From NCBI GenBank assembly GCA_017525475.1, contig JAFXST010000089.1, forward strand, positions 1-61,730: a stretch of 61,730 nucleotides of DNA, read 5' to 3'. This document shows positions 1 through 61,730 of the stretch, one piece after another; the stretch's first letter is position 1, and the number at the start of each line of letters is the position of its first letter. This DNA is from Kiritimatiellia bacterium (lineage in GTDB: Bacteria; Verrucomicrobiota; Kiritimatiellia; RFP12; UBA1067). The position numbers were made by a program, and so were the translations under genes. A model generated the notes under the pieces. That model saw only the letters and a list, made by a program, of their open reading frames with translations. It ran no database searches and had not been told where the DNA came from.

Positions 1-1
1 C

Positions 2-712
2 CCGGTGCTCGACAAGGAAGGTTTCAACGGCAAGTACGAGAAGAAGCCGACCGGAGTGCCGATTGACGCGATTCTCTTCGGCGGACGCCGTCCTTCGACG
101 ATTCCGCTGGTGAACGAGGCGAAGAACTGGACGCACGGCGTGTTCATGGGCTCCGCCGCGGGCTCCGAGGTCACGGCCGCCGTCATCAGCGACCAGATCG
201 GCCAGGTCCGCCGCGACCCGATGGCGATGCTGCCGTTCTTCGGCTACAACGTCGCCGACTACTTCCAGCACTGGCTGGAGATGGAGCGCACGAGCGCCGA
301 CGCGACGAAGCTCCCCAAGATCTACTTCGTCAACTGGTTCCGCAAGACCGCCAAGGGCGAGTTCATGTGGCCGGGCTTCGGCGACAACAGCCGCGTCCTC
401 AAGTGGATCTGCGACCGCATCGAAGGCAAGGTCGGGTGCGTCAAGACGCCCATCGGCAACCTGCCCAAGGCGGCCGACATCAGCCTCGAGAACAACACCG
501 GCAAGGACACCGTGAATCCCAAGTTCCTCAAGGAGATTCTCAAGGTCGACAAGGCCGGCTGGCTCGAGGAGATCAAGACCATCGGCGAAAGCTACGACGA
601 GTACGACGCCAAGGCCTCCAAGGATACCGAAGTCAAGTCCGCCACCGCCCGTCGCGTGCCCAAGGCGCTGCGCCAGGTGCTGGCCACGGTAACCGCCGAA
701 CTCAAGAAGTAA
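2..712 (+). CDS. pckG: Phosphoenolpyruvate carboxykinase (GTP), C-terminal part; the 5' end lies outside the window
   Basis: The frame of ORF 5..712 is open to the window edge. The translation (FGGRRPSTIPLV, GSEVTAA, FVNWFRK, WPGFGDNSRVLKWI) matches the conserved C-terminal half of GTP-dependent PEPCK. Confidence 0.9.
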   Translation, partial: PVLDKEGFNGKYEKKPTGVPIDAILFGGRRPSTIPLVNEAKNWTHGVFMGSAAGSEVTAAVISDQIGQVRRDPMAMLPFFGYNVADYFQHWLEMERTSADATKLPKIYFVNWFRKTAKGEFMWPGFGDNSRVLKWICDRIEGKVGCVKTPIGNLPKAADISLENNTGKDTVNPKFLKEILKVDKAGWLEEIKTIGESYDEYDAKASKDTEVKSATARRVPKALRQVLATVTAELKK

Positions 713-729
713 GGCAAGGAGGCTCGTCC

Positions 730-2091
730 ATGGCTTCTCTCGAAATCATTGCCGCCAGTCCGGAAAAGTATTCCTGCAAGGTGACGAAGCTCGGGGAGTG
801 CAAAATCCCCTCGCCCGTGAACCACGCGGAATTCATCGACGATGAAGAGCGCATACTCTCCACCGAAAACGAACAGACGGCACTCGATCTCGAGAAGAAG
901 CTGGGGCACCTGCCCGGCTTCGAACGGGCAGGCGCCCACCGCAAGATCTTCCACGACCCGAGCTGGACGCGGGTCGGCATCGTCACGGCCGGCGGCCTCT
1001 GCCCCGGCCTCAACAACGTGATCAAGGGTCTGGTGGAGATCCTGACCTACGATTACGGCGTCAAGAACATTTTCGGCATCCGCTACGGCTACGCCGGGCT
1101 CAACCCCGCGTTCGGCTACCAGCCGATCATGCTCAACCCTGACGTGGTGGACACCATCCACGAACTGGGCGGCACGATCCTCGGCTCGAGCCGCGGCCAG
1201 CAGCCCACCGAAATCATCGTCGATACGCTGGTGAGGATGAACATCAACGTCCTCTTCTGCGTGGGCGGCGACGGCTCGCTGCGCTGCGCGCGCGACGTGG
1301 CCGACGAGTGCATCAAGCGCAATCTCAACATTTCGGTCGTGGGCATCCCCAAGACCATCGACAACGATCTCCAGTTCGTGGGCCGTTCGTTCGGTTTCGA
1401 GACGGCGGTGGCCGAGGCGGCCAACGTCATCCGCAACGCCCACGTCGAAGCCAAGGGTACCGCCGGCGGCATCGGCCTCGTCAAGGTGATGGGGCGCGAT
1501 TCGGGCTTCATCGCGGCCTACGCCGCGCTCGCCAATCCGGTGGTCAATTTCTGCCTCATCCCCGAGAATCCCTTCCGCCTCGAAGGGCCCAACGGGCTGT
1601 TCGCCGCGTTGGAGAAGCGCTTCCGCCAAGGCAAGACCCACACGGTTATCGTGGTGGCCGAGGGCGCCGGGCAGGAGATGTTCAAGGACGTGCCCGACGT
1701 GCGCGACGCCTCGGGCAATATCCTCAAGAAGGATATCGGCGAATATTTGAAGCGCGCCATCGAGTGCCACATGAAGAGCCGCGGCATCAAGAGCTCGGTC
1801 AAGTATTTCGATCCGTCCTACATCATCCGCTCCTGCGCCGCCAAGGGCACCGACGCGATCCGCTGCTACATGCTGGCGCGCAACGCCGTGCATGCGGCCA
1901 TGGCCGGGCGCACCAACTGCGTGGTGGGCAACCTGGGCGAGTCCTACGCGCTCGTACCCATCAATCTCGCCACCATCGAGCGGCAGACCGTCAATCTCAA
2001 GGGCGATCTCTGGCGCGGCGTTTTGGACGCCACCGGCCAGGAGTATTATTTCAACCCCAATGCCGAGGGTCTCGGCATCATGGCGCCTTAA
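730..2091 (+). CDS. pfkA: 6-phosphofructokinase, PfkA family (long type, probably ATP-dependent)
   Basis: ATG 730 lies 7 nt after AAGGAGG (716-722). Motifs present: GLCPGLNNVI, GGDGS, PKTIDNDL, MGRDSGFIA. GGDGS rather than GGDD argues for ATP dependence. The track start at 367 is a shadow extension overlapping pckG. Confidence 0.85.
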   Translation: MASLEIIAASPEKYSCKVTKLGECKIPSPVNHAEFIDDEERILSTENEQTALDLEKKLGHLPGFERAGAHRKIFHDPSWTRVGIVTAGGLCPGLNNVIKGLVEILTYDYGVKNIFGIRYGYAGLNPAFGYQPIMLNPDVVDTIHELGGTILGSSRGQQPTEIIVDTLVRMNINVLFCVGGDGSLRCARDVADECIKRNLNISVVGIPKTIDNDLQFVGRSFGFETAVAEAANVIRNAHVEAKGTAGGIGLVKVMGRDSGFIAAYAALANPVVNFCLIPENPFRLEGPNGLFAALEKRFRQGKTHTVIVVAEGAGQEMFKDVPDVRDASGNILKKDIGEYLKRAIECHMKSRGIKSSVKYFDPSYIIRSCAAKGTDAIRCYMLARNAVHAAMAGRTNCVVGNLGESYALVPINLATIERQTVNLKGDLWRGVLDATGQEYYFNPNAEGLGIMAP

Positions 2092-2127
2092 GTGGGCTTG
2101 AACGGCCGCCATCGCGGCCCCCGCGAA

Positions 2128-2874
2128 ATGGTTTCGGGGGGCGAGTGGATTTACGGGCGCAATCCCGTGGAGGAGGCGCTGGCCGCGGGCCGGCGCACCT
2201 GCACCGAAGTCATCCTGCCGCCGTTCGACACGCTGGACGATCAGCTCCGGCGCATCCATGACGAATGCGTCGCCCGGCGGATCATGATCGCGCACAAGGA
2301 CCGGCACGAACTCGACAAGCTCACGCATTTCGGCCACCACCAGAACGTGGCGCTCAAGACGACCGGCTATCCTTACGTGGGCTTCGAAGACATCGTCCGT
2401 GCCGCGCACGACGACGAAAACGCCTTGGTGCTGGTGCTGGACCACCTGGAGGACCCGCAGAACGTGGGGGCCATCTTGCGCACGGCGTGCGCGGTGGGGG
2501 TTACGGGCGTCGTCATCCCCGAAGACCGCGCCTGCGGCATCACCCCGGCGGCGGTGCGCGCCTCGGCGGGCGGCACCGAATACCTTAAAGTGGCGCACGT
2601 CGTCAACCTGCCGCGCGCCATCGACGATTTGAAGGATGCGGGGCTGTGGTTCACCGGCCTCGACTGGGGCGACGATTCCAAGCCCTACACCGAAGTGGAT
2701 TTCAAGGGCCCGGTCGGGCTTGTAGTGGGCGCGGAGGGTAGCGGCATTTCGCGCCTCGTGCGCGAGAAGTGCGATTTCATCGCCCATCTGCCCATGCCCG
2801 GCGGCTTCGAAAGCCTCAACGCCGCCACGGCCGCCTCGGTCACGCTTTACGAAGTGCTGCGCCAGCGGCGGTAA
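2128..2874 (+). CDS. rlmB: TrmH/SpoU-family 23S rRNA 2'-O-methyltransferase (RlmB-like)
   Basis: N-terminal IYGRNPVEEAL, the SpoU methylase core (LDHLEDPQNVGAILRTA, GAEGSGIS) and C-terminal SLNAATAASV. ATG 2128 is preferred over GTG 2092, which abuts the pfk stop codon; the start is uncertain. Confidence 0.75.
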   Translation: MVSGGEWIYGRNPVEEALAAGRRTCTEVILPPFDTLDDQLRRIHDECVARRIMIAHKDRHELDKLTHFGHHQNVALKTTGYPYVGFEDIVRAAHDDENALVLVLDHLEDPQNVGAILRTACAVGVTGVVIPEDRACGITPAAVRASAGGTEYLKVAHVVNLPRAIDDLKDAGLWFTGLDWGDDSKPYTEVDFKGPVGLVVGAEGSGISRLVREKCDFIAHLPMPGGFESLNAATAASVTLYEVLRQRR

Positions 2875-5809
2875 ACAGTTCCGCCAGTTTGCGCTCGGGG
2901 GTTTTGCCCTTGAGGTCGGCCACGGCCGCGATTTCGCGCCCCCCCGCCTTGTAGAATACGGCGCGCCCGCCATGGGCGTCAACGTTGCCGATTCCGTTTT
3001 TCGCGCAGCGGATGCGCAAGGCCGCGAGGCGCACGAACTGTTCCGCTTCGGACGGGAGGGGCCCGAACCGGTCGGCCATTTCGTCTTTGAGACGCTTGAC
3101 CTCGCGGAGGTCTTGCGCCTCGGCGAAGCGCTTGAGCATCGACAGCCGCTGGCCTTCGTCTTCGATGTATTCGTACGGTATCGCCGCCTCGATAAAGTCG
3201 AGGTTGAGGTGCACCTCCACCGTTTCGCGCACTTTCTCGCCTTTCATCATGGCGATGGTGCGTTTCAGGAGCTGGCAGTAGAGCGTAAAGCCGACGGTGG
3301 CGATGTGGCCGGACTGCTTGCTCCCGAGGAGATTGCCCGCGCCGCGCAGTTCCAGATCGCGCACGGCCAGATTGAAGCCGCTCCCGAGGCCGCCGTGGCG
3401 CTTGAGCGCCGCGAGCCGCTCGCGCGCGTCGGAATCGACCAGCCCCTCGCCCGGGAGCAAAAAGTAGGCGTAGCCTTGCTTGGCGCTCCGCCCGACGCGC
3501 CCGCGCAGCTGGTAGAGTTCCGCGAGCCCCAGGCGTTCGGCGTGGTCCACGATGATGGTGTTGGCCCGGGGGATGTCGATGCCCGATTCGACGATGGTGG
3601 TCGAAAGGAGAATATCGGCCTTTCCCTCTTCGAACATGCGCATTTTGCCGGCGAGCGTGCGCGAATCCATTTGGCCGTGCGCGATCACGATGCGGGCGTC
3701 GGGCAACAGGCGCTGCAGGTCGCGCGCGGTCTTGCCGATGGTGGAAACGCGGTTGTGGAGGTAGAACACCTGTCCGCCGCCCGCGAGTTCCCTGGTGATG
3801 GCGCTTTTGACGAGATCGTCGGCGGCCTCCGCGACTTTGGTCTCCACCGCCACGCGTTCGCGCGGGGGCGAGCGCAGGAGCGAGAGGTCGCGCGCGCCGG
3901 TCATCGAGAGGTAGAGCGTGCGCGGGATGGGCGTGGCCGACATGGTGAGCACGTCCGCCGTGGCGCGCAGCGTCTTCAGGAACTCCTTGTGCCGCACGCC
4001 GAAGCGCTGTTCTTCGTCGATGATGATGAGCCCCAGATCGCGGAAGGCGATCTTGCCCGAAAGGATCGCGTGGGTGCCGATCACGATATCGCACGCGCCC
4101 GAGGCGAGGCGCTTGAAGGTGCCCTCGTGCGTGGCGGCGCCCTGGAAGCGCGATACCGACTCGATCCGCACGGGCGTGCCGTCGAAGCGGCTGGTGAACG
4201 TCTCGAAATGCTGTTCGGCCAGCACGGTGGTGGGCGCGAGCACCGCCGTCTGCTTGCCGTTCATGGCGGCGATATAGGCCGCGCGCATCGCCACCTCGGT
4301 CTTGCCGTAGCCCGCGTCGCCGCAGACGAGCCGGTCCATCGGCCGCGTTGCCGCCATATCCGCCTTGACGGCCGCGATGGCGGCAAGCTGGTCGGGCGTT
4401 TCCTCGTAGGGGAAGGCCGCCTCGAACGCCGCGAGTCCTTCGAGACCCTCCACCTTGCAGGCGAATCCGGGCACGATCTCGCGCCGCGCCTGCACCGACA
4501 GGAGCTGGGCGGCCAGGTCGCGCACGGCCTGTTCGGCGTCGGCTTTGTCGCGGTTCCAGCGCTTGCCGTCGAGGCGATGGACTTTTACCTCCATGCCTTT
4601 CACGCCCACGTAGCGCGACAGCAAATGCGCATGTTGGGCCGGCACGTGCAGCTTGGCGCCGTCGGCGTATTCGATGGTGAACACCTCCACCTTGGCGCCG
4701 TTGCGGTCGATGAAGTGCGAGCCGATGTATTTGCCTACGCCATGATCCACGTGCACCACGTATTCGCCCGGCTCGAGCTCGTCGAAGTCCTCGATGCGCC
4801 GCCCGGTGCTGCCCGAAGGGGCGCGGTGTTTGCGCGTTCGGGAGGCGTGCTTGGCGAACACCCGGTCGGCCTTGGTCACCACCGTCAGCCCCGGGATTTC
4901 GAACCCGCCCGACAGATCGTCGATCTGCACCACCCGGTTGCCGTGCGCCTTGGCCGCCTCGAGATGGCGCGCGAGCCGTTGGCGCGACGCCTCGAAGAGC
5001 TCCGGGTGGTGCGCTTCGCCGGCGCCCAGCTCCGAAAAGCCCGGCAGCGCCGAGGTCGCGATTTCGAGCGGCTTGAGCGCCATCGGCAAGGCGTATTCGG
5101 CCGCCGAAAAGGCGAGGATCGTCGAATCCGGCGGCAACAGGTCGAAGAGCGAGCCGCGCTCCGCCTCCTGCTCCGGCAACGCTACGGGCATTATCTGGAC
5201 TTCGGCTGCTCGCTCCACCGAAATCTGCGTGGCCGCGTCGAAGAGCCTGAGGCTCTCCAGTTCCTCGCCGAAGAACTCGGCCCGGGCCGGCAGTTCTTCG
5301 CCCGGCGACCATACGTCCAAAATGCCGCCGCGCACCGAGAATTCGCCTTCTTTGGCCACTTGGGCCGTGCGCTGATAGCCGAGCTTGGCGAGGAGTCCCA
5401 AGTCGAGACGCATGCCGGGCTTAAGCGTCAGCGGCTGGACGCCGCTTTTGGGGATGCCGCTCGCCAAGGCGGCGAAGGGAGATACGATCACGAGCGGATA
5501 GGGGCGTTCGGCCCACGCCTTGAGCGCCGCCGCCGTTTTGAGCCGCGCGCCCAGCGAAGCGCGCTCGCCCGGCACGAGCGGCGGAAACTCGAGGATCCGC
5601 TTTTCGCCGGTGGCGGCGAGGATGCGCAAATCGTCCAGCATCCGATCGGCTTCGGGGATGCCGGCGCAAACCGCCAAGGTTACGCGATTGGCGGCGCAAA
5701 GCGTAAGAAAAGCGCCGGCCGCGCCCGACATGGGCGCAACGTTCCACGCCCCGCCGCGCCGGAGGGCGGGGGGTAGGCGGGACGCGAAAAACTTTATCGC
5801 CGCTTTCAT
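2840..5809 (-). CDS. mfd: Transcription-repair coupling factor Mfd
   Basis: 989-aa ORF with VVHVDHGVGKY, helicase motifs GDAGYGKTEVA and IIDEEQRFG, and a TRCF-type C-terminus. Its 3' end overlaps the rlmB 3' end convergently (2840-2874). Confidence 0.9.
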   Translation of the reverse strand: MKAAIKFFASRLPPALRRGGAWNVAPMSGAAGAFLTLCAANRVTLAVCAGIPEADRMLDDLRILAATGEKRILEFPPLVPGERASLGARLKTAAALKAWAERPYPLVIVSPFAALASGIPKSGVQPLTLKPGMRLDLGLLAKLGYQRTAQVAKEGEFSVRGGILDVWSPGEELPARAEFFGEELESLRLFDAATQISVERAAEVQIMPVALPEQEAERGSLFDLLPPDSTILAFSAAEYALPMALKPLEIATSALPGFSELGAGEAHHPELFEASRQRLARHLEAAKAHGNRVVQIDDLSGGFEIPGLTVVTKADRVFAKHASRTRKHRAPSGSTGRRIEDFDELEPGEYVVHVDHGVGKYIGSHFIDRNGAKVEVFTIEYADGAKLHVPAQHAHLLSRYVGVKGMEVKVHRLDGKRWNRDKADAEQAVRDLAAQLLSVQARREIVPGFACKVEGLEGLAAFEAAFPYEETPDQLAAIAAVKADMAATRPMDRLVCGDAGYGKTEVAMRAAYIAAMNGKQTAVLAPTTVLAEQHFETFTSRFDGTPVRIESVSRFQGAATHEGTFKRLASGACDIVIGTHAILSGKIAFRDLGLIIIDEEQRFGVRHKEFLKTLRATADVLTMSATPIPRTLYLSMTGARDLSLLRSPPRERVAVETKVAEAADDLVKSAITRELAGGGQVFYLHNRVSTIGKTARDLQRLLPDARIVIAHGQMDSRTLAGKMRMFEEGKADILLSTTIVESGIDIPRANTIIVDHAERLGLAELYQLRGRVGRSAKQGYAYFLLPGEGLVDSDARERLAALKRHGGLGSGFNLAVRDLELRGAGNLLGSKQSGHIATVGFTLYCQLLKRTIAMMKGEKVRETVEVHLNLDFIEAAIPYEYIEDEGQRLSMLKRFAEAQDLREVKRLKDEMADRFGPLPSEAEQFVRLAALRIRCAKNGIGNVDAHGGRAVFYKAGGREIAAVADLKGKTPERKLAELFTAAGAALRKA

Positions 5810-5825
5810 CGGGACTGTGGCGGAT

Positions 5826-5854
5826 ATTATACCATAAATTCCGAAAAATTACAA
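5826..5854 (-). promoter_or_regulatory. Putative sigma70-type promoter for mfd
   Basis: The minus strand reads TTGTAA (5854-5849), a 17-nt spacer ending in TGG, then TATAAT (5831-5826) followed by A. The mfd ATG is at 5809, which implies a leader of only about 10 nt. Confidence 0.5.
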
Positions 5855-5860
5855 TAGCAC

Positions 5861-5889
5861 TTGACTGTTGGCGGAAAAAAGAGTATAAT
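5861..5889 (+). promoter_or_regulatory. Putative sigma70-type promoter for the V-ATPase cluster
   Basis: TTGACT (5861-5866), a 17-nt spacer, then TATAAT (5884-5889) followed by A. It is divergent from the mfd promoter. Confidence 0.55.
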
Positions 5890-5915
5890 ATACATATAAA
5901 ATGTGGAGGAATACT

Positions 5916-6491
5916 ATGTCCGAAGATCTGCAGAGCCTACTTGAGAAGATAAATCGCGAAGGCGTCGAGAAGGCGCAGGCGGCGGCCGACGAAATCGTGG
6001 CCAAGGCCAAGGCGCAAGCGGCGGCGCTCGTCAAGGAGGCCGAGGCGGCGGCCGCCAAGGCCAAAGCCGATGCGGAACTGGCCGCGCAGGATTACGCCCG
6101 GCGTGCGGCCGAAACCATCCGGCAAGCCGCGCGCGATACCGTAATCTCGGTCGAAAACGCGATCACCGCCAAGCTTACGGCGCTCCTCGCGCAGGACGTC
6201 AAGGCGGCGATGGCCGACGGCAAGGCGGTGGCCAAGCTCGTGGGCGAGGTCGTCTCCACGCTGGCCAAGGACGGCGAAGTCACGGTGGCCGCCGCCAAGG
6301 ATCTCGCCGCCATGCTCAAGGCGCAGCTCGCCGCCCAGAAGAACATCGAGGTCGTAACCGACGATACGGTGGGCACCGGCTTTACCGTCAAGCTCGACGG
6401 CGGGCGCGTCGAACACACCTTTACCGGCGCGGCCATCTCGGGCGAACTGGCCAAGCGCCTCCGCAGCGATCTCGCGCAACTGGTCAAGTAA
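5916..6491 (+). CDS. ntpE: V/A-type ATP synthase subunit E (peripheral stalk)
   Basis: ATG 5916 lies 5 nt after GGAGGA (5905-5910). The protein has an Ala/Lys/Glu-rich coiled-coil N-terminus and a globular C-terminus, and the gene sits two genes upstream of the V-type A subunit. Confidence 0.65.
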   Translation: MSEDLQSLLEKINREGVEKAQAAADEIVAKAKAQAAALVKEAEAAAAKAKADAELAAQDYARRAAETIRQAARDTVISVENAITAKLTALLAQDVKAAMADGKAVAKLVGEVVSTLAKDGEVTVAAAKDLAAMLKAQLAAQKNIEVVTDDTVGTGFTVKLDGGRVEHTFTGAAISGELAKRLRSDLAQLVK

Positions 6492-6943
6492 TGACAACCG
6501 ACTACATCGTCGCCAGTCTGCCTGGCCTTGCGTTCGGGGAACCGGCGCCAATGACCTGGGCGGCCTTCGAAGCGGTGGCCGGCAAGGACGCCATACCCGC
6601 CGAATGGCAGGATCTGGAAACCCAGCTCCGCAACGCCATGGCCGAAGCGCGCGGCGGCGGCGACAAGTTTCGCCGGCCGGCCGAGGGCGTTAGCCTCTAC
6701 TGGCGCGGCCGGGTGCTCGCCGCTTTCCAGGAGAAAGATCCGCTCAAGCGTGACGAACTGCTCGATCGCGTGTGGTGGGATGCCGCCGGCGAACTCACTC
6801 CGTGCGCGAGCCCGCTCGGCAAAGGCGCGCTCGGCACTTACGCGGTGCGCCTCAAGGTGGCGCTCAAGCGGCAGCTGATCGATGCGGGCAAGGGCGGCGA
6901 ATCGTTCGAGCGCCTGGCGCAGGAAACGCAAATCCAACTTTAA
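6491..6943 (+). CDS. Hypothetical protein, DUF2764-like (V-ATPase operon-associated)
   Basis: TAATG overlap with ntpE. The N-terminus DYIVASLPGLAFGEP resembles the start of DUF2764 proteins, which occupy this slot in Bacteroidota/Chlamydiota-type V-ATPase operons. At 150 aa it is shorter than I expect for that family. Confidence 0.5.
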   Translation: MTTDYIVASLPGLAFGEPAPMTWAAFEAVAGKDAIPAEWQDLETQLRNAMAEARGGGDKFRRPAEGVSLYWRGRVLAAFQEKDPLKRDELLDRVWWDAAGELTPCASPLGKGALGTYAVRLKVALKRQLIDAGKGGESFERLAQETQIQL

Positions 6944-6962
6944 GCTTCATTAGGAGTAAACG

Positions 6963-8723
6963 ATGACAACTGGCAAGATTGTGGCGGTCAACGGCAACAT
7001 GATCACCGTCCGGTTCGAGGGTTCCGTGGCCCAGAACGAAGTGGGCTACGCCATTCTCGGCAACAAGCGCCTGATGGCCGAAATCGTCCGCGTGCGCGGG
7101 CAGAACTGCGATATGCAGGTGTTCGACGACACCACCGACCTCGCCGTGGGCGACCAGGTGGAGTTCACCGGCGAACTGCTGGCCGCGGAACTGGGTCCGG
7201 GCATGCTCGCGCAGGTTTACGACGGCCTCCAGAACCCGCTCGCGGAGCTTGCGCAGGAAGCGGCCAAGATCAGCAAGGACGCCGAATTCTTCCTGCAGCG
7301 CGGCATGTATCTGCCGGGGCTGCCGCGTAACAAAAAGTGGGACTTCCACCCCACGGCCAAAGTGGGCGACAAGGTGGCGGCGGGCGAAGCGCTCGGCTGG
7401 GTCACCGAGGGCATCTTCGACAACCAGACGATGCCGGGCCACAAGATTATGGTGCCGTTCGCGCTTAGGGGCGTCTACACCATCAAGGCGCTCGCTCCCG
7501 CGGGCGACTACACGGTCACCGAGGATATCGCCACGCTCGTCGACGCCGAAGGCCGCGAGACCAAGGTGCAGATGATGCAGCGTTGGCCGGTCAAGGTGCC
7601 GATCAAGTGCTTTGCCGAGCGGCTCGAACCCACCGAAACTCTCGAGACCACGGTGCGCACCATCGACACGTTCTTCCCCGTGGCCGTGGGCGGCACCTAC
7701 TGCATCCCCGGGCCGTTCGGCGCGGGCAAAACGGTGCTGCAGCAGACGACGGCGCGCTACGCCAAGGTGGATATCGTGATTTCGGCCGCCTGCGGCGAAC
7801 GCGCGGGCGAAGTGGTGGAAACCTTGAAGGAGTTCCCCGAGATCGTCGACCCCAAGACGGGCCAGTCGCTGATGAAGCGCACCATCATCATCTGCAACAC
7901 CTCGTCGATGCCGGTCGCCTCGCGCGAAGCTTCGGTGTACACGGCGGTGACGCTGGCGGAATACTTCCGGCAAATGGGGCTCAACGTGCTGGTGCTCGCC
8001 GACTCCACGTCGCGCTGGGCGCAGGCCATGCGCGAGCTCTCCGGCCGACTCGAAGAGATCCCCGGCGAAGAAGCGTTCCCCGCCTACCTCGAAAGCCGCA
8101 TCGCCGCGTTCTACGAGCGCGCCGGTCGCGTGCGCCTCAAAGACGGCACCTGCGGCTCGGTCACGATCGGCGGCACGGTGTCGCCCGCGGGCGGCAACTT
8201 CGACGAGCCGGTCACGCAGGCCACGCTCAAGGTGGTGGGCGGCTTCCACGGCCTCTCCCGCGCGCGCTCCGACGCGCGCCGGTATCCCGCCATCGACCCG
8301 CTCGACAGCTGGAGCCACTACAATTCGGTCATCGACCAGGATCGCGTCGAGCGCGCCCGCGCCATTCTGCGCAAGGGCAACGAAGTGGGCCAGATGATGA
8401 AGGTGGTGGGCGAAGAGGGCACCTCGCTCGCCGACTTCACCACCTACCTCAAGGCCGAGTTCCTCGACGCCGTGTATCTGCAGCAGAACGCGTTCAGCGA
8501 GTCCGACGCGACCACGCCCGTGGAGCGCCAGCAGATCATGTTCGACGTGGTGGAGAAGGTGCTCAATACCGACTACCGCTTCGAAGACAAGGATTCTACG
8601 CGCAAGTTCTTCATGGACCTGCAGCAAACGTTCATCGACTGGAACGACAAGGCCCGCAACTCGCCGGAGTTCGAAACCCAGAAGGCGGCGCTCCTCCGCA
8701 AAATCGACGAAGCAAAGGCATAA
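6963..8723 (+). CDS. ntpA: V/A-type ATP synthase catalytic subunit A
   Basis: AGGAG at 6952-6956. 586 aa with Walker A GPFGAGKT and typical V-type A-subunit length and layout. Confidence 0.9.
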   Translation: MTTGKIVAVNGNMITVRFEGSVAQNEVGYAILGNKRLMAEIVRVRGQNCDMQVFDDTTDLAVGDQVEFTGELLAAELGPGMLAQVYDGLQNPLAELAQEAAKISKDAEFFLQRGMYLPGLPRNKKWDFHPTAKVGDKVAAGEALGWVTEGIFDNQTMPGHKIMVPFALRGVYTIKALAPAGDYTVTEDIATLVDAEGRETKVQMMQRWPVKVPIKCFAERLEPTETLETTVRTIDTFFPVAVGGTYCIPGPFGAGKTVLQQTTARYAKVDIVISAACGERAGEVVETLKEFPEIVDPKTGQSLMKRTIIICNTSSMPVASREASVYTAVTLAEYFRQMGLNVLVLADSTSRWAQAMRELSGRLEEIPGEEAFPAYLESRIAAFYERAGRVRLKDGTCGSVTIGGTVSPAGGNFDEPVTQATLKVVGGFHGLSRARSDARRYPAIDPLDSWSHYNSVIDQDRVERARAILRKGNEVGQMMKVVGEEGTSLADFTTYLKAEFLDAVYLQQNAFSESDATTPVERQQIMFDVVEKVLNTDYRFEDKDSTRKFFMDLQQTFIDWNDKARNSPEFETQKAALLRKIDEAKA

Positions 8724-8727
8724 ACTT

Positions 8728-9410
8728 ATGGCACTCAATATCGTAGACAAAACCGACGACCGCGTCCAGATCAAGAACGTGCTCATGTCGGTATCGGACA
8801 AAACCGGGCTCGAGACGTTCGTCCCCGCGCTGATCGAGGCCTGCCCCGGCGTCAAGATCTATTCCACCGGCGGCACCTACGCCAAGATCAAGGAGATCCT
8901 GGGCGACCGGGCCGAGGGCACGCTCGTCGCGGTCAGCGACTACACCGGCCAGCCCGAGATGCAGGGCGGGCTCGTCAAGACGCTCGACTTCAAGATCTAC
9001 CTCGGGCTCCTCTCCGAAAAGTACAACGACGCGCACAGGCGGATCTCAAGCGCCTCGCGGCCGAAGCCATCGATATGGTGGTGGTAAACCTCTATCCCTT
9101 CCGCCAAACCGTGGCCAAGGCGGGCGTCACTCCCGAGATGGCCCGCACCAACATCGACATCGGCGGGCCCTGCATGGTGCGCGCGAGCGCCAAGAACTAC
9201 TTGCGCGTCGCCTCGGTCACCGACCCGCAGGACTACCCCAACCTCGTCAACGAGCTCAAGGATCACGGCGGCACGCTCGGCTTCGACACGCGCTTCAAGC
9301 TCATGAAGAAGGCGTTCGCCCACACGGCCGAGTACGACACCGCCATTGCCGCGTTCTTCACCTCGCGCACTTGGGAGGAAGTCCATAACACCTACACCTA
9401 TCAGGCTTAA
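8728..9410 (+). pseudogene. PurH N-terminal (MGS-like / IMP-cyclohydrolase-like) domain gene, interrupted by a frameshift near 9034-9040
   Basis: ORF 8728..9087 (MGS-like, [16 protein letters not shown]) and ORF 9075..9410 ([23 protein letters not shown]) are the two halves of one PurH-N-terminal-type domain. Reading [21 protein letters not shown] requires a frame change after NDAH. No AICAR transformylase domain follows. Confidence 0.7.
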
Positions 9411-10344
9411 GGAGCTCAAGCGGGCGCTGCGGCGGCCGTTCGAGTGGCTGGGGATCGGCCTCGGGATGCTGATCCTCTCCAACCTCGACCATAAGGCGCT
9501 TTTCGCCTTGTGCGACTTTTGCTCGCGGGTGATGTTCCGCTTCGACCGGCGCGGCAAGGCGCGCTCGCTCGCCAACTTGCGCGTCATCTTCGGCGGGTCG
9601 GGCCCCATGACCCGCCGCGAAGAACTGATCATCCGCGGCAGCTACCGCAACATGGCCCGCACGGTGGGGCACGTGTTCTGGACCAGCAAGCATGCGGCCG
9701 CGCGCGTGGCGCAGGTAGGCGAGATGTGTCCGGAAGGGCACAAGTGGCTGCAGGAGAAGAAGCAGGCGGTCACGGTCTCGGGCCATATCGGCTGCTGGGA
9801 GATCCTGGCGCAGCTCGTGCACCTCGAGGGCCTGCAGATGATTTCGGTCGCCAAGCGCATCGGCAGCCAGCGCATGACCGAGATGCTCATGGCCTCGCGC
9901 CGCTCGATCGGCGAAGAAATCGTCCCCGCCGACGGGGCGTTCAAGAGCTTGATGGCCGCCATGAAGGCGGGCAAGAGCCTGGGGCTCCTCGTCGACCAGA
10001 CGGTGCGCCCCAAAGACGGCGGCGTATGGATACGCTTCTTCGGGCGTCCGCTCCCAGTATCGGCCGCGCCGGCGTTCTTCTCGGCCCGGTTCAAGGCGCC
10101 CATCGTCACCGCCTGGTCGCGGCCGCTCAAAGACGGGCGCTACCGTTGCGAAGTCATCAACACCTACGAGAGCGAGGCGGCCAAAGACGTCTGGGCCATG
10201 ACCCAGCGCTGCGCCTGGGATCTGGAAGGCGTAATCCGCCGCCACCCGTCGCTGTGGGTGATGAACTACAATCTTTTCCGCAAGGTTCCCACCCCCGAAG
10301 ATCTCGCCACTCTCGCCGCGCGCGAAGCCAAGCTCCAGCGATGA
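9346..10344 (+). CDS. Lipid A biosynthesis (Kdo)2-lipid IVA acyltransferase family protein (LpxL/HtrB-like)
   Basis: N-terminal TM segment, [11 protein letters not shown], and the H-x4-E acyltransferase motif (GHIGCWE). The track start at 9346 is TTG and overlaps the previous gene; the next ATG (9466) would remove the TM helix. The start is uncertain. Confidence 0.7.
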
Positions 10345-11756
10345 GCAGTTTGGCCAAAGCCGGGTGGAAGTTCCTGTTTGGCGGCCAAGGGCTGTCGCTC
10401 CGTACCGGCCGGTATTTTGGCGAATCCATCCTGGTGGGCGCGGTCACCGGCGTGGTGGTGGTGGGCTTCAGGTACTTGATCGGCCTCGCCAAAGATTACA
10501 TTATGGAGGATCTTGGCCACCACCGCTTTTTGACGCATCTCGCCCAGGGGCAGATTTTGAGCCCGGCCAAGTGCCTCGAGGATATCGGCGACTGGCATCG
10601 CTGGCTGATGCTGGTGTTGCCGGCGATCGGCGCGGTGCTGGGGTATCTCCTCATCAAGCTCTTTACCTCGGTGGAGCACGCGCGCGGCACCGGCAGCGCC
10701 ATTTGGGCCTACCACAACGCCAACGGGCACGTACCCGCCGCCGTAATTCCGGTCAAGGGCGTCGCCTCGGTGCTTACGGTGGGCTTTGGCGGCTCGGCCG
10801 GCTACGAAGGCCCGGTCACGCTCATCGGCGCGGCCTGCGGCAGCTCGATCGGGCGGCTCCTCAACCTCACCGTGCGCGGCCGGCGCATTCTGATGGCGGC
10901 TGGCCTCGCGGCCGGCATCTCGGCGCTGTTCCAGGCCCCGCTCGCCGGGGCGATGTTCGGCTTCGAGATTTTCTACTCCTCCTCCGATATCGAGTACGAA
11001 AACATTCTCCCCAGCTTCATCGCCTCGGCGGTCAGCTACTCGATCTTCGCCTGCTTCTACGGGTGGCACCCGCTCTTCGAAATGCCGGCCTGCGGCTACG
11101 AAAACGGCCTAAGGCTCTTCCCGTACTTTATTCTGGCGCTTATCATCACCTATGCGGTCCGGTTCTACATCAGCTTCTACAACGCCACCGAAGCGCGCTT
11201 CAAGGCCCTGAAAATTCCGGGGTTCTGCAAGGTGGCCCTGGGCGGCCTCGCCACCGGCGTCATCGGGTTTTTCATGCCCGATATCCTCGGCTCCAGCTAC
11301 TCGCTCATCGACGCCAGCCTCAAGTGCGGCTACGGCCATGTCTTCGAAGACTATGCGCCGGTGGCGATTATCGGCTTTCTCGCCTTTTTCTTCGTCAAGA
11401 CCGTGGCCACCGCCTTTACCGTAGGCTCGGGCGGCTCGGGCGGCCTCTTCGCCCCGGCGCTCGTCTGCGGCGGCACCCTGGGCGCGGCGGTGGGGCTTAT
11501 CTTCGACCGGCTCCTCCCCGCATCGTTCGGCATCCATCCGGCCGCCTTTGCGCTGGTGGGCATGGCGGGCTTCCTCGCCTCGGCGATCCGCATCCCCATG
11601 ACTTCGATCCTCATCGTGGCCGAAATCTCCGGCAACCATGCGCTCCTCTTGCCGGCCATGTGGGTGTGCGGCATCAGCTTCTGGCTCAACAGCGGCTGGA
11701 GCCTCTACCGTACCCAGCTCCACTGCCGCGAATCCTCCCCCGTCCACCGCGGCTGA
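10341..11756 (+). CDS. ClC-family voltage-gated chloride channel / H+-Cl- antiporter
   Basis: ATGA overlap with the upstream gene. The protein is multi-TM with GFGGSAGYEGP and GSGGSGGLFAPAL selectivity-filter-like motifs. Confidence 0.85.
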   Translation: MSSLAKAGWKFLFGGQGLSLRTGRYFGESILVGAVTGVVVVGFRYLIGLAKDYIMEDLGHHRFLTHLAQGQILSPAKCLEDIGDWHRWLMLVLPAIGAVLGYLLIKLFTSVEHARGTGSAIWAYHNANGHVPAAVIPVKGVASVLTVGFGGSAGYEGPVTLIGAACGSSIGRLLNLTVRGRRILMAAGLAAGISALFQAPLAGAMFGFEIFYSSSDIEYENILPSFIASAVSYSIFACFYGWHPLFEMPACGYENGLRLFPYFILALIITYAVRFYISFYNATEARFKALKIPGFCKVALGGLATGVIGFFMPDILGSSYSLIDASLKCGYGHVFEDYAPVAIIGFLAFFFVKTVATAFTVGSGGSGGLFAPALVCGGTLGAAVGLIFDRLLPASFGIHPAAFALVGMAGFLASAIRIPMTSILIVAEISGNHALLLPAMWVCGISFWLNSGWSLYRTQLHCRESSPVHRG

Positions 11757-11761
11757 GGTTT

Positions 11762-11993
11762 ATAGAACGCAAGTGCCGATCAGGTTGAACGCAAGCCGCT
11801 GGCGCGGCACGCTATAAGAGAGTTTGCATTCCCATGCCTCTGCGTTCCAACTAACCCTCACGTTCCCGAAAAATCCTCGCGGGGGGATGAAATAGGGCGG
11901 TAGAGGGGCCGGAGGAGGCCGGGCGGCGAGGCCGCCAATTTTCGCTTCCTTTGCCTTCAACGCCCGCCAAAGGCCGTTAAACCTTGGCTAAAG
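11762..11993. repeat. Direct repeat copy 1 (about 232 bp) flanking the ATPase cassette
   Basis: The 176-bp core 11807-11982 differs from 13345-13520 at only 4 positions by hand alignment. The looser 5' part carries two GAACGCAAG motifs (11765, 11787). The core contains the inverted partners TTGCATTCC and CTGCGTTCC and a GGCGGC-GAG-GCCGCC hairpin followed by AATTTT (11922-11942). Confidence 0.9.
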
Positions 11994-12038
11994 CCGCCCC
12001 AAAGAGCACTAAAATGCTTGCTTTATCTTAATTACCGC

Positions 12039-12067
12039 TTGCTTTCTCTACCAAAAAATGCTATAAT
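12039..12067 (+). promoter_or_regulatory. Putative promoter of the ATPase cassette
   Basis: TTGCTT (12039-12044), a 17-nt spacer ending in TGC, then TATAAT (12062-12067) followed by A. Confidence 0.5.
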
Positions 12068-12135
12068 ATTCCTCATCTCAACGGAATTAAGTGTGCAAAT
12101 CCAACACTTACTGTTGAAATTGCAAGGATAAATCT

Positions 12136-13293
12136 ATGGATAACTATATAAACCGAGCCTTGGAAGATAGCATTCGCTTGGGCCTTAAGCGCAATCCAGT
12201 GTTGGCGCTTTTGGGGCCTCGGCAATGCGGCAAGTCCACTTTGGTGCGCAAGCTTCGCCAGGAGTTTGCCGATTCTCTCTATCTGGATATGGAGCGCCCC
12301 TCGGATGTCGCCAAGTTGGCGGATCCGGAGTTGTTCTTGTCCCGTTGCCAAGACAAACTCGTCTGCATCGACGAAATTCAGCGGAGGCCAAACTTGTTTC
12401 CGGTCTTGCGCTCGTTGTGCGACGAATGGGGTGACAATGGCCATTTCCTGGTTTTAGGGTCGGCCTCGCGCGATCTCATTCGCCAAAGTTCCGAAACGCT
12501 GGCCGGTCGCATCCGTTACGAACGGCTTACGCCATTTCTTTATGGCGAACTGCCAGATTGCGATTGGCAGCGCTACCTTTATCGCGGAGGTTTCCCTCGT
12601 GCCTATCTTGCGTCTGACGATTCGGCGGCGCACGATTGGCTGGAATCCTTTATTCAAACGTTTCTCGAACGGGATTTGTCGTTCTGGCGCGAGTTTGTGC
12701 CCGAAACCATGCGCCGCCTATGGCGCATGCTGGCGCACGACAATGCGCAGATTGCCAATTTTGCCCGGCTTGCCGGCTCGCTGGGCGTGTCCGACATGAC
12801 GGTGCGGCGCTATCTCGATCTGCTCAAAGAAACATTTATGGTCGATGTAGTAAGCCCGTATTCTGCTAACCTCGGCAAGCGGTTAGTCAAGTCGCCCAAA
12901 GTGTACCTTGGCGATACCGGCATAACCTGTGCGCTGTTGGGTATGGCTTCGTTCGACGATCTCTACTCCAGCCCCGCTTTTGGCGGTTGCTGGGAACAGT
13001 TGGTGTTGGCCAATCTTCGTGGCGCATTTCCGCAGGCCGAAATCTGTTTCTACCGCACTTCCGGCGGTGCCGAAATCGATTTTGTGGTTTCAGGCAATGG
13101 CAAGACCGTGGCCGTGGAGTGCAAGGCATCTACTGTGCCATCTGTTGGCCGCGGAGTCTACGAGTCGCTTGAAGCAATTAGGCCAGATGCAGCTTTTGTG
13201 GTGGCGCCAATCGCCGAGCCCTATCCGCTCAACGATCGCATTACCGCCGTTCCGCTTTCGCACCTGCCAAAGCTATTTGACAACTTGCGCTAA
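12136..13293 (+). CDS. AAA+ ATPase with C-terminal DUF4143-type domain
   Basis: AAGGA RBS. Walker A GPRQCGKST, Walker B VCIDEIQ, and the length and layout of the COG1373 / DUF4143 ATPase family. Confidence 0.85.
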   Translation: MDNYINRALEDSIRLGLKRNPVLALLGPRQCGKSTLVRKLRQEFADSLYLDMERPSDVAKLADPELFLSRCQDKLVCIDEIQRRPNLFPVLRSLCDEWGDNGHFLVLGSASRDLIRQSSETLAGRIRYERLTPFLYGELPDCDWQRYLYRGGFPRAYLASDDSAAHDWLESFIQTFLERDLSFWREFVPETMRRLWRMLAHDNAQIANFARLAGSLGVSDMTVRRYLDLLKETFMVDVVSPYSANLGKRLVKSPKVYLGDTGITCALLGMASFDDLYSSPAFGGCWEQLVLANLRGAFPQAEICFYRTSGGAEIDFVVSGNGKTVAVECKASTVPSVGRGVYESLEAIRPDAAFVVAPIAEPYPLNDRITAVPLSHLPKLFDNLR

Positions 13294-13298
13294 TTATA

Positions 13299-13532
13299 TA
13301 TAGAGAACGCAAGCCGTTTTTGAGGAACGCAAGCGGCTAGCGCCGCACGCTATAAGAGAGCTTGCATTCCCATACCTCTGCGTTCCAACTAACCCTCACG
13401 TTCCCGAAAAATCCTCGCGGGGGGATGAAATAGGGCGGTAGAGGGGCCGGAGGAGGCCGGGCGGCGAGGCCGCCAATTTTCGCCTCATTTGCCTTCAACG
13501 CCCGCCAAAGGCCGTTAAACATTGGCTCAAGC
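13299..13532. repeat. Direct repeat copy 2 (about 232 bp)
   Basis: See copy 1. GAACGCAAG motifs at 13305 and 13325; core at 13345-13520. Confidence 0.9.
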
Positions 13533-13562
13533 GATTATGGCGATAATTGGGTCAAACAAGAC

Positions 13563-13576
13563 AAAAAAAAAAAAAA
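13563..13576. repeat. A14 homopolymer
   Basis: 14 consecutive A residues, 15 nt upstream of the -35 hexamer at 13591 and at the junction between repeat copy 2 and the AT-rich island. Confidence 0.95.
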
Positions 13577-13590
13577 CACCCATTTAGCAT

Positions 13591-13620
13591 TTGACGGCGA
13601 CCGCCGGCAAATGCTATAAT
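13591..13620 (+). promoter_or_regulatory. Putative promoter for the membrane-protein / giant-protein operon
   Basis: TTGACG (13591-13596), an 18-nt spacer ending in TGC, then TATAAT (13615-13620) followed by A. Confidence 0.55.
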
Positions 13621-13648
13621 ATAGGTAAATTTGGCAGAGGTTTTGCCT

Positions 13649-13715
13649 CTCCAGTTCGTGTTTAGACGGTTACGGGTTCTTAGCGGTTTCCCACAAGTCT
13701 AAACACGAACTCGAG
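13649..13715 (+). other. Long perfect hairpin in the roughly 230-nt 5' leader
   Basis: AGTTCGTGTTTAGAC (13653-13667) pairs perfectly with GTCTAAACACGAACT (13697-13711). That is a 15-bp stem with a 29-nt loop, extendable by 3 bp across one C-C mismatch. Confidence 0.7.
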
Positions 13716-13857
13716 CGGCAAGCCAAAGCCGAACCGCTACTAATCGCTAAAACAGTGCTACTGCATCTATGTGCCATAAATTGGTTATGCCCATTGACGA
13801 TTGCGCGTCCATACCAGCGCTATCGGTGGGGGCAACTGTAATCCGCGGAGGCTAGTC

Positions 13858-14772
13858 ATGGGGTTTAAGAAATTTATCAAGAAAGATGTGCAAACCAAAC
13901 GCGAGAATCTTTACGTTGATTGCTTCGTCAAAGGTTTAGGCGCATGTATCATTTTTGGGCTGATATGCTTTGTGGCCTATGCTGTAGCATGCAAATTGCT
14001 GACGAAATTCGGTGTACTGAATGCTAATTGGTTTTCTATCTCCTACTTCCATGGTGTCACATTGATTGCGTTATTGTCGTTGGCGGTTGCGGCAATATCC
14101 GTATATGTCACGATCAAGGTCAACGAGACCGTAAACTATCATTCCTTTAATACCCAATATGGCGGCAACGATATGCTGTCGGCAATACGCGCTGTTGGCG
14201 ATGTCGGGCGGCGTTGGACTGCATATTTCTGTGGTTCGCCAGATGGAGCCGGCTTTATTGCTCCGTATGTGTTCACTAGAAATGAAGATTACAATCCTAA
14301 TGACCGGCTGATCATAAAGAATATCAAATCTTTTGTTGTCGACAATAACCGCTACATGCCTTGGTCCGAGGAAGAAGATCGCGCCCGTAGAATGTTGAAG
14401 AATCATTTTTCCCAGGCCCTCGAGCTTTACCGAACGAGAAGGATAGGGAAAAGCGTTTTCCGCAATATTTGCGATAACGATTCATTGAGATTGCTTTTTG
14501 AGGTGGTAGAACCCATGGAGGCAATCATGAACGAGGAATACCATTTCAACGTATTCTACGAAATCATGGAGGCCATGAAAGACGAATGTCCTCGGCTCAG
14601 GGATATTACCAAGGCGCATGACTATACGCGCTATTATTGGGATGTTCCCAAAGAAAAAGGCGCCGAACCGCCACAGAAATCGTGGGTTAAAAGGAACGCT
14701 CCTTGTGTCAACGCAAATCCCAATAACACGGCAGGGCAAGAAGCCTCGCAAGAAAACAATCTCAAAAAGTAA
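13858..14772 (+). CDS. Hypothetical membrane protein (two predicted TM helices plus a soluble C-terminal domain)
   Basis: ATG 13858 follows GGAGG. There are hydrophobic stretches at about residues 25-45 and 60-85, and no family is recognisable by eye. AT-rich codon usage. Confidence 0.6.
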   Translation: MGFKKFIKKDVQTKRENLYVDCFVKGLGACIIFGLICFVAYAVACKLLTKFGVLNANWFSISYFHGVTLIALLSLAVAAISVYVTIKVNETVNYHSFNTQYGGNDMLSAIRAVGDVGRRWTAYFCGSPDGAGFIAPYVFTRNEDYNPNDRLIIKNIKSFVVDNNRYMPWSEEEDRARRMLKNHFSQALELYRTRRIGKSVFRNICDNDSLRLLFEVVEPMEAIMNEEYHFNVFYEIMEAMKDECPRLRDITKAHDYTRYYWDVPKEKGAEPPQKSWVKRNAPCVNANPNNTAGQEASQENNLKK

Positions 14773-14799
14773 GACGAGAGTAAGAAAGGAGTATGTTTT

Positions 14800-17700
14800 A
14801 TGAATAAGACATTGACTGGAATAACTGTTGCGCCTCTGACGCGTTTGTTCACGCTGGGGCTGTGCATTTTCGCAATCGGCCATGCCTGGGCGGCGGTAAA
14901 GCCGCTCGCCGTCTGGAATGGGGATTTTGTCGATAACAGCGAACGAGGTGGTTTTACATTTACCATCAATGGGAATGAGCAGCTTGGTGTTGACGGTGTT
15001 AAGATGGGCTCATCAAATGCACTGAAGTTTGATTATGATATTACCGCAACGAGGGTATACAACACAGGAACAAAGGCATATCCGATTTCTATCGTTGCAG
15101 CAATGTCAAACATTGTTGTGACAGCAAGTACACCAGAGTCTACCAGGACATTGTTTTCTATTTCTCAGTTTGCATCATCTGCTGCTAATCAGTCGGTAAA
15201 AGCCAATTTTTATTCTTTTTCGCTTAATCCAAAATCATCAACGGGCTATTATTTAGGTGGTGATGGCAATTTGACCCGTGTGACAGGTACTTCAAGTTAT
15301 GCTCCCGTGAATGTATTTGATAATGCTGATACATGGCACTATATGGCAATGAAGCATAGTGGCAATGTCGGCACTCGGGGATGTGAGATTTCTGCTGGTA
15401 ATAACTTTCGTGAACTGGTTTATGACTCAACGTTGAAGTGGGGCACTAACGATGGATGGGGCTATTGGGGTTTGACGGTTGGTGGCGCCGGCACTGCGAA
15501 CAACAATTGCACAGATGCTGTTGTGCGTTATGTAGCACTAATTCAATCAGATGCTGACACAGACGTCGAAGCGTGGTCATTAAGAAACATGACGCGGGCA
15601 GAGACGCTCACGAGTTCATCAACTTCGTTTACAGGAGGCGACAATGTCGGTGTAAACTTCAACGGTGGCACGATTACGGTCGCGTCCGCACAGACGGCGG
15701 CGGCGCTGTTTGTTCAAGAGTCCACGACGATTGCGATTAATGGTTCAGGAAAAATTACAACAACGGCAAACGGCCCATACCAGGGACCTCTATATATCGC
15801 GGACGGCAAGACGCTGACGGTTACCACGGACAAGGCGACGGAGGCAAATCTGCGTTCCGCTTTTGATGCCTCGCTTGGAACGGGAACGATTACGCTAATA
15901 GATGCTCCAGTATATGGAACTGTTGACCTCTCGAATATTACGTCCTCATTGCCGACAATTGACGGCTACACAATTGTGGCGACAAGTGATGAAAATGGTG
16001 TGCGCATAGTAATGTCTTTAAATGGCGTCAATTACACTGGAACTGTAACAGGCGAAGCGACCTGGGCGGACAAGACGAATATTTCTTCAACGGATACCTG
16101 GGCGAACAGCCCAAGTTCTACGATTACGCTTTGCAATGAGGCCGAGGCATCTTTGACATTTGATGAAGATGTAAACGCCGAGTCGCTTACACTGAATGGC
16201 ACGGGTAAAATAACGCTCAGCCGTGGCAACAATGTCAATGTGCGGATAGGTGACAACACAACGGCAGGCAAGGCTATAATCGTGAATACCGAGGCCGTGC
16301 TTGAGGATTTGGGGCAGGATGCAGCTGTCCGCATAACAGGTTCAAACAAGGCGACCCTAAAAGACTATACAGCATTCCCCGCCGGCAGTACATTGCCTAG
16401 CACAGGAACACTTCGCATGGAAAGCGATACTGTCACGCTGACGGCATTCCCGTGCGCGGGCGTGAATCTTGCGGGAACCGTAGAAGTTGACCAGTCGATT
16501 ACATTGACGGGAGATGGTTTTTATTTGTACGACAACAAGCCTGCCGTGAACATAGAAGGGGGAACGGATTCGTTCTCGAGATTTGTCCTTGGAAACAAAT
16601 CGTCTTACGACAATCCAACTCAAACCGTCACTCAGAACGGCGGATCGATAACAGTAACAGGCACTGCAGAGCCGACAAGCACAAGTGCAACTATGCTCCT
16701 TGGACACTGGCCCTCGACATCCTATCTATATACGCGCGGCGGTACATTTTCAGTTCCCAACGCAGCTGTTCGCATGGGATGGAATGGTGGCGCGACATGG
16801 GAAATCGGTGGAGGAACAGGGACTGCTACGGTAACGGTGCCAGGCATTCTAATCAGTAAGAATGGTACTGCCGGGCGAGGAACGGTGAATGTGGCGGCAA
16901 AAGGAACGCTGAACCTTGGTTCGTACGGTCTTCAGATGCAGTCAAGCGCGGGAACACTGAATCTCTCCGGCGGCACGATCAAGGCGACCACAGACACAAC
17001 CATTGCAAACAACAAGAGTGATGGCACTGTGCTTACGGCGTCAAAGGAGACAACAATAGATACAACAAGCGGCAACGTAACTATCTCCGCGCCGTTGAGT
17101 GGTTCGGGAAGTCTGAATGTGACCGGCGGCGGAACATTGACGATAACCGGAAGCGGAACAGCGTCTGGAGGAACCATCAAAGCGACAGACAGTACAATTG
17201 TCCTTAGCGGAAACGGGGCGAAGCCTGGCGATACGATGTATAGTTTGAAGAAGGCAAGTGGTTCGAGCACAACGGCGAAGCTTGAGATTCGCCCTGGCGA
17301 AGGCAATACGATAACCCTTGCTCCAACGCATATCATCAACTCCACTGATTCTGGAGCGCAAATAATCGTAGGTGCTGGAACGACGAAGATTGCACACACC
17401 CAGACAAACGCGGGATCTGGAACGTTTGGAGGCGCGGTTGTCAAAGTAGAGGACGGGGGTACGCTGGAAGTCAATAACATCAACTGGACGGTTGAAAATG
17501 TAACATACGGCCTTGAAATAGGTGCGTCCAGTAAGTTTGCGGTAAATGCGCTTTCAACAAATTGTCGCCCGATCACGATGGGCGAGGGCGCTACGCTCGA
17601 AGTCTCGAAGGGTAGCAGTTATTCGACAACGGATGGGGCGCTGAAACTGGATTTTAGAAATGGCAATGGCTTTACCGTAAACGGCAATGCTACAATTCAG

Positions 17701-19566
17701 GCGACTGGCGAAGACGCAGAAACGCCTTTCATCAACATGACAGGTTCGGCGGCGCAACCTTTCAATGTCGCAAGTGAAAAAACACTTTCGGTAAATGCCA
17801 ACATCAAAGGAACGTCGGCATTGACGAAAACAGGCGCAGGTAAGCTTGCACTCAATGGCTATGGAGCAGATAGCGGCTACACGTACACCGGCACGACTAC
17901 GGTTAGTGCGGGGACGTTGGAAATCAATGCAACGCAGACTGGCTCGCCATATAGCCTTGTGGCAGGATCAACGCTGAAGTTTGGCACTTACGCGTCCGTG
18001 ACAATGCCGTCCATTATTCTTCCTGCGTCCGGGACGGCGGCGATTGACGTGAGTGCGTTGACGATTGGCGAAAACGGTGTGAAGCTTGTCACGTTTGCGA
18101 CGACGGCGCCGACCCAGGCGGATGTTGACAGCAAGCTGACAGTGACGGGGGGATACGCACTGAAGGTAGAGGATAACGCGCTCAAGGCGTATCCTGCTGT
18201 GGCGCAATATAACGGCAAGGGGTATGAAACCGTCAAGGCGGCGATTGACGCGGCGGTTGCGGACGGGCACACGTATGCCGATGTCACGATTCTCGACGCG
18301 ACGGCGGAGTGCCCGGATGGGTATTATATCGACAACGGCACACTGAAGAAGAAGCCTGCTTCTATAACGGTCGGCGAAAACGTTTATTATTACACTACCA
18401 TACAGGCGGCGGTACAAGATGCTCTTCCCGCGCCGTATGGGAGCCACTCCAACTACGACTATCTCACCATCTACGAAAGCAACACGGCGGTGGCGATGAT
18501 GGATTACACGCTCAAGCTTGCCACCGCGCCCGGCGTGACGGGTGTGACGGTTTCTCTGCCGGTTTCATTTACTACTACCGAATACGCCGTCTCGTCTGTT
18601 TCAGGCGATACTTATACGACGTATTCCGTTTCTGTGAATCCCAAGACTTATCGGTGGAAGAATGCGGCGGCTGGCACGCTTTGGACGACCCCTTCGAATT
18701 GGGAATTCCAAGACAATGAAACGTGGACGAGCGCACAGCGCTATCCGGGCGACGGCACGACGGGCGACTCCGTCGTCGTGACGGGCGATACGTCCATTCA
18801 GCTTGGTAATGCCGTGACGCTCGCTTCGTTGCAGGTGACGGACGGTGCGCTGGCGCTCGCGATTCCGAGCCAAGGAACAGCGACAACCTTGACCGCTTCC
18901 GAGATTACGCTCGGAGCGAACGCCACAATATCTCTTACAGGCGTGACGCTTTCGCAAGATCCTACGAGCGGGGTGGATTTGATGTATGTCAAGGCCACAA
19001 ATTCAGATGGGACCACTACTTACTCCTTGCAGGCGGCCGGAACGGTCGAAGAGGGGGTTGCCAAGATTACCGATGCCACCGCCGAAGTGACGGTTCCGGC
19101 AAACGCCACTGCAATCGAGGCGGCCCCGGCTGTATCCTCGATCAAACTGGCAGATGGATCGGCGATTACGGACAGCGACGTTACCGTAAAGTATAACGGC
19201 ACGACCAACATAACCGGCGCATTTTCCATCTCGGTAGCTGGCGATCAAGTCACTCTTGCCCTCAATGCGAACGGGTCGGTGACCATCAGCGACAAGACGA
19301 TTACGGTGAAGCCGGCAGTGGATACGTCGGCTGATCCGATGACGATGCCGGACGAAACAACAGCGCCGTCGTTCAACATCAAGACGATTCCGGGCCTCTA
19401 TTATGTGGTGAGGTCGGGTACTTCGCCGAACTCGCTTGCCGCCGGTTCGGCCACGCAGGCCACCACCACCACCACTGGCCTTGCGGGTCCGGCGCTGGGT
19501 AACAAGGACACTGTCCGCTACTACAAGATTTCGGTCGGCCGCACCGCCGCCGAAGCCGCGCAGTAA
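14800..19566 (+). CDS. Giant secreted repeat protein: signal peptide, LamG/concanavalin-like N-terminal domain, autotransporter-associated beta-strand repeats, distinct roughly 60-aa C-terminal module
   Basis: 1588-aa ORF with RBS AAAGGAG. Signal peptide LGLCIFAIGHAWA. Repeated GTLxLSGG / TKTGAGKLALNG...TYTGTTTVSAGTLEIN motifs typical of PVC-type autotransporter-associated beta-strand repeat proteins. The C-terminus reads IPGLYYVVRSG...VRYYKISVGRTAAEAAQ. Confidence 0.85.
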   Translation: MNKTLTGITVAPLTRLFTLGLCIFAIGHAWAAVKPLAVWNGDFVDNSERGGFTFTINGNEQLGVDGVKMGSSNALKFDYDITATRVYNTGTKAYPISIVAAMSNIVVTASTPESTRTLFSISQFASSAANQSVKANFYSFSLNPKSSTGYYLGGDGNLTRVTGTSSYAPVNVFDNADTWHYMAMKHSGNVGTRGCEISAGNNFRELVYDSTLKWGTNDGWGYWGLTVGGAGTANNNCTDAVVRYVALIQSDADTDVEAWSLRNMTRAETLTSSSTSFTGGDNVGVNFNGGTITVASAQTAAALFVQESTTIAINGSGKITTTANGPYQGPLYIADGKTLTVTTDKATEANLRSAFDASLGTGTITLIDAPVYGTVDLSNITSSLPTIDGYTIVATSDENGVRIVMSLNGVNYTGTVTGEATWADKTNISSTDTWANSPSSTITLCNEAEASLTFDEDVNAESLTLNGTGKITLSRGNNVNVRIGDNTTAGKAIIVNTEAVLEDLGQDAAVRITGSNKATLKDYTAFPAGSTLPSTGTLRMESDTVTLTAFPCAGVNLAGTVEVDQSITLTGDGFYLYDNKPAVNIEGGTDSFSRFVLGNKSSYDNPTQTVTQNGGSITVTGTAEPTSTSATMLLGHWPSTSYLYTRGGTFSVPNAAVRMGWNGGATWEIGGGTGTATVTVPGILISKNGTAGRGTVNVAAKGTLNLGSYGLQMQSSAGTLNLSGGTIKATTDTTIANNKSDGTVLTASKETTIDTTSGNVTISAPLSGSGSLNVTGGGTLTITGSGTASGGTIKATDSTIVLSGNGAKPGDTMYSLKKASGSSTTAKLEIRPGEGNTITLAPTHIINSTDSGAQIIVGAGTTKIAHTQTNAGSGTFGGAVVKVEDGGTLEVNNINWTVENVTYGLEIGASSKFAVNALSTNCRPITMGEGATLEVSKGSSYSTTDGALKLDFRNGNGFTVNGNATIQATGEDAETPFINMTGSAAQPFNVASEKTLSVNANIKGTSALTKTGAGKLALNGYGADSGYTYTGTTTVSAGTLEINATQTGSPYSLVAGSTLKFGTYASVTMPSIILPASGTAAIDVSALTIGENGVKLVTFATTAPTQADVDSKLTVTGGYALKVEDNALKAYPAVAQYNGKGYETVKAAIDAAVADGHTYADVTILDATAECPDGYYIDNGTLKKKPASITVGENVYYYTTIQAAVQDALPAPYGSHSNYDYLTIYESNTAVAMMDYTLKLATAPGVTGVTVSLPVSFTTTEYAVSSVSGDTYTTYSVSVNPKTYRWKNAAAGTLWTTPSNWEFQDNETWTSAQRYPGDGTTGDSVVVTGDTSIQLGNAVTLASLQVTDGALALAIPSQGTATTLTASEITLGANATISLTGVTLSQDPTSGVDLMYVKATNSDGTTTYSLQAAGTVEEGVAKITDATAEVTVPANATAIEAAPAVSSIKLADGSAITDSDVTVKYNGTTNITGAFSISVAGDQVTLALNANGSVTISDKTITVKPAVDTSADPMTMPDETTAPSFNIKTIPGLYYVVRSGTSPNSLAAGSATQATTTTTGLAGPALGNKDTVRYYKISVGRTAAEAAQ

Positions 19567-19616
19567 CCCAGCCTCCATATCTGGCACACGCAGGGCGGGG
19601 ACCACTCCCCGCCCTG
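19519..19616. repeat. Gene-end-plus-terminator repeat, copy A (functional 3' end of the giant gene)
   Basis: A 33-nt block (19519-19551) and a 30-nt block (GCCTCCATATCTGGCACACGCAGGGCGGGG) are identical to 20863-20895 and 20918-20947. Confidence 0.9.
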
Positions 19617-19622
19617 TGTTTT
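19591..19622 (+). terminator. Rho-independent terminator of the giant gene
   Basis: CAGGGCGGGG (19591-19600), loop ACCACT, CCCCGCCCTG (19607-19616), then TGTTTT. Confidence 0.8.
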
Positions 19623-19808
19623 AGTGTATTCCTGCTATCAGTGGTTGTGGATGACTACTGTCGCAAGCGTTGTCAATTGAACGCCGTGTTCAAAGCGGAT
19701 ATGACTCCGCTTTGGTATAGGAGCGTGGATAAATGCAGTAATTTGCAGTAATATTAGTAAATACATCGATAATATACTGCACCATTCCGGATGACACACA
19801 GATAAAGA

Positions 19809-19838
19809 TTGACAAAGGCATGGAGAATATGGTATAAT
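19809..19838 (+). promoter_or_regulatory. Putative promoter of the three-gene mini-cassette
   Basis: TTGACA (19809-19814), an 18-nt spacer ending in TGG, then TATAAT (19833-19838) followed by A. Confidence 0.6.
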
Positions 19839-19847
19839 ATGCGGCAA

Positions 19848-20114
19848 ATGGAACATATTGCAATACTTGGCAATAAAGGCAGATATACTTCGTTTTCGTT
19901 TGGCGGAAAGGAAGTGCGCTTTCTTTCGCCGTCGAATCTTGCGGGGTATCGGCGCGTAACCAAGTGGGACAATGGCTATATCGAGGCGGTGGCGGACTAT
20001 GGAAAGGGCGAGGAAGAGGAATACATCGACTTGATTCCGATTCTCGAGAATCTGTTTATCGAGCCAAAGGAGTTTCTGGCGCCAATCGACAAAGTGGAGG
20101 TGGCAAATGTCTGA
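19848..20114 (+). CDS. Hypothetical small protein (88 aa), possibly translated from a leaderless mRNA
   Basis: The first usable in-frame ATG (19848) lies only about 10 nt after the -10 hexamer, and there is no SD. The 3' end overlaps the next gene. Confidence 0.5.
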   Translation: MEHIAILGNKGRYTSFSFGGKEVRFLSPSNLAGYRRVTKWDNGYIEAVADYGKGEEEEYIDLIPILENLFIEPKEFLAPIDKVEVANV

Positions 20115-20331
20115 TGAGAAAAAATCCGCAATCGCCGACAGCGCCGATTTGATTGTCAACGACTATGCGATAATCCGCAATGGCGACAATTTGCGCTTGG
20201 TCAACTTGCGCACCGGCAATGCGGCGGTAGTGTTGCCGGGCAATGTCGTAAGCGAAACCAGCATGGGCGATATCGAGCTTGGGATAGCGCTCGACTATCT
20301 CAAGAACAATCTGCAATTCCTTGCCGCCTGA
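20107..20331 (+). CDS. Hypothetical small protein (74 aa)
   Basis: GGAGG (20096-20100) lies 6 nt before ATG 20107. The gene overlaps the preceding gene by 8 nt. Confidence 0.55.
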   Translation: MSDEKKSAIADSADLIVNDYAIIRNGDNLRLVNLRTGNAAVVLPGNVVSETSMGDIELGIALDYLKNNLQFLAA

Positions 20332-20333
20332 CC

Positions 20334-20612
20334 ATGCCCAAGTATTACGGATTCAAGGTTTACGGATATTATCTGTACTTTACTTCGCACTGCGTGGTAG
20401 AGGCAATGCACGCCCATGCCAGCGATACTCGATTGTCCGAACGTGGCTCGGCAAAGTTTTTTGTCCGTGCAGACGGCTCTTCGGAGGTTGCCGAGCGAGG
20501 CAGACTGACCGATCGTGAGCTTGTCGGCATTCGCGAGTTTATCCGTTGCAACTACCGGGATATGTATATGCGCTGGTCTGAATATTCCGACCAGGGCTTT
20601 TATCGGGCGTAG
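20334..20612 (+). CDS. DUF4160-like small protein (92 aa)
   Basis: The N-terminus MPKYYGFKVYGYYLYFTS...HAHAS...AKFFV follows the DUF4160 pattern (short beta-hairpin, His-containing segment, then xAKFxL). It starts 2 nt after the previous stop codon. Confidence 0.55.
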   Translation: MPKYYGFKVYGYYLYFTSHCVVEAMHAHASDTRLSERGSAKFFVRADGSSEVAERGRLTDRELVGIREFIRCNYRDMYMRWSEYSDQGFYRA

Positions 20613-20648
20613 ATGCGGCAATCTTGATATTCCCAGTGGAAACTGACA

Positions 20649-20682
20649 CAAAACGTCGGATCCCCTCCGCCGTTTTGCTTTG
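20649..20682 (+). terminator. Putative terminator of the mini-cassette
   Basis: CAAAACGTCGG (20649-20659), a 7-nt loop, CCGCCGTTTTG (20667-20677, one internal mismatch), then CTTTG. Confidence 0.5.
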
Positions 20683-20862
20683 AGCCTTGCTGCGCATTGC
20701 GCCAGACTTGCGGCATGCCGCCCTAGAGCGGCGTGGCTGAAATGTTTGCTTCTCGATATCCCAATCCACCTTAGCCCGGCGCATGCTCGGATACTTATCA
20801 GGTATAGGGTGATATATACATACCTTAAATCCATTGCCCCGGCTTTCGCAGGCACGGTTCAA

Positions 20863-20960
20863 TACTACAAGATTTCGGTCGGCCGCACCGCCGCCTAAGC
20901 CTCGGTCGAGTAACGACGCCTCCATATCTGGCACACGCAGGGCGGGGCTCACTCCCCGCC
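20863..20960. repeat. Gene-end-plus-terminator repeat, copy B (decayed 3' remnant of a paralogous giant-protein gene)
   Basis: Reads ...APAFAGTVQYYKISVGRTAA*, compared with ...GPALGNKDTVRYYKISVGRTAAEAAQ* in copy A. A TAA replaces the GAA codon, and the terminator stem GGCGGGG/CCCCGCC is retained (20941-20960). Confidence 0.85.
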
Positions 20961-21101
20961 TTGTTGTTTCTTCGCTCCCGGGTGATCTAGATTGCGGGGC
21001 GCAGAGGGTTGGAAGGGGGCGGAAGAGGTAAACGGCAAAGTGGTTTTGGACGGGCGATAGCGGGATTTTGCGGGATTTAGGGTGAAAATTCAAAGTTGTA
21101 C

Positions 21102-21130
21102 TTGAAAAATGAACCCAGGTGTACTATAAT
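21102..21130 (+). promoter_or_regulatory. Putative promoter reading into the repeat-array tract
   Basis: TTGAAA (21102-21107), a 17-nt spacer, then TATAAT (21125-21130) followed by A. Tandem GCGGGATTT x2 (about 21059 and 21069) lies just upstream. Confidence 0.55.
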
Positions 21131-21160
21131 ATGTCTGCATTCAACGAAATGGAGGCGCAG

Positions 21161-21445
21161 ATGATAACTCGAGAATTGGGTCGAATCATTCAGCAGGATG
21201 CCAAATTGTATCTGGCCGGGAACCTGCGGAAGTTTGCGTCGGAAGAGCCGAATGTGGCCGGTACGGCCTTGGTTTACGACGGTGCCGATATCCCGGCGGC
21301 AGACGGCAAGGATACGGCGGTTTTACCAACAAAAGGGGCAAATACGGCCAAGCTTTGGCCAATAGTTACCGCTTCAACTTGCCGGATATTACGCCAAAAG
21401 CGGAAAACACAGTGTCCGGGAGCCAGACAGGGCAGTGTCCGGTAA
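21161..21445 (+). CDS. Questionable small ORF (94 aa)
   Basis: ATG 21161 lies 5 nt after GGAGG (21151-21155). However, the 3' third runs into repeat array 1, and the stop codon is the TAA spacer of the perfect palindrome TGTCCGG-TAA-CCGGACA. No recognisable family. Confidence 0.25.
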   Translation: MITRELGRIIQQDAKLYLAGNLRKFASEEPNVAGTALVYDGADIPAADGKDTAVLPTKGANTAKLWPIVTASTCRILRQKRKTQCPGARQGSVR

Positions 21446-21525
21446 CCGGACAGGGCAGTGTCCGGGAGCCGGACAGTGTAGTGTCCGGGAGCCAGACACT
21501 GCAGTGTACGGCAGCCGGACACCAA
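21411..21525. repeat. Array 1: 5 x 23-bp tandem units, each with the dyad GTGTCCGG-N3-CCGGACAC
   Basis: Unit starts are at 21411, 21434, 21457, 21480 and 21503, exactly 23 bp apart. Units 2 and 3 have perfect 7-bp arms. Confidence 0.9.
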
Positions 21526-21750
21526 CAGAATGGTATCAGAATTGGCAACACTCTCTTTAACACCGATACCGAACAGAAGGCAGAATCGGGTTCGGGTTTA
21601 AAGAAATTGGAGGAAAGTAGGGGGAGAGGGCAGAAAGAAGGGATCGACCAGGTCAAGAGCGAGATTAGACAGGGCGAGTGGGACTCGGTCAAGAACTACC
21701 TCGCCGTGTTCGTCCGCCGCATCCAATCCCGCTTAGGACTGACCGTGTAG

Positions 21751-21860
21751 CATCCCGATGCCTGCGCCTCGCCATCCCGATCCCCGCCCGCCTCCATCCC
21801 GATGACGATGCGCTTTCATCCCGATGCCTGCACCTCGCCATCCCGATGCCTTCGGGTCCG
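21751..21860. repeat. Array 2: 5 x 22-bp direct repeats with invariant core CATCCCGAT
   Basis: Core starts are at 21751, 21773, 21795, 21817 and 21839, exactly 22 bp apart. Units 1 and 4 differ at one position. Confidence 0.9.
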
Positions 21861-21950
21861 GCGAGGATTTGATTTGGGTCCGGACCCGATTTGGATTTGG
21901 TCCCGAGGAAGGGTCTAGTTGCCCTAGGCAACTTGGCCCGTTGCTCTAGG
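21854..21950. repeat. Bridging 22-bp-phased motif pairs (GGGTCCGG / GATTTG units; GTTGCYCTAGG pair; 17-bp palindrome)
   Basis: GGGTCCGG at 21854 and 21876, then GGTCCC at 21899. GATTTG occurs four times. AGTTGCC-CTA-GGCAACT (21917-21933) is a palindrome. GTTGCCCTAGG at 21918 and GTTGCTCTAGG at 21940 are 22 bp apart. Confidence 0.75.
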
Positions 21951-21962
21951 CGCGGCGACTTG

Positions 21963-22116
21963 TTCTCCGTGGAACGCGAGCGACTTGCTCACGGAGACCG
22001 CCAAAGTTCTCCACGGAGACGGCCCAAGTTCTCCACGGTGACCATCGCCGTTCTCCGTGGAGACCATCCGCGTTCTCCGTGGAGAAAATTGGAATCCTCC
22101 ACGGCGATTGGCGCAG
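21963..22116. repeat. Array 3: 7 x 22-bp units with quasi-palindromic core TTCTCC-RY-GGAGAC
   Basis: Unit starts are at 21963, 21985, 22007, 22029, 22051, 22073 and 22095, exactly 22 bp apart. The central dinucleotide alternates GT and AC, so the core occurs in both orientations. Confidence 0.9.
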
Positions 22117-22162
22117 GGGACTTGGGCGTCAGATCCAACCGTTGGCAGGGTGCGCCTTTCGC

Positions 22163-22192
22163 TTGACAAATCGGGTCGGAATATGGTATAAT
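22163..22192 (+). promoter_or_regulatory. Putative promoter of tRNA(CAT)
   Basis: TTGACA (22163-22168), an 18-nt spacer ending in TGG, then TATAAT (22187-22192) followed by A. The tRNA starts at 22223. Confidence 0.65.
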
Positions 22193-22222
22193 ATACGCAA
22201 TCATTTACCCAAGAAGGTTAAT

Positions 22223-22299
22223 GGACCCGTAGCTCAGTCGGTCAGAGCAGGTGACTCATAATCTCCGGGTCGTGGGTTCAAGTCCCGCCGGGTCCACCA
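22223..22299 (+). tRNA. tRNA with anticodon CAT (elongator Met, or Ile2 read via lysidine); CCA encoded
   Basis: Hand-folded cloverleaf: acceptor GGACCCG/CGGGTCC, D-arm GCTC-AGTCGGTCA-GAGC, anticodon loop CTCATAA, T-arm GTGGG-TTCAAGT-CCCGC. It has a G1-C72 pair and lacks the GGG/CCC anticodon stem, so it is not an initiator tRNA. Confidence 0.9.
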
Positions 22300-22308
22300 A
22301 CTTTTGCG

Positions 22309-22824
22309 ATGAAAATGCGAATAATTACTATACTGGGCGCGCTACTGCTCTCGGGATGCGCAACCATGACGAAAACCGATCCGGGCGCGATCGCCGGCCT
22401 GGAATTTGCCGGCTATCCCGGCAAAGCCGGCGAGCAGGACTTTGCCATCTGCGTGTCGACGATAAGCGTCAATTTCATCTTGTGGCATATCTGCTCGGGC
22501 GACATCACCTGGGAGCCGGACAAGGAGGACGTCAACGGTTGGTGGACGTTTGACGACTGCTGCACGCAGGACCGGTTCATGGAGCTCATGGAGAAACTCG
22601 CCAAGCATTACGACGCCGATATCATCCAGTACCAGTACGACGACTACGAGCCGTTCAAACTGGGCGCCCTCACCGATACCGCCAACGCGCCGTATTGGGT
22701 GGCGTACTGGTTTTTCCCCACGCGCGAGGTGGAATGCTCGGCGGTGCTGAGGATCCGGCCCAAGGCGGCCGAGGCGGCGGCGGATACGGAGGCGAGCGCA
22801 ACTACAGTGGAGGTGGCGCAATGA
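22309..22824 (+). CDS. Putative lipoprotein (171 aa)
   Basis: Lipobox LLLSGC. It starts 9 nt after the tRNA CCA end. It shares the motif F-x-LW-x-ICSG-x2-W with the next gene. Confidence 0.7.
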   Translation: MKMRIITILGALLLSGCATMTKTDPGAIAGLEFAGYPGKAGEQDFAICVSTISVNFILWHICSGDITWEPDKEDVNGWWTFDDCCTQDRFMELMEKLAKHYDADIIQYQYDDYEPFKLGALTDTANAPYWVAYWFFPTREVECSAVLRIRPKAAEAAADTEASATTVEVAQ

Positions 22825-23228
22825 AGCGGATTTTGGCGGCGTTGGGTTTGCTGGCGCTTGCGGGGTGCTATGCGCGGTGCGATATCTCCTACCGCAAGCA
22901 TCAGGTGGAGTACGGCGAAACGGCGCTCGCGTCGGTGACGTGCCGCAACACCGGCTATTTCGTTTTTGGCCTGTGGCCGATCTGTTCGGGCATGCCGTGG
23001 CGCGAGGGGCTGCTCAAAGACTGGGACCCCGAGCACGACTGGTTCGACGATCACGTGAATATCGACGACAATATGGATATGCTGCGCCTGGCGGCGCGCG
23101 AGGTGGGCTCGAGCAAAATCGGCAACCTGCGCACGGAAATCGACGATAATATGGTCTGGTCGTTCTTCCTCATCGACCGCCGCAGCATCACCACCACGGC
23201 CACCATTTTGAAGCACAATGAAGATTAG
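22821..23228 (+). CDS. Putative lipoprotein (135 aa), paralog of the preceding gene
   Basis: ATGA overlap with the preceding gene, lipobox LALAGC, motif FVFGLWPICSGMPW. Confidence 0.7.
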   Translation: MKRILAALGLLALAGCYARCDISYRKHQVEYGETALASVTCRNTGYFVFGLWPICSGMPWREGLLKDWDPEHDWFDDHVNIDDNMDMLRLAAREVGSSKIGNLRTEIDDNMVWSFFLIDRRSITTTATILKHNED

Positions 23229-23240
23229 CGGCTGGAGACA

Positions 23241-24974
23241 ATGAAACAGAAAGCAATGCGTACGGGCGCGCAAGCGCTGGTGGATTCGCTCGTCAAGGCG
23301 GGCACGGAGGTGCTGTTCGGCTATCCCGGCGGACAGGCGCTCGATATTTTCAACTGCCTGCCGGAAGCGCCCATGAAGTTCGTCCTCGGGCGGCACGAGC
23401 AGGGGTGCGCCCACATGGCCGACGGCTACGCGCGCGCCACGGGCAAGCCGGGCGTGTGCCTCGTCACCTCCGGCCCCGGCGCCACCAACGTGGTTACGGG
23501 CCTCGCCACCGCCAACATCGACGGCGTACCCATGGTGGTGATCACCGGGCAGGTGCCGCTGCCGCTCATCGGCACCGACGCCTTCCAGGAGGCCGACACC
23601 ACCGGCATCACCCGCGCCATCACCAAGCACAATTTCCTGGTGCATTCGGCCGACGAAATCCCCGAGATCGTGGCGCAGGCGTTCTATATCGCCACCCACG
23701 GCAAGCCGGGGCCCGTGGTCATCGACGTACCCAAGAACTGCCAGCAGGCGCTGACCGCCGCGGAATATCCCGAAAGGGTGTCGCTCAGGGCCTACCATCC
23801 CGAGAAGGCGCCCAACCCCAACGATCTTTCGAAATTCGCCAAAATCGTCAACGAGGCCAAGCGGCCGGTGCTCTACGCCGGCGGCGGCGTGATCACCTCG
23901 GGCGCGGCGGCCGACCTCGCCAATCTCGCGCACAAGGCGCAGATCCCGGTGGCCACCACGTTCATGGGCCTCGGGGCGTTCGACGAGCGCGACGCGCTCT
24001 CGCTCCGGATGGCGGGCATGCACGGCTCCGCGGCGGCCAACTGGGCCATCAACGAGGCCGACTGCATCATCGCCCTCGGCGTGCGCTTCTCCGACCGCGT
24101 GACCGGCAACATCAAGCTCTACGCGCCCGACGCCAAGATAATCCACGTCGATTGCGACCCCTCGTCGATCAACAAGAACGTCAAGGCGGCGCTCGGCATC
24201 TGCGCCGACATCAAGGACGTGCTCACCACGGTCAACAGCCGCATCAAGGCCAACACCCACGCGGAGTGGCTGCGCAAGATCCACGCGTGGCAGAAGGAGC
24301 GGCCCATCGCCTACCGGCCCATGCACGAGGGCGTGATCATGCCGCAGGCCGTGGTCGAGGCCATCGACAAGGCCACCAACGGCGAGGCGCTGATCGTGAC
24401 CGACGTCGGCCAGCACCAGATGTGGGCGGCGCAGTTCTTCCGCCACAATACGCCGAGGCACTTCCTCTCCTCCGGCGGCATGGGCACCATGGGGTTCGGC
24501 ATTCCCGCGGCGATCGGGGCGGGGCTGGGCAAGCCCGGCGCCAAGGTGGTGTGCGTGGTCGGCGACGGCGGCGCGCAGATGACTTTCGAAGAGGTGGTGT
24601 GCGCCGTGGAGCACAAGGTGCCGGTGACGTTCGTCATCGTCAACAACAGTTGCCTCGGCATGGTGCGGCAGTGGCAGCAGCTTTTCTACAAAGAGCGCTA
24701 CGCGGGCTCGATCCTTTCGGTCAAGGGCCGCCTCGACATGGAACGGCTCGACCAGGATCTCGAGTACGATTACCTGCCGGACTTTACGCTCCTCGCCAAG
24801 GCGCACGGCGCCGAAGCCTTCAGGGTGATCGACCCCGCCAAGCTCGACCAGACCATCAAAAAGGCCGTCGGTTGCGGCAAGACCGCGGTGGTGGAGGTTA
24901 TCGTGGAGCCGCGCGCCAACGTGTATCCAATGATTCCCGGCGGCAAACCGGTTACGGAGATGATATTCGGATGA
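23241..24974 (+). CDS. ilvB: Acetolactate synthase (acetohydroxy-acid synthase), large catalytic subunit
   Basis: 577 aa. ThDP-enzyme N-terminus GAQALVDSLVKAGTEVLFGYPGG and ThDP-binding motif GDGGAQM...NN. Confidence 0.9.
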   Translation: MKQKAMRTGAQALVDSLVKAGTEVLFGYPGGQALDIFNCLPEAPMKFVLGRHEQGCAHMADGYARATGKPGVCLVTSGPGATNVVTGLATANIDGVPMVVITGQVPLPLIGTDAFQEADTTGITRAITKHNFLVHSADEIPEIVAQAFYIATHGKPGPVVIDVPKNCQQALTAAEYPERVSLRAYHPEKAPNPNDLSKFAKIVNEAKRPVLYAGGGVITSGAAADLANLAHKAQIPVATTFMGLGAFDERDALSLRMAGMHGSAAANWAINEADCIIALGVRFSDRVTGNIKLYAPDAKIIHVDCDPSSINKNVKAALGICADIKDVLTTVNSRIKANTHAEWLRKIHAWQKERPIAYRPMHEGVIMPQAVVEAIDKATNGEALIVTDVGQHQMWAAQFFRHNTPRHFLSSGGMGTMGFGIPAAIGAGLGKPGAKVVCVVGDGGAQMTFEEVVCAVEHKVPVTFVIVNNSCLGMVRQWQQLFYKERYAGSILSVKGRLDMERLDQDLEYDYLPDFTLLAKAHGAEAFRVIDPAKLDQTIKKAVGCGKTAVVEVIVEPRANVYPMIPGGKPVTEMIFG

Positions 24975-25219
24975 AACAGGAAATCTACCGCTTCAACTGC
25001 TTTGTGGAGAACCGTCCCGGCGTGCTCGCCCGGATCGTGGGGCTCATTTCGGGGCGCGGCTACAACATCCAGGCGCTCAACGTGGGTCCCACCGAGGACG
25101 GTACCGTATCGAAGATGAAGATCGACGTGCTCTGCTCCGACGAAGGCGTAGTCGAGCAGATCAAACACCAGCTTATGAATCAAGTGAACGTGATCGAGGT
25201 CACGTCGCGCAAACGTTAA
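24971..25219 (+). CDS. ilvN: Acetolactate synthase small (regulatory) subunit, short ACT-only form
   Basis: ATGA overlap with ilvB. 82 aa with the ACT-domain start FVENRPGVLARIVGLISGRGYNI. Confidence 0.8.
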   Translation: MKQEIYRFNCFVENRPGVLARIVGLISGRGYNIQALNVGPTEDGTVSKMKIDVLCSDEGVVEQIKHQLMNQVNVIEVTSRKR

Positions 25220-25229
25220 GGAGCAAGCA

Positions 25230-26093
25230 ATGGGTTACAATTGTGTGGTCTGCATCAAGCAGGTGCCCGATACCGGCAAAGTGACCGGAGATGCCATGAA
25301 GGCCGACGGCACCATCAACCGCGCGGCGCTGCCGGCGATCTTCAACCCCGAGGACCAGAACGCGCTGGAAGCGGCCTTGAAGGTGCGCGACCAGCATGGC
25401 GGCACGGTCACGGTGATTACGATGGGGCTGCCGTCGGCGTGCGCGATCCTGCGCGAAGCGCTGATGTGCGGCGCCGACAAGGCGTACCTCGTCACCGATC
25501 GCCGCGCGGCGGCCTCGGATACGCTGGCGACGAGCTACATCCTCGCGCAGGCGGTCAAGATGCTCAAGCCCGATCTCGTCTTCTGCGGCCGCCAGGCCAT
25601 CGACGGCGACACCGCCCAGACGGGGCCGCAGATCGCCGAGAAGCTGGGCGCGACGCTGGTCACCTACCTCGAAGGTCTGGAGATCAAGGACGGTTACGCC
25701 TACGCTACGCGCAACATCGGCACCGGCACCGAGAAGGTCAAGGCCAAGCTGCCGGCACTCTTCACGGTGATGGAGAAGTGCGGGGAATTGAGGCCCTTCG
25801 AAGTGCGCCGCGCCATGAAGTACAAGAAGGCGCGCGCCCCCATGGAGCTTAGCAAGGAGACGGCCGAGGCCGACTATGCGGCGCTCAAAGCCAAGGGGCT
25901 CGACATCGGGCAGTGGAGTCTGGACGACATCGCCTGCGACCTGACGCGGTGCGGCAAGGCGGGTTCGCCCACGCTCGTCAACAAAATCGTGAACGTGGTG
26001 CTCTCGGGCGGCGAGTTCCAGGAATACCAGCCGACCGACGAGGACGTGGGGCGGCTCGTAGGGTCGCTGATCGCCGATCACACCATAGGCTAA
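25230..26093 (+). CDS. etfB: Electron transfer flavoprotein, beta subunit
   Basis: The N-terminus VVCIKQVPDT, plus DRRAAASDTLATSY and GRQAIDGDTAQTGP, are typical of EtfB. Confidence 0.9.
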   Translation: MGYNCVVCIKQVPDTGKVTGDAMKADGTINRAALPAIFNPEDQNALEAALKVRDQHGGTVTVITMGLPSACAILREALMCGADKAYLVTDRRAAASDTLATSYILAQAVKMLKPDLVFCGRQAIDGDTAQTGPQIAEKLGATLVTYLEGLEIKDGYAYATRNIGTGTEKVKAKLPALFTVMEKCGELRPFEVRRAMKYKKARAPMELSKETAEADYAALKAKGLDIGQWSLDDIACDLTRCGKAGSPTLVNKIVNVVLSGGEFQEYQPTDEDVGRLVGSLIADHTIG

Positions 26094-26109
26094 GGCAAGG
26101 AGGACGACA

Positions 26110-27138
26110 ATGGACAGAAGCAAGGGAGAAGTCTGGATTTTCGCCGAGCAGGAAGACGGCGTACTTAGCGATGTGGCGCTGGAACTGCTGGGCAAGGGCC
26201 GGGAACTCGCGGACAAGCTCGGGGTGCCGCTCGCGGCGGTGCTCTTGGGCTCGGGCGTCGAAGGCCTGGCGGCCAAGCTCTTCGAGTACGGCGCCGACAA
26301 GGTGCACCTGGTCGACGACCCCAAACTCGCGCACTACCAGAACTTGAGCTACCGCGAAACGATGATCGAGCTCATCCGCGAGGTGCAGCCGCAGATTTGC
26401 GTCTACGGCGCCACCTTCCTCGGGCGGGATCTCGCGCCTTCGGTGGCGTCGGCCTTGCGATGCGGGCTTACGGCCGATTGCACGGAGCTTACGATCGGCG
26501 ACTACACCGACCCCGCCACCAAGGAAGAGTTCAAGAATCTGCTCATGCAGTGCCGCCCGGCGTTCGGCGGCAACATCATCGCCACCATCGTCAATCCGCG
26601 CAACTGGCCGCAGATGGCCACCGCGCGCGAGGGCGTGATGAAGATGCTCGACCCCGCGCCCGGCCGCACCGGCGAAATCGTGCGCCACGCCGCCAAGTGC
26701 CTGGAAACGCTGGAACTGCCGGTGGAGGTGCTGGAGGTGGTGCGCGCCGCGAAGAGCGTTAACCTCAAGGGCGCGCGGGTCATCGTGGCCGGCGGCGCCG
26801 GCGTGGGTTCCAAGGAGAACTTCAAGCTCCTCCACGAGCTCGCCGAAGCGTTGGGCGGCACCGTGGGCGGCACGCGCGCGGCGGTGGACCTGGGGTACTG
26901 CGAGCACGAGCGGCAGATCGGGCAGACCGGCGTTACGGTGCGCCCGGCCTTGTATATCGCCTGCGGCATTTCGGGTGCGGTGCAGCACCTGGCGGGCATG
27001 CAGGAATCGCAGAAGATCATCGCCATCAACACCGACAAGGAAGCGCCGATCTTCGCGGTGGCGCACTACGGCATCGTCGGCGACCTCGCGGCGGTGCTCC
27101 CCAAGATGATCAAGGCCGTCAAGGCCAAGGCGCTCTAA
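26110..27138 (+). CDS. etfA: Electron transfer flavoprotein, alpha subunit
   Basis: C-terminal FAD-binding signature PALYIACGISGAVQHLAGM. 342 aa. Confidence 0.9.
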   Translation: MDRSKGEVWIFAEQEDGVLSDVALELLGKGRELADKLGVPLAAVLLGSGVEGLAAKLFEYGADKVHLVDDPKLAHYQNLSYRETMIELIREVQPQICVYGATFLGRDLAPSVASALRCGLTADCTELTIGDYTDPATKEEFKNLLMQCRPAFGGNIIATIVNPRNWPQMATAREGVMKMLDPAPGRTGEIVRHAAKCLETLELPVEVLEVVRAAKSVNLKGARVIVAGGAGVGSKENFKLLHELAEALGGTVGGTRAAVDLGYCEHERQIGQTGVTVRPALYIACGISGAVQHLAGMQESQKIIAINTDKEAPIFAVAHYGIVGDLAAVLPKMIKAVKAKAL

Positions 27139-27154
27139 ACAAAGGAGATTTGAA

Positions 27155-28897
27155 ATGGCCAATTTCTACAAGGACAATCCCGAAATCGCGGAAATCATCG
27201 ATGCGCTCGACCTCACGGAGGTGGCCGGGCTCCTGGAGAACGGCTTCGCCTACGCCAAGGAGTACGATTTCGCCCCCGAAAACGCGGCGGACGCCATCGA
27301 CAACTACAAGCGCGCGCTCGACGTGTGCGGCAAGATCGCGGGCGAACGCATCGAGCCTACGGCCGAAGCCACCGACCGCGTGGGCAACATCCTCGAGGAC
27401 GACGGCACCGTAACCTACACGCCCGGCATCAAGCTGGCCATCGAGCTCTACGGCAAGAGCGGCCTCATGGGCGCGACGCTCCCCTATTACCTCGGCGGCC
27501 TCAACATGCCGTGCACGATTTTGACGGCGCTCAACGACATCGTTTCGCGCGCCGACTGCTCGCTCATGAACATGTTCGGGCTCCAGGGCATCGCCGAGAC
27601 CATCAACGCCTTCGCCGACGAGGACATCAAGCGCCAGTATGTGCCGCGTCTGGCGACGGGCGAGCTCACGGGCGCGATGGTGCTGACCGAGCCGGACGCC
27701 GGCTCCGATCTGCAGTCCGTGAAGACGATCGCCTACCAGGACGAGAAGGGCGAATGGTTCGTTTCGGGCGTCAAGCGCTTCATCACCAACGGCTGCGGCG
27801 ACGTGCTCCTGGTGCTGGCGCGCACGGAACCGGGCACGACCAACGGGTCGGGCCTCAGCTGCCTCTTGGTGGAGAAGTGCCCGCAGGTCAAGGTGCGCCG
27901 CATCGAGCACAAGCTCGGCATCAACGGCTCGCCCACTTGCGAACTGGTGTTCAAGGATGCGCCGGCCAAGCTGATCGGCCAGCGCCGCCGCGGCCTCATC
28001 ACCTACGTGATGGCGCTGATGAACGGCGCGCGCGTGGGCATTTCGGCCCAGGGCACGGGCGTGGGCGAAGCCGCCTACCGCGCCGCCCGCGAGTACGCCG
28101 CGAGCCGCAAGCAGTTCGGGGTTACGATCGACACCTTCCCGGCGATCCGCGAGCTCTTGGCCAACATGTCGGTGGATCTGCAGGCCTCGCGCGCGCTCGC
28201 GTACTATTCCTCCAAGTCGGTGGACCTGGAAGGCGGCCTCACCAAGAAGTTCGAGTCGCTCAAGGGCACGCCCGAGGCGATGGCGGTGCGCGGCCGGATG
28301 AAGAAGTATTCGGCGTTCAACAAGATGCTTACCCCCATGGCCAAGTACTACGCCTCCGAAATGGCGATGCGCGTTTCGAACAACGCGGTGAGCGTCTTGG
28401 GCGGCTCGGGATACATGAAGGACTATCCCGTGGAGCGCTACTTCCGCGACGCCAGGATCTGCTCCATCTACGAGGGCACTTCGCAGCTGCAGATCGTGGC
28501 GGCGATCGCCGGCGTCGAAGGCGGGCTCGTGCCCGAGGCGGTGGCCGACGTGCTCGAGGGCGTGGAGCTGGACGACACGCTCAAGGCCAAGACGGCCGAG
28601 ATCGGCAAGCTCGTGGACGAGCTGGGCGAGGCCATCAAGGCGGTCAAGGACTATCCCGACGGCAAGATGTACCACAGCCTCCAGGCGCGGCGCCTGGTGG
28701 ACGCCGGCATCGCGGCCATCGTGGGCGCGCTCTTCGTGCGGCTCGCGGCCAAGAACCCGGCCAAGCGGCAGTCGCTCGAATACTGGCTTAACGTGCAGTT
28801 CCCGGCCGTGCGCGCGGGACTCGAAGTGGCCAAGGGCGGGTATGTATCGAGCGTCACCGATTTCGAGACCTTGGCGCCCATGCCCAAGGCCGAGTAA
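27155..28897 (+). CDS. Acyl-CoA dehydrogenase, long (about 580 aa) type
   Basis: ACAD core motifs (GAMVLTEPDAGSDL, ITNG, YEGTSQLQ) with a C-terminal extension. Lies immediately downstream of etfBA. Confidence 0.85.
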   Translation: MANFYKDNPEIAEIIDALDLTEVAGLLENGFAYAKEYDFAPENAADAIDNYKRALDVCGKIAGERIEPTAEATDRVGNILEDDGTVTYTPGIKLAIELYGKSGLMGATLPYYLGGLNMPCTILTALNDIVSRADCSLMNMFGLQGIAETINAFADEDIKRQYVPRLATGELTGAMVLTEPDAGSDLQSVKTIAYQDEKGEWFVSGVKRFITNGCGDVLLVLARTEPGTTNGSGLSCLLVEKCPQVKVRRIEHKLGINGSPTCELVFKDAPAKLIGQRRRGLITYVMALMNGARVGISAQGTGVGEAAYRAAREYAASRKQFGVTIDTFPAIRELLANMSVDLQASRALAYYSSKSVDLEGGLTKKFESLKGTPEAMAVRGRMKKYSAFNKMLTPMAKYYASEMAMRVSNNAVSVLGGSGYMKDYPVERYFRDARICSIYEGTSQLQIVAAIAGVEGGLVPEAVADVLEGVELDDTLKAKTAEIGKLVDELGEAIKAVKDYPDGKMYHSLQARRLVDAGIAAIVGALFVRLAAKNPAKRQSLEYWLNVQFPAVRAGLEVAKGGYVSSVTDFETLAPMPKAE

Positions 28898-28903
28898 GCG
28901 GCG

Positions 28904-30865
28904 ATGAAGCTTTTAGGCGAAAAGATCTTCGCGCGCGACGCCGAGGGCAACCTCGTATCGCGCATCGGCACGCTCTTTTTGCGCACGCCCGGCCTCGTGA
29001 CCCGCCGCGGCGTGCACGCCATGCAGCGCCAGATGTGGATCGACGAGCTCAACCGCGAGCGCGACGCCGACCATCCGCTGACGCTGGAGGAGGAGGATGC
29101 GGAGCTGCAGGAGTCGGTGGACCTCGTATTCACCGACGACCATGTGATCATCCGCCCCGATCCCGAACGCATGGATCTGGCCTTCAGGGCCGACGAGGTG
29201 CTGCAGACGCTGGTGAGCAAGCGGGTAATCCGCTTCCTCAACACGTCCTCGGCCAAGGTGCGCCGGGCCATCACCGAGCGCGGCGAAAACTGGCGGATTT
29301 CGCGCCAGCCGATTTCGCAGCAGGATATCGCCGATCTGATCGAGCACTCCAAGGTGCCGATCTGCGAGCATCCGATCTACTACTACAACCGCGCCACCGG
29401 CACGAGATTCGTGACCGCCTCGACCTATCTCGACGTGCAGAAGCTCGACAACGTACGCTTCCGGCGGCAGATCAAGGAATTCGTGGAGGGGCTCTCCAAG
29501 CGCAACCGCATTGGCAACCCCGAGGTGGACCTCTTCCCGGCCACCACGCCCATCGAGATCAAGCAGGCGTGGAAGGCGCTGCCGTTCGTCGAGCTTACCG
29601 ACGAGGAACTCAGGGAGCGGTGCTCCAAGATCGATCAGGACTGGCGCATGAGCCTCCCCCCGGAGCTCCGCGACGAATCGGTGGACAACTACGACTGGCG
29701 CAACGCCATGTGCCAGACGATCACCCGCAACCCCAACGAGACCGCGACCGACGAGCACGAACTGTTGAGCGGCATCGCGAGCGAGTTCTACCGCCAGATC
29801 GAGTGGCTGCCGGGCGCGCAGATCGACCGCGGCGAAGTGATTTTCGATTCGCTCTACGGCGACGCCGAGCGCACCCGGGATCCCAAGCTGCTGGCGATGT
29901 GCGACCCGCGGGTCAAGGCCATCATCTTTACGTTCGTGCGCCTGCTCGGGGACGTGAGCTTCATCAACGTGGGGCGCATCGCGCGCTCGCTCTCGCGCGA
30001 CGCTTCGCAGGCGGCCAAGCGCAATTGCGTGTATATCCTGCAGTACAGCTTCAAGGGCGATATCCAGCCGCGCATCGCCGTGATCCGCCTGCAGAAGTGG
30101 GGTATCGCCGAGCGTCTCGACCAGGGTAAAGACATGCTTCAGGCGATCCTGGAGACCGACGAATACGCCGACTACATCCTGGACCGGCGGCTCATGTGCA
30201 TGCAGCTGGGGATGAACCTCCCGAAGCGCATGGTGGGGCACGGGTCGTTCATGGAGAAGTACCGCGGGCGCAACCAGTACAACGGCGTAAGCGTGCGCAC
30301 CGGCTTTTTCGTGCGGCCGTACATCCGGGGCATCGCCTCGGACAAGATCCCCGAGCAGAAGTACCGCAACCCCATGTTCGCCGCCAAGTTCGCCGAACTC
30401 ATGGGCCGCGCCGCCGCCTTGGACATGATCGTGGGGCGCCGGCGTTCGGAGACGGGAGAACTCCTCTTCGACAAGAACTACGAGGTGGTGATCCTCGGCG
30501 ACGACGGCATGCCCAAGGAGCTGGCGGTCACCGACCATGCCGGTTCCTTCGTGGACTACGAGCGGCCCCTGGCCGACTGCGCGGCCGATTACGCCCGGGT
30601 GGCCACCGAACGCAAGCGACTGGTGGCGGATTATCCGGCGTTCGTCGACGCCTACGTGCGCGGCTTCGCCGCCGGCGTCGCCACCGCGCAGGAGAACTAC
30701 CGCGCCCGCCGCCGGGCGTTCGACAATCTGTTCGTGGACCGGCCGTTCGACGTGAACGGGTCGGGCGCCTATCGCTGGGCCTGCACGTTGCGGCGGCTCG
30801 ACGAGGCCGACCCCGCCGTATTGGCGGCGCGGTTGCGCGATGCCATCGGGGCCGTGGAATGCTGA
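28904..30865 (+). CDS. Conserved-looking hypothetical protein (653 aa); the C-terminal half has a faint AceK-like / atypical-kinase motif
   Basis: Long ORF with core-genome GC, starting 6 nt after the acd stop. The segment AAALDMIVG...[12 protein letters not shown]...VTDHAGSF resembles the AceK catalytic region AANIFPGDMLFKNFGV...YDYDE as I recall it. No other family is recognisable by eye. Confidence 0.6.
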
Positions 30866-31788
30866 AGTACGCGGCCAGACGTCTCCTGGAAGTGATCCCC
30901 GCGACCGTGGGGATACTGCTCCTCACGTTTTTGCTGTTCAACGTGGTCGGCGGCTCGCCCGCCGAGACGATCCTCGGCAAAAACGCCACCAAGGAGTCGA
31001 TCGAGGCGTTCAACCGCAAGTGGGGCTACGACAAGCCGCTCGTTTTCGCCCGCGACAGCCAGTTCGTGCATTTCCTCTCGTCGCTCGCCAAGGGCGACCT
31101 CGGCTATTCCATCGAGATGAACGAGCCGGTAGCTTCGGTGCTGGCCCGGGGCGTGGGGCCGAGCCTGTCGCTCACGGTGCCTATCCTGGTTGGCGGTTCG
31201 GCGGTGGCGCTGATGCTGGCCATGGTCGCCGCCGCCACGCGCGGCACGGCGGTGGACAGTTCCATCCTCGTCGCCTCCACCGCGCTTATGAGCGTAAACT
31301 ACGTGGTGTGGGTGCTGGCGGGCCAGTTTTTGCTGTCCTACAAGCTGGGGCTGTTCCCGGTGTGGGGCTACGAGAGCGTTTTCTACCTGGCCTTGCCGGT
31401 GCTGATCGGCATCGTGTCGTCGCTCGGCACCGACGTAAGGTTTTTCCGCAGCGCCTTCCTCGACGAAATCTACAAGCCCTACGTGCTGACCGCCCGCGCC
31501 AAGCATCTGTCGCGTTCGCGCATCCTGTTCCGCCACGTGCTCCCCAACGCGCTGATCCCGATCGTCACCTATATTTCGCTTTCCATCCCCTGGCTGTTCA
31601 CGGGCTCGCTGCTCCTCGAAAGCTTCTTCGGCATTCCCGGGCTCGGGTCGGTATCGATCAACGCCATCCATTCGTCCGACATGGCGGTGGTGCGTTCGCT
31701 GGTGGTGCTGGGGGCGCTGTTGTACCAGGGCGTGAACCTCTTGGCGGACCTCGCCTACGCCGCGCTCGATCCGAGGGTAAGGCTATGA
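30859..31788 (+). CDS. ABC transporter permease, DppB/OppB (peptide/nickel) family
   Basis: N-terminus [30 protein letters not shown]-loop region [24 protein letters not shown], six TM segments. Confidence 0.85.
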
Positions 31789-32621
31789 AGATCGGCGCGC
31801 ATCTTTCCGCTTCGGGCGGCTACATGGCGATGGCGCAGACGGCGCTGGCCATCGGCGCCAACGTCTTCCAGTTCTTCACCCGCAATCCCCGCGGCGGCGC
31901 GGCCAAGCCGAGCGACCCCGAGGATACGGCCAAGTTCAACGCCTTCGCCGCCGAGCAGGGGATCGGCCCCATCCTGGCGCACGCCCCCTACACGCTCAAC
32001 GCCGCCGGCGCCGAGGCGCGGGTGAGGGAATTCGCCGAAGCGACGATGGCCGACGATCTCGAGCGGCTGGAATATACGCCGGGCGCCATGTACAATTTCC
32101 ATCCGGGCTCGCACGTGGGGCAGGGGGCCGAGAAGGGCATGGAGCTGATCGCCTCGATGCTGGAGCGCATCCTCGCCAAGCCCTACCGGACGACCGTACT
32201 TTTGGAGACGATGTCCGGCAAAGGCTCGGAGGTGGGGCGCGACTTCGGCGAGGTCGCCGAGATCATCCGGCGGGTCGAGCCCAACGTAGCGACGCCGATC
32301 GGGGTGTGCCTCGACACCTGCCACGTGTGGGACGGCGGCTACGATATCGTGGGCGATCTGGACGGTGTCATCGCCGAGTTCGACCGGACGGTGGGGCTCA
32401 AATACCTCAAGGCCATCCACCTCAACGATTCCATGAACGCGCTCGCGTCGCACAAAGACCGCCACGAAAAGATCGGCAAGGGGCATCTGGGCCTTGCGGC
32501 GATCGGGCGGATCGTCAACCATCCCGCGCTCCGGGATTTGCCGTTTTATCTCGAAACCCCCAACGACCTCCAAGGCTACAAGGAGGAAATCGAGCTTCTG
32601 AAAGGACTGGTAAAATGCTGA
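31785..32621 (+). CDS. nfo: Deoxyribonuclease IV (endonuclease IV, AP endonuclease family 2)
   Basis: ATGA overlap with the upstream gene. Motifs [29 protein letters not shown] and HLNDS. Confidence 0.85.
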
Positions 32622-33457
32622 CATTCAACGATCCCGGCAAACTGCAGGCATGGTGCCGGCTGCGGCGCCAAAAGGGCGAGAAAATCGCGCTCATCCCCAC
32701 GATGGGCTATTTGCACGAGGGGCATCTGTCGCTGATCGCCGCCGCCAAGCGCAAGAACGCCACCCAGATCGTGGTGTCGGTGTTCGTCAACCCCACGCAG
32801 TTCGGGCCCAACGAGGATTACGACAAGTACCCGCGCGACGAAAAGGCGGACGTCACCAAGTGCCGCAAGGCCGGCGCCACGGCGATGTTCTTCCCCACGC
32901 CGCGCAACATGTATCCGGAGGATTATTCGGTCTTCGTCAACGAAGATCGCCTCAGCGCCACGCTGTGCGGCGCGCGCCGGCCGGGGCATTTCCGCGGGGT
33001 GTGCACGGTGGTGGCCAAGCTGTTCAACATCGTGCACCCGCACTTCGCCATGTTCGGGCAGAAGGATTTCCAGCAGGTGCAGGTCATTAGGCGCATGGTG
33101 CGCGACCTCAACTTCGACGTCGAGATCGCGATGGCGCCGATCGTGCGCGAAAAGTCGGGCCTGGCGCTGTCGAGCCGCAACACGTACCTTTCGGACGCGG
33201 AGCGCACGAGCGCGCTCGCGATTTCGGAGGCGCTGAGGACGCTTAGGCGCAAGATGCACAAGGTGAGCAAGCTGCCCGCCGGCGACGTCAAGAAGCAGAT
33301 CCTCGCCCATCTCGTGAAGAACGGGCTCAAGCCCGACTACGTGGAGGCGGTGGACGCCGAAACCCTGGCGCCTTCGGAAACCATCCGCAAGGGCGTGGCG
33401 GTGATGATCGCCGCCTACGCCGGCAAGACGCGGCTTATCGACAATACCATAATCTGA
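32615..33457 (+). CDS. panC: Pantoate--beta-alanine ligase
   Basis: [39 protein letters not shown]. Confidence 0.9.
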
Positions 33458-33472
33458 ACCGAGGCAGTACCC

Positions 33473-34753
33473 ATGATCGACATCAAGAAACTCCGCGAGG
33501 CGTTCGAGGAAACCTGCGCCGCCCTGGCGCGGCGCGGCGTGGAGCGCGAAAGGCCCGAGCGGGCGCGCGATCTCGATGCGCGCCGTCGCGCGCTGGTGGC
33601 CGAGACCGAATCGCTCAAGGCGCTACGCAACGCCAAGAGCAAGGAAATCGGCATCGCGGCGCGGCAGGGCGGCGACATCGCCGCCGTCAAGGAGGAAATG
33701 CGCAAGGTGGGCGACCGCATCGCCGAAATCGACCGGGAACTTGCGGAGACGGAGAAGGGGCTGCGCGAAACGCTGCTCATGATCCCCAACCTGCCCGCGC
33801 CCGAAATCCCCACCGGACTCGATTCCTCGGCCAATGCGGAAGTGCGCCGGGTGGGCGAATGGCGCGACCCCGAATTCAAGATCCTCGACCACATGGCCAT
33901 CGGCGAGAAGCTGGGGATTTTCGACTTCCCGCGCGGCGTCAAGCTGACCGGCACGGGTTTTCCCATCATCCTCGGGCAGGGCGCCAAGCTGCAGCGCGCG
34001 CTCATCCAGTACATGCTCGATCTCCACTGCCAAACCCAGGGCTACACCGAGATGCTCCCGCCGTTCGTGGTGAACTCCGCCTCGATGACGGGCACGGGGC
34101 AGCTGCCGAAGTTCGCCGAAGACCTCTACCACTGCGAGGTGGACGATTTCTGGCTCATCCCCACGGCGGAAGTGCCGGTGACCAACTACTTCCGCGACGA
34201 TATCCTCAAGGCCGCGGATCTGCCGGTCAAGCTCACCGCCTACACGCCCTGCTTCCGTCGCGAGGCGGGGAGCGCGGGCAAGATGACGCGCGGGATGCTG
34301 CGCGTGCACCAGTTCGACAAGGTGGAGATGGTCAACTTCGTGCATCCCGACACTTCCTTCGCCCAGCTCGAAACGCTGGTGGGCGAGGCCGAGGCGGTGC
34401 TTAAGGGTCTCGGCCTCCACTACCGCGTGCTGCAGCTCTGCTCTGGCGACATGGGCTTTTCGGCCGCCAAGTGCTACGATCTGGAGCTTTGGGCGCCTGG
34501 CGAGCAGCAGTGGCTGGAGGTCAGCTCCTGCTCCTGCTTCACCGATTACCAGGCGCGCCGCCTCAACTGCCGCTTCAAGGATGCCGACGGCAAAACCAAG
34601 CTGGTGCATACGCTCAACGGTTCGGGCGTGGCGCTGCCGCGGCTGATGGTGGCGCTGTTGGAGCAGCACCAGAACGCCGACGGGTCGGTTACCGTCCCCG
34701 AGGTTTTGCGCCCGTACATGAACGGACAGGAAAAATTGCTTCCGGTAAAATAG
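33473..34753 (+). CDS. serS: Serine--tRNA ligase
   Basis: Coiled-coil N-terminal arm and a class II core (TGQLPKF, FRREAGS, HTLNGSGVA). Confidence 0.92.
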   Translation: MIDIKKLREAFEETCAALARRGVERERPERARDLDARRRALVAETESLKALRNAKSKEIGIAARQGGDIAAVKEEMRKVGDRIAEIDRELAETEKGLRETLLMIPNLPAPEIPTGLDSSANAEVRRVGEWRDPEFKILDHMAIGEKLGIFDFPRGVKLTGTGFPIILGQGAKLQRALIQYMLDLHCQTQGYTEMLPPFVVNSASMTGTGQLPKFAEDLYHCEVDDFWLIPTAEVPVTNYFRDDILKAADLPVKLTAYTPCFRREAGSAGKMTRGMLRVHQFDKVEMVNFVHPDTSFAQLETLVGEAEAVLKGLGLHYRVLQLCSGDMGFSAAKCYDLELWAPGEQQWLEVSSCSCFTDYQARRLNCRFKDADGKTKLVHTLNGSGVALPRLMVALLEQHQNADGSVTVPEVLRPYMNGQEKLLPVK

Positions 34754-34757
34754 CCCC

Positions 34758-34787
34758 TTGACAAGCCGGACGGATTTTTGCTATAAT
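34758..34787 (+). promoter_or_regulatory. Putative promoter of tRNA-Val
   Basis: TTGACA (34758-34763), an 18-nt spacer ending in TGC, then TATAAT (34782-34787) followed by A. The tRNA starts at 34801. Confidence 0.65.
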
Positions 34788-34800
34788 ATGCGACACTTTA

Positions 34801-34877
34801 GGGCGATTAGCTCAGTTGGTTAGAGCACTACCTTCACACGGTAGGGGTCACTGGTCCGAGTCCAGTATCGCCCACCA
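34801..34877 (+). tRNA. tRNA-Val (anticodon CAC), CCA encoded
   Basis: Hand-folded: acceptor GGGCGAT/ATCGCCC, D-arm GCTC-AGTTGGTTA-GAGC, anticodon arm CTACC-TTCACAC-GGTAG, T-arm ACTGG-TCCGAGT-CCAGT. Confidence 0.9.
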
Positions 34878-34889
34878 TCCCCCAGATTC

Positions 34890-35651
34890 ATGATTGAAGT
34901 AACCATACTTGGCGTCTTGCAGGGAATTGCGGAATTTCTCCCCGTCTCCAGTTCCGGCCATCTGGTCATCGCCCAGCATCTCTTGGGCATCGGCAAGGGC
35001 GGCATGCGGCTCGACATCTTCCTGCACCTCGGTACGCTCCTGGCGATTCTGGTCTACTACTTCGGCGCGGTGCGGCGTATCGTGACGCGGTTCGACTGGC
35101 TGTACATGGTCAAGCTCTTGGTCTCGGCCTTGCCTGCGGTGGCGGTGTACTTCACCTTCCAGAAGGCGATCGACAGCTCGTTCGAGGATCCGCATGCGGT
35201 GGGTGCGTTCCTCATGTTCACGGGCGCGGTTTTGATGATCACCCGGTACATTCCCGCCGGCGGCAAGGACGTTTCGCTCCTACGCGCGCTGTTGATGGGC
35301 TTCGCGCAGGCGTTTGCCATCTTGCCGGGCGTAAGCCGTTCCGGCATGACGCTGGCCGTGGCGCGCTCGGGGAAGGTGGAACCGTCGAAGAGCGCGGAAT
35401 TTTCGTTTTTGATGTCGGCGCCGCTCATCGCGGGCGGCAGCGTGCTCGAAATCGTCCGCATGGCCAAAACGCCGGCTTTGCTGCAAATAGGCGAGATTTC
35501 TTGGGGTTTGACGGCCTATGGCGCGGCCGTCGCGTTCGTGGTGGGGCTCGTGTCGCTCGCGGTTTTGGAGAAAATCATCAAGAGCCGCTGGTTCTGGCTT
35601 TTCGGTCCCTATTGCATTACTGCTGGACTTTTGACGCTGTTTTTGATATAA
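34890..35651 (+). CDS. uppP: Undecaprenyl-diphosphate phosphatase
   Basis: N-terminus ILGVLQGIAEFLPVSSSGHL and PGVSRSG. It starts 12 nt after the tRNA-Val CCA end. Confidence 0.9.
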   Translation: MIEVTILGVLQGIAEFLPVSSSGHLVIAQHLLGIGKGGMRLDIFLHLGTLLAILVYYFGAVRRIVTRFDWLYMVKLLVSALPAVAVYFTFQKAIDSSFEDPHAVGAFLMFTGAVLMITRYIPAGGKDVSLLRALLMGFAQAFAILPGVSRSGMTLAVARSGKVEPSKSAEFSFLMSAPLIAGGSVLEIVRMAKTPALLQIGEISWGLTAYGAAVAFVVGLVSLAVLEKIIKSRWFWLFGPYCITAGLLTLFLI

Positions 35652-35652
35652 T
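35624..35652 (+). promoter_or_regulatory. Putative promoter for secDF, embedded in the uppP 3' end
   Basis: TGGACT (35624-35629), a 17-nt spacer ending in TGA, then TATAAT (35647-35652) followed by A. The hexamer overlaps the uppP stop codon. Confidence 0.45.
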
Positions 35653-35689
35653 ATACAACCAAATTTGACCAAAGAAGGTATTAGACATC

Positions 35690-38251
35690 ATGGCAAAGGA
35701 AACTGTAGTTCGCAACAACATCTGGAAGTGGCTCGTCCTTGGACTGATCGCGGCCGTATCGATCTACGTCTGCAATCCGCCCTCGGAGAAGCTGCGCTTC
35801 GGGCTCGACCTCAAGGGCGGCACGTCGTTCACGCTCGGCGTGGACATGGATGCGCTGGCCGAAACGCTGACGGCCGCCAACCCGGCGCTCGCTGAGAATC
35901 CCGCCGCGCTCCAGAACAAGATCGACGAAACGCTCATGGGAGCCGACGAGCGCATCATCCAGGTGATCCGCCGCCGCGTGGACGCCATGGGCACCAACGA
36001 GCCGGTGATCCAGGGCATGAAGGACCATCGCCTGCTGGTGCAGCTGCCGGGCGTGGACGAAGAGGTGCGCAAGGCCGCCAAGGCTTCGCTCCAGTCGGCC
36101 GCGTTCCTGGAGTTCCGCCTCACCCACCCCAAGAACGACCAGCTCGTCGCCAAGCTGCTCGCCAAGGATGTCGCCCCCGAAGGCTACCGCAAGAGCGGCA
36201 GCGGCTACGCCCGCGCCGAGAACTTCGCCGAAGTCAGCAAGGTGCCCGGGTATCTCGCGCGCCTCGCCGCGTTCGAGACGCCGGACGCGCGCTACCGCTT
36301 CATGCTCGAGGATAACGGCGACGGCACCTACTCGCCCAATTTCGTTTCGCGCACCACCGAGCTTACCGGCAGTTCCCTCGTCAAGGCCGCCGTCCAGCGC
36401 GACCCCACCGCCGGTTCGCTCTCCATCGGCTTCGAACTCGACGCCGAGGGCGGGCAGAAGTTCGCCACCCTGACGCGCAACTACAAGGCGGGCGGCCCCA
36501 AGAATCCCACCGGCCGCGGCCGCCAGCTGGCCATCATCCTCGACGGCACGCTCATTTCGGCGCCGGTCATCAATTCGGAGATTTCCACCCGCGGCGAGAT
36601 CACCGGCCGCTTCGACGCCAAGAGCGCGCAGAAGCTCGCCAACGAGCTTAACGCCGGCGCGCTGCCGGCGCCGCTCAAGATCCTGGCCGAGACGACCGTC
36701 GCCCCCACCGTGGGCGAAGACGCCATCCACGCGGGCGTGGTGGCCGCCGTGCTCGGCTTCGTGCTCGTAGCCATCTTCATGTTCGTCTACTACTGGTACG
36801 CCGGTCTCGTGGCGGACCTGGCGCTCTTCCTCGACATCGCGCTTTTGCCCACGGCGCTCGTGCTCGTGGCCAACATCCTGGGCGCCTTCGCGCACGATCC
36901 TTCGATGGGCGGCGGCGGCTCGATGCAGCTGCCGGTTTTGACCATGCCCGGCATCGCGGGTCTCGTGCTGTCGCTCGGCATGGCGGTAGACGCCAACGTG
37001 CTCATCTTCGAGCGCATCCGCGAAGAGTTCCAGAAGGGCGCCAACGCAGGAAACGCCGTGCAGAACGGCTACGGCCGCGCGTTCACCGCGATCTTCGACT
37101 CCAACCTCACCACCATCCTGACCGGCATCATCCTCTTCGTGGTGGGCACCGGTCCCGTGCGCGGCTTCGCCATCACGCTCACCGCGGGCGTGGTCATCTC
37201 CATGTTCACGGCGGTGGTGGTTACCCGCCTCGTCTTCGACCACGCGGTCGACCCCGCTTCGGTCAAGCCGTTCAGGATGCTCCAGCTCTTCAAGGCGCCC
37301 AAGTTCGACTTCATGCGCTTTACCCGCAAGACGGTGCTCGGCTCGGTGGCGGTCATCGTCGTGACGCTCGCGATCTTCTTCATCCGTCTCGGCGTCAACC
37401 GCGCCTCGGTGCTGGCGGTGGATCTGACTGGCGGCACCTCGATCGTCTACAGCCTCGACCAGGAGGCGATGCCCGAGGTCAAGGACATCCGCGAAACGCT
37501 CAACGCGTTCGACAACGCCACCGTCATCCAGTACCAGCGCGGCGTGGGCGACACCACGCTCCTCGTCAAGACCGGCGAAACCGCCGAGACCGCCAAGGGC
37601 TCGAAGGTGGAGAACAAGGACGTGGGCGCGCATGTCACCAAGCTGCTCGTCGAGAAATTCCCCGAAGCCGGCTTCAAGGCCGCCTCGGTGGATGAAGTCG
37701 GCTCGGTGGTCGGCTCCGACCTCAAGCGCTCGGGCACCTACGCGGTACTCTTCTCGATCGTCGCCATCCTCCTGTACGTGGCGTTCCGCTTCGAGTTCGG
37801 GTTCGGCCTCGGCGCCATCGCGGCCCTCGCGCACGACGCCTTGATCACGCTCGGCCTCTTCTCGCTCTGCGGCCGCCAGGTGTCGCTCATCGTGATCACC
37901 GCGCTTTTGACGATCATCGGCTACTCGGTCAACGACACCATCGTCGTCTTCGACCGCATCCGCGAAAAGTGCCGCTTCAACCGCAATCCCAAGGCGGTGT
38001 TCGCCGACATCTGCAACGAGGCCATCAACCAGTGCCTGTCGCGCACGGTCATCACCTCGGTGACCACGCTCTTCGCGATCCTGGCGCTCTTCGCCTTCGG
38101 CGACGGCTCCATCTACGACTTCGCGCTCGCCATGCTGATCGGCGTGGCGGTGGGCACCTATTCCTCGATCTTCATCGCCACGCCCATCATGGTGTGGTGG
38201 TATCGCGGCAAGCTCCCCGAGTTCGAGGCGCCGGAAAAGAAAGAAGCGTAA
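35690..38251 (+). CDS. secDF: Protein translocase subunit SecDF (fused)
   Basis: 853 aa. SecD N-terminus and periplasmic domain (LGLDLKGG), then two RND-like six-TM bundles (the SecD and SecF halves). Confidence 0.9.
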   Translation: MAKETVVRNNIWKWLVLGLIAAVSIYVCNPPSEKLRFGLDLKGGTSFTLGVDMDALAETLTAANPALAENPAALQNKIDETLMGADERIIQVIRRRVDAMGTNEPVIQGMKDHRLLVQLPGVDEEVRKAAKASLQSAAFLEFRLTHPKNDQLVAKLLAKDVAPEGYRKSGSGYARAENFAEVSKVPGYLARLAAFETPDARYRFMLEDNGDGTYSPNFVSRTTELTGSSLVKAAVQRDPTAGSLSIGFELDAEGGQKFATLTRNYKAGGPKNPTGRGRQLAIILDGTLISAPVINSEISTRGEITGRFDAKSAQKLANELNAGALPAPLKILAETTVAPTVGEDAIHAGVVAAVLGFVLVAIFMFVYYWYAGLVADLALFLDIALLPTALVLVANILGAFAHDPSMGGGGSMQLPVLTMPGIAGLVLSLGMAVDANVLIFERIREEFQKGANAGNAVQNGYGRAFTAIFDSNLTTILTGIILFVVGTGPVRGFAITLTAGVVISMFTAVVVTRLVFDHAVDPASVKPFRMLQLFKAPKFDFMRFTRKTVLGSVAVIVVTLAIFFIRLGVNRASVLAVDLTGGTSIVYSLDQEAMPEVKDIRETLNAFDNATVIQYQRGVGDTTLLVKTGETAETAKGSKVENKDVGAHVTKLLVEKFPEAGFKAASVDEVGSVVGSDLKRSGTYAVLFSIVAILLYVAFRFEFGFGLGAIAALAHDALITLGLFSLCGRQVSLIVITALLTIIGYSVNDTIVVFDRIREKCRFNRNPKAVFADICNEAINQCLSRTVITSVTTLFAILALFAFGDGSIYDFALAMLIGVAVGTYSSIFIATPIMVWWYRGKLPEFEAPEKKEA

Positions 38252-38253
38252 GC

Positions 38254-39390
38254 TTGGAAGAAAGCAAGGAGAAGCTCCTCGAGGTCGAAGAGGTCCGCCA
38301 GCAGATCGCGGACCTCGAGACTCGCGTCGCCCAGATGGCCGATTACATCAAAATCGGCGAGCGGCGCGCCAAACTCAAGGAGCTCGAGGCCAAGCAGGCC
38401 GACGGCGAATTCTGGAACAACCAGAATCTGGCGCGCGAGGTGATCGCCGAGACCAACGCCGAACGCGCCTACGTGGGGCCTTACGATTCGCTCCTCAAAT
38501 CGGTGGAAGACGCGCGCGTGATGCTGGAGCTGGCCGAGATGGAGGAGGGCGCGGCCCAGCAGCAGGCGCTCAAGGACACGCTCGGCGAATGCGACAAGGC
38601 CGAGGGCTACTTCGCCAAGCTTAGGATGCAGAGCCTCTTGGGCGGCAAGTTCGACGCCTGCAACGTGTTCGTCAAGCTCCACGCCGGCCAGGGCGGCACC
38701 GAGGCGTGCGACTGGGTGCAGATGCTCTACCGCATGTACAAGCGCTACGCCGAAGACCAGGGCTGGAAGCTCGAAGAGTACGATATCCAGCCGGGCGAAG
38801 AAGCGGGGCTCAAGGACGTGTACTTCAAGATCGAAGGCCCCTACGCCTTCGGCATGCTCAAGGCCGAACGCGGCATCCACCGGCTGGTGCGCATTTCGCC
38901 GTTCGACGCCAACAAGCGCCGCCAGACTTCGTTCGCCTCGGTGGAGACGATCGCCGAGATCAACGACGATATCGACGTGGAGATCAAGGACGAGGATCTC
39001 AGGATCGACACCTACCGTTCGGGCGGCGCGGGCGGCCAGCACGTGAACAAGACCGATTCCGCCGTGCGGCTTACGCACTTGCCGACCGGCATCGTGGTGG
39101 CTTGCCAGAAGGAACGCTCGCAGCACATGAACAAGGAAAAGGCCATGAACATGCTGCGCGCCCAGCTCTACGAATACTACGAAGACCAGAAAAAGGCCGA
39201 GATGGACCGGTTCTACGGCGCCAAGTCGGCCAACGGCTGGGGTTCGCAGATCCGCTCCTACGTCTTTTGCCCCTATACGCAGGTCAAGGATCTGCGCACC
39301 GAGTACGAGACGAGCGACGTCAACGGGGTTATGGACGGCCATCTCCAGCCGTTCATCGAATCGTGGCTGCAGATGAAGGCGGCGGGCTGA
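38254..39390 (+). CDS. prfB: Peptide chain release factor 2 (single frame, no programmed frameshift evident)
   Basis: SPF tripeptide (RISPFD) and GGQ (GGAGGQHVNK). The N-terminal helix is continuous in one frame from TTG 38254, which lies directly after the secDF stop. The first ATG (38338) would truncate domain 1. The start is uncertain. Confidence 0.85.
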   Translation: MEESKEKLLEVEEVRQQIADLETRVAQMADYIKIGERRAKLKELEAKQADGEFWNNQNLAREVIAETNAERAYVGPYDSLLKSVEDARVMLELAEMEEGAAQQQALKDTLGECDKAEGYFAKLRMQSLLGGKFDACNVFVKLHAGQGGTEACDWVQMLYRMYKRYAEDQGWKLEEYDIQPGEEAGLKDVYFKIEGPYAFGMLKAERGIHRLVRISPFDANKRRQTSFASVETIAEINDDIDVEIKDEDLRIDTYRSGGAGGQHVNKTDSAVRLTHLPTGIVVACQKERSQHMNKEKAMNMLRAQLYEYYEDQKKAEMDRFYGAKSANGWGSQIRSYVFCPYTQVKDLRTEYETSDVNGVMDGHLQPFIESWLQMKAAG

Positions 39391-39737
39391 TGCCGTACTT
39401 CGAGGGCGAGAAATATCCCGAATACGGGCTTCAAAGTCGCGGCAGGCACGCGACTTTTTCGTCGGCGGTGGCGGCGGCCTTTAGCGAACTCGACGAGGAG
39501 ATCGCAACCCACCCCTTCGAGCAGCAGGTTTCCGACAACTTCAAGCGCCTGTTCCCCAAGGTGCCGGCCTGGCCGGGCAAGTTCGACCCGGAGACCGGCT
39601 ACTTCGACATCCTGGTCAAGAATCCGGCGTCGATGTTCATGCTCAAGCCCCGGCTCAAAGGCATGGAGGCCAAACTCCGGCAGCTGCCGGGCGCGCCCGC
39701 CAACTTCAAGGCCGTACTCCAAATCGCCATCCGATGA
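39390..39737 (+). CDS. DUF721-like (DciA-type) small protein
   Basis: TGATG overlap with prfB. 115 aa, with C-terminal pattern GYFDILVKNPASMFMLKPRL...KLRQL...FKAVLQI that resembles DUF721. Confidence 0.5.
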   Translation: MPYFEGEKYPEYGLQSRGRHATFSSAVAAAFSELDEEIATHPFEQQVSDNFKRLFPKVPAWPGKFDPETGYFDILVKNPASMFMLKPRLKGMEAKLRQLPGAPANFKAVLQIAIR

Positions 39738-41158
39738 TCGAACTCTTGTTGGTTGCCGCCGCGTTCGTTCGCCCGCTGGAGCGCGTATCCACGCTTGATC
39801 CGGCGTTGGCGCAGTCGGTCTACGATTGCCGGGCGGTGGGGCTCCTGTACGAGAGCGTACTCAAAATCGACTATGCCGCGCGCCCCTACCGGTTGGTGCC
39901 GGGCGTGTGCGAACTCCCGGAAACAAGCGCCGACGGCCTCGTCTACACTTTTGCGGTCCGGCCGGGCGCGGCCACCGCCGCCGACGTGGCGAGTAGCCTG
40001 GAGCGGCTGCGCGATCCCGCGATCGTCTCCCCCAACGGCTGGATCCTCAAGAACGTCGATACGATTTTGGCGGAGGATGGCCGGGTGGTGATTACGCTCA
40101 AGCGGCCGCAACGCGTGTTCCCGTGGCTTATGGCCATGCCCTCGGCCTCGGTCATGCTGCCCGACGGTTCGGGCACCGGCGCTTACCTGCTGGAGAGCTG
40201 GCGCAAGAACCACAAGATGGTTTTCCGGCGCAAAGAGCCGGTGGCGGGCGGCTTCGACGAGATCCGGTATCTCGTGGTGGACGACGCCTCCACCCAGTGG
40301 CTCATGTTCCTCAAGGGCGAAATCGACTTGCTCGGCGAGGTGAGCCGCGACAATTGGGACGCCGTCGTGGGCGCGGACGGCCGGCTCGACCCGCGCCTCG
40401 AGGCCGAGGGGGTCAAACTCTATTCGATGCCAACTTTGGAAACCATGTATATCGGCGTCAATATGCTCGACCCGGTTTTGGGCCCCAACAAAAAACTGCG
40501 CCAGGCGCTCAACTGCGCGTTCGACTTCGCCGAATGGAACCGCTTCTACCAGAATCGCGTGGTGGAGGCGCGTTCGCCCGTGCCGCCGCAGGTGGCCGGG
40601 GCCGTGGACGATCCGTTCCCCTACGCCTTCGATCTCGACAAGGCCCGGGCGCTCCTCGCGGAGGCCGGCTACCCCGGCGGCATCGACCCCAAGACCGGCC
40701 GCCGCCTGGTGCTTACGCTCGCCATCGGCCGCGCTTCGCAGGATTCGCGCGAGGCGGGCGAACTGTTGGCCGCGTTCTTTGCGCGCGTGGGCATAAAACT
40801 CGAGCTCAAGTTCTACACGTGGGATGCGTTTTTGAAGGCTGTCAACGAGGGCCGCGTGCAACTCTACCGCATGGGCTGGGTGGGCGACTATCCCGACGCG
40901 GAAAATTTCCTCCAGCTCTTCCACTCCAAGAACGTCTCGCCCGGCCCCAACCACTCCGCCTACGTCAATCCCGAGTTCGACGCGGCTTTCGATCGCGAGG
41001 ACTTTAGGCGTTGCCAGGAGATCGTGCGTGAGGATTGCCCGTGGATCTTCACCCATTTCAACAAGGCCAATTCGCTGTTGCGTCCCCGGGTGGGGGGCTA
41101 CATCCCCAGCGATTTCCCCTATGGCCAGGAGGCCTACTATGAAAACCTTGGCGATTGA
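39734..41158 (+). CDS. ABC transporter substrate-binding protein, family 5 (peptide/nickel type)
   Basis: ATGA overlap with the upstream gene. SBP_bac_5-like pattern (LDPALAQSVYDCRAVGLLYESVLKIDY, YTFAVRPG, GWVGDYPDAENFLQLF). The N-terminal signal sequence is weak. Confidence 0.75.
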   Translation: MIELLLVAAAFVRPLERVSTLDPALAQSVYDCRAVGLLYESVLKIDYAARPYRLVPGVCELPETSADGLVYTFAVRPGAATAADVASSLERLRDPAIVSPNGWILKNVDTILAEDGRVVITLKRPQRVFPWLMAMPSASVMLPDGSGTGAYLLESWRKNHKMVFRRKEPVAGGFDEIRYLVVDDASTQWLMFLKGEIDLLGEVSRDNWDAVVGADGRLDPRLEAEGVKLYSMPTLETMYIGVNMLDPVLGPNKKLRQALNCAFDFAEWNRFYQNRVVEARSPVPPQVAGAVDDPFPYAFDLDKARALLAEAGYPGGIDPKTGRRLVLTLAIGRASQDSREAGELLAAFFARVGIKLELKFYTWDAFLKAVNEGRVQLYRMGWVGDYPDAENFLQLFHSKNVSPGPNHSAYVNPEFDAAFDREDFRRCQEIVREDCPWIFTHFNKANSLLRPRVGGYIPSDFPYGQEAYYENLGD

Positions 41159-41675
41159 ACGCTCGGTTCTGAGTTTTGGCGCCTGCCACGACGGCGCTTG
41201 GGCGGAGAAGCTCGATTTGGACGGAGTCGGGCGCATTGTGGTGGGTACCGGCCCCGGTTCGTTCGCGGGCGTGCGCTCGGCCATCGCCTTTGCTCAGGGA
41301 TACGCCCTGGGGCGCCAGTGCGAGGTGCTGGGGCTCACGTCGGCGGCAGCGCTGGCGGAGGCGGGCGCGCAACGGGCGGTGGTGGGCGATGCCCGCCAAG
41401 GCAAGTTCTGGATTGCGCTTTTCGACGGCTTCAAGTTGATCACGCCCGTCTTCCAAGCGGACGGCGACACGCTGGAAAAGCGCGTTCCGCGCAATATGCA
41501 GGTAGTCTCGCCCGACCATGGGCGGATCGGCGACAAGCTCAAGGAACTGTTTTTGGAGCGCTATCTGGGCGAGGCCATTCCCGACGCCGTCGGGCTCCTC
41601 CGGGCGGCCGAGGCCAACCCCGCGCTCCTCGCCCCCGACCCCGTACCCATCTATCTCAATCCCGCCGTACGGTGA
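41139..41675 (+). CDS. tsaB: tRNA t6A biosynthesis protein TsaB (short form)
   Basis: GTGPGSFAGVRSAIAFAQG motif. At 178 aa it is shorter than typical TsaB (about 230 aa). Confidence 0.7.
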   Translation: MKTLAIERSVLSFGACHDGAWAEKLDLDGVGRIVVGTGPGSFAGVRSAIAFAQGYALGRQCEVLGLTSAAALAEAGAQRAVVGDARQGKFWIALFDGFKLITPVFQADGDTLEKRVPRNMQVVSPDHGRIGDKLKELFLERYLGEAIPDAVGLLRAAEANPALLAPDPVPIYLNPAVR

Positions 41676-42289
41676 AAATCGAAGTATTGTTCGAGGATGA
41701 CGAGCTCTTGGCCGTCAACAAGCCGGCCGGGCTGTTGGTGCACCCCGCCCCCGGGCACGAAGGGGCCGAGACGCTGGCCGGGTGGTTTGCGCGGCGCTAC
41801 CCCCAAGCCCTGGCGGTCGGCTCGGCCGATCGCCCCGGCATCGTCCACCGGCTCGACCGGGATACCTCCGGCGTCATGGTGCTCGCCAAAACGCCATCGT
41901 CGTACCGCAAGCTCCGCCGGCTCTTCGAGGCGCACGAGCAAGTGCGCAAAGTCTACTTGGCCATCATGCACGGTACGCCCAAACCCCGCCAAGGCACCGT
42001 TACCGAGCCGATCAAAGGACGGCCGGCGGTTTCGCATTATCGCGTATTGGGCGCCCACGACGGCGTAAGTCTCGTGGAGTGGGTCATCGAAACCGGCCGC
42101 ACCCACCAGATCCGCATCCATGCCGCCAAACTCGGCCATCCGCTCGTCGGCGACACGCTTTACGGCAGCCGCCAAAAAGACCGTGCGCTCCGCCGCGCCC
42201 CCAAGCGCACCTTGCTCCATGCCGTGGCGCTGGAGTTCCCGGGCTATTCGTTCGCCGCCCGACCGCCTTTGGATATCGTGGAGGCTTGA
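41672..42289 (+). CDS. RluA-family pseudouridine synthase (no S4 domain)
   Basis: GTGA overlap with tsaB. Motifs LAVNKPAGLLVHP, HRLDRDTSGVMV (catalytic Asp) and GRTHQIRIH. Confidence 0.85.
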   Translation: MKIEVLFEDDELLAVNKPAGLLVHPAPGHEGAETLAGWFARRYPQALAVGSADRPGIVHRLDRDTSGVMVLAKTPSSYRKLRRLFEAHEQVRKVYLAIMHGTPKPRQGTVTEPIKGRPAVSHYRVLGAHDGVSLVEWVIETGRTHQIRIHAAKLGHPLVGDTLYGSRQKDRALRRAPKRTLLHAVALEFPGYSFAARPPLDIVEA

Positions 42290-42290
42290 C

Positions 42291-42734
42291 ATGAAAGCAT
42301 GGCTGCAGCGGGTAAGTTCGGCTTCGGTTTCGATTGGCGGCGAGCAGGTAAGCGCCATCGGCCGGGGGTATCTCGTGCTCCTCGGCATCACCCATACCGA
42401 CACCCCCGAAATCGCGCTCAAAATGGCCGCGCGCATCCCGGTGTTGCGCCTGTTCGAGGATGAAGGCGGCCACATGAACCGTTCGCTACAGGAGATAGGC
42501 GGGAGCGTCATCGTGGTAAGCCAGTTCACGCTCTATGCCGATACCGCCCGCGGACGCCGTCCCGGGTTTTCGGCGGCGGCCCCGGGCCCGGTGGCCGAGC
42601 CGCTCTACGAACTGGTGGCGGCGGAACTGAAGCGCATCCTCGGGCCCGATAAGGTGGGCACCGGGCGCTTCGGGGCGGATATGCAAGTTGCGCTCGTCAA
42701 CGACGGGCCGGTTTCGGTGGAGGTGGTGCTCTAA
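42291..42734 (+). CDS. dtd: D-aminoacyl-tRNA deacylase
   Basis: MKAWLQRV, VVSQFTLYAD, NDGPVS. Confidence 0.9.
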   Translation: MKAWLQRVSSASVSIGGEQVSAIGRGYLVLLGITHTDTPEIALKMAARIPVLRLFEDEGGHMNRSLQEIGGSVIVVSQFTLYADTARGRRPGFSAAAPGPVAEPLYELVAAELKRILGPDKVGTGRFGADMQVALVNDGPVSVEVVL

Positions 42735-43402
42735 TGCAAGTCAAGATCGAGCCCACCTGGGCGCAAGTGCTGCAACCGGAGTTCGACAGCCCCTACTTTG
42801 CGGAATTGGCCGGTTTCGTACGCACCGAATACGCCAAGGGCACGTGCTACCCGCCCGCCAAGTTCATTTTCGAAGCCTTCAACCGCACGCCGTTCGATAA
42901 GGTCAAGGTGGTGATCATCGGGCAAGACCCCTACCACGGGCCCAACCAGGCGCACGGGCTATGTTTTTCGGTGTTGCCGCCTACGCCCCCGCCGCCTTCG
43001 CTCGTCAACATCTACAAGGAGCTGGAGCGCGAATACGGCACCGCCATTCCCCGCTCGACCGGCGATCTTACCCGCTGGGCCGACCATGGCGTACTCTTGC
43101 TCAACGCCACCCTTACCGTGGCCGCCGCCCGCCCTATGAGCCATTCGGGGCGCGGCTGGGAACGCTTTACCGATGCCGTGGTCGCCGCCCTCAATAACCG
43201 GCGCGAACATCTGGTGTTCATCCTGTGGGGCGCGAGCGCCCAGAAGAAGGGGGTCAATATCGACCGCTCGCGCCATCTGGTATTGTCTTCGGCCCATCCC
43301 TCGCCCTTGTCGGCGCATCGCGGTTTTTTGGGCTGCGGCCACTTCCGCGCCGCCAACGACTACCTCGCCCGCCACGGACTTGCGCCGATTCCGTGGATTT
43401 AA
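42734..43402 (+). CDS. ung: Uracil-DNA glycosylase (family 1)
   Basis: GQDPYHGPNQAHGLCFSV, LLLN, HPSPLSA. Confidence 0.92.
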   Translation: MQVKIEPTWAQVLQPEFDSPYFAELAGFVRTEYAKGTCYPPAKFIFEAFNRTPFDKVKVVIIGQDPYHGPNQAHGLCFSVLPPTPPPPSLVNIYKELEREYGTAIPRSTGDLTRWADHGVLLLNATLTVAAARPMSHSGRGWERFTDAVVAALNNRREHLVFILWGASAQKKGVNIDRSRHLVLSSAHPSPLSAHRGFLGCGHFRAANDYLARHGLAPIPWI

Positions 43403-43425
43403 GTGGAATTCGCCGCAGTTTTTGC

Positions 43426-43454
43426 TTGATTTCCGGCGTGGAATATGGTATAAT
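43426..43454 (+). promoter_or_regulatory. Putative promoter of the mreB...murJ envelope operon
   Basis: TTGATT (43426-43431), a 17-nt spacer ending in TGG, then TATAAT (43449-43454) followed by A. It shares the 15-mer GAATATGGTATAATA with the promoters at 19824 and 22178. Confidence 0.6.
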
Positions 43455-43485
43455 ACTCCACAATAGGAAAAAAGGATAATTGTAT

Positions 43486-44520
43486 ATGCTAGACAAACTC
43501 AAAGGCATTTTTTCCATGGATATCGGTATCGACCTTGGCACCGCCAATTCGCTGGTGTACGCCAAGGATCGCGGCATCGTGCTGCGCGAACCGAGCGTGG
43601 TGGCCATCCAGGCCGGCTCCAAGCGGGTGCTGGCGGTGGGCGAGGACGCCAAAAACATGCTGGGCCGCACCCCGGGCAATATCGTGGCCATCCGCCCCAT
43701 GAAGTCGGGCGTGATCGCCGATTACGACATTACCGAGGCCATGCTCGGCTACTTCATCGGCAAGGTCAGCCCCAAGCGCATCTACTCGCGCTACTGCAAG
43801 CCGCGCGTGGTGATCGCGGTGCCGTCGGGCATCACCGAGGTGGAGAAGCGCGCCGTGGAGGACGCCGGCAAGGCGGCGGGCGCGGGCGAGGTGTTCCTTA
43901 TCGAAGAGCCTATGGCGGCGGCCATCGGCGTGGGACTGCCGGTGAGCGAACCTTCGGGCTCGATGATCGTGGATATCGGCGGCGGCACCTGCGAAGTGGC
44001 CATCATTTCGCTCGCGGGCATCGTGCACAGCTACAGCGCCCGGCAGGCCGGCGGCGACGCCATGGACAACTGCATCATCAACTACCTCAAGCGCGAATAC
44101 AACTTCGCCATCGGCGAGCGCACGGCGGAAATGATCAAGATCGACATCGGTTCGGCCTGCCCGCTCGAAGAGGAGCTGGAGATCGACGTGCGCGGCGTGG
44201 ATATCGTGCAGGGCTTGCCGTTCACCCGCAAGGTGACGAGCCAGGAGATCCGCGAAGCGCTCAAGGATCCGGTGCTGCAGATCGTGGCGGCCATCCGCTC
44301 CACGCTGGACAAGTGCGAACCGGAACTGGCGAGCGACCTGGTGGATCGCGGCATCGTGCTTTCGGGCGGCAGCAGCCAGCTGCGCGGCCTGGACCGGCTT
44401 ATCGCCCAGGAAACCCGTTTGCCGGTTACGTTGGCGGACGATCCGCTGTCGGCGGTGGCGGAAGGCACGGGCGCGATTTTGAACGAGCTCGACTTCCTTG
44501 CCCGCAACAAGAAAGCCTAA
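43486..44520 (+). CDS. mreB: Rod shape-determining protein MreB
   Basis: DIGIDLGTANSLVY and an actin-like ATPase fold throughout. ATG 43486 is preferred over TTG 43480. Confidence 0.93.
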   Translation: MLDKLKGIFSMDIGIDLGTANSLVYAKDRGIVLREPSVVAIQAGSKRVLAVGEDAKNMLGRTPGNIVAIRPMKSGVIADYDITEAMLGYFIGKVSPKRIYSRYCKPRVVIAVPSGITEVEKRAVEDAGKAAGAGEVFLIEEPMAAAIGVGLPVSEPSGSMIVDIGGGTCEVAIISLAGIVHSYSARQAGGDAMDNCIINYLKREYNFAIGERTAEMIKIDIGSACPLEEELEIDVRGVDIVQGLPFTRKVTSQEIREALKDPVLQIVAAIRSTLDKCEPELASDLVDRGIVLSGGSSQLRGLDRLIAQETRLPVTLADDPLSAVAEGTGAILNELDFLARNKKA

Positions 44521-45252
44521 TTGAAAAGCCGGTCGCTACGGACTTGGATCATGCTCGGCATCGCGGCCCTGGCGGTGGCGGTGCTGACTTTCCACCGGCC
44601 GTTGGCGCGCGAACTCACCTATCCGGTCAAGAAGTTCAAGGCGCTCGTCGCCGGCCGGTTCAAGGAGTCGGCGGAAGTTTCGCGCCTCAAGCGCGAAATC
44701 CAGACGCTGTCGCTGACAATCGCCGACATGGACCGGCTGGAGGCGGAAAACTCGCGTCTCCGGCGGGCGCTGGAATTCAAGGATCGCCAAAAAACGCGGT
44801 ATCTGGCGGCGTCCGTCTTGAGCCGCGGCGGCGCGGCGGTGGGGCACAACCACTTGGTGGCGGTGGACAAGGGGAGCCTGTCGGGCGTGCGCCCCGGCGC
44901 TTGCGTGATGGCGGTCGAGGGGCTGGTGGGCATAGTCGCGTCCACCAGTCTCCATACCAGCGAAATCGCGCTCTTGACCGACGATTCCGTCAAGGTTTCG
45001 GCCATGGTCGAGGGGCCGCAGGGCGACAACGGCTACGCCATCCTCGCGGGCGGCAACGAAGACGTTTTGCATTTGAAGTATTTGACCGGCAACGGCCAGT
45101 TGGCCGCATCGTCGCGCGTTTTGACATCGGGTCTCGGGGGAGTCTATCCCAAGGGGCTTGTGATTGGAACTTTGGTTTCGCGTGAGGGTGAGGTCCGGCC
45201 GGCAGTCGATTTCAGGGCGCTGGAGGAAGTTTTCATCCGCTGTGAAGAATGA
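44521..45252 (+). CDS. mreC: Rod shape-determining protein MreC
   Basis: N-terminal TM segment, coiled coil (LEAENSRLRRALEF), and a beta-barrel C-terminal domain. TTG 44521 is the track start; ATG 44551 is an alternative. Confidence 0.8.
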   Translation: MKSRSLRTWIMLGIAALAVAVLTFHRPLARELTYPVKKFKALVAGRFKESAEVSRLKREIQTLSLTIADMDRLEAENSRLRRALEFKDRQKTRYLAASVLSRGGAAVGHNHLVAVDKGSLSGVRPGACVMAVEGLVGIVASTSLHTSEIALLTDDSVKVSAMVEGPQGDNGYAILAGGNEDVLHLKYLTGNGQLAASSRVLTSGLGGVYPKGLVIGTLVSREGEVRPAVDFRALEEVFIRCEE

Positions 45253-45691
45253 TCTGACACGTCTGGTGCTGTCGGTGATGACGCTGGTGGCCGGCGCCGC
45301 CCTGGAGGAGCTTATGCCCAAATTCCTCGGGGTGGGATTCCCGGTGCTTTTGGCGTTGGCGATTCTGACGGCGCTTTGTTCTTCGCTGCCGGTGGCGATA
45401 ATCTATGCGGTGGGCGCGGCGGCCTTCGAGGATTCGCTCGGCAATCTGCCGTATCTGACGAGCGCCTTCTTCTTCTTGGGCGCGGCGGCCATGGCCCGGT
45501 GGTCGCGGCTGGGGCTCGCCACCATGCTGGTGGCCTATCCGTGCTACCAACTGTGGCTGGACATTTGGCTGCCGGATGCGCCGGGAGCGGTATTGTTGCG
45601 GTTTTTGTTTTCGGTGCCGGTCGGGATCTTGACCTCGCTCGTCGCCGGTTTGGCGTTCGTGCTCCTCGAACGGAAGGCGGCCATCGAATGA
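45242..45691 (+). CDS. mreD: Rod shape-determining protein MreD
   Basis: Small polytopic membrane protein between mreC and mrdA. GTG 45242 was chosen because it overlaps the mreC end; the start is uncertain. Confidence 0.65.
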   Translation: MKNDLTRLVLSVMTLVAGAALEELMPKFLGVGFPVLLALAILTALCSSLPVAIIYAVGAAAFEDSLGNLPYLTSAFFFLGAAAMARWSRLGLATMLVAYPCYQLWLDIWLPDAPGAVLLRFLFSVPVGILTSLVAGLAFVLLERKAAIE

Positions 45692-47409
45692 CGAGCCTCG
45701 TGTCGATGGCGATTTTCGTGATCGGGTTCCTCGTGTTGGGGGTGAACCTCAAACATGTGCAGATCGACGGTTCGGCCAACTACAGCTACGCCAACGCCCG
45801 CCAGTCGGTGAGGCGGGTATCCACCGCCGCGCCGCGCGGCTCCATCTACGATCGCAAGGGCCGGCTCCTCGCCGGCAACCGCCCGAGCATCGCCATCACG
45901 CTCAATCCGGCGCAGTTCCAGCGCCGCACCTGGGAGCAGACGGAAGCGGCCATTTCCAACGCCATTTGGCATGTGGCGGCGGTGGTGGGCCGGGAGCCGC
46001 AACTTACGGAGCGGCAATTGAAGCGCCATATCCGCCAGTCGCTGGCGATGCCGCTTCCGGTGTGGCGCGATGTGGATTTCGGCGAGCTGTCTCGCTTTGC
46101 CGAGCACGAGCGCGAGTTTGCCGGTTTCGGCGTGGAGGATACGGAAGAGCGCATCTATCCTTGCGGCAGCGTGGCGGCGCATCTGATCGGCTACGTGGGA
46201 CGCGCGGAAGTGGAGCGGTCTTCGGGCGACACCAAGTTCAATTTCGCCAACCGCGAACTGCGCGGCCGCAGCGGACTCGAGCACTATTACGACAGCTATT
46301 TGCGCGGGGTCGGCGGCGAAAAGAATCTGGTGGTCGACGCGCGCGGATTCGCACACGGCGAAACGGTGGTCAAGGAGCCGCTTAGGGGCTTGGATCTCAA
46401 GCTCAATATCGATTTGGACATCCAGAAGCTGGTGGAGAAGGAACTCCAGGGTTGCACCGGCGCCTGCGTGGTGATGGATCCGCGGGACGGCGAAGTGCTG
46501 GCGTTCGCTTCGGCGCCCGGCTACAATCTGCAGGAGTTCGTGCCGGTATTGAGCAACGAACTCTACGACCGCCTGTCCGGCGACCGGCGCAAGCCCTTGC
46601 TCAACCGGGCGTCGGGCGGGGCGTATGCGCCCGGCTCGACTTTCAAGCCGGTCACGGCGCTGGCGGCGCTGAACGAAGGCATCCCGGACAGTCTCACGTA
46701 CGAGTGCACCGGGGTGTACGAAATCGGCGAAATGAAGCTCAGGTGCGCAAGGCGCTGGGGGCACGGGCCGGAAAACCTGCGCACCGCCTTGCGCAACAGC
46801 TGCAATCCCTATTTCTGCAATTTGGCGATGGAAGCGGGGACTAATGCGCTGGTGTCGGCGGCGAGGGCGCTGGGGCTCGGGCAGAAGACGGGGATCGACT
46901 TTGGCGTGGATATGGCGGGGGTGGTGCCCGACGACGAGTGGAAGCGCCGCCAGTACGGATGCGGCTGGTATGTCGGCGATCTCGCGCAGATGAGCATCGG
47001 GCAGTCGATGTTGCTGGTTTCGCCGCTGCAGATGGCGCGGCTCGCCGGGGCCATCGGCACCGGCTACCTGGCCGTGCCGCGGCTCAAGGCCGGCGAACAT
47101 GCCGAGCTTAAACCGCTGCCGTTCCGCGAAGAGCATCTCCGGGCGGTGCGGGAAGGCATGGAACTGGTGACGAGCGCCGGCAGCGCCCGCAGCGCCTGCG
47201 AAGGCGTGGCGGTGAAGGTGGCAGGCAAAACCGGCACCGCCGAAGTCGGTACGGGGGCCAACCGGCGCAACAACACCTGGTTTATCGCCTATGCCCCGGC
47301 CGACCGGCCGACTGTAGCCATCGCCATGGTGATCGAGCGCGGCGAATCGGGCGGCAGCACCACGGCGCCGAAAGTCGGCAATATTCTGCGAGGTATCTTC
47401 AATGGCTAG
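45688..47409 (+). CDS. mrdA: Penicillin-binding protein 2 (elongasome transpeptidase)
   Basis: ATGA overlap with mreD. Motifs SxxK (PGSTFKP), SxN (RNSCNPY) and KTGT (AGKTGTAE). Confidence 0.9.
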   Translation: MTSLVSMAIFVIGFLVLGVNLKHVQIDGSANYSYANARQSVRRVSTAAPRGSIYDRKGRLLAGNRPSIAITLNPAQFQRRTWEQTEAAISNAIWHVAAVVGREPQLTERQLKRHIRQSLAMPLPVWRDVDFGELSRFAEHEREFAGFGVEDTEERIYPCGSVAAHLIGYVGRAEVERSSGDTKFNFANRELRGRSGLEHYYDSYLRGVGGEKNLVVDARGFAHGETVVKEPLRGLDLKLNIDLDIQKLVEKELQGCTGACVVMDPRDGEVLAFASAPGYNLQEFVPVLSNELYDRLSGDRRKPLLNRASGGAYAPGSTFKPVTALAALNEGIPDSLTYECTGVYEIGEMKLRCARRWGHGPENLRTALRNSCNPYFCNLAMEAGTNALVSAARALGLGQKTGIDFGVDMAGVVPDDEWKRRQYGCGWYVGDLAQMSIGQSMLLVSPLQMARLAGAIGTGYLAVPRLKAGEHAELKPLPFREEHLRAVREGMELVTSAGSARSACEGVAVKVAGKTGTAEVGTGANRRNNTWFIAYAPADRPTVAIAMVIERGESGGSTTAPKVGNILRGIFNG

Positions 47410-48553
47410 ATACCTGCGCAACTTCAACTACCTGATGTTTCTGGCGATGGTGGCGCTGATCGCCATCGGCACCGTCGCCATCTGGTCGGCCGGCAACGCC
47501 CGCGCCGAGGCGGTGTTCCACGGCATGTGGAAGCAGACTTTGACCACCGCCGTTTTCGGACTCGCGGTCTATTTGGCGCTGAGCGCCATCGATTACCGCA
47601 AGGTTTTGGACTATGCCTCGCCGTTCGCCTATGCCTTGGCGCTGACGATGCTGGTGGCGGTGCTGGTGTTCGGATCCAAGATCTACGGCGGGCGGCGGTG
47701 GCTGTGGTTTTTCCAGCCGAGCGAGGTGAGCAAGCTGTGCATCATCATGTTCCTCGCGTCGTTTGCGCGGCCGCTCAGGCAGTTGGGCTTTGCCGGGTTT
47801 TTGCTGACCGGGGCGATAGTGGGCGTGCCGCTGCTACTTATCCTGGCCGAGCCGGATCTCGGTACGGCGCTTACGCTGGTGCCGGCGGTAATCGCCATGA
47901 TGTTCGCCGCGCGCATCTGGCGCAAGGGGTTGCTGGCGGTGCTGGCCGTGATCGCGGCCGTGGCGACGGCCGTGCTCTGCCTGGTGTACGAAGCCGAGAA
48001 GCCGGGCGTCCCGCCGGCGCGCCGCGCCGCCGTGCTCCAGTGGGTGCCGCTTAAAGAGCACCAGGTAAAGCGGGTAAAGGTTTTCCTGTTCCCCGAGGAG
48101 GATATTCTCGGGGCGGGCTACAATTTGCGGCAGGCCAAGATTTCGATCGGCTCGGGCGGATTCTCCGGCAAGGGGATCGGCAAGGGCGAAACGAATCACC
48201 TCAAATACCTGCCGCAGGCGATTTCGATGAACGACTTCATCTTCTGCGTATATGCGGAAGAGACGGGATTCGTCGGGTCTTTGGCGCTGCTGGCGCTGTT
48301 CGGGATGCTGGTCGTCCCGGGGGCGTGGGTGGCATTCACTTCAAACGATGAACGCGGCGAATGCCTGGCTATCGGGGTGAGCATGCTCGTCTTCGCGCAT
48401 GTCTACATCAACATCGCCATGAGTATCGGACTGTTGCCGATAACGGGGCTGCCGTTGCCGTTCATATCCTCGGGTCGTACGTTTTTGGTAACGGTAATGG
48501 CGGCGCTGGGGATGGTACAAAGCGTGTCAATACACAGAGAGGAAGCAAAATGA
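47402..48553 (+). CDS. rodA: Peptidoglycan glycosyltransferase RodA (SEDS family)
   Basis: FtsW/RodA/SpoVE-type polytopic protein directly after mrdA. C-terminal GLLPITGLPLPFISSGRT. Confidence 0.9.
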   Translation: MARYLRNFNYLMFLAMVALIAIGTVAIWSAGNARAEAVFHGMWKQTLTTAVFGLAVYLALSAIDYRKVLDYASPFAYALALTMLVAVLVFGSKIYGGRRWLWFFQPSEVSKLCIIMFLASFARPLRQLGFAGFLLTGAIVGVPLLLILAEPDLGTALTLVPAVIAMMFAARIWRKGLLAVLAVIAAVATAVLCLVYEAEKPGVPPARRAAVLQWVPLKEHQVKRVKVFLFPEEDILGAGYNLRQAKISIGSGGFSGKGIGKGETNHLKYLPQAISMNDFIFCVYAEETGFVGSLALLALFGMLVVPGAWVAFTSNDERGECLAIGVSMLVFAHVYINIAMSIGLLPITGLPLPFISSGRTFLVTVMAALGMVQSVSIHREEAK

Positions 48554-50133
48554 ATCTGTTCGGATGGCTTAAGCGCTCGTCGATGAAGCGCGAAATCATC
48601 ATCAATGTGGAGGAGCTGGAAACGCGGGTGGCGGTAGTCGAAAACGGCCGGCTGGAGGAATTCATGGTCGAGCACGACGAAGACGAACGGCTGGTGGGCA
48701 GCGTCTTCAAGGGCCGCATCCAGAATCTCGAGCACGATCTGCAGGCGGCGTTCGTGGATATCGGGCTCAAGAAAAACGCGTTTCTGCACTACTGGGACAT
48801 GGTGCCGGACGTGGATGCGCTGATGGACGACGACGACGATTCCCGGCGCGGCGGCAAGCCGCGGCAGAAGCAGAACCGGCTTTCCAACGACGAGATCGAA
48901 AAGCGCTTCCCGCCCGGCAGCGAGATCATCGTGCAGGTCACCAAGGGTCCCATTTCCACCAAGGGGCCGCGGATTACCGCCAACCTTTCGATTCCCGGGC
49001 GGTATCTGGTGATGATGCCGGGCACCAAGGTGCGCGGCGTGTCCAAGAAAATCGGCGACGCCAAGGAGCGGCAGCGCCTCAAGAAAATCCTCGACCGGTT
49101 GCCGCTGCCGGAGAACGTCGGTCTCGTGGTGCGCACGGTGGGGCAGGGCGCGAGCGCCAAGGCCTTTGCGCACGACTTGCGCAATCTGCTCAGCGTCTGG
49201 AACGAGATGCAGGGCAACATCAAGAACCTGCGCACGCCTTGCTGCATCTTCCAGGAGCCCAACCTGTGCGAGCGTGTGGTGCGCGATTGGCTGACCGAGG
49301 ACGTGGACGCCATCATCATCGACGACGAGCAGAGCTTCGAGGAGATGCGCGACGTGTGCGCCCGGATTTCGCGCCGGGCGCGGAGCAAGATCCACCGGTT
49401 CGAGGGGATGACGGGCATCTTCGACCACTACGGGCTCGAACGCCAGTTGCATGACGCGTTTGCGCGCCAGGTGCCGCTCAAGTCCGGCGGCTATCTCGTG
49501 ATCGACGAGACCGAGGCCTTGATCGCCGTCGACGTCAACACCGGTCACCACAAGGGCACCGGCAGCCAGGAGGAGGCCATCCTCAACGTGAATCTGGAGG
49601 CGGTGGAGGAGGTGGCCCGGCAGCTTCGGCTGAGGAATATCGGCGGGCTGGTGATTCTCGATCTCATCGACATGAAGTCGCGCAAGCACCAGAACCAGGT
49701 GGTCAAGGCGCTCAAGAACGCCCTGCGTCGCGACCGTGCGCGCACCAACGTGCTCAATATCTCGGAGCTCGGGCTCCTCGAAATGAGCCGTCAGCGCCAG
49801 GAGGAATCGATTCTTTCCATGCTCACGTCCACTTGTCCTTACTGCCAGGGACGCGGGGTGGTGAAATCGCCGTTGGCGATTTCGATCGAGATCCAGCGGC
49901 GGCTCAAGAGCTTGCTGCGCAAGGCCGAGGCCGACCGCAAGCCGTTCGAGCCCAAGATCGTGATCGCGCCGCAGGTGATGCATCGCCTGCGCACGGAAGA
50001 CGGCGAGATCCTCGCCCGGCTCCAGAAGAGTTTCAACACCCGCCTCACTTTCGTTTCGGAGTTGCACCGCCACCCCGAAGCGTTTGCCATCCTCGACGCC
50101 AGCACCTCGCAAGTACTGTACTCCCAGCTATGA
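48550..50133 (+). CDS. rng: Ribonuclease G / Rne-Rng family endoribonuclease
   Basis: ATGA overlap with rodA. S1 domain (GSVFKGRIQNLEHDLQAAFVDIG), the DNase-I-like/RNase E catalytic core, and the CPxCxGxG zinc link (CPYCQGRG). Confidence 0.85.
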   Translation: MNLFGWLKRSSMKREIIINVEELETRVAVVENGRLEEFMVEHDEDERLVGSVFKGRIQNLEHDLQAAFVDIGLKKNAFLHYWDMVPDVDALMDDDDDSRRGGKPRQKQNRLSNDEIEKRFPPGSEIIVQVTKGPISTKGPRITANLSIPGRYLVMMPGTKVRGVSKKIGDAKERQRLKKILDRLPLPENVGLVVRTVGQGASAKAFAHDLRNLLSVWNEMQGNIKNLRTPCCIFQEPNLCERVVRDWLTEDVDAIIIDDEQSFEEMRDVCARISRRARSKIHRFEGMTGIFDHYGLERQLHDAFARQVPLKSGGYLVIDETEALIAVDVNTGHHKGTGSQEEAILNVNLEAVEEVARQLRLRNIGGLVILDLIDMKSRKHQNQVVKALKNALRRDRARTNVLNISELGLLEMSRQRQEESILSMLTSTCPYCQGRGVVKSPLAISIEIQRRLKSLLRKAEADRKPFEPKIVIAPQVMHRLRTEDGEILARLQKSFNTRLTFVSELHRHPEAFAILDASTSQVLYSQL

Positions 50134-52343
50134 AAAACCCGATAATCGCCGCTTCATTGGCTTTGGCCGCGCTTCAGTTGCCGGCCATGGATCTTTCGCT
50201 GGGCAACCTCAAGGTCACCGCCGACGAGATTGCCGCCGACACGCGCTCCGAGTCGTTTACGGCCTCGGGGCGGGTGGATGTGGTCGCAAGGCCGTACCGG
50301 CTGCTGTCGGACGCGGTCATCAAGGAGGGCGACCGGACCGATTTTACCGACCCTACGACCGTTACCACCTGCACCAACGAACTCGACCATCTCCACTGGA
50401 GCATGACGGGCGAAGTCGTCTACAAGGACGGCGACTACATTATCGGCCGCAACCAGACCTTGAGGATGTTCGGTTTGCCGGTCTTGTGGCTGCCGTACTG
50501 GTACTACCCGATCGACGATGTCTACGGGCTAAGGATCATGCCCGGTCATGCCAGCCGCTGGGGCGTCTACTTGCTGTCCAAATACGTGTACCATCTGGCG
50601 GGCGACCCTTCGGGCGCGCCCGGAACGTACGGGCTCAAGGCCGCCACCAGGGTGGATTTGCGGAGCAAGAACGGGGTGGGCGCCGGGCAGTCGCTCAGGT
50701 GGCGGCTCGGCGACTACGGCAAGGGCTATATCAAGGGCTACTATATCCAGGATCACGATCTCGAGCGCTATCGGCGATACTCGACGAACTCCAAATACTG
50801 GAACTACGGCAACTGGGAGAGTGCCGTCGACCGCGACCGTTACGTCGCCGAATTCGGCCATCGGCTGGAGCCCACCGAACGCGATACCGTACGCATCATG
50901 GCTGGCGTAACCAGCGATTCGTCGTTCAGAAAAGACTTTCTCCGCAGTTCGCTCTTCACGCTCGACAATCCGTACCATGCCGGAGCCAGCAACGAGCTTG
51001 CTTGGGAGCATAACGAAAACGGCTGGGGCATGGGCATTAGCGTAGCGGGGAGGCTCAATGATTTCTACGCGGTAACCGATCGGTTGCCCGAATATTACAT
51101 CGATGTCAACCCCAGACCGGTTATGGATACCGGCATCAACTACGAGTCGCAGACGCGCATTGGCTATTTGCGGCGCGAATCGCAACGCAACGGCAGCGGC
51201 GCGGTGTCGGCCTTCAGTTACGTTCCGGGTTATTGGGCCAACTACGGCACTTTCCGCCTGGACTCCTATCATCGCCTCACCTATCCGATGAAATTCTGGG
51301 ACGTGCTCAGCGCCGTGCCGCGTCTCGCCTACCGCGGCACCTACTACGGCGATTCCGGTTACGAGCATACCGAGACGGGCTACATGGGCAAGGCCGGTTC
51401 CACCGGCGATGGCGTGCTTAGGTCGATTTTCGAAAGCGGCGTAACCTTTTCGGCGCGCGGCACCGCCTGGATCGACGACAGGTGGCAGAGCGTGGTCGAG
51501 CCGTATTTCGACGTGCTCGCCCAGGAGGCCGCCTTCAGCGGGCTCGGCAGCGGCAAGCGCATCTATGTGTTCGACAATCTCGATGCCTCGCGAGAGTGGC
51601 TCGACCAGTTCGCCGGCCGTAGCCGCAATCTGCCGTATTCCTACTACGGCGTCACTCCCGGCGTGCGCAAGCTGTTCCGCCAGGTCGACGATCGCGGCAA
51701 CCTGCGCACGGTTTTCGATTTCGACCTCTACGCGGCGATGCAATTCGGCGCCACCAGGTGGCATGGCACCGACAAGGCCCACCGGCTTGCGAGGAACGGC
51801 AAGCCCAACTACGGGAATGACGATTTCACCGCGGTGCCGGGCATGCGGATGCGTTGGATGCCTTCCGAGACCGATATGCTGGGCATGTGGCTCGAGTACG
51901 ATACCGACAACCACACTTTGGCCATGGCCGACGTGGAATGGCGCAGCGCCGTTTCCAGACGAGCCAGCTACTTCGTGCGCTTCTCGCGGCGCAACTACCG
52001 TTGGTGGGACTATGCCTCCACGCCAAAGCGCAGGAACATGCTGAACGAAAATTTCAACATGGTGCATTTCAGCACCGTTACGCTCGGATGGGAACAGGAA
52101 CTTATCGCCGATACCATCTACGCCAGCCCCGTAGCCAGTTGGGATTTGTACGACCATGGGATCGCGTATGTGGGCGGTTGGCTCGACTATCGCACCGATT
52201 GCCTCGGTTTCAGATTGATGATGAGCCATGTGCACGAGTACAAGCGCCTCGACGGGTCTTATTACAAGAACGACTGGAACGTCAGCTTCCTCATCTACCT
52301 GACGGCGATGGGCGCCGACATGGCGGATATGTTCGACCTCTAA
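50130..52343 (+). CDS. lptD: LPS-assembly outer-membrane protein LptD (OstA family)
   Basis: ATGA overlap with rng. Signal peptide, an OstA-like N-terminal beta-jellyroll, a large Tyr/Trp/Gly-rich beta-barrel region, and PVLWLPYWYYPI. Confidence 0.65.
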   Translation: MKNPIIAASLALAALQLPAMDLSLGNLKVTADEIAADTRSESFTASGRVDVVARPYRLLSDAVIKEGDRTDFTDPTTVTTCTNELDHLHWSMTGEVVYKDGDYIIGRNQTLRMFGLPVLWLPYWYYPIDDVYGLRIMPGHASRWGVYLLSKYVYHLAGDPSGAPGTYGLKAATRVDLRSKNGVGAGQSLRWRLGDYGKGYIKGYYIQDHDLERYRRYSTNSKYWNYGNWESAVDRDRYVAEFGHRLEPTERDTVRIMAGVTSDSSFRKDFLRSSLFTLDNPYHAGASNELAWEHNENGWGMGISVAGRLNDFYAVTDRLPEYYIDVNPRPVMDTGINYESQTRIGYLRRESQRNGSGAVSAFSYVPGYWANYGTFRLDSYHRLTYPMKFWDVLSAVPRLAYRGTYYGDSGYEHTETGYMGKAGSTGDGVLRSIFESGVTFSARGTAWIDDRWQSVVEPYFDVLAQEAAFSGLGSGKRIYVFDNLDASREWLDQFAGRSRNLPYSYYGVTPGVRKLFRQVDDRGNLRTVFDFDLYAAMQFGATRWHGTDKAHRLARNGKPNYGNDDFTAVPGMRMRWMPSETDMLGMWLEYDTDNHTLAMADVEWRSAVSRRASYFVRFSRRNYRWWDYASTPKRRNMLNENFNMVHFSTVTLGWEQELIADTIYASPVASWDLYDHGIAYVGGWLDYRTDCLGFRLMMSHVHEYKRLDGSYYKNDWNVSFLIYLTAMGADMADMFDL

Positions 52344-52355
52344 GGCTTTCATCCC

Positions 52356-53531
52356 ATGCGCAAGGCACAACCCAACAGAATCGAGCGGCTCGAGAGTTAC
52401 CTGGTGAAACTTATCCAGGAAAAGGGAGCCGACGAGAACCAGCCGCTGCCGATCGTGTTGCTGTTGGGGCTCCTGAAGGGCATCAGCCTCATATTCGCCA
52501 TGGTGGTGGCGCTGCGCTACCGTCTTTACCATGCCGGGCTCTTGCGCAGTTTCCCGCTGGGCATCCAGGTGATCTCCATCGGCAACGTGACCGCCGGCGG
52601 CACCGGCAAAACCCCGGTTACCGAAATCTTCGCGCGCACGCTTTGCGCCCAGGGCCGCAAGGTAGCCATCCTTTCGCGCGGCTATCGCCGCAAAGAGGCG
52701 CCGTGGTACCGCCGCATGCTTACCCAGGTGATCGATCCGCCGCTCGTGGTGTCGGACGGCCGCCACGTCCTTCTCGATTCGGCCGTCGGCGGCGACGAAC
52801 CCTACATGCTCGCCTCCAATCTGCCGGGCGTCGCCGTGCTGGTGGATCGCAACCGGGTCAAGGCCGGGCGCTACGCCATCAAACGCTTGGGATGCGACAC
52901 CATCATTCTGGACGATGGCTTCCAGTACCAGAAGCTCAAGCATTCGATCGAGGTGGTGCTGGTCGATTCCACCAATCCGTTCGGCAACGGCAACATGCTG
53001 CCGCGCGGCATTCTGCGCGAACCGGCCCGGCATCTGAAGCGCGCCGACATCATCTTCCTCACCAAATGCCGCGGCGACGTGGAAGCGGTCAAGGCGGAAA
53101 TCCGCAAATACAACCAGACCGCCGAAATCGTCGAATGCAACCACACGCCCAAAATCCTCAAGGACGTGTGGAGCCGCGAGGAGTTTCCGCTCGAATGGCT
53201 GCAGGGCAAGACGGTCTGCACGCTGTCGGGCATCGCCTCGCCCAAGGGCTTCGAGAACAGTCTGAGGACGCTGGGCGCCAAGGTGGTGTGGTGCGAGCGC
53301 TACGCCGACCACCATCGCTACGACTCCTCCGAAATCCTCTATGCGCTCAACCGCACGGCCGACATGGGGGCTGATGCGCTTATCACCACCGAAAAGGACG
53401 CCGTGCGCTTCCCGCGTCTGGAGACGGCGCCGGTCAAGTGCCTATACGTGCGCATCGCCATCGAGATCCTGGCCGGGCACGAGAACTTCGACGACATCAT
53501 CAACCGGATCTGCTTCAGGAAAACGCGATGA
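52356..53531 (+). CDS. lpxK: Tetraacyldisaccharide 4'-kinase
   Basis: P-loop GNVTAGGTGKTP followed by SRGY. Confidence 0.88.
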   Translation: MRKAQPNRIERLESYLVKLIQEKGADENQPLPIVLLLGLLKGISLIFAMVVALRYRLYHAGLLRSFPLGIQVISIGNVTAGGTGKTPVTEIFARTLCAQGRKVAILSRGYRRKEAPWYRRMLTQVIDPPLVVSDGRHVLLDSAVGGDEPYMLASNLPGVAVLVDRNRVKAGRYAIKRLGCDTIILDDGFQYQKLKHSIEVVLVDSTNPFGNGNMLPRGILREPARHLKRADIIFLTKCRGDVEAVKAEIRKYNQTAEIVECNHTPKILKDVWSREEFPLEWLQGKTVCTLSGIASPKGFENSLRTLGAKVVWCERYADHHRYDSSEILYALNRTADMGADALITTEKDAVRFPRLETAPVKCLYVRIAIEILAGHENFDDIINRICFRKTR

Positions 53532-55105
53532 AGAAAACCGGCGGAATCCTCAAGAACGCATTTACCGTGGGCGCTTTCACCGCGCTGTCGCGGGTGTTGG
53601 GGCTGGTGCGCGAAATGATGCAGTCGCGGCTTATCGGCGCGGGCATCGAACAAAGCGCGTTCACGTTGGCCTTCGCCATCCCCAACATGGCCCGCAAGCT
53701 GTTCGGCGAAGGGGCGCTCACGGCGGCGTTCGTGCCGGTGTTCAAAAGCGAGGCCGAAACCGGCTCCATTGAGCGGGCGGCCAAACTGGCGCGCGCCGTG
53801 ATGACCATGGTATTGTTGATGCTCGGCTCGCTGGTGCTCCTGTCGATGGGCGTGTTGGAAACGGTCGTCAAATTCCGCGCCGAACTGGGGCTCAACGACA
53901 TGGCCCGGCTCAAGCTCACCATCCGGCTCGTCAAGACGCTCCTCCCGTATATGATTTTTATCTGCGGGGCGGCGTTCGGCATGGGCGTTTTGAACTCGCT
54001 CGGCCGCTTCAAGGCCGCCAGCTTCATGCCGTGCCTCCTCAATTTCTGCTGGATCGGCATCCTGGCCTGGATCAGCTTTTTCCCCGAGATGCGCCTCGAC
54101 CAGCGCATCCACCGGGTGGCCATGGCCATTCTGGTCGCCGGCGCGCTGCAGATGGCGTTTCTCTTCTGGCGCATGCACGTATCCGGCGTCAGCCCCGTTC
54201 CGACCTTGAAAGGGTGGTTCGAACCCAAGACCTTGCTCGTCTGGAAAAACCTGGGGATCGCCGCTTTGGGCGCCGGGGCGATCCAGATCAACTACATGCT
54301 CGACCAGATTCTGGCGCAGATCGCCTCGCCCTGGGCGGCCGGGGTCATCGGTTACGCCGAACGGCTCATGGATTTGCCGCTCGGCATCATCGGAGTGGCG
54401 TTCGGCACGGTGCTGTTGCCCACCTTCGCGGGGCTGTTCGCCAAGCGCGACGTGGACGAGGCGCGCAGCGCCCTCGCATCTTCGGTCAAGTCGATGATGT
54501 TCGTCATGATCCCCGCCGCGTTCGGAATGTTCGCGCTCTCCGGCCTCATCACCCAAGTCATCTACGAGGGCGGCAGTTTCGGCCCGGAGGCCACCTTGCG
54601 CGTCGGCCGTGCCTTGGCCGTCTATTCGCTGGGGCTCGGCTTCTTCGGTTTCCAGAAGTCCATGGTGCCCTGGTTCCAGGCGCAAAACGACATGAAGACC
54701 CCGCTCAGGGTGTCGGTGGCGACGGTAATCCTCAACGCCGCGCTCAATATCCTCGCGGTGGTGGCGCTGCCGGAAGAGTGGCGCCACGTGGGGCTGGCGG
54801 CCAGCACGGTCGTCTGCGCGCTGGTGGGGTGCGTACTCCTGGTCGTCAAGGCGCGGCGGAAAAACGGGCGTACGGGGCTACGTACGATCTGCCTGCCGAT
54901 GGCCAAAATCGCGTCGGCGGCCGCCGCCATGGCGCTTGCCATCTGGTGCCTGAGGCCGTTAGTCGCCGGGCTCGGCCGCATCCTGGAATTGGCGGTGCTG
55001 ATCGCGGCGGGCGGCGGCGTCTACTTTGCGGCGGCGGCCTTGGCGATGCGCCAGGAACTGCGCGATTTCCTCGCCTCCCGCAAGCGGCGACAAGCGCGGA
55101 CATAA
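53528..55105 (+). CDS. murJ: Lipid II flippase MurJ (MviN)
   Basis: ATGA overlap with lpxK. N-terminus SRVLGLVREMMQSRLIGAG...FTLAFAIPNMARKLFGEGALTAAFVPVF. About 14 TM segments. Confidence 0.9.
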   Translation: MKKTGGILKNAFTVGAFTALSRVLGLVREMMQSRLIGAGIEQSAFTLAFAIPNMARKLFGEGALTAAFVPVFKSEAETGSIERAAKLARAVMTMVLLMLGSLVLLSMGVLETVVKFRAELGLNDMARLKLTIRLVKTLLPYMIFICGAAFGMGVLNSLGRFKAASFMPCLLNFCWIGILAWISFFPEMRLDQRIHRVAMAILVAGALQMAFLFWRMHVSGVSPVPTLKGWFEPKTLLVWKNLGIAALGAGAIQINYMLDQILAQIASPWAAGVIGYAERLMDLPLGIIGVAFGTVLLPTFAGLFAKRDVDEARSALASSVKSMMFVMIPAAFGMFALSGLITQVIYEGGSFGPEATLRVGRALAVYSLGLGFFGFQKSMVPWFQAQNDMKTPLRVSVATVILNAALNILAVVALPEEWRHVGLAASTVVCALVGCVLLVVKARRKNGRTGLRTICLPMAKIASAAAAMALAIWCLRPLVAGLGRILELAVLIAAGGGVYFAAAALAMRQELRDFLASRKRRQART

Positions 55106-55125
55106 ACGATTTATCAAGTTTATGG

Positions 55126-55154
55126 TTGCAATCGACGGCGATTTTTGGTATAAT
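55126..55154 (+). promoter_or_regulatory. Putative promoter of infC-psd-pssA...
   Basis: TTGCAA (55126-55131), a 17-nt spacer ending in TGG, then TATAAT (55149-55154) followed by A. Confidence 0.55.
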
Positions 55155-55195
55155 ACGCTAGAAACCACGACAAGTTCAACCTCAAAAAGGAGTTA

Positions 55196-55768
<573 letters not shown>

Positions 55769-55769
55769 C

Positions 55770-56468
55770 ATGGAAGAATCCAAACCCGATTTCAGCAACA
55801 AGGCGTATTTGCTGCCGCACATCAACCCCGAAGGCGTCAAGTTCGGCGCCATCGCGCTCTGCGCGGCCGTGGTGGTCGCGGTGTTGGCTGGGCACATCCC
55901 GTTCCTCGCGTATTTCGTATTGCCGCTTTTCCTGCTGGCGTACGGCGTGTTCCTCTTCTTCCGCGATCCCGATCGCTACCCGCCCGAAGACGAAAAGGCC
56001 ATTCTCTCGCCCGCCGACGGGCGCGTGTGCCTGATCGAGGAGTGCGAGCTCCCCGACGGCCTCCAGGGCGAGTCCAGACATTGGCGCGTGTCGGTGTTCA
56101 TGTCGGTCTTCAACGTGCACGTCAACCGCATGCCCACCGCGGGCGAGATCCTCAAAAAGGAATACATCGCCGCCGGCAAATTCTTCAACGCCAGCCTCGA
56201 CAAGGCCAGCAAGGAGAACGAGCGCTGCAACTATCTCGTCAAGGCCGACAACGGCCAGATCTACGGCGTCACCCAGATCGCCGGCCTCGTCGCCCGCCGC
56301 ATCGTGCCGCAGGTCGAAGACGGCCAGAAGCTCCTGCGCACGCAGCGCTTCGGCCTCATCCGCTTCGGCTCGCGCCTCGACGTGTATCTCCCCGAGGGCG
56401 TCAAGCCCGAAGTGCGCATCGGCCAGATCATGGTGGCCGGCGAAACCGTATTGGGGCACCTTGCCTAA
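55770..56468 (+). CDS. psd: Phosphatidylserine decarboxylase proenzyme (short type)
   Basis: FMSVFNVHVNR, and a G-S-R self-cleavage-type site (RFGSRLDVYLP). Confidence 0.8.
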   Translation: MEESKPDFSNKAYLLPHINPEGVKFGAIALCAAVVVAVLAGHIPFLAYFVLPLFLLAYGVFLFFRDPDRYPPEDEKAILSPADGRVCLIEECELPDGLQGESRHWRVSVFMSVFNVHVNRMPTAGEILKKEYIAAGKFFNASLDKASKENERCNYLVKADNGQIYGVTQIAGLVARRIVPQVEDGQKLLRTQRFGLIRFGSRLDVYLPEGVKPEVRIGQIMVAGETVLGHLA

Positions 56469-56469
56469 G

Positions 56470-57318
56470 ATGAACGCCGAAGAAGAATACGCGCCCATCA
56501 GCGACACCGAGCCGGAAGTGCCGCTAAGGGCCATCGTGCCCAACCTCGTCACTTCGCTCGCGGTCTGCGCCGGCATCACCTCGATTTCGTTTTCGAGCGA
56601 AGGGCGGTTTCCCGAAGCGCTCACGGCGCTGTTCGTGGCGTGCATCTGCGACGGCCTCGACGGCCGCATCGCCCGGCTCCTCAAGGCCTCGTCCAAGATG
56701 GGCGCCGAGCTCGATTCGCTCGCGGATTTCGTCAACTTCGGCGTGGCCCCGGCCATGTTCATGTACTACTGGATGACGGGCGGCCCCGCGCACACGCTCA
56801 CCGACGGCTCGTGCGTCTCGCCCGTGCTGGTGCGCCTTACGCTCGGCGCGGCCTTGTTCTACGCCATGTGCGATTGCTTCCGCCTCGCGCGGTTCAACAC
56901 CATGCTCGAAAAGCCCGCCGCCCCCTACTGGAAGCATTTCTTCACCGGCGTGCCCGCGCCCGGCGGTTGCTGGATGGTGCTTACCCCGGCCATCATTTCG
57001 CTGGCGCTCAAGGCCAAGGAAGTTTCGCCCGTCCTCGCCGATCTCCTGCAGAACCCGTATCTCGGCATTTTCATGCTGCTCTTCGTGGGTTCGCTCATGG
57101 CTTCGCGCCTGCCGACCGTCAGTCTCAAGAAAATCCACATCTCGCGCGCGTACCTATTGCCGGTAATGGCGGCGCTGGCGCTGGCGATCGCGCTGCTGGT
57201 CACCAACTTCTGGCTCACCATCGGGATCATCGGGATCGCCTACATCCTCACCGTGCCGGTCTCCTGCTGGGCGTTTTGCCGCGTCAAGGCCAGGTACGAG
57301 GCCCAATGCGCTTCGTAG
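56470..57318 (+). CDS. pssA: CDP-diacylglycerol--serine O-phosphatidyltransferase
   Basis: CDP-alcohol phosphatidyltransferase motif DGLDGRIARLLKASSKMGAELDSLAD. ATG 56470 is preferred over TTG 56461. Confidence 0.85.
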   Translation: MNAEEEYAPISDTEPEVPLRAIVPNLVTSLAVCAGITSISFSSEGRFPEALTALFVACICDGLDGRIARLLKASSKMGAELDSLADFVNFGVAPAMFMYYWMTGGPAHTLTDGSCVSPVLVRLTLGAALFYAMCDCFRLARFNTMLEKPAAPYWKHFFTGVPAPGGCWMVLTPAIISLALKAKEVSPVLADLLQNPYLGIFMLLFVGSLMASRLPTVSLKKIHISRAYLLPVMAALALAIALLVTNFWLTIGIIGIAYILTVPVSCWAFCRVKARYEAQCAS

Positions 57319-57923
57319 TCACGGCCGGTCCCACGCGCGAATATCTCGACGCGGTAAGGTTCCTGTCCAATCCGTCCACCGGCAAAATGGGCTTTGCCGT
57401 CGCCGCCGCGGCGGCCGGGCGCGGCCACGAAACGGTGCTGATCGCCGGCCCCGTAAACCTCCCCACCCCCAAGGGAGTCAAGCGCATTGACGTCGTGAGC
57501 GCGCGCGACATGCTTAAAGCCGTCCACGCATCGCTCACGGGCGACAGCGTCCTGGTGGCCACGGCGGCGGTCGCCGATTTCCGCCCCAAGGTCTGCTCCA
57601 AGCGCAAGCTCCACAAGGCCGAGATAGCCCGGCAAATCGAACTTGTCCCCAATCCCGACATTCTCAAAACCGCCAATGCGCGGTTCAAGGTGGGCTTCGC
57701 CGCCGAAACCGATGCGGTCGAGGCGAGCGCTGCGGCCAAGTGCCGCGCCAAGGGCTTGCGCCTCATCGTCGCCAACGACGTTACCCGGCCCGGCGCCGGT
57801 TTTGCCGCCGACACCAATATCGCGAGTTTCGTGTCTCCCGACGGCACGACGGAAAAACTCCCCCTCATGACCAAGCGCCGCCTCGCCGCCAAGCTGGTGG
57901 AAAGGATCGAATCATGGTCCTGA
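57306..57923 (+). CDS. coaB: Phosphopantothenate--cysteine ligase (stand-alone CoaB domain)
   Basis: VVTAGPTREYLDAVRFLSNPSTGKMG and AAVADFRP. No CoaC flavoprotein domain is attached. Confidence 0.8.
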   Translation: MRFVVTAGPTREYLDAVRFLSNPSTGKMGFAVAAAAAGRGHETVLIAGPVNLPTPKGVKRIDVVSARDMLKAVHASLTGDSVLVATAAVADFRPKVCSKRKLHKAEIARQIELVPNPDILKTANARFKVGFAAETDAVEASAAAKCRAKGLRLIVANDVTRPGAGFAADTNIASFVSPDGTTEKLPLMTKRRLAAKLVERIESWS

Positions 57924-59158
57924 AAAACGCCTGGGCGATGAAGGGCCACGCGTTCGTGCGCGAGGACGTGGCGATCGGCGAAGACGGCCTTATCGCCGAG
58001 GCGGCCGGCGGCGAAACGATCGACTGCGCCGGGTGTCTGGTGATGCCGGCGCTCGTCAACTGCCATGGCCACACGGCGATGACGCTCGTGCGCGGGCTCG
58101 GCACGGGGCTGCCGCTGCAGCGGTGGCTCAACGAGGCCATTTTCCCGGTGGAGGCCAAGATGACGCCCGGGGATATCGCGTGCGGCATGACCTGGGGAGC
58201 CCTCGAGATGCTTGCGGGCGGCACCGCGACCGTGGCCGACATGTACGACTTTCCCGAGGCGGGCGCGGCGGCGCTGAGCCAAGCCGGCATGAGCGGCAAT
58301 CTCTGCCGCGTGGGTCTCGATTTCGGGGGCGGCAATCCCCCCGGGCGGCTCGAGGAGTGCGTAAAATTCGTCGCCGCCCCGCAGCCCGCCAATATCGTGG
58401 CCGACTTTTGCCTCCATAGCGAGTATCTGACTACGCCCGGCTTCTGCCGCGCCCTGGCCGAAGCCAACCAAAAGTTCCGCCGCCCGGTGCACGTGCACGT
58501 TTCCGAAACCGCGCTCGAGCATGCCGAGTGCATCGAGCGCCACGGCAAAACGCCCATGCGCTACCTGTGCGATCTGGGCGTGTTCGACTATGGCGGCTAT
58601 GCGGCCCATTGCGTCTACGTTACCGACGAGGATTTGGCGCTCATGCGCGAAAAGGGCGTAACTTTGGTGCACAACCCCACCAGCAACCTCAAGCTCGGCT
58701 CGGGCGTCGCCCCCGTCGCCAAGGCGCTGGCCATGGGGGTGAACGTGGCTCTCGGCACCGACGGCTGCGCCTCCAACGACAATCTCGACATGTTCGAGGA
58801 GATGCACCTCGCCTCGCTCCTCGCCAAGGGCATGGCCAAAGACCCCACCGTGCTTACGGCCTGGGAGGTCATCGACATGGCCACCGTCAACGGCGCCAAG
58901 GCGTTGGGCTACGCCGACCGGGGTGCGATCGCGCCGGGCATGCGGGCGGATCTGGCGGTGGTGGACCTCAAAAAGTTCCACCTCGATCCCGTGCTCGACC
59001 TCGCCAATCTGATCGTCCACTCGATGCACGCCTCCGATGTCGCGATGACGATCGCGGGCGGCCAGGTCGTGTACGATCGCGGGCGCTTCCCGCAACTCGA
59101 CGTAGATGCGGCCCGCGCCGGTTTCGAAGCGAGCGTCAAGCGGCTTTTCGCACGCTAA
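57914..59158 (+). CDS. Amidohydrolase, MtaD/SAH-MTA deaminase-like
   Basis: Metal-binding NCHGHTAMTLVRG, plus HVSE and GTDGCASNDNLDMF. Confidence 0.7.
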   Translation: MVLKNAWAMKGHAFVREDVAIGEDGLIAEAAGGETIDCAGCLVMPALVNCHGHTAMTLVRGLGTGLPLQRWLNEAIFPVEAKMTPGDIACGMTWGALEMLAGGTATVADMYDFPEAGAAALSQAGMSGNLCRVGLDFGGGNPPGRLEECVKFVAAPQPANIVADFCLHSEYLTTPGFCRALAEANQKFRRPVHVHVSETALEHAECIERHGKTPMRYLCDLGVFDYGGYAAHCVYVTDEDLALMREKGVTLVHNPTSNLKLGSGVAPVAKALAMGVNVALGTDGCASNDNLDMFEEMHLASLLAKGMAKDPTVLTAWEVIDMATVNGAKALGYADRGAIAPGMRADLAVVDLKKFHLDPVLDLANLIVHSMHASDVAMTIAGGQVVYDRGRFPQLDVDAARAGFEASVKRLFAR

Positions 59159-59160
59159 CC

Positions 59161-60489
59161 ATGTTCAAAGTCCGCTCCTATCTCCTCGACATCAGCCGCG
59201 ACCGCGTGCCCACCTTCAAGACGCTCAAGGAGCTGGTCGATCTGCTCGCCCGGTTCGACTACAACCAGCTCCAGCTCTATATGGAGCACACGTTCGCCTA
59301 TCGGGGGCACGAGAGCGTATGGGAGGAGGCCGATCCGCTCGACGAGGCCGAAATCCGCAAGCTCGGCCTTTATTGCGAGCTTAACGGCATCGAGCTCGTG
59401 CCGTGCCAAAATACGTTCGGCCACATGGAGCGGTGGCTCGTCAACCCCAAGTACAACCACCTCGCCAAATTCCCCAAAGGCGGGGCGATGACGCCCTGGG
59501 GGACGATCAAGAAGTTCCCCACCACGCTCGACCCGGCCAACCCCGGCGCCATCGCGCTCGTCAAGGATTTGCTGGGGCAGCTGCTCCCGTGCTTTAGCTC
59601 GCCCCTCGCCAACATCTGCTGCGACGAAACGTTCGAAATCGCCGATCCCGGGGAATATCTCGGCTTTCTCCTCAAGGTATGCGACGAAGTGCGCGCGCTC
59701 GGCAAGCGCCCCATGTTCTGGGGCGATATCGTCCTCAAGCACCCCGGGCTCATCGCGCGCCTCCCCAAAGATCTGATCGCGCTCGACTGGGGGTACGAAG
59801 GCAACCATCCCTTCATGAAGGAGGCCGAGGCGTTCCGCAAATCGGGGCTCGAGTTCTACGTCTGCCCCGGCACTTCCAGCTGGCGCAGCCTCGGCGGCCG
59901 GGTGGAGAACATGCGCGAAAACCTCGAGGCGGCCGAGCGGGCCGGGCGGCTCTACGGGGCCACGGGCTATATGGTCACCGACTGGGGCGACGAGGGCCAT
60001 TGGCAGCCGCTCGCCTGTTCGCTCCCCGGGCTCATCATGGGCGGCGCTTTCGCCACCAGCGGCGCCAAGGCCGCCAAGATGGATCTGGAGCAGGAGCTCA
60101 ACCGGGTTATGGATGCGCCCTTGGGCGGACTCCTCCTCAAGCTGGGCACGCTCTACCTGCGCGGCGGCGCGCTCAAGGCCAACTGTTCGGAACTTTTCAA
60201 CATTCTCCTGAACGGCCACGGCTATTCGCGCCACCCCGGCCTTACCGACGCCGTTCTGGACGAGATCGGCGGCATCGCCGCGGGCGTGCGCATCGCCGCC
60301 GGGCGCTACGCCGACGACAATCTCTGGGCACGCGAAATCGTCTATATGGCCAATTTGATCGACTGCGCCTGCCACCGCCGCGACGAATCGCGCCTTAGGG
60401 CCTTGCGCGCCGAACACGGGCAGCTCTGGCGCCTCCGTTCGCGCGAGGGCGGCCGGGTCGATTCGCTCGCCAAACTGCCGCGTTTTTGA
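59161..60489 (+). CDS. Glycoside hydrolase family 20-like protein (beta-N-acetylhexosaminidase catalytic-domain type)
   Basis: TIM-barrel start LLDISRDRVPT, QLYMEHTF, IELVPCQNTFGHM, and CCDETFE (corresponding to the GGDE catalytic region). Confidence 0.65.
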   Translation: MFKVRSYLLDISRDRVPTFKTLKELVDLLARFDYNQLQLYMEHTFAYRGHESVWEEADPLDEAEIRKLGLYCELNGIELVPCQNTFGHMERWLVNPKYNHLAKFPKGGAMTPWGTIKKFPTTLDPANPGAIALVKDLLGQLLPCFSSPLANICCDETFEIADPGEYLGFLLKVCDEVRALGKRPMFWGDIVLKHPGLIARLPKDLIALDWGYEGNHPFMKEAEAFRKSGLEFYVCPGTSSWRSLGGRVENMRENLEAAERAGRLYGATGYMVTDWGDEGHWQPLACSLPGLIMGGAFATSGAKAAKMDLEQELNRVMDAPLGGLLLKLGTLYLRGGALKANCSELFNILLNGHGYSRHPGLTDAVLDEIGGIAAGVRIAAGRYADDNLWAREIVYMANLIDCACHRRDESRLRALRAEHGQLWRLRSREGGRVDSLAKLPRF

Positions 60490-60514
60490 GGTTTTAAACT
60501 ACAGGAACCGTAAA

Positions 60515-61072
60515 ATGAAGAAATATCTCTCCAATAACGAATATCTCGAAGACACCTGGGCCTTGGCCGCCCAAATCCGCAACAGCGGCTGGCGGCCAGA
60601 TATCCTCATCGCCCTCTGGCGCGGCGGCGCGCCGGTGGGCGTGGCCGTGCACGAGTTTTTCAAGGCTACCGGGTGGCAGGTGCAGCATATCCCGCTCAAG
60701 TGCTACTCCTATAGCGGCATCGGCCAGAACGAAGGCTCGGTGGAGTTTACCTTCGGCGGGCAGATTTTCGGCATGCTGCGCGCCGGCGACAAGGTGCTGG
60801 TGGTCGACGACGTCTTCGACACCGGCAAAACCGCCCAGGCGATCAAGGACAAGATCTCCCGGCTCGGCATCGACGTGGACATGCGCATGGCGATGGTCTA
60901 CTGGAAGCCCAACAAGAACCGCACGGCGATCAAGCCCGACTATTACGTGCGCCATCTCGACGACCAGTGGATCGTCTTCCCCCACGAGCTGGAAGGGCTT
61001 ACCGAGGCGGAAATCGCCGAAAAAGACCCCAAGCTCGCCCGCTTGGTGGCCGACGCGGTGCGGAACCAATAG
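60515..61072 (+). CDS. Purine phosphoribosyltransferase (Gpt-like)
   Basis: PRPP-binding motif VLVVDDVFDTGKTA. LWRGGAPVG and DQWIVFPHE parallel the Gpt layout. Confidence 0.7.
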   Translation: MKKYLSNNEYLEDTWALAAQIRNSGWRPDILIALWRGGAPVGVAVHEFFKATGWQVQHIPLKCYSYSGIGQNEGSVEFTFGGQIFGMLRAGDKVLVVDDVFDTGKTAQAIKDKISRLGIDVDMRMAMVYWKPNKNRTAIKPDYYVRHLDDQWIVFPHELEGLTEAEIAEKDPKLARLVADAVRNQ

Positions 61073-61098
61073 AAAAATTTCGCGCCGGCGCGTAAGAA

Positions 61099-61139
61099 GT
61101 GCGTTCCCCCAAGGCAATATGGGGTAGAAAGGAACGCAC
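61099..61139 (+). promoter_or_regulatory. Inverted repeat GTGCGTTCC-N23-GGAACGCAC overlapping the RBS of the next gene
   Basis: Perfect 9-bp arms at 61099-61107 and 61131-61139. The right arm covers the AAGGA SD (61129-61133), 2 nt before ATG 61142. An inner CCCC/GGGG pairing is possible. Confidence 0.6.
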
Positions 61140-61141
61140 AC

Positions 61142-61600
61142 ATGAACAAGTCAATCGTCTGCGCCTTGTGCGCATTGTTGAGCGTGGCGGCGGTGGCCGC
61201 CCCGAGAGGCCCGGCGCCCCGGCGTCACGCACCCAAGGCCGTGCACCATTTCCGGCCGGCGCCCCGGCACCATCACCACCACCATGCCGAAGTCGGCCTG
61301 GTGGGCGGATTTGTCGGCGGCGTGGTGGGGAGCCTCGTCTACGATGCGATCGTGCGCCCCGAGCCGGTGGTGGTAAGCCCCGCCCCGGTCGTGGTGGCCC
61401 AACCCGCGCCCGTGGTGGTGTCCCAGCCGGCGCCGGTGGTGGTAAGTTCCGCTCCGGTAGTGGTCGAAGCCGCCCCCGCCGCCCAGGTGGAGCGCGTCTG
61501 GGTGGGCGGCCGGTACGTGGACCAAGTGCAGGCCAACGGCTCGATCGTCCGCGTCTGGCAACCCGGCCACTGGGAAGAGCGCCTCGTCGTCGTGCGTTAG
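61142..61600 (+). CDS. Small secreted protein with a His6 run and PAPVVV tandem repeats
   Basis: Signal peptide MNKSIVCALCALLSVAAVAAP. HHHHHH, then four or five copies of (S/A)PAPVVV(A/S)(Q/S), and C-terminal RVWVGGRYVD...VRVWQPGHWEER. Confidence 0.65.
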   Translation: MNKSIVCALCALLSVAAVAAPRGPAPRRHAPKAVHHFRPAPRHHHHHHAEVGLVGGFVGGVVGSLVYDAIVRPEPVVVSPAPVVVAQPAPVVVSQPAPVVVSSAPVVVEAAPAAQVERVWVGGRYVDQVQANGSIVRVWQPGHWEERLVVVR

Positions 61601-61657
61601 CGCGGCGCCCGGGCATCGGGCGGTTGGCTGACCACAGAAAGTAGGCGCTACGGGGGA

Positions 61658-61663
61658 TATAAT
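61658..61663 (+). promoter_or_regulatory. Isolated TATAAT-A -10 element near the window end
   Basis: The same perfect TATAATA as at the other 11 promoters, but there is no clear -35 and the target gene lies outside the window. Confidence 0.3.
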
Positions 61664-61730
61664 ACACGCCAAACCGCTATTGAGGGGCTCGAGATACGTT
61701 CCCGCGGACAAAAGTCCAAGGTTCGTCCCC

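Follow-up and report, generated by a model that had tools for sequence, protein, structure and literature searches.

The repeat-rich tract at 21102-22192 is, with a probability that we put at roughly 65%, the right-hand end, now disabled, of a small replication module. Modules of this kind are found repeatedly in chromosomal islands of gut Kiritimatiellae. The tract lies in a window of 61,730 nucleotides (61.7 kb), which is the whole stretch of DNA that was analysed. Our comparison set was made up of about 20 related loci that carry the 23-bp dyad array of the tract, mostly from gut Kiritimatiellae. The order in intact modules is a protein that we call U (~220 aa), an initiator-like protein (~260-290 aa) and, in many cases, a few hundred bp of gene-free DNA with more arrays. 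One possibility raised by the sequence-only reading of this DNA was that of iteron-type sites of a decayed integrated replicon, serviced in trans, and the comparative data essentially fit this for array 1 and plausibly for the rest.

To our knowledge, almost no mobile elements have been characterised in the Kiritimatiellae phylum. The previously undescribed module combines the orphan U with a winged-helix initiator, the disordered linker of which is encoded by its own presumed origin. The Kiritimatiellae module would thus extend the lambda-type layout, with an origin in the gene, well beyond the enterobacterial phages, and it could aid the construction of vectors that replicate in these uncultivated gut bacteria. 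The local biological importance of the copy in the window is probably small, since this copy is a dead relic.

A truncated initiator-like gene and a series of arrays

The tract had been described as non-coding DNA without a convincing gene, and it had been said that no rep gene was present anywhere in the window. Our analysis contradicts both statements. In a tblastn comparison the stretch 21316-21750 matches residues 75-258 of an intact relative, P0001 (258 aa), with E = 2.5e-85, and it is the 3' part of a replication-initiator-like gene with array 1 inside it. The remnant is without the DNA-binding N-terminus and without the HTH_36 domain, and a further 120 bp (40 aa) have been deleted between 21642 and 21643. 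The left breakpoint, 21315/21316, is identical in comparison with three loci. The truncation is recent: the DNA is 99% identical to that of an intact module (L005). The arrays of the window cannot fire alone, since the initiator has no DNA-binding domain and U is absent. We regard this copy as a recent relic that, judging by its sequence, could act only with a matching initiator from elsewhere.

The chimeric ORF that runs into the remnant from the left (Table 1) stops within iteron 2 of array 1 and has no Pfam or PHROG match. The idea that this ORF and the one starting at 21355 belong to a single gene, which a frameshift or a change of one 23-bp unit had divided, was rejected because the comparison with intact homologs shows the N-terminal 51 codons to be unrelated DNA, with homology beginning at 21316. 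We also found again the tRNA(CAT) and the two promoter-like sites, at 21102 and 22163, that had been noted before. The second of these promoters lies outside the module, since one of the related loci (L002) has another promoter and another gene at this place. Integration at the tRNA with duplication of the tRNA end was also considered and rejected; the window holds no partial tRNA copy. The terminator-like hairpin on the left lies within a repeat of ~105 bp that has a second copy at 19519-19621.

Table 1. Features of the tract and its immediate surroundings (positions in the window)
Feature	Position	Strand	Description
Terminator-like hairpin	20937..20964	+	Closes the upstream DUF7724-DUF7723-DUF4160 operon
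Sigma-70-like promoter	21102..21130	+	TTGAAA-17-TATAAT, 11/12 matches; in DNA unrelated to intact modules
Chimeric 94-codon ORF	21161..21445	+	First ~51 codons without relative; out of frame over the rep remnant from 21316
rep remnant	21316..21750	+	5'-truncated winged-helix (HTH_36) replication-initiator-like gene; corresponds to P0001 residues 75-258
Array 1	21411..21525		Five 23-bp units, each with a 19-bp dyad GTGTCCGG-N3-CCGGACAC; presumed initiator-binding origin iterons
Presumed unwinding region	21519..21585		Conserved motif ACACCAACAGAA (21519-21530), then low-G+C stretch with conserved motif GATACCGAAC (21565-21574)
Array 2	21751..21860		Five 22-bp units, invariant core CATCCCGAT; begins immediately 3' of the rep stop codon
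Array 3	21852..21905		GGGTCCGG(ACCC) / GATTTG units, spacing 22-23 bp
Array 4	21918..21958		GTTGCYCTAGGC pair (GTTGCYCTAGG), 22 bp apart; first unit is a 6-N3-6 dyad
Array 5	21962..22116		Seven 22-bp units on a 16-bp palindrome G[TG]TCTCC-RY-GGAGA[AC]C
tRNA promoter	22163..22192	+	Consensus, 12/12 matches
tRNA, anticodon CAT	22223..22299	+	Right-hand neighbour of the island

The tandem 22-23-bp arrays themselves, on which the sequence-only reading was built, are borne out. Tandem Repeats Finder reports 4.9 copies of 23 bp at 21410-21521, 4.6 copies of 22 bp at 21751-21851 and 2.5-3.6 copies of 22 bp at 21990-22085, and a second repeat search of the tract added the GGGTCCGG units and the dyads. 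The autocorrelation of the 600 bp that follow 21750 has its maximum at lag 22 (0.45 vs a mean of 0.26). Neither the rest of the window nor the long related loci have other arrays of 21-23 bp with comparable scores. The cores are also more frequent in the 61.7-kb window than expected, with five matches of CATCCCGAT (0.89 expected), four of TCTCCRYGGAGA (0.65 expected) and five of GTGTCCGGNNNCCGGACAC (0.47 expected), counts that none of 100 shuffles reached. A dispersed REP-like family had been named as the finding that would speak against phased arrays. All window matches of the three cores fall inside the arrays, which is not the distribution of a dispersed REP/BIME-like family. A row of 1.9 copies of 21 bp and a 24-bp row were also seen at 61356-61443.

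The presumed origin inside the gene

It had been argued that the repeats are not carried in a reading frame. This does not apply to array 1, which is translated in the intact relatives. Three units of 23 bp make 69 bp, so that the proteins of the relatives have an in-frame periodicity of 23 residues, and differences of three units in copy number keep the frame, as between P0003 and P0001. In the ~20 related loci the 23-bp dyad array is always intragenic and lies within the predicted disordered linker, with an offset from the start codon of 308-351 nt in the 17 loci in which it was measurable. The number of units in the relatives varies from four to eight. One locus (L039) has eight units and an intact protein of 294 aa, and another (L041) has six units and a frameshifted N-terminal fragment of 181 aa. 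The 50 nt 3' of the array have 34-56% A and 28-48% GC in the relatives, vs ~64% GC in the genome, and the corresponding stretch of the window has 34% A and 44% GC, vs 64% GC in the genome.

Several features of array 1 and its flanks show that this region has been constrained as DNA. Depending on the member, the conserved flanking motif ACACCAACMGAA falls in frame 0, 1 or 2 and the motif GATRCCGAAC in frame 2 or 0. Dyad cells are paired in 81% of cases, vs 67% in shuffles, a value that none of 500 shuffles reached, and there are 86 doubly changed dyad cells vs 25 expected. The half-sites also vary together with the recognition helix of the protein. The half-site GTGTCC accompanies the helix HLSR[SA]T..A.ALN, GTGTAGCC accompanies HLHRVTVSQCLN, and [GA]TGTCG accompanies both HLHRSTVVSCLN and HLHRATVAQCLN, although these are three or four related classes and not independent events. 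Taken together, the compensatory changes in the dyads, the covariation with the helix and the frame-independent motifs point to a DNA-level site that would be bound by protein. The module thus offers a clean natural case in which the recognition helix of an initiator and its iterons co-evolve.

The protein encoded around this array resembles a replication initiator. P0001 and P0003 score 31.6 and 32.2 bits with the Pfam domain HTH_36 (PF13730), above the gathering cut-off of 25. P0001 matches PHROG families annotated as 'replication initiation protein' and 'replication initiation O-like' with E = 2.7e-8 to 8.6e-5, and the O-like families match its N-terminal domain at E = 4e-5 to 9e-5. In the AlphaFold model a winged helix (residues 1-95) is followed by a disordered linker (99-171) and a helical C-terminal domain, and the linker covers the stretch encoded by the iteron DNA. 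The profiles of Rep and U have no match among PDB sequences, and a fold search with U was also without a match.

We propose that the linker-encoding DNA, with its four to eight 23-bp units (19-bp dyads) and the A-rich, low-G+C stretch that follows them, serves as the origin. Winged-helix dimers of the initiator would sit on the dyads along one face of the DNA, at a spacing of two helical turns. By analogy with lambda O at ori-lambda, the bound initiator may then bend or wrap the DNA and so open the adjoining A-rich stretch.

Accessory arrays and alternative explanations

Arrays 2-5 may be accessory tandem protein-binding sites of the same module, with invariant cores and free spacers. In L002 the CATCCCGAT, GGGTCCGG, GTTGCYCTAGG and TCTCC-RY-GGAGA arrays have the same order as in the window, and the homology of this locus stops at 22085, within array 5. 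Across 18 units from three loci the CATCCCGAT core does not change, while the spacers vary. Chains of 21-23-bp arrays with unrelated cores also follow the gene in L009, L021, L025, L032, L038 and L016. These arrays are not essential to the module, since downstream arrays are lacking in about half of the loci whose downstream sequence is long enough. Their partners would be other proteins, acting in trans or encoded nearby, such as the L038 helicase, which has a winged helix of its own. Arrays 2-5 probably serve in loading, copy control or regulation, and this is the least certain part of our reading. Inverted copies of array 5 that seemed to flank an IS481 transposase in L004 had prompted the idea that array 5 is a transposon end. 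This was rejected because the units are palindromic and the IS481 element simply splits one array; the element has 22-bp subterminal repeats of its own, which are different.

Other explanations of the arrays have to be weighed. The winged-helix protein could be a transcription regulator, with the arrays as operator platforms for adjoining strong promoters, namely those of the tRNA in the window, of its own operon in loci with arrays upstream of U and, in L002 and L007, of giant secreted proteins. This is unlikely in our view, although in the window, L002 and L004 the last array is followed within 35-80 bp by a consensus promoter, the promoter region of the U-rep operon contains arrays in L019/L020 and L038, and all contexts are chromosomal. 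HTH_36 is also a general helix-turn-helix domain, and the Foldseek matches of the initiator are generic winged-helix matches only, the best of them to MarR- and Fur-type regulators. The PHROG matches, however, are all to replication-initiation families, and it is origins, not operators, that typically have an intragenic array followed by a conserved A-rich stretch. Moreover, the arrays of L009 face the 3' end of a convergent gene, where there is no promoter, and the module is adjoined by a phage-type helicase in L038 and by a primase-type P-loop protein in L002. It seems still less likely that the arrays act as RNA or single-stranded DNA, as a row of hairpins in the rep message that stabilises or regulates the transcript or gives structured signals; we consider this very improbable. 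Half-sites that covary with the recognition helix are not what a pure RNA stem predicts, even if the compensatory changes in the dyad arms fit a stem too. The arrays are predicted to fold far more strongly than shuffled sequences, with z-scores of -10.3 (array 1) and -6.9 (arrays 2-5), but any array of palindromic protein sites gives a strong predicted fold and these scores therefore do not discriminate. There is no terminator between the rep stop codon and array 2, as a transcribed row of hairpins would have it, but about half of the accessory cores, including CATCCCGAT, have no dyad or no significant one, and the palindrome of array 5 has a centre of 2 nt, which is too short for a hairpin loop. 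The arrays also match no Rfam family: in the scan only the tRNA passes, and the other rows are far under their gathering scores.

Copies with arrays but a missing or dead rep recur (the window, L004), which could suggest that initiator-less arrays are decoys that titrate the initiators or other DNA-binding proteins of incoming elements or phages and so protect the cell. The modules sit amid defence-type genes (AbiE, HigB, DUF4160, DNA methylase, AAA_14/DUF4143), and the cores turn over fast between relatives. There is also a precedent, in that plasmid-borne ori-lambda iterons block lambdoid phages, the lambda inhibition phenotype requiring ITN3-4 (PMC3349717). This precedent requires OOP RNA as well, however, and matching iterons were found in no phage or plasmid, the lone CATCCCGAT match on a phage contig being near chance. 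Nor do intact arrays in the window tell us about selection, because the truncation is so recent. Of the explanations considered here we find this one the least probable. A related speculation, to which we give slightly more credit but which is still quite improbable, is that the heterologous 22-bp arrays are landing pads or decoys, belonging either to a multi-key replicon or to an iteron sponge of a defence island, and that gain and loss of 23-bp units makes firing phase-variable. Each array would then be meant for a different replication protein, either a helicase-winged-helix fusion or the initiator of a rival element. The sponge would form after loss of rep, and the phase variation would come from unit changes that switch the reading frame of the initiator.

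Genomic setting and known replicons

All long contexts of the family are chromosomal, and the family was never found on plasmid, phage or viral contigs. When plasmid and phage collections were searched with the tract by BLAST, only the tRNA was returned, and locus scans with the narrow alignment A1 returned nothing in genomes or JGI metagenomes. The viral contigs held no true relative; the TCTCC pair pattern was absent from them, and the CATCCCGAT pair pattern had three matches, which is about the chance expectation. No integrase or excision signature was seen and likewise no satellite genes, so that the case for a replicon is drawn from homology and architecture. A partition centromere, which had also been suggested, finds no support: the window and all the related loci are without ParA, ParB and ParR genes, with no par-type domains in the island genes (Pfam) or in the gene tables of any related locus.

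In R6K, RK2, F and P1, tandem initiator sites are about two helical turns (22 bp) apart, and clusters outside the origin serve copy control. All clusters of these replicons share one core and one Rep, whereas here at least four unrelated cores follow in succession.

HTH_36 proteins are known as plasmid initiators in Paracoccus and Planctomycetes (PMC3832669; bioRxiv 10.1101/2024.01.22.576637). According to the parts of these two reports that we draw on, the Paracoccus plasmids pAES7, pMARC3 and pMOS2 and the Planctomycetes plasmids share PF13730 with our initiator and have iterons near or inside rep, as here. Unlike the module, they are autonomous plasmids with partition systems, and the same parts describe neither a 23-bp dyad array in the linker nor a U-like partner.

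The architecture had not been recognised as that of a described element, but its core has been described before: the intragenic origin in phage lambda (PMC7466680), and a non-coding tract of several repeat types beside a winged-helix initiator in the PLE satellite of Vibrio (PMC7145576). The PLE of Vibrio cholerae has a non-coding region with four repeat types, of which RepA binds only one (PMC7145576). The parallel lies in a series of heterologous arrays beside a winged-helix initiator in a chromosomally integrated element, and in the combination of an N-terminal winged helix with a C-terminal domain specific to the lineage, which is common to initiators of the RepA_N type. Our initiator differs from these in that RepA_N (PF06970) is absent from its Pfam matches at E <= 1 and its fold match to the RepA_N N-terminal domains 4pql and 4pt7 is weak (E ~0.04). 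The module also has no integrase or satellite genes, and its arrays, unlike those of PLE, are short tandem runs in a 22-23-bp register.

In phage lambda the dyad-iteron origin lies within the initiator's own gene, O (PMC7466680), and in both systems it is in the middle of the gene. The lambda origin has 4-6 imperfect inverted-repeat iterons of 18-19 bp, 20-24 bp apart, and array 1 of the window consists of five 19-bp dyads with a period of 23 bp. The lambda iterons are found 348-432 nt into gene O, spaced by 20, 24 and 23 bp and followed by an A-rich run; their start, ~350 nt past the start codon, compares with the 308-351 nt of the module, which also has an A-rich, presumed unwinding stretch directly after the iterons. 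In both proteins the origin DNA encodes the stretch that connects the DNA-binding domain at the N-terminus with the C-terminal domain. There is, however, no detectable sequence similarity between the initiator and O in a direct profile comparison (hhalign probability 0.2%), and where lambda has a P-type helicase loader downstream, the module has the conserved orphan U upstream. Unlike lambda, the module has a chromosomal setting without phage genes, a regular period of 23 bp, and extra arrays with unrelated cores that follow the gene.

Phased arrays and the remnant of an initiator-like gene

The sequence-only reading had described arrays with separate cores, phased at 22-23 bp, between a promoter and tRNA(CAT). 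These arrays were recovered by Tandem Repeats Finder, repeat search, autocorrelation and core counts, and both promoter-like sites and the tRNA(CAT) lie where that reading had placed them. In the Tandem Repeats Finder output array 1 is 23 bp x 4.9 (21410-21521), array 2 is 22 bp x 4.6 (21751-21851) and array 5 appears as 22-bp rows (21990-22085), while dyads and the smaller units GGGTCCGG and GTTGCYCTAGG are visible in a repeat search of the tract. Autocorrelation over the 600 bp 3' of 21750 is maximal at lag 22 (0.45 vs a mean of 0.26). Within the 61.7-kb window the three main cores are confined to the arrays, at counts far exceeding the shuffled expectation, and a scan of the rest of the window found no comparable array. 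The repeats are genuine and specific. Their tract is the rightmost part of an island of low GC content (about 12000-22300; 46-57% GC vs about 64% for the genome).

The same reading had found no convincing gene here, and this is contradicted by the homologs that the translation of the tract recovers in a protein search. They are 195-258 aa long, and in them a winged-helix domain is followed by the exact frame-1 reading of 21316-21750. Residues 75-258 of P0001, an intact 258-aa homolog, align to 21316-21747 (tblastn, E = 2.5e-85). DNA homology to three independent loci begins at the identical base, 21315/21316; the DNA 5' of that base is unrelated and contains a promoter and, in another frame, 51 orphan codons. 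Because the N-terminal part and a 40-residue stretch in the C-terminal domain are missing, and neither a second copy of the gene (rep) nor its usual upstream partner U was found in the window, the initiator-like gene of the window is a recent pseudogene. Over the shared part it has 99.4% identity to the intact related locus L005.

P0001 scores above the Pfam HTH_36 threshold and matches the PHROG families 'replication initiation protein', 'replication initiation O-like' and 'DnaD-like helicase loader' (E = 2.7e-8 to 1.3e-3). Among the plasmid initiators of Paracoccus and Planctomycetes are HTH_36 proteins (PMC3832669; bioRxiv 10.1101/2024.01.22.576637). In the AlphaFold model the winged helix (1-95) and the helical C-terminal domain are confident and the linker (99-171) is disordered; a fold search with this model gave only generic winged-helix matches, RepA_N initiators among them (E ~0.04). 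A profile search returned 181 clusters at E <= 1e-10, and the family is therefore small. Members in named genomes are confined to a Kiritimatiellae MAG from yak cecum and, as a distant relative, a Planctomycetota MAG; many of the homologs in databases comprise just 128-153 aa of the N-terminus.

Array 1 within the gene

The array is shared by about 20 related loci, where it comprises four to eight 23-bp units and begins 308-351 nt past the start codon. The unit is a 19-bp dyad with outer GTGT/ACAC almost fixed and inner arms that vary by locus in a compensatory manner (CCGG/CCGG, CCGA/TCGG, CCTC/GAGG, AGCC/GGCT, CG../..CG). Arm positions are paired in 81% of cases over 66 distinct units, vs 67% in shuffles, none of 500 reaching 81%, and slid controls give 14-38%. 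The half-site also varies with the recognition helix: HLSR[SA]T..A.ALN co-occurs with GTGTCC, HLHRVTVSQCLN with GTGTAGCC, and HLHRSTVVSCLN or HLHRATVAQCLN with [GA]TGTCG. In every locus ACACCAACMGAA lies 3' of the last unit, and the next 50 nt are 34-56% A and 28-48% GC, often with GATRCCGAAC. Across members these two motifs fall in three different reading frames, so it is the DNA that is conserved and not the peptide.

Five units are present in the window and L005 vs two in L002, a difference of three units that therefore keeps the frame. L039 (2972-3153) and L040 have eight units and an intact protein of 294 aa. In L041 (1344-1478) there are six, one with a 1-nt deletion; L041 is shorter by 47 nt, and a frameshift cuts its protein to 181 aa. 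Such changes, and the N-terminal fragments noted above, may reflect slippage-driven frame switching, or simply decay.

Arrays 2-5 and the origin-in-gene reading

All of arrays 2-5 are present in L002 past the stop codon and in the same order; homology with the window stops within array 5 at 22085, past that point the promoter and gene of L002 differ from those of the window. At the same place, six further loci (L009, with three arrays; L032, with nine units; L021, L025, L038 and L016) carry chains of arrays that keep a 21-23-bp period but have cores quite unlike these; in some loci arrays lie 5' of the operon instead (L019, L038, L003, L022), and about half of the loci have no downstream array. 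Among 18 units of three loci CATCCCGAT does not vary but the 13-nt spacers do, and the array 5 unit is a 16-bp palindrome. A dyad of at least 5 bp occurs in about half of 20 accessory consensus units and the remainder have none. In L004, where neither initiator domain is present, arrays 5, 2 and 1 are retained and a GGTAGC-N5-GCTACC array is new; an IS481-family element (240-1695), with three 22-bp subterminal repeats of its own (TGTAACCTATGTCCCTTGTCTA) at each end, is inserted in its TCTCC-type array (array 5). As sequences, arrays 2-5 fit putative tandem protein-binding sites of several kinds. On two IMG/VR phage contigs (L035 2567-2623, L037 5247-5303) a 22-bp x 2.6 repeat lies just 5' of a promoter near a terminase gene; its core, CCTCCATCCCGAT, is the same 13 nt as in some array 2 units, a match near chance for the size of the collection.

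In our reading (probability about 0.65) the tract is a copy of a Kiritimatiellae replication module with a lambda-like, origin-in-gene layout; this copy was disabled recently and has accessory arrays beside it. The mechanism for array 1 we infer with fair confidence, and that for arrays 2-5 is weakly suggested. Annotation of lambda places the four iterons 348-432 nt inside gene O at spacings of 20, 24 and 23 bp; an A-rich run comes next. The lambdoid origin comprises iterons and an AT-rich tract in mid-O, the binding unit being a 19-bp imperfect inverted repeat (PMC7466680). The layout is the same in the Kiritimatiellae module, although lambda O and the initiator-like protein of the module have no direct similarity. 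Among described systems, arrays 2-5 come closest to the Vibrio PLE satellite, whose non-coding region has four repeat types of which the winged-helix RepA binds only one (PMC7145576).

A purely regulatory role for the arrays and the winged-helix protein would agree with the adjacent promoters and the chromosomal setting, but it is unlikely, as neither the in-gene position of the array with its A-rich flank nor the replication-type neighbour genes fit. That the arrays act as folded RNA hairpins is less probable again: the strong fold scores that agree with it are expected from any palindrome array, and both the covariation of half-site with recognition helix and the cores without a dyad would be left unexplained. 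Iteron decoys have a precedent in lambda (PMC3349717); direct support is absent at these loci, and we regard this as slightly more improbable still.

Neighbourhood of the module

Where upstream sequence is sufficient, most loci have the conserved U gene (about 195-240 aa), which stops a few bases 5' of rep. U has no match in Pfam, NCBIfam, PHROG or PDB sequences and no structural neighbours, and its AlphaFold model (family alignment A5, e.g. L019 1488-2147) is confident (pLDDT 85.5, pTM 0.77); the fold combines an N-terminal helix of 50 residues with a small beta unit and a bundle of helices, and there is a basic tail. In L002 its position is taken by a DUF3987 P-loop protein matching phage primases. 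In L038 (1877-3235) the gene directly 5' of U-rep encodes a phage-type helicase of 452 aa (phrog_12156, E = 1e-64) that carries a winged helix at its C-terminus and is a candidate to bind one accessory-array class; a 22-bp x 2.4 array separates it from U-rep. Other neighbours are chromosomal genes and defence-type or accessory genes (AbiE, HigB, methylase, AAA_14/DUF4143), and giant secreted proteins are often adjacent (L002, 988 and 1306 aa; L007, 1265 and 3681 aa; L003, 944 aa). Neither an integrase nor a circular contig was seen.

Features of the low-GC island and its right border
Feature	Position	Remark
Direct repeats, about 234 bp, 92-96% identical	window 11761-11994 and 13301-13532	flank AAA_14/DUF4143 ATPase gene 12136-13293, left island edge
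1588-aa protein with PATR autotransporter repeat	window 14800-19566	occupies much of the low-GC island
About 105-bp repeat with G+C-rich terminator-like hairpin (GCAGGGCGGGG...CCCCGCCCTG)	window 19519-19621, 20863-20969; L005 240-284	
DUF7724, DUF7723, DUF4160 (three small genes)	window 19809-20612	driven by a perfect consensus promoter (12/12)
tRNA, ARAGORN call Met(CAT)	window 22223-22299	

The same kind of ATPase gene adjoins U-rep in L039 and L040, and beyond its 3' end is a palindromic array (23 bp x 5.3; TAGGTGTACACC...). The hairpin repeat closes successive island operons, and in L005 it precedes the U-rep operon. The three small DUF genes may be a toxin-antitoxin-like cassette. An extended -10 box, AATATGGTATAAT, at 19825, 22179 and 43440 and also in related loci, looks like a strong-promoter signature of the lineage. 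The module adjoins tRNA genes in two loci, with no integrase seen at either: the window and L022, where three (Trp, Asn, Cys; 2014-2251) lie on the opposite strand less than 140 bp past rep. The anticodon arm of the window tRNA (GACTCATAATC) is similar to that of lysidine-modified tRNA-Ile2, and some phage BLAST matches are annotated as tRNA-Ile.

Follow-up and report, generated by a model that had tools for sequence, protein, structure and literature searches.

A contig of 61,730 nucleotides from a Kiritimatiellia bacterium (hereafter the window, meaning the whole stretch of DNA that was analysed) contains, in coding DNA, five tandem 23-bp units, each of which holds a short inverted repeat around a 3-nt spacer. 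The initial annotation took these units for sites of a dimeric DNA-binding protein and labelled them centromere- or operator-like. The locus thus raises the question of which protein would read such sites, and what their position inside a gene has to do with their function.

An array inside a truncated gene

Re-reading of the window gave the five units of array A with exactly the sequences and starts (21411, 21434, 21457, 21480, and 21503) that had been reported, and Tandem Repeats Finder returned the region 21410–21521 with a period of 23, 4.9 copies, 85% matches, and a score of 154. The numbers of complementary pairs in units 1–5 were 6, 7, 7, 7, and 7 out of 8. An arm check confirmed the perfect 7-bp arms of units 2 and 3. 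The claim that the dyad extends to 8 bp in several units held only in part: the outer G/C pair was present in units 4 and 5, each of which has one inner mismatch, and a perfect 8-bp dyad was found in none of the five units. When the window was searched for the pattern GTGTCCGG-N3-CCGGACAC with up to three mismatches, five matches were obtained, all five inside array A, as compared with 0.47 expected from the shuffled window; five or more matches were reached in 0 of 100 shuffles. The pattern search found the dyad nowhere else in the 61.7-kb window, and the idea that the same dyad might sit in the promoter of a regulator gene was not borne out, as it was found in no other promoter. Array A is a genuine feature, far from what chance would give, and constitutes a cis-acting DNA element. 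An Rfam scan of the whole window matched two tRNAs only and gave no match at array A, and the window ORFs running across the array matched no family in Pfam, PHROGs, or NCBIfam. In the frame of ORF 21355..21750, the peptide VSGSQT, which had been noted to recur every third unit, was encoded by units 1 and 4, 69 bp from each other, and by no other unit. The features of the region are collected in Table 1.

Table 1. Positions of array A and of the features around it in the window
Feature	Position	Strand	Remarks
Sigma-70-like promoter TTGAAA-17-TATAAT	21102..21130	+	Would transcribe across array A; consensus match only
Orphan ORF, 97 amino acids, in another frame	21152..21445	+	GGAGG 5 nt before the ATG; stops inside unit 2
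HTH_36-type initiator gene, 3' two-thirds	21315..21750	+	Frame of ORF 21355..21750; stop codon 21748–21750
Array A, five 23-bp units	21411..21525	.	Proposed initiator-binding iterons; homologous arrays at the same gene position in about 25 related loci
19-bp dyad cores of array A	21412–21430, 21435–21453, 21458–21476, 21481–21499, 21504–21522		
A-rich, AT-rich stretch	21523..21567	.	Directly after the last unit; invariant junction ACACCAACAGAA at its start; putative DNA-unwinding element
Conserved motif CCGATACCGAACAG, then ATCGGGTTCGG, an imperfect palindrome	21563..21596	.	Read in different frames, depending on the family member
Array B, five direct repeats CATCCCGATGCC, 22-bp spacing	21751..21851	.	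Starts where the initiator gene ends, at its stop codon
Array C, 2–3 units of 17–22 bp containing GGGTCCGG/GATTTGG	21851..21904	.	Also in L001
Array D, about six units, 22-bp spacing, dyad TCTCC-GT/AC-GGAGA	21962..22107	.	

A translated-ORF search identified relatives of 195–258 amino acids, the C-terminal two-thirds of which match the frame of ORF 21355..21750. The intact relative P0001 (258 amino acids) consists of an N-terminal HTH_36 domain (PF13730), a disordered linker, and a helical C-terminal domain. Its HTH_36 match of 31.6 bits exceeded the gathering cut-off of 25, placing it in that family, and no Rep_3 or similar Pfam match was found in it. The same domain was present at the N-terminus of the homologues P0003 and P0007–P0022, and it was also matched by the proteins of the loci L006, L008, L009, and L010. 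In the AlphaFold2 model of P0001, the winged helix (residues 1–97) was predicted with a pLDDT of 81–93 and the helical C-terminal domain (residues 182–258) with a pLDDT of about 90, while the pLDDT was below 50 for residues 100–181, for which the array and the adjoining downstream DNA code. One winged-helix domain was predicted. Neither P0001 nor the family profile gave a meaningful match in sequence searches of the PDB, and a Foldseek comparison of the initiator model with the PDB gave winged-helix matches that were non-significant (E ≥ 0.1).

About 35 related loci were collected by exact-protein look-ups and two collection scans. The scans of genome and metagenome contigs found relatives with the broader family alignment and gave no matches with the alignment of close relatives. 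The named genome records containing relatives were Kiritimatiellae MAGs (one of them labelled yak cecum), one Gammaproteobacteria contig, and one Planctomycetota contig. A profile search of 1.84 billion representative proteins returned 46 clusters with E ≤ 1e-30; at a cut-off of E ≤ 1e-10 there were 151. The plasmid collection yielded four matches, all weak, the curated phage collection none, and the scan of viral contigs one distant phage contig (L006), in which Tandem Repeats Finder detected no tandem array.

The copy in the window is truncated. Residues 75–258 of P0001 were matched to positions 21316–21747 by tblastn. At the DNA level, the identity to L003 and L001 was 100% starting at position 21315, with nothing related upstream, and the homology breakpoint lies at approximately 21311–21315. 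The window copy is without its first approximately 75 codons, i.e. without the N-terminal winged-helix (HTH_36) domain, and alignment of the protein with P0001 revealed an additional internal deletion of 40 residues in the C-terminal domain. No second copy of the gene was found in the 61.7-kb window. Since the gene is without its DNA-binding domain and the window contains no other copy, array A is most likely an inactive relic of a replicon, unless another part of the genome provides an initiator in trans. In place of the lost 5' end of the gene, the window has DNA with the promoter-like site and the orphan ORF listed in Table 1. No homologues of the orphan ORF were found, and a fused query found relatives only by its C-terminal part. 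The orphan ORF was also considered as the N-terminus of the partner gene described below, and this was rejected, as there was only an 11-residue match at chance level.

The window copy is not the only decayed one. In L005, L021, and L032, the gene is frameshifted at the array, and in L002 and L004 it is 5'-truncated, as in the window. The truncation in L002 is at about codon 64 and that in L004 just before the array, and both loci keep the array.

Dyads, arms, and recognition helices in the relatives

In approximately 25 relatives from four phyla, an array of 2–6 dyads with a 15–23-bp period was found about 310–320 nt into the gene. At nearly every related locus, the period was 23 bp and the 2–6 units were located approximately 318 nt into the gene; in the intact relatives, this position follows the HTH_36 domain and the wing (amino acids 1–97) and lies in the linker-coding DNA. 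The copy number varied between relatives (2, 4, 5, or 6 units), with two units in L001, five in the window, L002, and L003, and six in L005. The change from five to two units removes 69 bp and keeps the reading frame.

Comparison of the 19-bp cores showed that the outer bases, (G/A)TGT...ACA(C/T), are kept family-wide, and that the inner arms differ by locus (CCGG, CCGA/TCGG, CCAG/CTGG, CCTC/GAGG, AGCC/GGCT, and CGCC/GGCG). The dyad itself was conserved even where the arm sequence had changed. Compensatory changes in both arms were seen in close relatives, the unit reading TGTCCGA-GAG-TCGGACA in L002 and GTGTCCTC-CTC-GAGGACAC in L004. In 88 units, 554 of 704 arm cells were complementary, in comparison with 106–205 when the partner was slid by 1–3 bases. 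Among the 264 cells of the variable inner pairs, 174 were complementary, whereas the mean of the shuffles was 104 (S.D. 6) and the observed value was reached in 0 of 2000 shuffles. Several arm pairs occur in three or four Watson–Crick forms; the pair 6–14 was C-G 23 times, G-C 18 times, and T-A 6 times. These sequence comparisons indicate that the arms covary and that the dyad is under selection.

The reading frame in which the array is translated is not constant. Intact genes differ in the codon phase of the first base of the core, which is 0 in some and 1 in others, and the conserved GATACCGAACAG encodes DTEQ (phase 0) in the window clade but PIPNR (phase 2) in L012, L015, L016, L019, and L028. 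Thus, in the intact genes the array and the motifs after it are kept though they are translated in different frames, which agrees with the earlier proposal of a nucleotide-level rather than a protein repeat and indicates that the constraint acts on the DNA and not on the encoded peptide.

The DNA downstream of the array is also conserved. The GC content of the 45 bp after the array was 0.40 in the window and 0.34 as the mean over 15 loci, as compared with 0.53–0.58 in the flanks. The end of the last unit, ACACCAACAGAA, together with CGAAC was invariant in 15 aligned loci, the proteins of which are only 35–40% identical. The AT-rich stretch is followed by the imperfect palindrome CCGATACCGAA...TTCGGGGTCGG.

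The inner arms were then compared with the predicted recognition helix, which opens with a conserved T-H-L; the residues following this T-H-L defined the helix classes. The helix SRST (in THLSRST) pairs with the inner arm CCGR, SRAT with CCAG, SRSA with CCTC, and HR.T..[QS]C with (A/C)GCC. When the helix was masked and the remaining part of the N-terminal domain was clustered, each class was found on more than one protein backbone. The SRSA class was split, L032 clustering with the window clade and L034 with the L012 group. The HR.T class was split as well: L017 clustered with L013 (SRST), and L019 and L021 clustered with L018 (SRAT). A winged helix that reads the array of its own gene would be expected to covary with the site in this way. 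As the helix codons are only about 150 bp upstream of the array, the covariation could in part have arisen by exchange of one contiguous DNA block, but exchange of helix codons and array as one block likewise implies a functional unit. With arms that covary and inner bases that track the recognition helix of the same gene, the sequences favor the claim that the units are sites for a dimeric DNA-binding protein, and they point to the product of the gene in which the array lies.

Gene neighborhoods and surrounding arrays

Replication contexts were found in distant members of the family. In L010, an integrated element of Planctomycetota, the gene order is a serine recombinase, a divergent pair of cI-like and Cro-like HTH genes, the initiator gene, and an overlapping gene for an IstB/DnaC-like ATPase; the internal array of this initiator gene consists of 22-bp units, GTGTC-AGAGA-GACAC. 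A tyrosine integrase is located nearby in L009, and in the L006 phage contig the initiator gene is followed by a gene for a DnaB-like helicase. A 37-kb Chondrinema (Bacteroidota) record, deposited as a plasmid, contains five 15-bp units of TACGG-AAAA-CCGTA at +307 nt and then AT-rich repeats, and the Gammaproteobacteria contig keeps the design of a dyad array within the gene.

In most of the Kiritimatiellae loci, a conserved partner gene encoding approximately 219 amino acids is situated upstream of the initiator gene. The partner protein gave a confident AlphaFold model (pLDDT 84) and no match in Pfam, the PDB, or BFVD, and its homologue search returned a family without names or Pfam domains. 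In L001, a DUF3987 gene is found upstream of the initiator gene. The Kiritimatiellae copies on long contigs (L001 and L032) are chromosomal, and no integrase, helicase, primase, or loader was recognized within 10 kb of them. A terminal-overlap test found circular ends in none of the short contigs of the family. The Kiritimatiellae copies adjoin strong promoters and genes for giant secreted proteins. In the window, in L001–L005, and in L032, the genes beside the array included none for ParA, ParB, or RHH proteins.

In the window, array A lies in a low-GC island at approximately 12.0–22.3 kb (GC 0.47–0.57 vs. about 0.64 elsewhere), which ends at a tRNA-Met gene (22223–22299) and is probably part of a Kiritimatiellae chromosome. 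Between a terminator at 20937–20964 and the tRNA-Met gene are the promoter-like site at 21102–21130, several overlapping ORFs, and four arrays. Counterparts of array B were also present after the initiator gene in L001 (seven copies), L003, and L004. Array D ends just upstream of a promoter (22163–22192) that precedes the tRNA-Met gene, and in L001 its counterpart, with seven copies, precedes the promoter of a gene for a giant surface protein. Arrays B and D had no further occurrence in the window.

Comparison with known systems and alternative explanations

The closest likeness to this arrangement was found in phage lambda. Ori-lambda is located within gene O and consists of four iterons and a 38-bp AT-rich sequence (PMC3349717), and P-DnaB is recruited by the O-some, which dimers of the O protein form on binding the 19-bp iterons (PMC3985674). 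In the lambda record NC_001416, the ori annotation places four iterons in gene O from +348 nt onward (residues 117–145), directly after the Phage_rep_O domain (residues 22–115); the 18-bp sites are spaced by 20, 24, and 23 bp, and the 45 bp after them have a GC content of 24%. The family resembles ori-lambda in its tandem dyad sites (18–19 bp, spaced by about 20–24 bp, 23 bp here), in their number of four to six, in their position in the initiator gene after the N-terminal winged helix (+348 nt in O, about +318 nt in the family), in that the sites encode an inter-domain linker, and in the A-rich, AT-rich stretch of about 40 bp that follows immediately. It differs in the geometry of the dyad, as the arms are 7–8 bp with a 3-nt spacer, whereas those of lambda are 6 bp with a 5-nt spacer. 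Unlike lambda, the Kiritimatiellae loci have no gene for a P-like loader after the initiator gene and are instead preceded by a conserved gene of an unnamed family, and the hosts of the family are Kiritimatiellae, in which the copies seen are chromosomal and often decayed. The family protein scores as Pfam HTH_36 and not as Phage_rep_O, and an hhalign comparison of the family alignment with lambda O gave a probability of 0.1%, i.e. no detectable similarity. P0001 was therefore not filed in Phage_rep_O (PF04492). HHpred assigns HTH_36 to the N-termini of both lambda O and DopC (PMC5509034), and HTH_36 proteins are present in the replication regions of Stx phages (PMC8951638).

Two further types of origin were compared. 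The oriL of phage SPP1 is within gene 38, adjoining an AT-rich unwinding element (PMC6316719). As in the family, the origin-binding protein binds repeats inside its own gene beside this element; judged by its published description, SPP1 differs in protein family and hosts, in having direct repeats, and in having a second origin, oriR. The origins of iteron plasmids (RepA/RepE/pi/TrfA and the staphylococcal RepA_N) likewise contain tandem initiator-binding repeats of about two helical turns, adjoining an AT-rich region, and the top structural matches of the initiator model were the RepA_N N-terminal domains 4pql, 4pt7, and 5kbj, which were weak and not significant. However, iteron plasmids usually have direct repeats and an intergenic origin, and their Rep proteins often have two winged-helix domains, whereas in the family each unit is a dyad, the array is in the gene, and one winged-helix domain is predicted. 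With these differences, and with no Rep_3-like Pfam match, the array does not classify as a classical iteron plasmid origin of the Rep_3/RepA type.

Since ori-lambda shares the anatomy of iterons within a gene and an AT-rich stretch, origin iterons are the best reading of the array, rather than a centromere or an operator. On the sequence comparisons, array A and its homologues are probably iterons belonging to an origin of the lambda type that lies within the gene of its own initiator. We infer that binding, unwinding, and replication would be brought about by the encoded initiator in the following manner. An intact gene encodes the N-terminal winged helix (HTH_36), the disordered linker, and the helical C-terminal domain, and its linker-coding DNA comprises, in this order, 4–6 units of 23 bp, an AT-rich region of approximately 45 bp, and the imperfect palindrome. 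A dimer of the initiator is proposed to bind each dyad, which in the intact relatives has the 19-bp form (G/A)TGTnnnn-N3-nnnnACA(C/T), with its half-sites 11–12 bp apart and so roughly on one face of the helix. Adjacent dimers may interact and wrap the DNA as in the O-some of lambda, the AT-rich DNA beside the array would then open, and a helicase could be recruited via the C-terminal domain.

The possibility exists that the same winged-helix protein binds the array for a purpose other than replication, either at an autoregulatory operator or roadblock within its gene or as a domesticated chromosomal regulator, for example of the giant surface-protein genes. The covariation of helix and site shows that protein and site have co-evolved and says nothing about the effect of the binding. 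Room for a non-replicative role is left by the chromosomal location of the Kiritimatiellae copies, their decay, and the absence of recognizable mobility or replisome genes near them, and these copies adjoin strong promoters and giant secreted-protein genes; furthermore, the winged-helix regulators MarR, CodY, and IclR were among the weak structural matches. Against this, the position in the gene, the AT-rich block, and the palindrome are kept from Kiritimatiellae to Planctomycetota, Gammaproteobacteria, and the Bacteroidota plasmid, a plain operator would need neither the AT-rich block and the palindrome nor a fixed position within the gene, and distant members reside within classical phage replication modules. 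We therefore consider a non-replicative binding array unlikely. A partition centromere or an operator that cooperatively loads a dimer of the ParB/SopB, ParG/omega, or repressor type is much less probable still. Regularly spaced tandem dyads do resemble some centromeres, and in type Ib/II/III partition systems (parC/parH, omega heptads) short repeats with regular spacing load a small dimeric protein cooperatively. Here, however, genes for a partition NTPase or a centromere-binding protein were adjacent to the array neither in the window nor in the relatives, and the array is coding, has a fixed position in an initiator-type gene, and tracks the recognition helix of that gene's winged helix. 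Being neither in a promoter nor intergenic, it does not fit the centromere- or operator-like label of the initial annotation, and it was not classified as a parS/parC-like centromere.

The dyads might also act as single-strand hairpins in mRNA or single-stranded DNA, serving as a signal for single-strand initiation or priming or as an element of translation or stability. Folded on itself, a unit could give a 3-nt loop closed by as many as 8 bp, the pairing is maintained by compensatory changes, and covariation of the pairing fits a hairpin and a symmetric protein site equally well. However, 28 of the arm mismatches would be wobble pairs on the + strand and 50 on the − strand, while 39 would be so on neither, so that there was no enrichment on the mRNA strand; in addition, the sequence of the inner arms follows the residues of a DNA-recognition helix, and no Rfam match was found at the region. 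A hairpin function is thus very improbable, to the same degree as a centromere. Least credible is that the array has no function in itself and is an incidental minisatellite or a low-complexity protein repeat. The copy number shifts among close relatives (2, 5, and 6 units), sometimes breaking the frame, and the encoded peptide is predicted to be disordered, as such a repeat would allow. Yet genes whose proteins are only 30–40% identical, and genes from different phyla, share the period, the dyad, the outer TGT/ACA, the flanking motifs, and the placement within the gene, whatever the reading frame.

Truncated or frameshifted chromosomal copies without an integrase (the window, L002, and L004) still keep the array. 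On this basis, it is conceivable, though we regard it as rather doubtful, that the retained arrays are not dead relics but, whether or not the fragment for the C-terminal domain is still present, act as decoys that titrate the initiator of incoming related elements, or that intact copies amplify the adjacent giant surface-protein genes by onion-skin replication. The 'inhibition phenotype' of the ori-lambda iterons is a proposed likeness to the incompatibility-type exclusion that decoy arrays would cause.

The design of an origin embedded in a gene is already known, and here it is probably represented in a little-studied group of gut bacteria. In the searches made, no described plasmids, phage replicons, or genetic tools were found for Kiritimatiellae, which belong to the PVC group and occur in gut and rumen. 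A compact initiator gene with a putative internal origin, available in several specificity variants, is a candidate for a replicating vector for these bacteria, and the variants constitute a natural set of matched protein–site pairs for studying how winged-helix initiators change their specificity. For annotation, the finding means that what looks like a 23-bp 'protein repeat' in hypothetical genes of this family is DNA acting in cis, and it explains why the genes are so frequently called as split or truncated ORFs.

The two-gene module and neighboring genes

In most Kiritimatiellae loci, a conserved partner gene lies 4–6 nt 5' of the initiator gene, the HTH_36 winged-helix gene that carries the 23-bp array A internally. 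The partner family comprises at least 24 clusters, and its approximately 219-aa protein has an N-terminal acidic helix and a basic tail ('KLPKFKP...RKGKG'). No Pfam domain was found in the protein, and its confident AlphaFold model (pLDDT 84, pTM 0.73) had no match when compared with PDB and BFVD. In L001, a DUF3987 fragment occupies the place of the partner gene and shares its C-terminal tail. At one chromosomal locus, L032, a MarR-like winged-helix gene and an AbiEii/nucleotidyltransferase-like gene (a weak match) are located immediately 5' of the partner and initiator genes and could form a type IV toxin–antitoxin pair.

Coordinates of features in the window and in related loci (L numbers) carrying the initiator gene
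Feature	Locus	Position	Remark
Boundary promoters	window	22163-22192; 19809-19838
Boundary promoter	L001	~11048-11077	upstream of giant surface-protein gene
Boundary promoter	L002	~3233-3262
Boundary promoters	L032	~8030-8058; ~10883-10912	upstream of giant surface-protein genes
1588-aa secreted protein	window	14800-19566	autotransporter-type beta-strand repeat, TIGR02601, 20.1 bits, barely over cut-off
DUF7724, DUF7723, DUF4160 cassette	window	19809-20612	own consensus promoter
Duplicated segment	window	19509-19622; 20853-20969	87-88% identity, copies 1.35 kb apart
208-bp direct repeats	window	11787-11994; 13325-13532	96% identity
AAA_14/DUF4143 ATPase gene	window	12136-13293	between the 208-bp repeats, left edge of low-GC island
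Array B	window	21751-21851	CATCCCGATGCC, 22-bp period
Array C	window	21851-21904	GGGTCCGG/GATTTGG, 22-bp period
Array D	window	21962-22107	dyad TCTCC-GT/AC-GGAGA, 22-bp period
Arrays B, C, D	L001	10589-10990	3' of intact initiator gene
Partner gene	L012	186-920
Partner gene	L007	934-1521
Partner gene	L032	9361-9996	also in other loci
MarR-like, then AbiEii-like gene	L032	8087-9267
5' truncation of initiator gene	window	21102-21315
5' truncation of initiator gene	L002	3229-3400
5' truncation of initiator gene	L004	2200-2250
Frame-shifting array	L005	672-805
Frame-shifting array	L021	3235-3400
Frame-shifting array	L032	10309-10440

Promoters, downstream arrays, and the low-GC island

We observed near-identical strong promoters at module boundaries, often immediately 3' of a repeat array. 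They have the form TTGAC.-N17/18-TATAAT, in which the -10 is extended and reads '(A)TATGGTATAAT' or 'ATATGATATAAT'. One of them lies upstream of the tRNA-Met in the window. Arrays B, C, and D follow the initiator gene in the window, with a strong promoter immediately beyond their end; they are shared with L001, and other family loci have 21–23-bp arrays unlike B, C, and D, located 5' or 3' of the two-gene module.

The 1588-aa secreted-protein gene is in the same low-GC island as array A, and in L001 and L032, too, the initiator module has giant surface or secreted proteins on its flanks. The final approximately 50 bp of this gene and the terminator are duplicated downstream, and the three-gene DUF cassette sits between the two copies, an arrangement that looks like cassette insertion with target duplication. 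In L014, the initiator module is adjoined by a gene related to the AAA_14/DUF4143 ATPase gene of the window.

Truncation and frame switching of the initiator gene

Since 23 is not divisible by 3, a change in unit number switches the reading frame. Arrays of 6, 4, or 2 units (L005, L021, L032) split or truncate the initiator gene by frame shift, and the remaining ORF encodes the winged-helix domain only. Frame switching through unit number may be used by the element, or it may simply be decay. The 5' truncations in the window, L002, and L004 arose independently (n = 3), all retaining the array and all downstream sequence, and in the window and L002 a promoter-like site is found immediately 5' of the breakpoint. 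These truncations could be the result of chance decay, or they could be selected array-only copies.

What the first reader, a model, noticed from the sequence alone, without database searches (positions are those of the whole stretch)
21751..21860. Array 2: five direct 22-bp iteron-like repeats with invariant 9-bp core CATCCCGAT
The units read CATCCCGATGCCTGCGCCTCGC, CATCCCGATCCCCGCCCGCCTC, CATCCCGATGACGATGCGCTTT, CATCCCGATGCCTGCACCTCGC and CATCCCGATGCCTTCGGGTCCG, with starts exactly 22 bp apart (21751 to 21839). The core is asymmetric (not a dyad) and always in the same orientation, while the 13-bp spacers vary. This is the classic look of Rep-protein iterons in theta-replicating plasmids and some phage/satellite origins. 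Units 1 and 4 differ by a single base, which suggests a recent 66-bp (three-unit) duplication.
Basis: partly seen in the sequence, partly recalled or inferred. Interest (0 to 1): 0.65.

Follow-up and report, generated by a model that had tools for sequence, protein, structure and literature searches.

The report
Iteron-like repeats beside a truncated replication gene
The five 22-bp repeats are real and start right after the stop codon of a cut-off copy of a phage/plasmid-type replication-initiator gene, so they look like protein-binding "iterons" of a mobile-element replication module that was partly copied into a defence-gene island of an uncultured gut bacterium; that is a known kind of feature in an unstudied lineage.

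Summary
CATCCCGAT occurs five times in the window, all at 21751-21847, exactly 22 bp apart. The core is invariant in 17 distinct units from 9 related loci, while all 13 other positions vary.

The array (A2) is not isolated. It opens a continuous 360-bp lattice of 22-bp units (21751-22110) with four core families. A fifth array (A1, 5 x 23-bp palindromes) lies 230 bp upstream.

A2 starts at the base after the stop codon of a gene fragment (21316-21750). The fragment equals residues 75-195 of a 195-aa winged-helix protein (Pfam HTH_36; PHROG "replication initiation protein", E 1e-9).

The intact gene was found in a related contig (L424). There it sits 4 bp after a DUF3987 (SF6 replicative helicase family) gene, with A1 inside it and A2/A3 right behind it. 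This is the SaPI rep-ori and lambda O-ori layout.

The window copy lacks the helicase gene and the DNA-binding domain. It lies in a low-GC island with toxin-antitoxin and candidate defence genes, just upstream of tRNA-Met. Species with 85-90% identical ilvB lack the island.

All arrays vary in copy number between strains. Binding and replication are untested. I read it as a new member of a known kind, of moderate interest.

The parts
21751..21860 (+). Array A2 (the finding): 5 units of 22 bp with the invariant core CATCCCGAT(G). It begins at the base after the TAG stop codon of the initiator-gene fragment.
   Evidence: core/spacer contrast; copy number 5/6/8 in sister strains
21316..21750 (+). 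5'-truncated copy of a winged-helix (HTH_36) replication-initiator-like gene. It encodes only residues 75-195 of P0122; the HTH domain (residues 20-70) is missing. Array A1 is embedded in it.
   Evidence: tblastn; alignment to L424 (about 99% identical from 21316); Pfam and PHROG hits of the full-length P0122
21410..21524 (+). Array A1: 5 abutting 23-bp palindromic units, CAGTGTCCGG-NNN-CCGGACACTG, lying inside the initiator reading frame. The 5 versus 2 units in L424 is a 69-bp in-frame difference.
   Evidence: lag-23 identity 0.84
21521..21568 (.). The only relatively AT-rich stretch in the module (37.5% GC in 40-bp windows), directly after A1.
21851..21916 (+). Array A2b: 3 units of 22 bp around GGGTCCGG / GATTTGG, including the palindrome GGGTCCGGACCC. 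Copy number is 1 to 4 among related loci.
   Evidence: (D8)
21917..21961 (+). Two GTTGCYCTAGGC units 22 bp apart. The first is the 17-bp palindrome AGTTGCCCTAGGCAACT. They are in the same register as A2b and A3.
21962..22110 (+). Array A3: 7 units of 22 bp with the near-palindromic core GTTCTCC(AC/GT)GGAGAC. Copy number varies between strains.
21102..21445 (+). Sigma-70-like promoter (21102-21130) and a chimeric 104-aa ORF (21131-21445). Its first 62 codons are unrelated sequence. The rest reads the initiator fragment out of frame and stops inside A1. It marks the left breakpoint of the partial duplication.
   Evidence: (no homologue outside its own cluster)
22163..22299 (+). Right boundary, not part of the module: a perfect TTGACA-18-TATAAT promoter and tRNA-Met(CAT). 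Homology with related species starts here, at 22220.

Best explanation
A2 is an iteron-type protein-binding array. It belongs to the origin or control region of a mobile-element replication module made of a DUF3987 (SF6) helicase gene and a winged-helix initiator gene.

In the intact module (L424), palindromic repeats (A1) followed by a modestly AT-rich stretch lie inside the initiator gene, as in lambda O / ori-lambda. A lattice of 22-bp repeats (A2, A2b, GTTGCYCTAGGC units, A3) starts at the first base after its stop codon, as in the rep-ori modules of SaPI staphylococcal satellites.

Inferred mechanism: sequence-specific proteins bind each 9-15-bp core. These would be the initiator, and for the other core families probably a second, unidentified protein. 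The 22-bp spacing (about two helical turns) puts the sites on roughly one face of the DNA, so the proteins can oligomerise, bend the DNA and help load the helicase. Alternatively, like P1 incA or F incC iterons placed behind the rep gene, they could titrate or 'handcuff' the initiator to limit replication.

The window holds a recent partial duplicate (21316 to about 22085, about 99% identical to L424 outside the arrays). It lacks the helicase gene and the initiator's DNA-binding domain. Here the array can therefore act only in trans with an intact copy elsewhere in the genome, or it is an orphan that persists as a copy-number-variable repeat.

Shown: the anatomy, the gene homology, the linkage, the core conservation and the copy-number variation. 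Inferred: protein binding, which protein binds which core, and any replication activity.
For: 1. A2 begins immediately after the TAG of the initiator-type reading frame at this locus (window, L001 and L003) and in L424 and L367.

2. The full-length homologue P0122 (195 aa) passes the Pfam HTH_36 threshold (32.2 bits against a cut-off of 25). It matches nine PHROG families with replication annotations (replication initiation protein, replication initiation O-like, primosomal protein, DnaD-like helicase loader), best E 1.4e-9.

3. The gene 4 bp upstream in L424 is DUF3987 (Pfam 34.4 bits against 27; PHROG 'DNA primase', E 1.8e-36). DUF3987 proteins are SF6 replicative helicases of phages and mobile elements (PMC4889955), and helicase activity has been shown for one (PMC11724360).

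4. SaPI Rep proteins are helicases with a C-terminal winged-helix domain. Their 6-12 iterons lie immediately downstream of the rep reading frame (PMC9371898).

5. The core is invariant in 17 distinct units from 9 loci, while all 13 other columns vary. In the more diverged L423/L425 copies I counted about 10 of 24 spacer positions changed against 0 of 18 core positions, matching units by eye (Fisher p = 0.002).

6. The sequence shared between loci ends inside or at the arrays and does not include the downstream promoters. The arrays therefore travel with the rep gene, not with a promoter.

7. An independent viral contig (L159) carries 7 units of about 22 bp with the same palindrome type as A1, inside an O-like initiator gene (phrog_345, E 1.4e-4).

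8. There is no significant single-strand structure (z = -1.0) and no Rfam family apart from the tRNA. This fits a double-stranded DNA site.
Against: - No intact initiator or helicase gene exists in the window.
- No strongly AT-rich unwinding element adjoins A2 and there are no DnaA boxes.
- At least four different cores share the lattice, so the single winged-helix protein cannot explain all of them.
- The lambda analogy points to A1, not A2, as the initiator's own site.
- A2 also occurs without a rep gene: after a terminator (L373/L375), after a RelB-PIN cassette (L423), and beside other arrays (L425).
- No integrase, phage structural or plasmid genes were seen around L424 or the window, so no complete mobile element is defined.
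- Only one intact module was found. The DUF3987 protein there is short (268 aa), and L367 suggests the L424 initiator carries a 40-aa internal deletion.
- Tandem arrays of 22-23 bp containing CATCCCGATG also occur in an ordinary housekeeping intergenic region of another gut bacterium (L418). The repeat form alone is therefore not diagnostic.
Confidence: 0.5

Rival explanations
1. Operator or upstream-activator array: a transcription factor binds the repeats to control a neighbouring strong promoter (tRNA-Met here; abiEi, a giant surface-protein gene or an unknown transcript in related loci).
For: Arrays end 40-60 bp upstream of consensus TTGACA-N18-TATAAT promoters in several loci. Examples are A3 before the tRNA-Met promoter, A3 before the 988-aa gene promoter in L424, and A2 before the abiEi promoter in L367 and before another promoter in L423/L425. 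An HTH_36 protein could in principle be a regulator.
Against: Species with 85-90% identical ilvB keep the same tRNA-Met and promoter type but have no arrays. Homology between array-bearing loci stops before the promoters, so array and promoter are not one unit. In the window A2 lies about 400 bp from the nearest downstream promoter. The linked protein scores as a replication initiator in PHROGs.
Confidence: 0.15
2. Functionless minisatellite: the array is a relic that expands and contracts by slippage or unequal crossing-over. The intact cores reflect recent common ancestry and reshuffling of a few ancestral unit types, not present selection.
For: Copy number is 5, 6 and 8 in strains with identical ilvB. 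Flanks are about 99% identical to L424 while A2 spacers look like recombinants of a few types. The initiator is truncated. Insertion sequences sit in or next to the arrays in L373 and L425.
Against: Units whose spacers differ at about 40% of positions still have identical cores. Homogenisation by conversion would erase spacer differences as well. A separate array with the core variant CATAACGATG (L423 array Y) suggests the cores evolve as recognition sites.
Confidence: 0.2
3. Centromere-like partition site or other structural nucleoprotein site. The model is arrays of short repeats bound by a ParR/ParG-type adaptor, as in type Ib/II plasmid partition.
For: The form fits: multiple tandem repeats at a fixed helical phase, several adjacent blocks, and toxin-antitoxin maintenance genes nearby. 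Plasmid parC sites are arrays of direct repeats (established knowledge).
Against: No ParA/ParM/ParR-like gene was found among the ORFs scanned near the arrays in the window or L424. The array is tied to the replication gene's stop codon, not to a par operon promoter.
Confidence: 0.05
4. Origin decoy in a defence island: orphan iteron blocks titrate the initiators of invading or resident elements, or they fire on infection to amplify the neighbouring defence cassettes.
For: The partial copy lacks its own initiator yet is about 99% conserved. It lies in a low-GC island with a PDC-S01 candidate defence gene and a DUF4160-type cassette. Related loci carry PDC-S05, AbiEi and RelB-PIN. Cloned phage origins are known to protect lactococci by titrating phage replication factors (established knowledge, 'Per' phenotype).
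Against: None of the three cores was found as an array in a virus of this host. The viral scan for A2 gave only 3 chance-like hits. There was no DNA match in the phage or plasmid collections. The reading is purely circumstantial.
Confidence: 0.07

Closest known systems
SaPI/PICI pri-rep-ori modules (staphylococcal phage satellites)
   Same: A helicase with a winged-helix origin-recognition part. The iterons start immediately downstream of the rep reading frame. The element sits in the chromosome (PMC9371898). Here a DUF3987 helicase-family gene plus a winged-helix gene is followed at once by A2.
   Different: SaPI iterons are 5-6-bp repeats in two inverted sets around a central AT-rich region. 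Here the units are 22 bp, all in one orientation, with four core families and no central AT-rich block. The helicase belongs to the DUF3987/SF6 family and is encoded separately from the winged-helix protein. No integrase, packaging or regulatory genes of a satellite were seen. The window copy is truncated.
Phage lambda O protein and ori-lambda
   Same: Dyad-symmetric iterons lie inside the initiator gene, between its DNA-binding and C-terminal parts, and are followed by an AT-rich stretch (established knowledge). A1 does the same in P0122, and copy changes are in frame. PHROG 'replication initiation O-like' families match.
   Different: This parallel concerns A1, not the array of the finding. 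A2 lies outside the gene. There is no lambda P-like or DnaB-loader gene; a DUF3987 helicase gene is present instead. Sequence similarity to O-like families is remote (E 1e-6 to 1e-9).
Iteron plasmids: R6K gamma ori (seven 22-bp iterons), RK2 oriV (17-bp iterons on a 22-23-bp spacing), P1 incA / F incC (iterons behind the rep gene that limit copy number)
   Same: Direct repeats in one orientation with a conserved core, variable spacers and a period of about 22 bp. Arrays placed behind the rep gene (incA/incC) act by titration or handcuffing (established knowledge; general review PMC5043065).
   Different: In those plasmids all iterons share one consensus bound by one Rep of the Rep_3/pi/TrfA type, and DnaA boxes and a clear unwinding element are present. 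Here there is no DnaA box, the cores are heterogeneous, the initiator family differs, and the location is chromosomal. There is no DNA or close protein match in 72,556 plasmids.

Membership tests
Iteron-type replication origin / control region (Rep-iteron replicons, SaPI rep-ori, lambda O-ori) | Three or more direct repeats with a conserved core at a regular spacing of about two helical turns, all in one orientation | tested here: met
   Five units at exactly 22 bp. The core is invariant in 17 distinct units from 9 loci while all other columns vary.
Iteron-type replication origin / control region (Rep-iteron replicons, SaPI rep-ori, lambda O-ori) | Physical linkage to an intact initiator gene in the same locus | tested here: not met
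   The window encodes only residues 75-195 of the 195-aa initiator-like protein. The HTH domain and the DUF3987 gene are absent from the whole window.
Iteron-type replication origin / control region (Rep-iteron replicons, SaPI rep-ori, lambda O-ori) | Co-occurrence of the same array with an intact initiator gene in a related genome | tested here: met
   In L424 the order is DUF3987 gene, HTH_36 gene (PHROG replication initiation, E 1.4e-9), then A2 x6 directly after the stop codon. Only one such intact locus was found.
Iteron-type replication origin / control region (Rep-iteron replicons, SaPI rep-ori, lambda O-ori) | Adjacent AT-rich DNA unwinding element | tested here: inconclusive
   No 40-bp window with GC of 37.5% or less touches A2. 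The only such stretch in the module is 21521-21568, after A1 and about 180 bp upstream of A2, and it is only modestly AT-rich.
Iteron-type replication origin / control region (Rep-iteron replicons, SaPI rep-ori, lambda O-ori) | The initiator binds the repeats and the region supports replication or exerts incompatibility | not testable with these tools
   This needs gel-shift, footprinting or DAP-seq assays and replication or incompatibility assays.
Chromosomal origin oriC | Cluster of DnaA boxes, switch of GC skew and gene orientation, dnaA/dnaN neighbourhood | tested here: not met
   No TTATCCACA within one mismatch in 20901-22300. No skew switch near 22 kb. The Pfam-supported and ATG-start long ORFs on both sides are on the + strand. 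Related species lack the region altogether.
Plasmid centromere (parC/parS-type repeat array) | Array located at a partition operon (ParA/ParM ATPase plus adaptor) | tested here: not met
   No such gene among the ORFs scanned around the arrays in the window or among the genes called in L424.
Conserved upstream regulatory element of the tRNA-Met gene | Presence upstream of the orthologous tRNA-Met in related species | tested here: not met
   L129, L130 and L132 (ilvB 85-90% identical) have the tRNA and the same promoter type 60-100 bp after the preceding gene, with no arrays. Homology to the window starts at 22220.
Structured RNA or single-strand DNA element (Rfam family, hairpin-type origin, attC-like site) | A significant fold or a match to a curated family | tested here: not met
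   Rfam E-value search of 20900-22320 finds only the tRNA. The DNA fold z-score is -1.0.

The most novel reading that the evidence does not exclude
The 360-bp lattice is a 'battery' of several distinct iteron families kept in one 22-bp register. It has been copied without its initiator into a defence-gene island. It would work in trans in one of two ways. It could be a sink that titrates or handcuffs the replication initiators of resident or invading elements (an origin decoy giving exclusion). Or it could be an infection-triggered origin that amplifies the neighbouring toxin-antitoxin and defence cassettes. The shuffling of array blocks between loci (window, L367, L373, L423, L424, L425) would then be turnover of specificities.
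Probability: 0.08. Interest if true: 0.75.

Novelty: new member of a known kind. Interest (0 to 1): 0.4.

Why it matters
Nothing is known about how mobile elements replicate in Kiritimatiellae-like gut and rumen bacteria. If the reading holds, this locus and its intact relative give a first candidate replication module for the group: an SF6 helicase, a winged-helix initiator and a defined set of repeats. That could seed a cloning vector for a group with no genetic tools.

It also shows how an initiator-less copy of an origin region can persist and vary in copy number inside a defence island. Such a copy is a ready marker for strain typing. If it acts in trans, it would be a possible case of natural origin-based exclusion.

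For annotation, the chimeric 104-aa and 112-aa gene calls over array A1 in public assemblies are artefacts of a truncated gene.

Tried and rejected
A three-unit ATCCCGAT array in a Kiritimatiellae genome bin (L066) has no tRNA and no similarity of context. It was dropped.

2. A viral scan for A2 gave 3 chance-like hits. A viral scan for a single A3 core ran at chance level. The two-core A3 scan gave one contig (L429) with three successive 22-bp arrays near tail genes. The form is similar but the sequence is not homologous.

3. blastn of 21100-22200 against 50,697 phages and 72,556 plasmids gave no match. tblastn of P0122 gave no phage match and only weak plasmid 'HTH domain' hits. Back-translated scans of viral contigs for P0122 and the DUF3987 protein found nothing.

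4. The 104-aa ORF upstream has no homologue outside its own cluster. Its tail turned out to be the initiator fragment read out of frame.

5. Pfam and PHROG searches on the fragment alone gave nothing. The family only became visible through the full-length homologue. My impression of a DnaD-like C-terminus is not supported by any profile.

6. A full HMMER search with the C-terminal 75 residues found only 4 proteins, all of this small family.

7. AlphaFold on P0122 alone gave mean pLDDT 40. That is unusable, so no fold search was run. A PDB sequence search gave nothing.

8. I considered and rejected an oriC, a tRNA-promoter element and a structured RNA.

9. The other CATCCCGAT arrays from the metagenome scan are unrelated tandem repeats. 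One (L418) lies between 2-oxoacid dehydrogenase genes of a gut bacterium. This shows that the repeat form alone proves nothing.

Full report
**1. Observation**

CATCCCGAT occurs five times in the 61,730 bases on both strands. All five are here, starting at 21751, 21773, 21795, 21817 and 21839. Shuffles expect 0.89 matches, and 0 of 100 reach 5. Tandem Repeats Finder gives period 22, 4.6 copies, score 100.

Two details need correcting. In four of five units the core extends to CATC-CC-GATG, a weak 4+4 dyad, so it is not strictly asymmetric. The proposed 66-bp three-unit duplication is not supported. Units 2/5 and 3/6 are unlike each other. Strains with an identical ilvB protein have 5 (window), 6 (L003) and 8 (L001, L002) units, through gain of single CCTGC(G/A)CCTCGC-type units.

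**2. The array is part of a larger repeat structure**

- From 21751 to 22110 the DNA keeps a single 22-bp register. Lag-22 identity is 0.589, against 0.262 +/- 0.029 for other lags.
- The register passes through four core families:
  - A2: CATCCCGAT, 5 units.
  - A2b: GGGTCCGG/GATTTGG, 3 units.
  - Two GTTGCYCTAGGC units, one of them a 17-bp palindrome.
  - A3: GTTCTCC(AC/GT)GGAGAC, 7 units.
- About 230 bp upstream lies A1, five abutting 23-bp palindromes CAGTGTCCGG-NNN-CCGGACACTG.
- A1 is followed by the only relatively AT-rich stretch of the region, 21521-21568 at 37.5% GC.
- None of the cores recurs elsewhere in the window.
- Directly after A3 come a perfect TTGACA-18-TATAAT promoter and tRNA-Met.

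**3. Genomic setting**

- The flanks are chromosomal. ilvB, ilvN, etfBA and an acyl-CoA dehydrogenase gene lie downstream. V-ATPase, a CLC channel and PFK lie upstream.
- The nearest named ilvB homologues (76% identity) come from Kiritimatiellae genome bins.
- The stretch from about 12 to 22.2 kb has 49-58% GC, against about 65% around it.
- That stretch holds:
  - a DUF4143 ATPase that matches the candidate defence family PDC-S01;
  - a 1588-aa surface protein;
  - a DUF7724/DUF7723/DUF4160 three-gene cassette under its own consensus promoter;
  - a duplicated copy of the surface gene's 3' end with its terminator.
- In species whose ilvB is 85-90% identical (L129, L130, L132) the tRNA-Met follows the preceding gene by 60-100 bp. 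Homology with the window begins at 22220, and there are no arrays.
- The arrays are therefore neither a conserved tRNA-promoter element nor an oriC. There are no DnaA boxes, no skew switch, and the Pfam-supported long ORFs on both sides lie on the + strand.

**4. What the array is attached to**

- A metagenome scan for three cores found homologous arrays in contigs L367, L373, L375 and L423. The other 55 hits are unrelated repeats.
- L367 showed that the reading frame ending in TAG at 21750 is conserved as protein, with an in-frame 120-bp difference and mostly synonymous changes.
- Searching with that peptide found P0122, a 195-aa protein. It passes Pfam HTH_36 (residues 20-70; 32.2 bits against a cut-off of 25). 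It matches nine PHROG families with replication annotations (initiation protein, initiation O-like, primosomal protein, DnaD-like helicase loader), best E 1.4e-9.
- Its contig L424 comes from the same sample as the sister locus L001. It carries, in order:
  - a consensus promoter;
  - a DUF3987 gene (PHROG 'DNA primase' central region, E 1.8e-36);
  - 4 bp later, the HTH_36 gene with two A1 units and the AT-rich stretch inside it;
  - immediately after its TAG, A2 (6 units), A2b, the GTTGCYCTAGGC units and A3;
  - the promoter of a 988-aa surface-protein gene.
- DUF3987 proteins are SF6 replicative helicases of phages and mobile elements (PMC4889955). One has demonstrated 5'-3' helicase activity (PMC11724360).
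- Window and L424 are about 99% identical from window 21316 to the start of A2. They differ by three substitutions and a 69-bp in-frame difference in A1, 5 units against 2.
- Upstream of 21316 the sequences are unrelated.
- By tblastn the window encodes only residues 75-195 of P0122. It has no DUF3987 gene anywhere.
- The window therefore holds a recent partial duplicate of the module's 3' two-thirds. The duplicate lacks the DNA-binding domain and the helicase gene.
- The 104-aa and 112-aa 'genes' called over A1 in public assemblies are chimeric or partial readings of this fragment.

**5. Is the core under constraint?**

- Across 9 loci there are 17 distinct A2 units. Positions 1-9 are invariant, and every one of the other 13 positions varies.
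- Much of the spacer variety between window and L424 looks like reshuffling of a few unit types. That alone would not prove selection.
- In the more diverged L423/L425 copies, however, spacers differ from their closest window counterparts at about 10 of 24 positions, counted by eye, while 18 core positions are unchanged (Fisher p = 0.002).
- A separate array with the related core CATAACGATG exists (array Y in L423, tail units in L367).
- An A1 variant in L425 has symmetric changes in both half-sites, GTGTCCTC...GAGGACAC.
- This is the behaviour expected of recognition sites, not of a uniformly decaying duplication.

**6. Mechanism**

The layout combines two known designs.
- Lambda O / ori-lambda has dyad iterons inside the initiator gene followed by an AT-rich stretch (established knowledge). 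A1 matches this.
- SaPI rep-ori has a helicase with a winged-helix origin-recognition part, and iterons start immediately downstream of the rep reading frame (PMC9371898). A2 matches this.
- An independent viral contig (L159) carries seven units of about 22 bp with an A1-like palindrome inside an O-like initiator gene.

I therefore read A2 as a protein-binding iteron array of the origin or control region. Sites spaced every two helical turns would allow cooperative assembly that bends the DNA and helps load the helicase. Alternatively, like P1 incA or F incC behind the rep gene, the array could titrate or handcuff the initiator.

Which protein binds CATCCCGAT(G) is unknown. With four or five core families, one winged-helix protein cannot account for all of them. 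By the lambda analogy the initiator's own sites could be A1. In the window the array can act only in trans or is an orphan. All of this paragraph is inference.

**7. Evidence that tempers the reading**

- A2 also occurs without any rep gene:
  - after a terminator, with an IS110 element behind A3 (L373);
  - after a RelB-PIN cassette (L423);
  - next to an AT-rich stretch ringed by GAAACTTCAC repeats, and again downstream (L425).
- The array blocks are shuffled among loci. They are interleaved with promoter-plus-toxin-antitoxin or defence cassettes (AbiEi in L367, RelB-PIN in L423, PDC-S05/ORF6N in L001).
- Arrays often end 40-60 bp before strong promoters, which keeps a regulatory role possible. 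However, the sequence shared between loci stops before the promoters.
- No integrase or other backbone genes define a complete element.
- Only one intact module was found, and even that may be reduced (a 268-aa DUF3987 protein; a 40-aa deletion relative to L367).
- Arrays of similar form occur in a plain metabolic intergenic region of another gut bacterium (L418).

**8. Verdict**

- The 'iteron' interpretation is partly supported by context and conservation, but not by any functional test.
- This is a new member of a known kind: an iteron-type repeat region of a helicase plus winged-helix replication module. It is present here as a truncated, copy-number-variable duplicate in a defence island of an uncultured Kiritimatiellae-like bacterium.
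- Interest is moderate (0.4).
- The most novel reading not excluded is an initiator-less iteron battery acting in trans as an origin decoy or an inducible amplifier of defence cassettes. It is circumstantial, at about 8%.

Noticed in passing
L426 8712-9060 (compare window 22223-22310): One metagenome scaffold is identical to the window from the giant surface-protein gene through the arrays and tRNA-Met. It then continues with rpmH-rnpA-yidD-yidC instead of the lipoprotein genes and ilvB. This is either a real rearrangement at a repeated tRNA-Met gene or a chimeric scaffold.
   Followed up: partly
window 19845-20612 versus L001 4317-5086: The DUF7724/DUF7723/DUF4160 three-gene cassette is only about 68% identical in DNA between the window and a sister strain whose flanks are 98% identical. 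This is an allele or cassette swap at a fixed position. The sister strain also has an extra ORF6N gene that matches candidate defence family PDC-S05.
   Followed up: partly
window 19509-19622 and 20853-20969: The last ~50 bp of the 1588-aa surface-protein gene and its terminator are duplicated (87-88% identity) 1.35 kb downstream, bracketing the three-gene cassette. The same 3' end plus terminator recurs at other giant-gene ends in L001 and L373.
   Followed up: partly
window 12136-13293: A DUF4143/AAA_14 ATPase matches the PADLOC candidate defence family PDC-S01 (E 2.7e-86). It lies at the start of the low-GC stretch (about 12-22.2 kb, 49-58% GC against about 65%).
   Followed up: partly
L425 1690-2340: An rve-family insertion sequence sits inside the tail of A3. 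Next comes a 45-bp stretch of about 90% AT ringed by about 7 direct and inverted GAAACTTCAC repeats, which looks like an origin. Then follow A2 (4 units) and a variant of A1 with matching changes in both half-sites (GTGTCCTC...GAGGACAC).
   Followed up: no
L423 (minus strand) 3340-1860: Further 21-22-bp arrays have other cores: AAAGGTGACACCGTTT (6.6 units), ACATAACGATGT (4 units) and GGTAGC-N4-GCTACC (3 units). They are interleaved with a RelB/DinJ-PIN toxin-antitoxin pair under a consensus promoter.
   Followed up: no
L373 (minus strand) about 2000-760: An IS110-family transposase gene with an upstream non-coding region is inserted right after A3, where the window has the tRNA-Met promoter.
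   Followed up: no
L159 5911-7053: A viral contig has a 380-aa O-like initiator gene. Seven units of about 22 bp (TGTCCGGAAACCGGACA) and a second 12-bp repeat are embedded in frame in its middle.
   Followed up: partly
L429 281-497: A viral contig has three successive 22-bp arrays with different cores (for example TATCACCATGGTGATA) in a non-coding gap beside tail sheath and tube genes. The form is the same as the window's lattice, but the sequence is unrelated.
   Followed up: no
L418 7790-7950: A gut-metagenome contig has about 7 tandem 23-bp units, CATGACATCCCGATGTCACCCGT (a palindrome around the same CATCCCGATG). They lie between the E2 and E1 genes of a 2-oxoacid dehydrogenase, with no mobile-element genes nearby.
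   Followed up: partly
window 61356-61443: Tandem repeats of period 21 and 24 (scores 59 and 88) lie at the far end of the window. I did not examine them.
   Followed up: no
window 21410-21524 versus L001 6106-6193: A1 has 5 units in the window, 4 in L001/L002 and 2 in L424. Because the unit is 23 bp, single-unit changes shift the reading frame of the overlapping ORFs. Removing unit 1 or 2 in the window would fuse the 104-aa ORF to the initiator fragment, giving 198 aa.
   Followed up: partly

Follow-up and report, generated by a model that had tools for sequence, protein, structure and literature searches.

The locus examined here raises the question of what a row of seven 22-bp units, with no gene of its own, is doing a few dozen base pairs ahead of a tRNA promoter. 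The original prediction was that a protein coating the row, Array 3 (21963..22116; like the other repeat modules below, given without strand), could influence that promoter. The window, meaning the whole 61.7-kb stretch of DNA that was analysed, was compared with metagenome, plasmid and phage sequences, and the loci recovered are cited by L numbers, and proteins by P numbers.

Anatomy of Array 3

In each unit of Array 3, a dyad core of 13 bp, TTCTCC-RY-GGAGA, is followed by 9 bp of variable spacer. Read from the sequence, the units start at 21963, 21985, 22007, 22029, 22051, 22073 and 22095, so that the seven units and the spacing of exactly 22 bp were as first described, unit by unit. The assignment of centres was likewise correct (GT in units 1, 5 and 6; AC in units 2, 3, 4 and 7), as was the statement that TCTCCGTGGAGA is the reverse complement of TCTCCACGGAGA. 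Less can be made of the accompanying claim that one site is presented in both orientations: AC and GT units are both present, but the distinction adds little, the core being a dyad with any RY centre. Units 1, 2 and 7 are degenerate, with 8-9 of the 11 fixed core positions matched, and the 3' end of the array is a conserved pair of units (GGAGAAAA, TCCTCC).

Tandem Repeats Finder reported a period of 22 across 21990-22085, and a separate repeat finder returned families spaced at 22 bp. With at most one mismatch, TCTCCRYGGAGA occurs four times in the 61.7-kb window, every time within Array 3, where 0.65 occurrences were expected, and a count of four was reached in none of 100 shuffles. Arrays of period 22-23 with at least three copies were nearly absent from 1.6 Mb of unrelated bacterial loci, and the occurrence of three 22-23-bp arrays inside 720 bp of the window is therefore far beyond chance.

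Genomic setting and the neighbouring arrays

A low-GC island extends from ~12 kb to 22.2 kb of the window (46-57% GC vs ~64%). It carries genes for a DUF4143/AAA_14 ATPase (12136-13293), a surface protein of 1588 aa with PATR repeats (14800-19566) and an uncharacterised protein of 323 aa (13801-14772), as well as small cassette genes (DUF7724, 19809-20114; an ORF at 20107-20331; DUF4160, 20334-20612). Between PFK and tRNA-Met, the gene content of relatives is quite different from that of the window. A hairpin element of ~50 bp (CCTCCATATCTGGCACACGCAGGGCGGGG..CCCCGCC) is present in two copies, 19573-19620 and 20913-20965, on both sides of the DUF7724/DUF4160 cassette, and is also found 5' of Array 2 in L124 and L132, there in company with other toxin-antitoxin cassettes. 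The region between the hairpins has the look of a hotspot for cassettes, with REP-like terminators as its boundaries. In L132, a Gp49/HTH toxin-antitoxin pair has six 11-bp direct repeats (GTGTCAGTAAA, positions 419-485) immediately 5' of its consensus promoter, a further phased array in the same lineage. Close to where the window ends, at 61356-61443, tandem repeats with periods of 21 and 24 are probably coding.

Array 3 is preceded by several other repeat modules. Directly upstream is a linker module (21906..21962) of CTAGG-centred palindromes (GTTGCC-CTAG-GCAAC) arranged as an inverted repeat, which accompanies Array 3 in L124, L214 and L140 also. Before it come short repeats with a period of ~22 bp (21851..21905; GGGTCCGG...GATTTGG), a module common to L214/L201 and L140, and Array 2 (21751..21860), with five 22-bp units of core CATCCCGATG and the dyad form CATC-NN-GATG.

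The outermost module, Array 1 (21398..21522), has five 23-bp units with the 17-bp palindrome TGTCCGG-N3-CCGGACA, and sits within the coding frame of a 5'-truncated gene remnant of the O-like type (HTH_36, PF13730; 21316..21750, forward strand), recovered by tblastn with P0037. Window positions 21316-21747 align to residues 75-195 of P0037, and the winged-helix N-domain (residues 1-74) is absent. In place of the lost 5' part there is a 104-aa reading frame, ORF A (21131-21445, forward strand), preceded by a promoter-like site, TTGAAA-17-TATAAT (21102-21130, same strand); ORF A matched no family, and the searches found no relatives besides the window's own copy. A fusion of ORF A and ORF B into one frame through the loss of one 23-bp unit fits arithmetically, but was rejected since ORF A is unrelated and frame 1 holds the actual gene, the HTH_36 remnant. 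P0037 (195 aa) and P0038 (258 aa), both found with the ORFs around Array 1 and both PF13730 members, differ inside the array by 3 x 23 bp, a difference that preserves the reading frame. P0037 is 29% identical (E = 8e-10) to a protein of phage contig L106 that matches PHROG 'replication initiation / O-like' families, and the L106 gene contains a four-unit TGTCCGG-ATT-CCGGACA array at the position equivalent to that in P0037. This homology and shared array position identify Array 1 as a block of iterons that, as in lambda, lies within an O-like gene, which is truncated in the window.

It might be supposed that all of the arrays are what is left of the replication origin of an integrated phage, plasmid or satellite, now defunct, of which the O-like gene and Array 1 formed the core while Arrays 2 and 3 were accessory or architectural. 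The seven 22-bp units match classic iteron geometry, as exemplified by the R6K gamma origin (7 x 22 bp) and pPS10 (4 x 22 bp), the tract occupies the margin of a low-GC island, and Array 1 is within an HTH_36 gene whose phage homologue has an equivalent array in the same position. Array 3 itself does not behave in this way, however. It has no rep-like gene, housekeeping genes flank its homologues and neither replication nor mobility genes were found near them, and the HTH_36 copy at Array 1 has no DNA-binding domain. Matches to the DnaA box (TTATCCACA, at most one mismatch) numbered six against 4.7 expected, with none in 21000-22300, and no AT-rich unwinding stretch was found beside Array 3, where GC is 0.55-0.65. 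L124 has Arrays 2 and 3 without the O-like gene, and searches of 72,556 plasmid and 50,697 phage records matched the tRNA only. A relic origin is accordingly considered rather unlikely.

Homologues of Array 3 and the wider class of arrays

A metagenome scan for two consecutive Array 3 units returned 107 loci, of which ~45 were true arrays; the copies elsewhere are all from metagenome contigs, and coverage of the array's own genome was the 61.7 kb of the window. Homologues 75-90% identical to Array 3, with some spacers and upstream linker modules included in the similarity, were present in contigs of similar GC, and occupied at least five unrelated intergenic contexts in similar gut/rumen bacteria. 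In L124 and L132 the array follows a giant PATR gene or toxin-antitoxin cassettes, which is the same locus as in the window, while in L201 and L214 it lies between maf and pcnB, and elsewhere it is ahead of a CxxCxxCC gene (L188), a secreted-protein gene (L140) or an HU-like gene (L134, L135, L120). In every context, the array end bearing the GGAGAAAA and TCCTCC units points to the start of the next gene, and copy number ranges from 5 to 7 across loci homologous to that of the window. In L124, read on its reverse strand, an IS110-family element is inserted ~70 bp past Array 3, right beside the array. Palindromic repeats are often the target of IS110 elements.

A sequence logo built from 43 units of eight loci showed 1.0-2.0 bits at core positions 1-13 and 0.1-0.57 bits at spacer positions 14-22. 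The core centre was RY in every one of the 43 units (GT in 26, AC in 15, GC in 2), and orthologous units were seen to switch between AC and GT centres (window vs L124). The combination of a conserved core, a free spacer and an RY centre indicates a dyad-symmetric protein site repeated in helical phase, not recent slippage. That part of the original prediction which saw the array as something a protein might coat was borne out to this extent, as the conserved core, free spacer and strict 22-bp spacing look like the sites of a DNA-binding protein, and a candidate cognate family, HU-HIG, is also now available (see below). A literature search with the core sequences returned primers only.

The same architecture was found in lower-GC, Bacteroidetes-like contigs, where the central block usually has four units of the form TTATCWCC-RY-GGWGATAA and is flanked by other 22-bp arrays, often in inverted symmetry. 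The flanks of the four palindromic central units in these Bacteroidetes-type loci consist of ATACGGATGGAAAT-type units in inverted symmetry, and in L122, L136, L146, L191, L198, L211 and others, an intergenic region of 350-450 bp is made up almost wholly of 22-bp units. There are five central units in L191 vs four in L198 and L211. All 45 array loci were intergenic, with every gene orientation represented. The Bacteroidetes-type array had zero matches to the plasmid and phage records, and an all-against-all BLAST across the array loci revealed no conserved neighbour gene. The link to HU-HIG proteins, described next, surfaced only through profile searches because these proteins are too divergent for BLAST.

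Association of arrays with HU-HIG proteins

HU-HIG proteins are a clade of the HU/IHF superfamily with an HU + Ig architecture, and 4FMR is their prototype. The authors who defined the clade judged sequence-specific regulation to be unlikely (PMC5499826). No DNA target has been described for these proteins, and the sole published proposal for them is a role in mobile-DNA conflicts. In a Pfam scan of 61 array-flanking metagenome genes, HU-HIG was the commonest family, with four genes (in L114, L149, L189 and L209), and in all four loci the start codon is preceded by an array at a distance of 45-60 bp. That of L114 has ~10 copies of the core TTCTCCACGGAGA. In the Bacteroidetes HU-HIG loci, the arrays have a promoter-like TAnnTTTG motif on one side and the start codon on the other. 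One of the Bacteroidetes proteins (L189) has a C-terminal HTH_36 domain, which connects the HU-HIG and HTH_36 protein families.

A corresponding arrangement was found for Array 3. In L134, L135 and L120, an Array 3-type array ends ~60 bp 5' of the start codon of a 354-aa protein, and Array 3 of the window is identical to those of L134/L120 at 36 of 39 positions and to that of L135 at 32 of 37; the core and part of the spacers are common to the window's Array 3 and to the array directly upstream of the P0009-type gene. The 354-aa protein (L135) gave a weak match to PF14848, and the AlphaFold model of P0009 (pLDDT 77) had 4FMR as its top PDB match (E = 6e-8). The L135 protein has 26 homologues of ~350 aa each, and the P0009-type family amounts to 184 clusters (50% identity; E <= 0.001) among 1.84 billion representatives.

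For four other homologues, on contigs of the same sample series as the window's relatives and in regions rich in toxin-antitoxin and restriction genes, the gene is immediately preceded by 3-5 units of a 22-bp array that differs from one homologue to the next. The array cores are CATCGGGATG / CATCCCGATG for P0012 (L222), GTAAAGTCCCTCG for P0025 (L223, L224), CTACATCGTTAT for P0014 (L221) and GCATCCAATGG for P0029 (L225). The array ahead of P0012 has the Array 2 motif, and is identical to window positions 21801-21827 at 25 of 27 positions, spacer included. P0009 and P0012 share 35% identity in residues 1-120 and 92% in the remainder. Between P0012 and P0014, identity in the N-domain is 80% and the array cores are related (ATCG-N-GAT). 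Overall, five N-domain types were matched to five array cores, albeit in a small sample. These identities, set beside the cores, indicate that the N-terminal DNA-binding domain and the upstream array change together. P0019 (366 aa) is a chimera of a P0009-type N-domain (90% identity over residues 1-117) and an unrelated C-terminal part (19%), which adds to the evidence for an N-domain that is transferred as a modular unit.

The pairing of array and protein is based on ~8 independent loci. No HU-HIG genes were found within the 61.7-kb window, and a search for relatives of the HU-like family in viral contigs gave zero. Homologues of the P0009 family are present in the same samples as the window's close relatives. 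The adjacency of array and gene could also come from the co-transfer of an array and the 5' end of a gene as a recombination cassette, without binding.

A different account of the same pattern is that the arrays are selfish or neutral repeats dispersed between genes, that is, minisatellites within a mosaic MITE-like element of the BrickBuilt or BIME kind that have no dedicated binder. The intergenic position in any gene orientation would fit, as would the modular composition that differs from locus to locus, the 5-7 copies that vary among homologous loci, and the IS110 element adjoining the copy in L124, and there is a parallel in the BrickBuilt elements of Porphyromonas gingivalis, 23-nt tandem repeats with 19 intergenic copies and promoter activity (PMC4596501). 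Yet the contrast between core and spacer and the strict RY centre speak for selection on a site rather than slippage of whole units, and when occupied sites were compared with one another, shared modules but no terminal inverted repeats or target duplications were seen where homology stops. Nor does this account explain why the arrays go with HU-HIG genes and vary in step with the N-domain, and we consider it unlikely.

The tRNA-Met promoter and other alternatives

Downstream of Array 3, and outside the element, are a perfect consensus promoter (TTGACA-18-TATAAT, 22163-22192) and the tRNA-Met(CAT) gene (22223-22299), both on the forward strand. The array ends 46 bp ahead of the -35 hexamer, close to the ~45 bp originally estimated. 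Orthologous loci were anchored on the lipoprotein gene (22309-22824) just 3' of tRNA-Met, for which eight homologues with 61-97% identity were found and their contigs compared. In the seven loci aligned, the tRNA-Met is 100% identical, the TTGACA/TATAAT promoter is retained in six, and no array is present upstream of the tRNA. The homology of relatives to the window breaks off just 5' of the -35, and the DNA beyond this point varies by lineage: it holds small ORFs of low GC, or a Trans_reg_C gene, or has folK directly against the promoter.

The idea that Array 3 is part of the tRNA(CAT) promoter is contradicted by these comparisons, as relatives keep the tRNA and its promoter and have unrelated DNA in place of the array, and homologous arrays adjoin unrelated genes as well (pcnB, CxxCxxCC, secreted protein, HU-like). 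Array 3 is not, therefore, a conserved promoter component, but part of the accessory DNA inserted at a plastic site at the edge of the island; it could still act locally on this promoter, at a distance of 46 bp. The stronger version, in which Array 3 is a dedicated upstream regulatory element of that promoter, draws on the short distance to the -35 and on the other high-GC contexts, where the same array end faces the next gene and a consensus promoter often lies between them. It is very unlikely, given that promoter and tRNA are conserved without the array where the neighbouring lipoprotein is 63-89% identical, that the distance from array to promoter varies by context, and that the array belongs to an accessory island.

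Several other features of this region were noted. The contigs of the closest relatives (L099-L102; lipoprotein 89-97% identical) stop inside or at tRNA-Met, which fits strain-variable or repeated upstream DNA that breaks assemblies. The promoter of the DUF7724 cassette (TTGACAAAGGCATGGAGAATATGGTATAATATG, 19808-19840) has a -35 and an extended -10 nearly the same as those of the tRNA-Met promoter (22163-22192), a likeness that could reflect a shared strong consensus or a copied promoter. An ilvB-based synteny search of 185,579 species genomes returned one distant locus only, and this was non-syntenic.

Alternatively, the array might act as RNA or single-stranded DNA, its small tandem hairpins or long AC/GT pairings serving as a leader, terminator or REP-like stabiliser. 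The segment 21955-22125 has a predicted fold of -77.6 kcal/mol (z = -4.05), and the Bacteroidetes HU-HIG arrays are downstream of a promoter-like motif, i.e., in the leader. The low z-score is trivial, however, since it follows from repeated palindromes, and single units fold weakly (-0.8 to -4 kcal/mol). Neighbouring arrays of the same period (e.g., GTAAAGTCCCTCG or the ATACGG units) are non-palindromic, the arrays matched no family in Rfam, and no promoter in the window is positioned to transcribe Array 3 specifically. A role of this kind seems highly improbable.

The remaining candidates were rejected: a chromosomal origin (7 of the 9 DnaA-box positions are matched by the core, but no DnaA-box cluster, AT-rich stretch, dnaA or dnaN was found nearby, genes run in the same direction on both sides of the array, and the contexts are non-syntenic); a phage pac/cos site for the small terminase (suggested by arrays near TerL in L106 and L110, but the L106 gene is O-like, and viral matches to an Array 2-like pattern were at chance level, three for the 18-base pattern, one of them within a coding region); and a known plasmid or phage element or a known RNA family (BLAST matched the tRNA alone, and Rfam gave none).

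Proposed explanation and its significance

Our preferred explanation, given about an even chance of being right on the sequence comparisons, is that Array 3 is an orphan: an iteron-like row of docking sites for some HU-HIG paralogue whose gene lies elsewhere. It is called an orphan because an intact cognate gene is absent from its neighbourhood in the window, and confidence is only moderate since the evidence is comparative and comes from few loci. The anatomy of the array, its pattern of conservation, its dispersal, and the associations of arrays with genes and with N-domains were observed directly. Binding of an HU-HIG protein to Array 3, its cooperativity, and any effect on transcription would be consequences of the following model.

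As its final module, Array 3 closes a composite, non-coding tract of ~1 kb (21316-22116) at the right edge of the low-GC island, in which repeats phased at 22-23 bp form three stacked, iteron-like arrays of presumably differing specificity. The modules may each serve a different protein from fast-evolving DNA-binding families, offering it a row of iteron-like sites; genes of these families would normally carry their own array, and the cognate genes would here be broken (Array 1) or missing from the window (Arrays 2 and 3). Each 13-bp dyad of Array 3 could be occupied by a dimer of the cognate P0009-type HU-HIG protein, and the spacing of 22 bp, or two helical turns, would place all dimers on one face of the DNA, allowing cooperative assembly into a bent or coated nucleoprotein complex. 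Ahead of its own gene, such a complex would be autoregulatory, whereas at an orphan array it would act on the adjoining DNA, in this case the tRNA-Met promoter 46 bp away.

More tentatively, and with considerable doubt, HU-HIG proteins as a group may be sequence-specific 'array readers', in which the N-domain reads the protein's own 22-bp row and array and N-domain are swapped as a cassette, with orphan arrays, at times stacked in several specificities as in the window, contributing to local DNA architecture or to mobile-element conflicts. If so, they would represent a previously unrecognised system of protein-DNA recognition, common to Bacteroidetes and to high-GC gut/rumen bacteria. Phased iteron or operator arrays are already known as a kind, but in the literature searched, the pairing with HU-HIG proteins, the co-swapping of N-domain and array, and stacked orphan arrays have not been described. 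HU-HIG is a large and rapidly diversifying branch of HU/IHF, several paralogues of which now have a candidate target, a phased 22-bp array that varies in step with the N-domain. The explanation would also account for puzzling intergenic tandem repeats that break metagenome assemblies and can be mistaken for iterons, CRISPR-like arrays or promoter elements. In practical terms, Array 3 should be treated as accessory DNA at the edge of an island, outside the core tRNA promoter.

Comparison with known systems

The arrays resemble iterons (R6K gamma, pPS10, ori-lambda) in their two-turn period of 22 bp, 4-7 copies, conserved core and free spacer, and the position of Array 1 within a winged-helix (HTH_36, O-like) coding frame, as in phage contigs L104-L107, recalls lambda O. 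Unlike iterons, Array 3 has no adjoining initiator gene, AT-rich element or DnaA boxes, its units are dyad-symmetric, its homologues lie among housekeeping genes, and its candidate partner protein is HU-like rather than a Rep.

Rows of short sites just upstream of the gene for the binding protein are also known from omega (pSM19035), ParR/parC (R1) and the four HipB operators. As in these, the sites occur in either orientation and cooperative binding along one face is plausible, but period, motif and fold differ (HU-like here; ribbon-helix-helix or Xre there), and orphan copies far from the gene, as seen here, are not a feature of those systems. REP/BIME elements share with the present arrays their short palindromes, intergenic position and mosaic make-up. 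The Array 3 units lack the GTAG or CGTC tags of the 20-40-bp REP/BIME palindromes and have no link to a RAYT transposase; they are 22 bp long instead of 35-40 bp, and several of their companion arrays are non-palindromic.

The protein beside Array 3-type arrays resembles HU-HIG proteins in its predicted HU + Ig architecture, rapid divergence and lack of operon partners, and in its location in variable regions with many toxin-antitoxin and restriction genes. It differs from those described in belonging to a small family (the 184 clusters at 50% identity noted above), which occurs in high-GC contigs from outside Bacteroidetes.

BrickBuilt, the closest counterpart so far described for this class of arrays, is similar in having tandem, modular units of 22-23 nt that are always intergenic, occur in several contexts near promoters, and vary in copy number. 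Its repeats have no division into spacer and core, whereas Array 3 has a 13-bp core and a 9-bp spacer. Flanking them are a leader and a tail bearing IS5-like terminal inverted repeats, and P. gingivalis and P. gulae are the only species that have them (PMC4596501); ends of this type were not found at the limits of homology of the Array 3 copies. One BrickBuilt copy, BrickBuilt_14, lies directly 5' of PGN_0872, a gene for a DNA-binding protein of the HU type (PF00216) (PMC4596501, Table 1), and this is possibly an echo of the link between arrays and HU-like proteins described here.
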